From assembly GCF_003334335.1 (NCBI RefSeq), contig NZ_QOWQ01000169.1: 571 bases of DNA. One strand, written 5' to 3'. The DNA is from Escherichia coli (lineage in GTDB: Bacteria; Pseudomonadota; Gammaproteobacteria; Enterobacterales; Enterobacteriaceae). Within the stretch, counting starts at the first letter, position 1. Each line of letters begins with the position of its first letter. Under the pieces are notes generated by a model. The model was not told the DNA's origin. It ran no database searches and worked only from the letters and a program-made list of their open reading frames with translations. Positions 1 to 571 of this stretch are shown here, one piece after another. A program made the translations under genes and the position numbers.

Positions 1-571
1 TATCGGAGACATCGCGCAGCGGGGAGACAGTACGCTACCGCTACGATGACGCGCACAGTGAGTTACCGGCGACGACAACGGATGCGACGGGCAGCACCCG
101 GCAGATGACCTGGAGCCGCTACGGGCAGTTGCTGGCGTTCACCGACTGCTCGGGCTACCAGACCCGTTATGAATACGACCGCTTCGGCCAGATGACGGCG
201 GTCCACCGCGAGGAAGGCATCAGCCTTTACCGCCGCTATGACAACCGTGGCCGGTTAACCTCGGTGAAAGACGCACAGGGCCGTGAAACGCGGTATGAAT
301 ACAACGCCGCAGGCGACCTGACTGCCGTTATCACCCCGGACGGCAACCGGAGCGAGACACAGTACGATGCGTGGGGAAAGGCGGTCAGCACCACGCAGGG
401 CGGGCTGACGCGCAGTATGGAGTACGATGCTGCCGGACGTGTCATCAGCCTGACCAACGAGAACGGCAGCCACAGCGTCTTCAGTTACGATGCGCTGGAC
501 CGGCTGGTACAGCAGGGCGGCTTTGACGGGCGGACGCAACGTTATCATTATGACCTGACCGGAAAACTCAC
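1..571 (+). CDS. rhs: Rhs-family YD-repeat protein, internal fragment of the conserved core (partial at both ends; first complete codon at nt 3, last complete codon ends at nt 569)
   Basis: Frame with codons at 3,6,9... is open across the whole window (189 codons); plus frames 1 and 2 carry in-frame TGA stops at 106-108 and 47-49. Translation contains repeated xxGxxxRYxYDxxGRLxxV-type motifs (e.g. LYRRYDNRGRLTSV at nt 225-266, MEYDAAGRVISL at 417-452, RYHYDLTGKL at 540-569), which are diagnostic of Rhs/YD-repeat proteins. From memory the sequence closely resembles the E. coli-type Rhs core; the paralog (rhsA/B/C etc.) cannot be assigned from this fragment, so only the family symbol is given. 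GC-rich codon third positions are consistent with the known GC-rich Rhs core. Confidence 0.9.
33..569 (+). repeat. Tandem array of ~9 degenerate YD repeats (protein-level repeats of ~20-21 aa; RHS repeat family)
   Basis: In-frame Y-D (or variant Y-G / Y-N) dipeptide codons at nt 42-47 (YD), 120-125 (YG), 174-179 (YD), 237-242 (YD), 300-305 (YN), 363-368 (YD), 423-428 (YD), 486-491 (YD), 549-554 (YD). Spacing between successive motifs is 78, 54, 63, 63, 63, 60, 63, 63 nt. Each is preceded by a glycine-containing turn and followed by G-(R/D/K)-(L/V/A). Nucleotide-level similarity between units is low, so this is a protein-structural repeat rather than a DNA direct repeat. Confidence 0.85.

Follow-up and report, generated by a model that had tools for sequence, protein, structure and literature searches.

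The 571-nt stretch of Escherichia coli DNA analyzed here (the window) raises the question of which gene it belongs to and what that gene does for the cells that carry it. The original prediction, made from the letters alone, placed it inside the YD-repeat core of an Rhs polymorphic-toxin gene, with a toxin and immunity module further downstream. We have very little doubt that the window covers codons 501-689 from the interior of an E. coli Rhs gene of the rhsD/rhsE subfamily, most likely rhsD, whose product would be a shell with a caged toxin.

By inspecting the six reading frames, we found that +3 is the sole open frame of the window, running from nt 3 to nt 569 with no stop in 189 codons, while each of the remaining five contains 2 to 11 stops. 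Any fully open frame was obtained in 514 of 20000 mononucleotide shuffles of the window (2.6%), and the GC content of frame +3 by codon position is 59/51/77%. Given that shuffles so seldom open and that the third position reaches 77% GC versus 51% at the second, we read frame +3 as real coding sequence. It is an internal in-frame segment of an Rhs core on the plus strand (3-569), equivalent to codons 501-689 of K-12 rhsD and predicted to form part of the wall of a YD-repeat beta-shell. First, YD-type dipeptides occur in the 189-aa translation at aa 14, 58, 79, 100 (as YN), 121, 141, 162 and 183, with a spacing of ~21 aa. Second, four matches to Pfam RHS_repeat (PF05593) were obtained, with E 1e-12 to 1.5e-6, and a further partial match was seen at each end. 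The four repeats, all on the plus strand, cover aa 38-72 (nt 114-218, E 3.9e-9), aa 79-115 (nt 237-347, E 9.7e-13), aa 121-156 (nt 363-470, E 1.5e-6) and aa 141-178 (nt 423-536, E 9.4e-9), the last two overlapping by one half-repeat. Third, the NCBIfam model YD_repeat_2x matched with E 3.6e-30 and 103 bits for a cut-off of 15.8, its best stretch being aa 79-119. Fourth, the window corresponds to positions 505-693 of the 1261 of NCBIfam RHS_core (NF041261), hence to the middle of the core, with E 1.8e-115 and 387 bits, a score to be read knowing that the curated cut-off of 2000 bits presumes full length and is beyond reach of a 189-aa fragment. The tandem ~20-aa YD repeats by which the Rhs/YD-repeat family is recognized (PF05593, TIGR01643) are all present, and the protein search that had been proposed as a check on the translation came out strongly in its favor.

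The YD periodicity is apparent in the protein only, not in the DNA, where a search for direct repeats in the window returned none, next to one weak 14-nt inverted pair. A terminator scan of the window was also negative. An Rfam scan run at a permissive threshold proposed CRISPR-DR20, with 19 bits for a gathering threshold of 42 and E 0.28, which we attribute to chance, and a promoter-like site at 523-551 (9/12 match) was not taken as functional.

By comparing the window with complete genomes, we found that it agrees base for base (100% identity) with the rhsD gene annotated in E. coli K-12 MG1655 and in many other strains. In K-12 it occupies nt 1499-2069 of the 4281-nt gene, encoding aa 501-689 of the 1426 residues of RhsD (WP_000014739.1), without a single difference over the 571 bases; the K-12 gene is followed by ybbC and by an orphan cassette, and the tip downstream of the window would, by this identity, probably be of the same kind. 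The window was matched in 3660 of 5426 complete E. coli genomes at a median of three places per genome, and thus represents a gene family that is found across the species and in several copies. In 1662 of these records, the best place reaches an identity of 99% or more. Nearly all matches are chromosomal, with 6 of 11725 places being plasmid-borne. Since about 80-87% of the sampled 100% matches are annotated as rhsD, we consider it probable that the window comes from rhsD itself, and rather unlikely that it comes from the rhsE-type paralogue discussed below. A second match of the window in K-12 could have been the rhsE remnant of that strain, a candidate that we ruled out since the remnant starts at nt 2188 and does not include the window segment; this second match is presumably a more distant rhsA/B/C paralogue.

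The core-end, tip and immunity features described hereafter were read on the K-12, rhsE-type and O157 genes. In K-12, rhsD can be read through 1426 codons without interruption, and the full-length protein scores 2787.7 bits against NF041261 over positions 1-1261 (cut-off 2000). RhsD carries a DUF6531 domain at aa 46-123, followed by YD repeats, the RHS domain PF03527 and the Rhs-associated core domain (Rhs_assc_core, TIGR03696; 82 bits for a cut-off of 32.5). Its core ends with two DPxGL motifs (D1232 and D1254), the second one lying within PLQQIDPMGL (aa 1249-1258), 1.7 kb downstream of the window in K-12. A core-end motif of this type had been predicted downstream, and we recovered it as PLQQIDPMGL in K-12 rhsD, as PIQVIDPMGL in the rhsE-type gene and as PVNGIDPLGL in O157 rhsD; in all genomic contexts found, the frame runs to the PxxxxDPxGL motif, continues into a C-terminal extension and is followed by a small gene. 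In an alignment of the core-end autoproteases (E 3.5e-26), D1232 and D1254 fall on D1324 and D1346 of Pseudomonas protegens RhsA, two residues whose mutation abolishes both C-terminal autocleavage and T6SS-dependent killing (PMC8765631). In K-12, the GC content is 0.61-0.70 across the rhsD core and 0.30-0.46 over the tip and the downstream genes, in agreement with the classical description of Rhs elements as a GC-rich core with an AT-rich tip (PMC2935791).

The tip of K-12 RhsD consists of the 168 aa, encoded by AT-rich DNA, that follow the core-end motif, and it matches DUF4329 with E 6e-37. Zhang et al. 2012 (PMC3482391) described this domain as Tox-JAB-2 and gave E, H[ST]H, S, D as its signature; in RhsD the HTH motif is intact at aa 1356-1358. 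DUF4329 is also labeled 'RNase', though at second hand (PMC7216683). Forty nt past the rhsD stop starts ybbC, whose product belongs to Imm-NTF2-2 (E 7e-26), the immunity family paired with Tox-JAB-2 in the tabulation of Zhang et al. 2012 (PMC3482391). The toxin tip and immunity gene expected downstream of the window are therefore in place in K-12, and the tip together with ybbC is at least 99% conserved in 1855 genomes. A PDB sequence search with the DUF4329 tip gave zero matches, and the literature that could be searched yielded no experiment on whether the RhsD tip is toxic or YbbC protective. In some strains, namely H31 (NZ_CP080085.1) and H108 (NZ_CP145663.1), the rhsD tip/ybbC region and the orphan cassette are broken up by IS1A.

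Altogether, three tips were found on near-identical cores, namely DUF4329, DUF6973 and an SAA-like one. The last of these accounts for the orphan toxin cassette that had been anticipated at such a locus: past ybbC, K-12 carries a truncated core end with PVNGIDPLGL, to which another tip is joined; this tip has a weak SAA-like match and is found in 2738 genomes. Two small ORFs follow this orphan tip, of 86 aa (L001 15882-16142, L001 being the K-12 rhsD locus) and 65 aa (L001 16175-16372), and match positions 1-85 and 99-163, respectively, of one and the same 163-aa NCBIfam family, PRK14710. Their sequences give the impression of one immunity gene, serving the orphan tip, that has been split and has possibly decayed. 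In some genomes, a 'YbbD family protein' is annotated at their position. The O157:H7 strain SS17 has, linked to ybbP as in K-12, a full-length Rhs gene whose main tip is of this orphan type; its core end is PVNGIDPLGL and the DUF4329/ybbC module is absent, in agreement with the SAA-like tip reported for RhsD of EDL933 (PMC7216683). By aligning the two loci, we found that SS17 nt 1-3731 matches K-12 nt 1-3737, and that SS17 nt 3520-4670 matches K-12 nt 4722-5873 at 99.5%. Since SS17 aligns with K-12 in two flanking blocks, the extra ~1 kb of K-12, made of the new tip, the immunity gene and a duplicated core end, is best read from these sequences as an insertion ahead of the older tip. Such an arrangement corresponds to C-terminal displacement as modeled by Jackson et al. 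2009 (PMC2935791). Within the window, the O157 allele has 94.9% DNA identity and differs at 11 of 189 residues. The strain-specific 3' end that had been announced for this locus hence holds in so far as the tip differs between K-12 and O157, but there are few different tips, with identities of at least 99% across 1855 genomes (DUF4329 with ybbC) or 2442 genomes (the rhsE-type tip with its downstream gene ydcD).

To what kind of particle such a gene may give rise is indicated by its solved relatives. The window matches the Rhs shells of Tse5 of P. aeruginosa (8cp6, E 9e-51), RhsA of P. protegens (7q97, 5e-46), an Rhs protein of Salmonella bongori (8qjd, 1e-40) and RhsP of Aeromonas (8h8a, 3e-35). 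These proteins have the shell, the DUF6531 region and the two-aspartate core-end autoprotease in common with RhsD, whereas their toxin domains differ from that of RhsD. The RhsD DUF6531 domain (aa 46-123) aligns with the N-terminus of the Tse5 chain and with residues 238-339 of the RhsA chain, whose numbering is ~60 below that of the full-length protein, and the aligned stretch of RhsA overlaps the published plug. [quoted passage not shown] YD-repeat shells are also built by the TcB/TcC cocoons of Tc toxins and by metazoan teneurins, and Tc toxins have the aspartyl autoprotease in common with Rhs proteins; both groups differ, however, in their capping domains and delivery routes, and teneurins neither cleave nor cage a toxin (PMC8765631). 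Moreover, teneurins match the window far more weakly (E 1e-19 to 1e-3), and TcC chains match the RhsD core-end autoprotease alone, also weakly (E 6e-9 to 2e-6). We found no TcB beta-propeller in RhsD and no TcA/TcB partner genes around K-12 rhsD, which sets it apart from Tc toxins.

From these relatives, we infer how RhsD would work. The about nine YD repeats of the window would fold into antiparallel beta-hairpins and help to wall off a closed cocoon round the protein's own C-terminal toxin, with the shell closing round the ~168-aa tip. The aspartyl autoprotease (D1232 and D1254, in the two DPxGL motifs) would then cut after ...DPMGL, at about residue 1258, leaving the tip caged. In T6SS-positive strains, the particle would mount the VgrG spike and be fired into neighboring bacteria, where the toxin would be freed, while the producer would be shielded by the immunity protein encoded directly downstream. 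In K-12, the toxin would be Tox-JAB-2/DUF4329, a predicted metal-dependent hydrolase and proposed nuclease, and the immunity protein YbbC (Imm-NTF2-2). Recombination within the conserved core would bring in new tips, each displacing its predecessor to a downstream position as a silent orphan.

Part of this scheme can be compared with the rhsE-type locus, whose order is yncH-vgrG-rhs-ydcD-ISAs1 and which is intact in strains such as 510016, M217 and 219. There, vgrG, a T6SS gene, ends 67 nt upstream of the start of the rhsE-type gene. The core ends with its own DPxGL motif and is followed by a DUF6973 tip (E 2.7e-12) and then by ydcD. The 3' end of the rhsE-type gene is overlapped by ydcD over 17 nt (L002 9710-9726, L002 being the 510016 locus), which suggests translational coupling of ydcD and rhsE, and a small antisense gene, yncO, is annotated across the 3' end of ydcD (L002 10107-10292). 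A PDB sequence search with the DUF6973 tip gave best matches of E 0.16 or worse, and we found no direct experimental test of its activity in the literature. The RhsE tip is unrelated to the K-12 RhsD tip; homology to the K-12 orphan tip was also considered, but the part in common, an HC..C motif of 17 residues (single comparison, E 0.005), is too little to establish it.

The original prediction had also called for PAAR, VgrG and T6SS genes to be looked for, and here the outcome was divided. On the one hand, vgrG is adjacent at the rhsE-type locus. On the other hand, K-12 rhsD has ybbP upstream and no adjacent vgrG, and we found no T6SS genes within 10-12 kb on either side of it. The first 45 aa of RhsD (L001 10503-10640), MSGKPAARQGDMTQY..., contain the string AARxxDxxxY and, at aa 5-8, a literal PAAR, this segment of about 45 residues being all that precedes DUF6531. 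AARxxDxxxY resembles the published prePAAR motif AARxxDxxxH. In RhsD, the motif is followed by no transmembrane segment and no full PAAR domain. The N-terminus gave a partial, sub-threshold match to Pfam PAAR_motif, restricted to positions 52-69 of 70, that is its last 18 (E 0.11), and weak matches to stand-alone PAAR proteins of the PDB over their last ~28 residues (E 0.12-0.55). In contrast to these ~45 residues with a partial PAAR-like string, the N-terminus of RhsA comprises a prePAAR motif, transmembrane helices and a full PAAR (PMC8765631). Taken together, linkage to the T6SS is directly visible for the rhsE-type paralogue, through vgrG, and would extend to rhsD by the likeness of the two genes.

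These observations bear on another reading, in which the gene survives in its host as a genomic relic, with a real Rhs core that is neither expressed nor delivered, and serves no present function, where the T6SS is absent or the copy frameshifted. Compared with 510016, K-12 has suffered a clean deletion that removed vgrG and the first 2187 nt of rhsE, hence its 5' half (L006 8661-11446 versus L002 3257-7690, L006 being the K-12 rhsE site), while the tip, ydcD and the ISAs1 copies were kept. K-12 is not known to have a functional T6SS. Given the loss of vgrG at the rhsE site and this presumed lack of a functional T6SS, rhsD may be inert in K-12. Immediately upstream of the 0.66-GC start of rhsD also lies a 0.27-GC stretch (L001 10200-10499), a candidate site for silencing by nucleoid proteins. 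In strain Z1323CEC0012, both rhsD (L008 4503-8790) and the rhsE-type gene (L007 4223-8324) are annotated as frameshifted, which could reflect true decay or an assembly error in long near-identical repeats. However, K-12 rhsD is intact over its whole length with its catalytic residues retained, and the wide conservation of the tip with ybbC also speaks against a relic. We therefore regard a relic as a possible, if clearly the less probable, state of the gene. It would moreover be compatible with the caged-toxin explanation, as it is a statement on one host and not on the gene family.

A different question is whether the window comes from the rhsE-type paralogue, which has the same shell, adjoins a T6SS vgrG and has a DUF6973 tip followed by ydcD. 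In 510016, M217 and 219, the same 571 bases are found 100% identical in the rhsE-type gene and at the same gene position (nt 1499). Although K-12 rhsD (L001 10503-14783) and the 510016 rhsE-type gene (L002 5503-9726) occupy separate places on the chromosome, their nt 1-1950 agree at 99-100% identity, after which the core is mosaic, with 83-93% identity at ~nt 2100-2550 and 3450-3750, before the unrelated tips. Alleles of rhsD from K-12 and O157, at the same site, differ by ~6.5% over the aligned core (nt 1-3731) and by 5.1% in the window. Because identity across sites is that high while same-site alleles differ by ~6.5%, these sequences suggest gene conversion between the rhsD and rhsE paralogues. 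The RhsE tip with ydcD is itself common (2442 of 5426 genomes), and a non-rhsD annotation of the core was found on 4 of the 30 best rows and on 3 of the 15 sampled rows with 100% identity. Against an rhsE-type origin, the rhsD annotation dominates among the 100% matches, the rhsE-type copy of Z1323CEC0012 is just 97.9% identical to the window whereas its rhsD copy is 100% identical, and the K-12 rhsE remnant lacks the window segment entirely. Thus, the best-matching paralogue (rhsD or rhsE-type) varies by strain, and we hold an rhsE-type origin to be unlikely though of some weight. The window alone is insufficient to tell rhsD from an intact rhsE-type gene, or which toxin follows.

Much less probable is that the Rhs protein acts without a T6SS, either as an internal toxin-antitoxin-like module or as a surface-exposed, Tc-toxin-like protein. 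Salmonella RHS elements are reported to be able to act as type II toxin-antitoxin modules (PMC7043789), and rhsD indeed has neither a vgrG beside it nor a complete PAAR. Nevertheless, T6SS Rhs effectors account for all of the solved structures nearest in sequence, with Tc toxins and teneurins far behind, an identical core is linked to vgrG at the rhsE site, and the partner genes of a Tc toxin were not found near rhsD.

We see a similarly slim chance that the core of the window is fused to a tip outside the two frequent types, acting as an uncharacterized toxin, or, more realistically, to a DUF4329 or DUF6973 tip with undescribed biochemistry; were this so, the novelty would sit 1.7 kb outside the window. 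Finally, the 97-aa minus-strand ORF listed by a program at 255-548 is most unlikely to be a real overlapping gene, and is judged a codon-bias by-product of the sense gene: it is also open in the 95%-identical O157 allele, but this openness in both alleles is expected opposite a sense frame with 77% third-position GC, as is the low number of stops (2 in the window, compared with 9-11 for each of the remaining antisense frames) in the frame that holds it, its start codon shifts from ATG to GTG between the window and O157, and it is annotated in none of the records examined.

The window thus belongs to one of the founding Rhs elements of E. coli K-12, if it comes from rhsD as is probable. Earlier published work on E. 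coli Rhs elements reportedly came from the Hill laboratory. As to what is new, nothing is to be sought in the window, as the original prediction rightly said of it, or in the layout of its surroundings. The rhsD/rhsE core of E. coli has been described since the 1980s-90s (background in PMC2935791), and the anatomy of the locus, with core, AT-rich tip, immunity gene, orphan cassette and displacement, is already published (PMC2935791, PMC3482391). The residual novelty lies outside the window, in the biochemistry of the tips. For work on this family, since rhsD and rhsE have ~1.95 kb of 99-100% identical 5' core in common, the consequence is that short reads falling here point neither to a single Rhs paralogue nor to a single toxin type.

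Follow-up and report, generated by a model that had tools for sequence, protein, structure and literature searches.

A 63-nt phasing in Escherichia coli rhsD as the trace of the classical YD (RHS) repeat in the coding sequence

Why do tyrosine-led dipeptides recur every 63 nt in a short stretch of Escherichia coli DNA, and what becomes of this rhythm in the first units of the stretch? The window, i.e., the whole stretch of 571 nt that was analysed, encodes Tyr-X dipeptides at positions 42 (YD), 120 (YG), 174, 237, 300, 363, 423, 486, and 549. From 174 onward, the intervals are 63, 63, 63, 60, 63, and 63 nt, and the first three motifs are spaced 78 and 54 nt. These positions and spacings, reported in an initial annotation of the window, are exact, but two of its assignments have to be corrected: the motif at 300-305 (TAC AAC) encodes Tyr-Asn instead of Tyr-Asp, a strict YD being present at six of the seven phased positions, and the Y-G at 120 is out of register. 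The 63-nt rhythm is best explained as the trace that the classical YD (RHS) repeat of RhsD leaves in its coding sequence, and to this reading we assign a probability of about 0.96. As a discovery this matters little; the practical gains are that the window is secured as rhsD, that the 78/54 anomaly is resolved, and that two departures from the regular period are mapped to specific turns.

Over its 571 bases, the window matches nt 1499-2069 of rhsD of E. coli K-12 MG1655 with 100% identity; in the K-12 record (L001) it lies at 6001-6571, within the rhsD coding sequence at 4503-8783. Frame +3 (nt 3-569) is open over all of its 189 codons and frames +1 and +2 of the window contain many stops; translated, the window gives residues 501-689 of RhsD, an Rhs core protein of E. 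coli K-12. Of 5,426 complete E. coli genomes, 3,660 contain related sequence (median copy number 3 per genome), and the E. coli copies are annotated in every case as rhsD or as "RHS element core protein". Full RhsD matches the NCBIfam equivalog RHS_core (NF041261) with 2787.7 bits against a cutoff of 2000, profile positions 1-1261 being covered, while YD_repeat_2x (TIGR01643) scores 158 bits against a cutoff of 15.8 and Rhs_assc_core (TIGR03696) matches RhsD at 1181-1258. The YD repeat in the window is a known and ordinary feature, the E. coli Rhs proteins being the founding example of the family. The definition of their YD repeat dates from the 1990s, and since 2013 solved structures of several homologues have revealed its hairpins and the cocoon that they form. 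More specifically, rhsD has been placed in the rhsDE subfamily (PMC2935791), and it was on E. coli Rhs proteins that Wang, Zhao and Hill (1998, cited in PMC4436062 and PMC10684867) defined the YDxxGRL(I/T) consensus.

The phasing is real and far beyond chance. In the translated window, the BLOSUM62 autocorrelation peaks at lag 21 (z = 8.6) and reaches z = 6.2 at lag 42, and a chain of 7 Y[DN] motifs at 20-22-residue spacing was obtained in 0 of 5,000 shuffles, the longest shuffled chain having 3 motifs. The Pfam family RHS_repeat (PF05593) has four matches in the window protein (E 1.5e-6 to 9.7e-13) and two weaker ones at the edges, with match starts that fall exactly on Y79, Y121, Y141, and Y162. 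The units follow the consensus Y-D-x-x-G-R-L-[VIT]-x-x-T-[DN]-x-[DN]-G-x-x-x-R-[YF]-x, in which positions Y/W1, D/N2, G5, R/Q6, L7, G15, and Y/F20 are conserved (per-position conservation 0.87 for Y/W, 0.90 for D/N, 0.75 for G5, 0.70 for L7, 0.78 for G15, and 0.72 for Y/F20).

When the intervals from nt 42 are counted between homologous positions, they are 69, 63, 63, 63, 63, 60, 63, and 63 nt, which corresponds to unit lengths of 23, 21, 21, 21, 21, 20, 21, and 21 residues. We list the units below with the evidence for each. Homologue counts come from an alignment of RhsD 60-1258 with 39 representatives (40 rows), which includes 26 near-full-length homologues at 32-66% identity, and use the rows that cover each unit. 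Secondary structure was assigned by DSSP on an AlphaFold2 model built from the same alignment (mean pLDDT 86.9, pTM 0.80, pLDDT 83-95 over the window).

3-569, + strand: open reading frame inside rhsD, residues 501-689 of the 1426 residues of RhsD; frame +3 open, 100% K-12 identity.
3-41, + strand: last 13 residues of a regular unit of 21 residues, whose start, RhsD Y493, lies upstream of the window; unit HMM, DSSP E-----EEEEE-----EEEEE.
42-110, + strand: unit 1, 23 residues, YDDAHSELPATTTDATGSTRQMT, the variable-length unit of the family; DSSP of the model, Pfam, and lengths in homologues.
111-173, + strand: unit 2, 21 residues, W-S (TGG AGC) in place of Y-D; Pfam, unit HMM, homologues, and the same DSSP as the regular units.
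174-236, + strand: unit 3, 21 residues, YDRFGQM..., full unit YDRFGQMTAVHREEGISLYRR; motif and DSSP, 21 aa in 30 homologues.
237-299, + strand: unit 4, 21 residues, YDNRGRL...; the best Pfam RHS_repeat match starts here (E 9.7e-13).
300-362, + strand: unit 5, 21 residues, Y-N start; codons TAC AAC, homologues.
363-422, + strand: unit 6, 20 residues, with a 2-residue Gly-Gly second turn; DSSP E-----EEEEEE--EEEEEE.
423-485, + strand: unit 7, 21 residues, YDAAGRV...; motif, Pfam, and DSSP, 21 aa in 33 of 33 covering homologues.
486-548, + strand: unit 8, 21 residues, YDALDRL..., full unit YDALDRLVQQGGFDGRTQRYH; motif, homologues, and DSSP.
549-569, + strand: start of unit 9 (YDLTGKL...), which runs past the window end and has 20 residues in RhsD; motif and DSSP.

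Two other candidate features of the window were rejected. Open reading frames on the antisense strand (up to 97 aa, at 255-548 on the - strand) are an expected by-product of coding DNA of 63% GC and have no support, and a non-coding or RNA reading finds in Rfam (E-value mode) only CRISPR-DR20 at 232-270 (-), whose 19.2 bits against a gathering score of 42 and E of 0.28 indicate a chance match.

The spacing is not particular to RhsD. A search of 1.84 billion cluster representatives returned 142,512 proteins at E ≤ 0.001, including 14,833 at E ≤ 1e-30, and the unit lengths are identical in most of the 26 near-full-length homologues. The units at RhsD 537, 558, 579, 641, and 662 have 21 residues in 28-33 sequences. 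The Y-N unit (RhsD 600) has 21 residues in 23 sequences, YN being the commonest dipeptide at this place (13, versus 8 with YD), and the short unit (RhsD 621) is 20 aa long in 24 homologues, 4 others having 21 aa. Motifs that fail to correspond to successive hairpin units, or a spacing that varies among homologues, had been named beforehand as grounds for giving up the repeat reading; what we observe is that the HMM, the alignment of the units, and the predicted structure return the motifs as successive repeat units, once W-S is taken for unit 2, and that their spacing is conserved.

Some of the units have features of their own. In unit 8 (YDALDRLVQQGGFDGRTQRYH), Asp replaces the "invariant" Gly at repeat position 5, and the model keeps the 5-residue turn. 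This Asp is conserved in 31 of 34 homologues, which indicates a position-specific feature of that hairpin instead of drift. The second turn of unit 3 (YDRFGQMTAVHREEGISLYRR), REEG, is a 3-residue helical turn (HHH) in the model, its length still being 21. We also observe that many giant proteins (2,300-7,800 aa, with up to 32 separate matched stretches) best match RhsD at about 420-710, a stretch of canonical hairpins of which the window is a sample.

The second unit is where the initial annotation left the register of the repeat. It is Trp-Ser at nt 111-116 that takes the place of YD in this unit, at a distance of exactly 63 nt from the motif at 174; the Y-G at 120-125 occupies repeat positions 4-5, its Gly being the one conserved at position 5 of YDxxG. 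Among the 38 positions of the Pfam RHS_repeat model, Y-D is found twice, at 1-2 and at 22-23; model positions 2-36 align without gaps to residues 38-72 of the window protein, with position 22 on Y58 and position 1 on W37. When the six regular units are made into a unit HMM, RhsD 539-559 likewise falls on model positions 3-23, with G541 on position 5. In the phmmer alignments, this region reads RKMRWNSSGQLLEHLDCSGYPTRFEYD in 7q97 and RRLEWNRFGLLAALTDCSGQVWRYDYD in Tse5 (8cp6), compared to RQMTWSRYGQLLAFTDCSGYQTRYEYD in RhsD, with WNSSGQLL in 7q97 and WNRFGLLA in Tse5 at unit 2. Among the covering homologues, the dipeptide of unit 2 is W[N/S/T/D] in 24 and Y[N/T] in 4, and its length is 21 in 28. 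Moreover, W537 closes a strand in the AlphaFold2 model, as the Tyr of the other units does, and another W-S unit occurs in RhsD at residue 870. Such replacements are in line with the Tse5 study, which gives His, Arg, Trp, or Phe as common substitutes for Tyr, and Asn or Ser for Asp (PMC10684867). The 78/54 spacing thus arises mostly because a non-homologous dipeptide (Y-G) was picked, the real pair being 69/63. More generally, scans for the literal YD mis-phase degenerate units, and it is better to anchor the register on the conserved Gly at +4 and on the Leu at +6. We also note that the segment after W-S, GQLLxxTDCSG, is unusually well conserved in the family, including its Cys (consensus LxWxxxGQLxxxTDCSG).

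With the register corrected, only two real irregularities are left in the window, the 23-residue unit at nt 42-110 and the 20-residue unit at nt 363-422, and both changes in length are confined to turns. Unit 1 (RhsD 514-536) lacks the position-5 Gly, and the DSSP assignment of the model shows a 10-residue loop in place of the 5-residue DxxG turn, followed by a strand of 3 residues; the Pfam match at residues 1-32 requires a 2-residue insertion in this unit. Its length in homologues ranges from 22 to 43 aa (23 in 10 sequences, 28 in 5, and 24 in 4), the counterpart in 7q97 having 21 aa and that in Tse5 having 24. Unit 1 is the variable-loop site of the family, i.e., a hot spot of loop length inside a continuous sheet. 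The idea that the 78/54 pair reflects a longer loop holds in so far as the 23-residue unit 1 carries a 10-residue loop, but the pair itself was a mis-registered 69/63. In unit 6, a tight Gly-Gly turn replaces the second 5-residue turn and the strands are slightly longer; the 60-nt interval is due to this 2-residue turn. The variable loop of unit 1 directly precedes the conserved W-x-x-x-G-Q-L-x-x-x-T-D-C-S-G unit, and we consider it unlikely, if conceivable, that it is a functional surface or cavity loop instead of neutral slack. If it were functional, it might, for instance, serve as a contact to VgrG, to a chaperone, or to the toxin enclosed in the cocoon, or be a site tuned between Rhs clades.

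The predicted structure gives the rhythm a physical counterpart. When the model was compared to the PDB with Foldseek, the best matches were solved Rhs cocoons of type VI secretion systems (T6SS), namely Tse5 (8cp6), with TM 0.80/0.88 over about 1,200 columns, and 8qja, 7q97, 8uxt/8uy4, 7pq5, and 8h8b, at TM 0.70-0.88. Every 21-residue unit of the model shows the DSSP pattern E-----EEEEE-----EEEEE, that is, two strands and two turns, with Tyr or Trp at the end of a strand. RhsD is thus predicted to adopt a closed β-cocoon fold in which each unit is modelled as one β-hairpin, with YD at the transition from strand to turn. This agrees with published descriptions, in which DXXGR forms a turn and the Tyr faces the cavity in Tse5 (PMC10684867), and in which the YD motif marks the change from a strand to a sharp turn (bioRxiv 10.1101/2024.02.26.582050). 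The proposal of the initial annotation that the motifs belong to β-hairpin YD/RHS repeats of an Rhs shell is borne out by the Pfam and NCBIfam matches, by the DSSP assignment of the model, and by its similarity to Tse5. The iterated unit HMM, run on RhsD alone, misses the degenerate hairpins past residue 750, yet these are present in the predicted structure.

In the mechanism that we propose, the Tyr (or Trp) of each unit would be the last residue of a strand and D-x-x-G-R would form a 5-residue turn. A 5-residue strand (L-T-x-V-x) would follow, then a second 5-residue turn with the second conserved Gly, and the closing 6-residue strand of the unit would end on the next Tyr. Hairpins added side by side in this manner would form a continuous antiparallel sheet, which, by analogy with the homologues and the literature, would spiral into a closed cocoon, within which the C-terminal toxin domain stays until it is delivered. 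The Tyr and Trp side chains would line the cavity, as described for Tse5 (PMC10684867), and the toxin (DUF4329) would be released after autocleavage at DPxG-x18-DPxG, as in homologues. Selection on hairpin geometry, instead of a recent duplication of the DNA, would maintain the fixed period. The functional role of the shell in K-12, including the delivery of RhsD, is here modelled on homologues and may be similar.

Three other explanations have to be weighed against a run of coded hairpins. The initial annotation had suggested that the irregular first pair reflects an indel or a degenerate unit at a structural transition, which would make the first two units a domain boundary with Y-G as a degenerate YD. 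Part of this is correct, since unit 1 is truly atypical (23 residues, no position-5 Gly, a long loop) and 2 residues longer than a regular unit, and a degenerate motif does exist, although it is the W-S at 111 and not the Y-G at 120, which belongs to repeat positions 4-5. The transition itself is contradicted by the model: units with the same DSSP pattern continue upstream at RhsD 429, 451, 472, and 493 (21-22 residues) and downstream at 537-683, and the pLDDT stays at 91-94 through unit 1. Regular hairpins on both sides of unit 1 imply that no structural transition occurs there, and we regard a boundary as very unlikely. An older view of Rhs proteins, WapA, and teneurins would instead see in the YD repeats an extended, filament-like surface structure that binds carbohydrates or other ligands; indeed, the YD-repeat has been described as "associated with carbohydrate binding", with a suggested function in cell-surface binding (PMC2935791), and a review from 2015 terms Rhs proteins "large filamentous proteins" (PMC4436062). 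The solved homologues are nevertheless all closed cocoons, on which the RhsD model superposes, and RhsD has the shell-closing Rhs_assc_core as well as the DPxG-x18-DPxG motif, which leaves the filament with hardly any likelihood.

The last alternative is that the 63-nt rhythm is a tandem repeat of the DNA itself, created by recent duplication or slippage, and a substrate for recombination or phase variation. The regular spacing and the family name "rearrangement hot spot" are all that speaks for it. Tandem Repeats Finder at a minimum score of 30 returned 0 rows for the window, a repeat-family search of the window returned 0 families, and direct repeats of at least 12 nt are absent. At a lag of 63 nt, DNA identity reaches only 0.35 and third codon positions show no excess; the units share only their motif residues, at the protein level. 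Furthermore, unit number and length are stable in homologues at 32-66% identity, and the historical Rhs rearrangements involved recombination between multi-kilobase paralogous cores and not between 63-nt units (PMC2935791). The periodicity is confined to the protein level, there is no DNA tandem repeat, and the probability that we give to this explanation is close to nil. The classical YD repeat of RhsD, encoded unit by unit, is the reading that we retain.

Compared to known systems, RhsD belongs to the E. coli RhsA-E core proteins (NF041261), and we find no difference from their architecture of a GC-rich core, an AT-rich tip, and PxxxxDPxGL. Its closest solved relative is Tse5 of Pseudomonas aeruginosa (T6SS, 8cp6; E = 7e-122, about 31% identity), which shares with RhsD the hairpin repeat and a W-N unit followed by TDCSG. 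Tse5 differs by its C-terminal toxin, which is pore-forming in Tse5 and DUF4329 in RhsD, and by its variable unit of 24 aa instead of 23, and the alignment with RhsD shows other indels around the 20-residue unit. The cocoon fold and the repeat register are also shared with 7q97, 7pq5 (Photorhabdus laumondii, Tre23), Tse15 (8uxt/8uy4), the Rhs cores of Salmonella bongori and Advenella (8qja-d), and RhsP (8h8a/b). Against the RhsD model, these solved T6SS Rhs cocoons give TM 0.61-0.75 by query and 0.62-0.88 by target, and they differ from RhsD in their N-terminal domains and toxins. The alignment with 7q97 is nearly gapless in the window region, but in 7q97 the variable unit is a regular one with an H-D start, and the unit of 20 aa in RhsD has 21 aa.

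The resemblance to Tc toxins and teneurins, to which the initial annotation had also referred, is weaker. The BC component of Tc toxins (TcdB2-TccC3, 4o9x; YenB/YenC2, 4igl) and the YD-shells of teneurins (6fb3 and others) share with RhsD a shell of hairpin repeats and the Rhs_assc_core region, but with TM 0.31-0.52 and 11-15% identity they are much more distant than the T6SS Rhs cocoons. The Tc shell is, moreover, split over two proteins, and teneurins are eukaryotic receptors. On the window protein, the Pfam family TEN_YD-shell (PF25023) gives E = 1.8 and 7, neither being significant. RhsD is of the same fold class as the teneurin and Tc shells and is not a member of that family.

Outside the window, the rhsD locus is a classical Rhs composite with the usual array of displaced tips. 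GC content is 0.62-0.68 in the core and 0.32-0.45 in the tip, the core ending with PxxxxDPxGL at RhsD 1249-1258. An aspartyl-protease motif, DPxG-x18-DPxG, lies at RhsD 1232-1257, where autocleavage is predicted. The C-terminal tip (RhsD 1259-1426, L001 8277-8780) contains DUF4329 (Pfam E 5.6e-38), to which none of the libraries searched gives a named toxic activity. The N-terminal part (RhsD 1-166, L001 4503-5000) contains DUF6531 at 46-123 (E 2e-19) and has only weak matches to PAAR_motif (E 0.046 and 0.51). Directly downstream of rhsD, ybbC encodes a protein of 122 aa of the YbbC/YhhH family, which has no match in NCBIfam and occupies the position expected of an immunity gene. It is followed at L001 9215-9901 by an annotated orphan pseudogene fragment, "RHS repeat-associated core" (ybbC and the fragment together span 8823-9901).

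Several minor features were observed elsewhere in RhsD. The AlphaFold2 model has a low-confidence, Ser-rich stretch near RhsD 260-290, and five α-helices occur in the otherwise all-β shell at RhsD 1074-1143 (model 1015-1084), just before Rhs_assc_core. Finally, PVNPLLGAKVLPGE at RhsD 48-61 resembles PVxxxxGE, the N-terminal autocleavage motif reported for T6SS Rhs proteins.

Follow-up and report, generated by a model that had tools for sequence, protein, structure and literature searches.

Composition of an Escherichia coli rhsD core segment and its relation to the composition of the host

Rhs proteins form a shell that encloses a C-terminal toxin, and this toxin begins after a PxxxxDPxGL motif. 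In E. coli, the GC-rich core, the AT-rich tip and the atypical codon usage of the rhs genes are already known and have been documented since the 1990s. According to the work of the Hill laboratory, as summarised by Jackson et al. 2009 (PMC2935791), the combination of a G+C-rich core with an A+T-rich tip is a feature of the family. The same source describes rhs as an ancient family of the enteric bacteria, largely predating the Enterobacteriaceae, in which the core evolves independently of the tip, and in whose history gains and losses predominate, lateral transfer being occasional (PMC2935791). It further reports that base composition differs between genomes among rhs genes that belong to one clade, and that new modules comprising a tip and an immunity gene displace the old ones and leave orphan fragments behind, which is known as the C-terminal displacement model (PMC2935791).

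The stretch of DNA analysed here (the window), which is 571 nt in its full length, is a fragment of the rhsD gene of E. coli K-12, a member of the rhsD-rhsE subfamily. Nothing distinguishes the window from this described gene, and the gene downstream is likewise ybbC. Megablast searches recovered the PGAP-annotated rhsD of strain MG1655 with 100% identity across all 571 nt, and likewise many other E. coli sequences; 3,660 of the 5,426 complete E. coli genomes carry the window, the median copy number being 3. Within the 4,281-nt coding sequence of MG1655 rhsD the window occupies nt 1499-2069, corresponding to residues 501-689 of the 1,426 residues of RhsD. As far as the rhsD locus itself is concerned, the window adds nothing new. 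Frame +3 (nt 3-569, 189 codons) is the sole stop-free frame, with 2-11 stops in each of the others. The peptide encoded in this frame was matched by the NCBIfam RHS_core model (NF041261) at 387 bits (E=1.8e-115) over model positions 505-693; the cut-off of 2000 bits for this model applies to the full-length protein and is out of reach for a fragment of 189 residues. For comparison, residues 1-329 of RhsD score 701.6 bits. The YD-repeat model TIGR01643 detected four stretches in the window peptide (E=3.6e-30), the best of them at residues 79-119, and Pfam PF05593 recovered four RHS repeats with i-E<=1.5e-6 along with two weak ones. An earlier note on this DNA had described it as part of an Rhs core, and the identity to rhsD, the RHS_core match and the four significant repeats bear out this description. 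The features of the window are as follows, with residue numbers referring to the window peptide:

1 to 571, + strand: internal segment of the rhsD core ORF in frame +3, with GC 0.620 and GC3 0.767, recognised by its stop-free frame, its identity and its RHS_core match
3 to 98, + strand: partial YD (RHS) repeat, residues 1-32, a weak match (PF05593, i-E=0.018)
114 to 218, + strand: YD (RHS) repeat, residues 38-72 (PF05593, i-E=3.9e-09)
237 to 347, + strand: YD (RHS) repeat, residues 79-115 (PF05593, i-E=9.7e-13)
363 to 470, + strand: YD (RHS) repeat, residues 121-156 (PF05593, i-E=1.5e-06)
423 to 536, + strand: YD (RHS) repeat, residues 141-178, overlapping in register with the unit of residues 121-156 (PF05593, i-E=9.4e-09)
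486 to 569, + strand: partial YD (RHS) repeat, residues 162-189, leaving the window at its end, a weak match (PF05593, i-E=0.058)

Homology thus shows the window to encode YD repeats that belong to the β-shell ('cocoon') of RhsD, which is among the Rhs polymorphic toxins encoded by E. coli K-12. [quoted passage not shown] These include Tse5 of Pseudomonas (8cp6; 8cp6_B, E=8.8e-51), the Rhs core of Salmonella bongori (8qjd, E=1e-40) and the Rhs family protein 7q97, itself a solved effector delivered by the T6SS. Such alignments support a predicted cocoon role, namely the enclosure of a toxin, for the window peptide. The similarity between RhsD and these effectors is one of sequence only. The N-terminus of RhsD gives weak matches to the Pfam PAAR_motif (E=0.11 and 1.1) in addition to a DUF6531 match (E=8.8e-19). 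To our knowledge K-12 has no functional T6SS, and the 13-15 kb to either side of its rhsD contain neither vgrG nor any tss gene; such genes adjoin several of the distant Rhs relatives.

Among the K-12 paralogs, RhsA of the rhsA-B-C-F subfamily has a like architecture, with a core of GC 0.616 and GC3 0.721 and a tip of GC 0.403, and shares with rhsD the AT-rich downstream genes and the orphan remnants that combine a core fragment with a tip. It differs from rhsD in having a distinct tip and a distinct immunity gene, and its nucleotide identity to the window region is 81.6%. A more general comparison can be made with horizontally acquired genomic islands, which resemble rhsD in their atypical GC content and codon usage and in their variable presence among strains. 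However, rhsD differs from most E. coli islands in deviating towards a higher GC and in having annotated flanks that lack a tRNA, an integrase or a complete mobile element, and the composition of Rhs cores, in contrast to that of acquired islands, tracks the host (see below). These annotated flanks consist of ybbP upstream, and of small AT-rich ORFs, the helix-turn-helix pseudogene ylbG and mnmH downstream, being mainly housekeeping genes; ylbG is the only possible trace of mobility among them.

A single maximum-likelihood change-point of GC in the rhsD stretch of MG1655 was located at L001:17223, with GC 0.627 to its left and 0.338 to its right. Counting downstream from the end of the window, this point is reached after 1,652 nt, and the PxxxxDPxGL motif follows 24 nt later. 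In RhsD this motif takes the form PLQQIDPMGL at residues 1249-1258 (L001:17247-17276) and is outside the window. The earlier note had predicted a sharp drop of GC at a downstream boundary between core and tip; the drop is indeed present, beyond the limits of the window, which lies wholly inside the core. Sliding-window plots across the locus showed GC values of 0.57-0.72 along the core and of 0.31-0.37 along the tip. Taken as a whole the tip has GC 0.365 and GC3 0.178, and contains a DUF4329 domain (E=1.3e-37). The downstream ybbC is lower still (GC 0.306) and is annotated as a YbbC/YhhH family protein. In this family the gene downstream of the tip encodes the cognate immunity protein; ybbC is accordingly a putative immunity gene and the tip a putative toxin. 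Neither the rhsD tip nor ybbC had a match in NCBIfam. The step in GC may reflect the decoupled evolution of core and tip as separate modules, in which case tips and immunity genes would have been swapped in from an AT-rich pool in the manner envisaged by the C-terminal displacement model.

We also noted an orphan Rhs fragment downstream of ybbC (L001:18215-18901), with a partial core of 0.566 GC, a tip of 0.366 GC and a motif of its own, PVNGIDPLGL, at L001:18443-18472. After it come small AT-rich ORFs (18882-19372; 28-36% GC), and the fragment represents the 'dissociated tip' arrangement of Jackson et al. 2009 (PMC2935791). Directly upstream of the rhsD start there is an intergenic region of 430 nt (L001:13073-13502) with 28% GC. 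As a result, the 63% GC core has AT-rich DNA on both of its sides, and ybbP, which precedes the intergenic region, has 57.6% GC.

To place the composition of the window against that of its host we used six stretches of the MG1655 chromosome in which the rhsD and rhsA elements were masked, leaving 266 kb. The bulk GC of this sample is 0.517, and its 210 long-ORF proxy genes, when pooled, have 0.525 for GC and 0.567 for GC3 (gene-level sd 0.08). The window, with a GC of 0.620 overall and GC1/GC2/GC3 of 0.593/0.508/0.767 in frame +3, differs from this baseline (62.0% vs 51.7% for GC; 76.7% vs 56.7% for GC3), with z scores relative to the proxy genes of +2.1 (GC) and +2.6 (GC3). None of the 210 proxy genes matches the window in GC3 or in GC2, and two match it in GC. 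When background windows of the same size were considered, 1.2% were as high in GC (571 nt) and 0.85% in GC3 (189 codons). On its own the 571-nt window is therefore unusual, not unique. The full rhsD core of 3,774 nt has GC 0.633 and GC3 0.754, and its GC is higher than in any of the 2,364 background windows of that length (maximum 0.621). The statement of the earlier note that Rhs cores are richer in GC than their host accordingly holds for rhsD in both measures (0.633 vs 0.517 for GC; 0.754 vs 0.567 for GC3).

The top background window of 3.8 kb comes from the phn operon of MG1655 (L006:1-9000), which has about 61% GC and a GC3 of 0.73; the six GC-richest proxy genes are all at the phn end of this stretch. 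Scans of the window with Rfam recovered no RNA family above threshold, and no tandem repeat was found in it at the DNA level; there is thus neither an RNA feature nor a DNA-repeat feature behind its composition. A sub-threshold match to CRISPR-DR20 at 232-270 on the minus strand (19.2 bits, gathering score 42, E=0.28) was taken as chance. On the same strand there are ORFs of 97 aa (255-548) and 73 aa (236-457), and frame -3 has only two stops. Both antisense ORFs are of the kind expected as shadows of a coding strand with high GC3 and provide no evidence of genes.

The excess of GC was then decomposed into its amino acid and synonymous components. Given the window peptide and the codon usage of the host, the expected values are GC 0.552 and GC3 0.562, as against 0.623 and 0.767 observed in frame. 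Of the roughly 10 excess GC points, about 3 come from the amino acids and about 7 are synonymous. The former component is seen in the over-representation of Arg, Tyr, Thr, Gly and Asp in the peptide and in a GC2 of 0.508 as opposed to 0.412 in the host. The hand count of 37 G+C in the first 60 nt given in the earlier note is exact (61.7%), and its remark that G or C dominates the third positions holds. Within the window, each codon that it listed is more frequent than its synonyms, namely CGC (9/20 Arg), GGC (12/19 Gly), ACC (9/22 Thr), CTG (7/12 Leu), GAC (10/15 Asp) and CAG (9/10 Gln). These are ordinary preferred codons of E. coli, and the truly atypical ones are CGG, AGG, GGG, ACG and GAG. 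In the core CGG makes up 36% of the Arg codons vs 10% in the host and AGG 9% vs 2%, with comparable shifts in GGG (29% vs 15%), ACG (52% vs 27%) and GAG (63% vs 31%), and CGT, GGT, GAA and ACC, which E. coli prefers, are depleted. By Karlin's measure the core has a codon bias of 0.487 against the host, compared to 0.293 +/- 0.095 for 115 long genes, in which a bias at least as large was seen only for the highly expressed gapA, rpsA and pflB and for the AT-rich espX5. A comparison with the equally GC-rich phn operon further revealed a clear difference in codon usage (CGG 36% vs 8%; ACG 52% vs 26%), which indicates that the Rhs signature is more than a high GC3. We also observed that C exceeds G at the third positions of the window (C3 0.434, G3 0.333; 3-569) and that the order is reversed for the whole core (G3 0.419, C3 0.335; L001:13503-17276), and the synonymous bias is thus uneven along the core.

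A first scan of genome contigs with the RhsD core yielded 25 loci, whose true hosts were all Enterobacteriaceae with a GC of about 50-57%. Cores from E. albertii, Pseudocitrobacter, Yokenella, Superficieibacter and Citrobacter had 0.58-0.63 GC vs 0.505-0.56 in their far flanks, and Enterobacteriaceae cores at 57-87% amino acid identity all retained a GC of 0.58-0.63. This range of host GC was too narrow for a test of whether the core tracks its host, and plasmid and chromid records were therefore used. The resulting set comprised 12 proteobacterial Rhs loci, with flank GC3 from 0.28 (Proteus) to 0.78 (Ralstonia). The flank baseline is a proxy for the host, made up of long ORFs next to the core (about 6-16 kb), in many cases on a plasmid, and the loci are not phylogenetically independent; for Proteus and Halomonas the ORF analysed was one without the DPxGL motif. 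In this set, core GC3 was correlated with flank GC3 (r=0.88, p=1.4e-4), with a slope of 0.98 and an intercept of +0.10. Core GC ranged from 0.44 to 0.71 across the 12 hosts and did not cluster near 62%. The offset in GC3 between core and flanks had a mean of +0.091 and was positive in 10 of the 12 loci (sign test p=0.039, Wilcoxon p=0.005). It was largest in E. coli rhsD (+0.190), Cronobacter (+0.176) and Serratia (+0.138), and was lacking in Moraxella (-0.004) and Rahnella (-0.066). Tip GC3 was below that of the flanks in all 10 loci with a delimitable tip. Hence, within the limits of a small sample with proxy baselines, the core does not show a fixed donor-like composition in different hosts and its GC3 follows that of the flanks. 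Two cyanobacterial YD proteins had no GC offset over their flanks.

Several explanations for the excess of GC are confined to the gene itself, and we consider none of them to have much force as a sole cause. A local fluctuation of GC in an ordinary gene might be entertained given the fraction of background windows that equal the 571-nt window, but this is refuted by the extent of the excess, which is uniform over the whole 3.8-kb core and places it above every background window of that length, and by its recurrence in rhsA and in relatives from other genera; the chance of it being right is negligible. The amino acid makeup of the YD repeats, with their Gly, Arg, Thr, Asp and Tyr, offers a more specific account, and the raised GC2 and over-represented residues of the window agree with it. 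Yet the decomposition by codons and peptide refutes amino acid content as the sole source, as it leaves most of the excess GC points and all of the GC3 excess unexplained, and the cyanobacterial YD proteins have similar repeats with no GC excess over their flanks, making this account very improbable. We would grant just as little to translational selection, under which a highly expressed gene using preferred codons would acquire a bias for G or C at the third position. The abundance in the window of CGC, GGC, ACC, CTG, GAC and CAG, which are common or preferred in E. coli, is what one would expect in such a case. The excess of the core is, however, in codons that E. coli avoids (CGG, AGG, GGG, ACG, GAG) at the cost of the preferred CGT, GGT, GAA and ACC, which indicates that it is not an expression-linked codon bias nor a stronger form of the preferences of E. 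coli itself. Moreover, gapA, rpsA and pflB have a GC3 of only 0.52-0.59, and the bias of the core is hence of another kind. The enrichment in rare codons effectively refutes translational selection as the sole cause. The rhs genes of K-12 are poorly expressed in laboratory conditions.

The remaining contest is between an origin outside the E. coli lineage and a process that acts on the core within its hosts. The earlier note had taken the composition to suggest a foreign origin, which is also the classical interpretation of the Hill laboratory. In its explicit form this means that the core is DNA whose donor had a high GC, of about 62% or above, and which was acquired by an ancestor of E. coli and has not yet drifted to the composition of its host, with the AT-rich tips having been acquired separately. 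The atypical GC, GC3 and codon usage of the core, unlike even those of the GC-rich phn operon, are in keeping with such a history, as are the offset of E. coli, the largest among the 12 hosts, and the absence of the window from part of the complete E. coli genomes, by which it is not universal in the species. Against it, the GC of the core is not fixed and follows the host with a slope of about 1. Even Ralstonia and Burkholderia, which are GC-rich themselves, have offsets of the same sign, and a donor still richer in GC is implausible in their case. Diverged Enterobacteriaceae cores have all kept within 0.58-0.63 GC, which is hard to reconcile with unopposed drift in an ancient family, and the annotated flanks of rhsD, mainly housekeeping genes, contain no tRNA, integrase or complete mobile element. 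We accordingly regard acquisition from such a donor as unlikely, although it deserves to be taken seriously. Tracking of the host together with a positive offset even in hosts at 65-68% GC is better fitted by long residence and a process favouring GC than by a single donor of high GC. Of the earlier claim, the part concerning atypical GC and codon usage stands; foreign origin as the only cause is weakened by the correlation with host composition and by the compositional variation within clades reported earlier (PMC2935791), and composition alone does not establish a foreign origin.

The reading that we favour, and hold to be probable as a whole, takes the window as a piece of an rhsD core with decoupled AT-rich tips. 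Most of the excess of GC in the core would then belong to an offset that is common to the family and follows the host, with an additional excess in E. coli. As to the main cause taken separately, opinion is evenly balanced on whether this is an intrinsic or maintained offset; purely foreign ancestry is given distinctly less weight, and some other or unknown cause less again. The offset could be maintained by a GC-favouring process in the often-recombining repeats of the core, for which GC-biased gene conversion is the most plausible candidate. Lassalle et al. 2015 (PMC4450053) report that GC3 is raised in recombining bacterial genes, mainly by way of non-optimal GC-ending codons and with optimal AU-ending codons depleted. 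This pattern is shared by the core, in which CGT, GGT and GAA are depleted and CGG, GGG and GAG enriched. In bacteria, GC-to-AT changes are in excess among the polymorphisms of native genes as well, and their polarisation is blurred when paralogs recombine, so that polarised substitutions among rhsD-type alleles of E. coli would not separate the hypotheses unless matched controls were used. Our literature search found no paper linking Rhs to biased gene conversion. The strongest version of this reading, in which the high GC of the core is a maintained offset that tracks the host, likely through GC-biased gene conversion, and not a fossil of foreign origin, is put forward tentatively, as less probable than its alternatives taken together. 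Since the offset in E. coli is twice the mean, a component of ancestry is possible, and the extra excess may reflect descent or transfer from an enterobacterial lineage somewhat richer in GC.

Should the offset prove to be maintained in step with the host, Rhs cores would constitute a clear natural case of recombination-associated enrichment in GC in bacteria, and would serve as a warning against taking compositional atypicality as proof of horizontal transfer. The classical deduction of a high-GC donor for the rhs genes of E. coli would then be largely a misreading of a signature of recombination.

In the course of the searches we noted a number of database records with doubtful labels. RhsD-like cores with 78-98% amino acid identity were found on short MAG contigs (1.2-4 kb; L007, L010, L016, L018, L021, L024, L026 and L027) labelled as Lentisphaerae, Collinsella, Bacillota, Sporosarcina, Flavobacterium, Alistipes and Planococcaceae, with an E. 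coli-like GC of 0.60-0.63 where measured. These are probably mis-binned contigs of Enterobacteriaceae, and such taxa were left out as Rhs hosts. Among the 'plasmids' of PLSDB there are records of chromosome size, namely NZ_OL790811.1 and NZ_OL790812.1 from Proteus mirabilis (4.08-4.09 Mb) and NZ_OL790696.1 (4.80 Mb) and NZ_CP134663.1 (4.90 Mb) from E. coli, which are almost certainly mislabelled chromosomes. Small plasmid records assigned to 'Klebsiella' (e.g. NZ_CP069916.1, 19 kb) contain rhsD at 99.5% identity, and may be derived from E. coli or misassembled.
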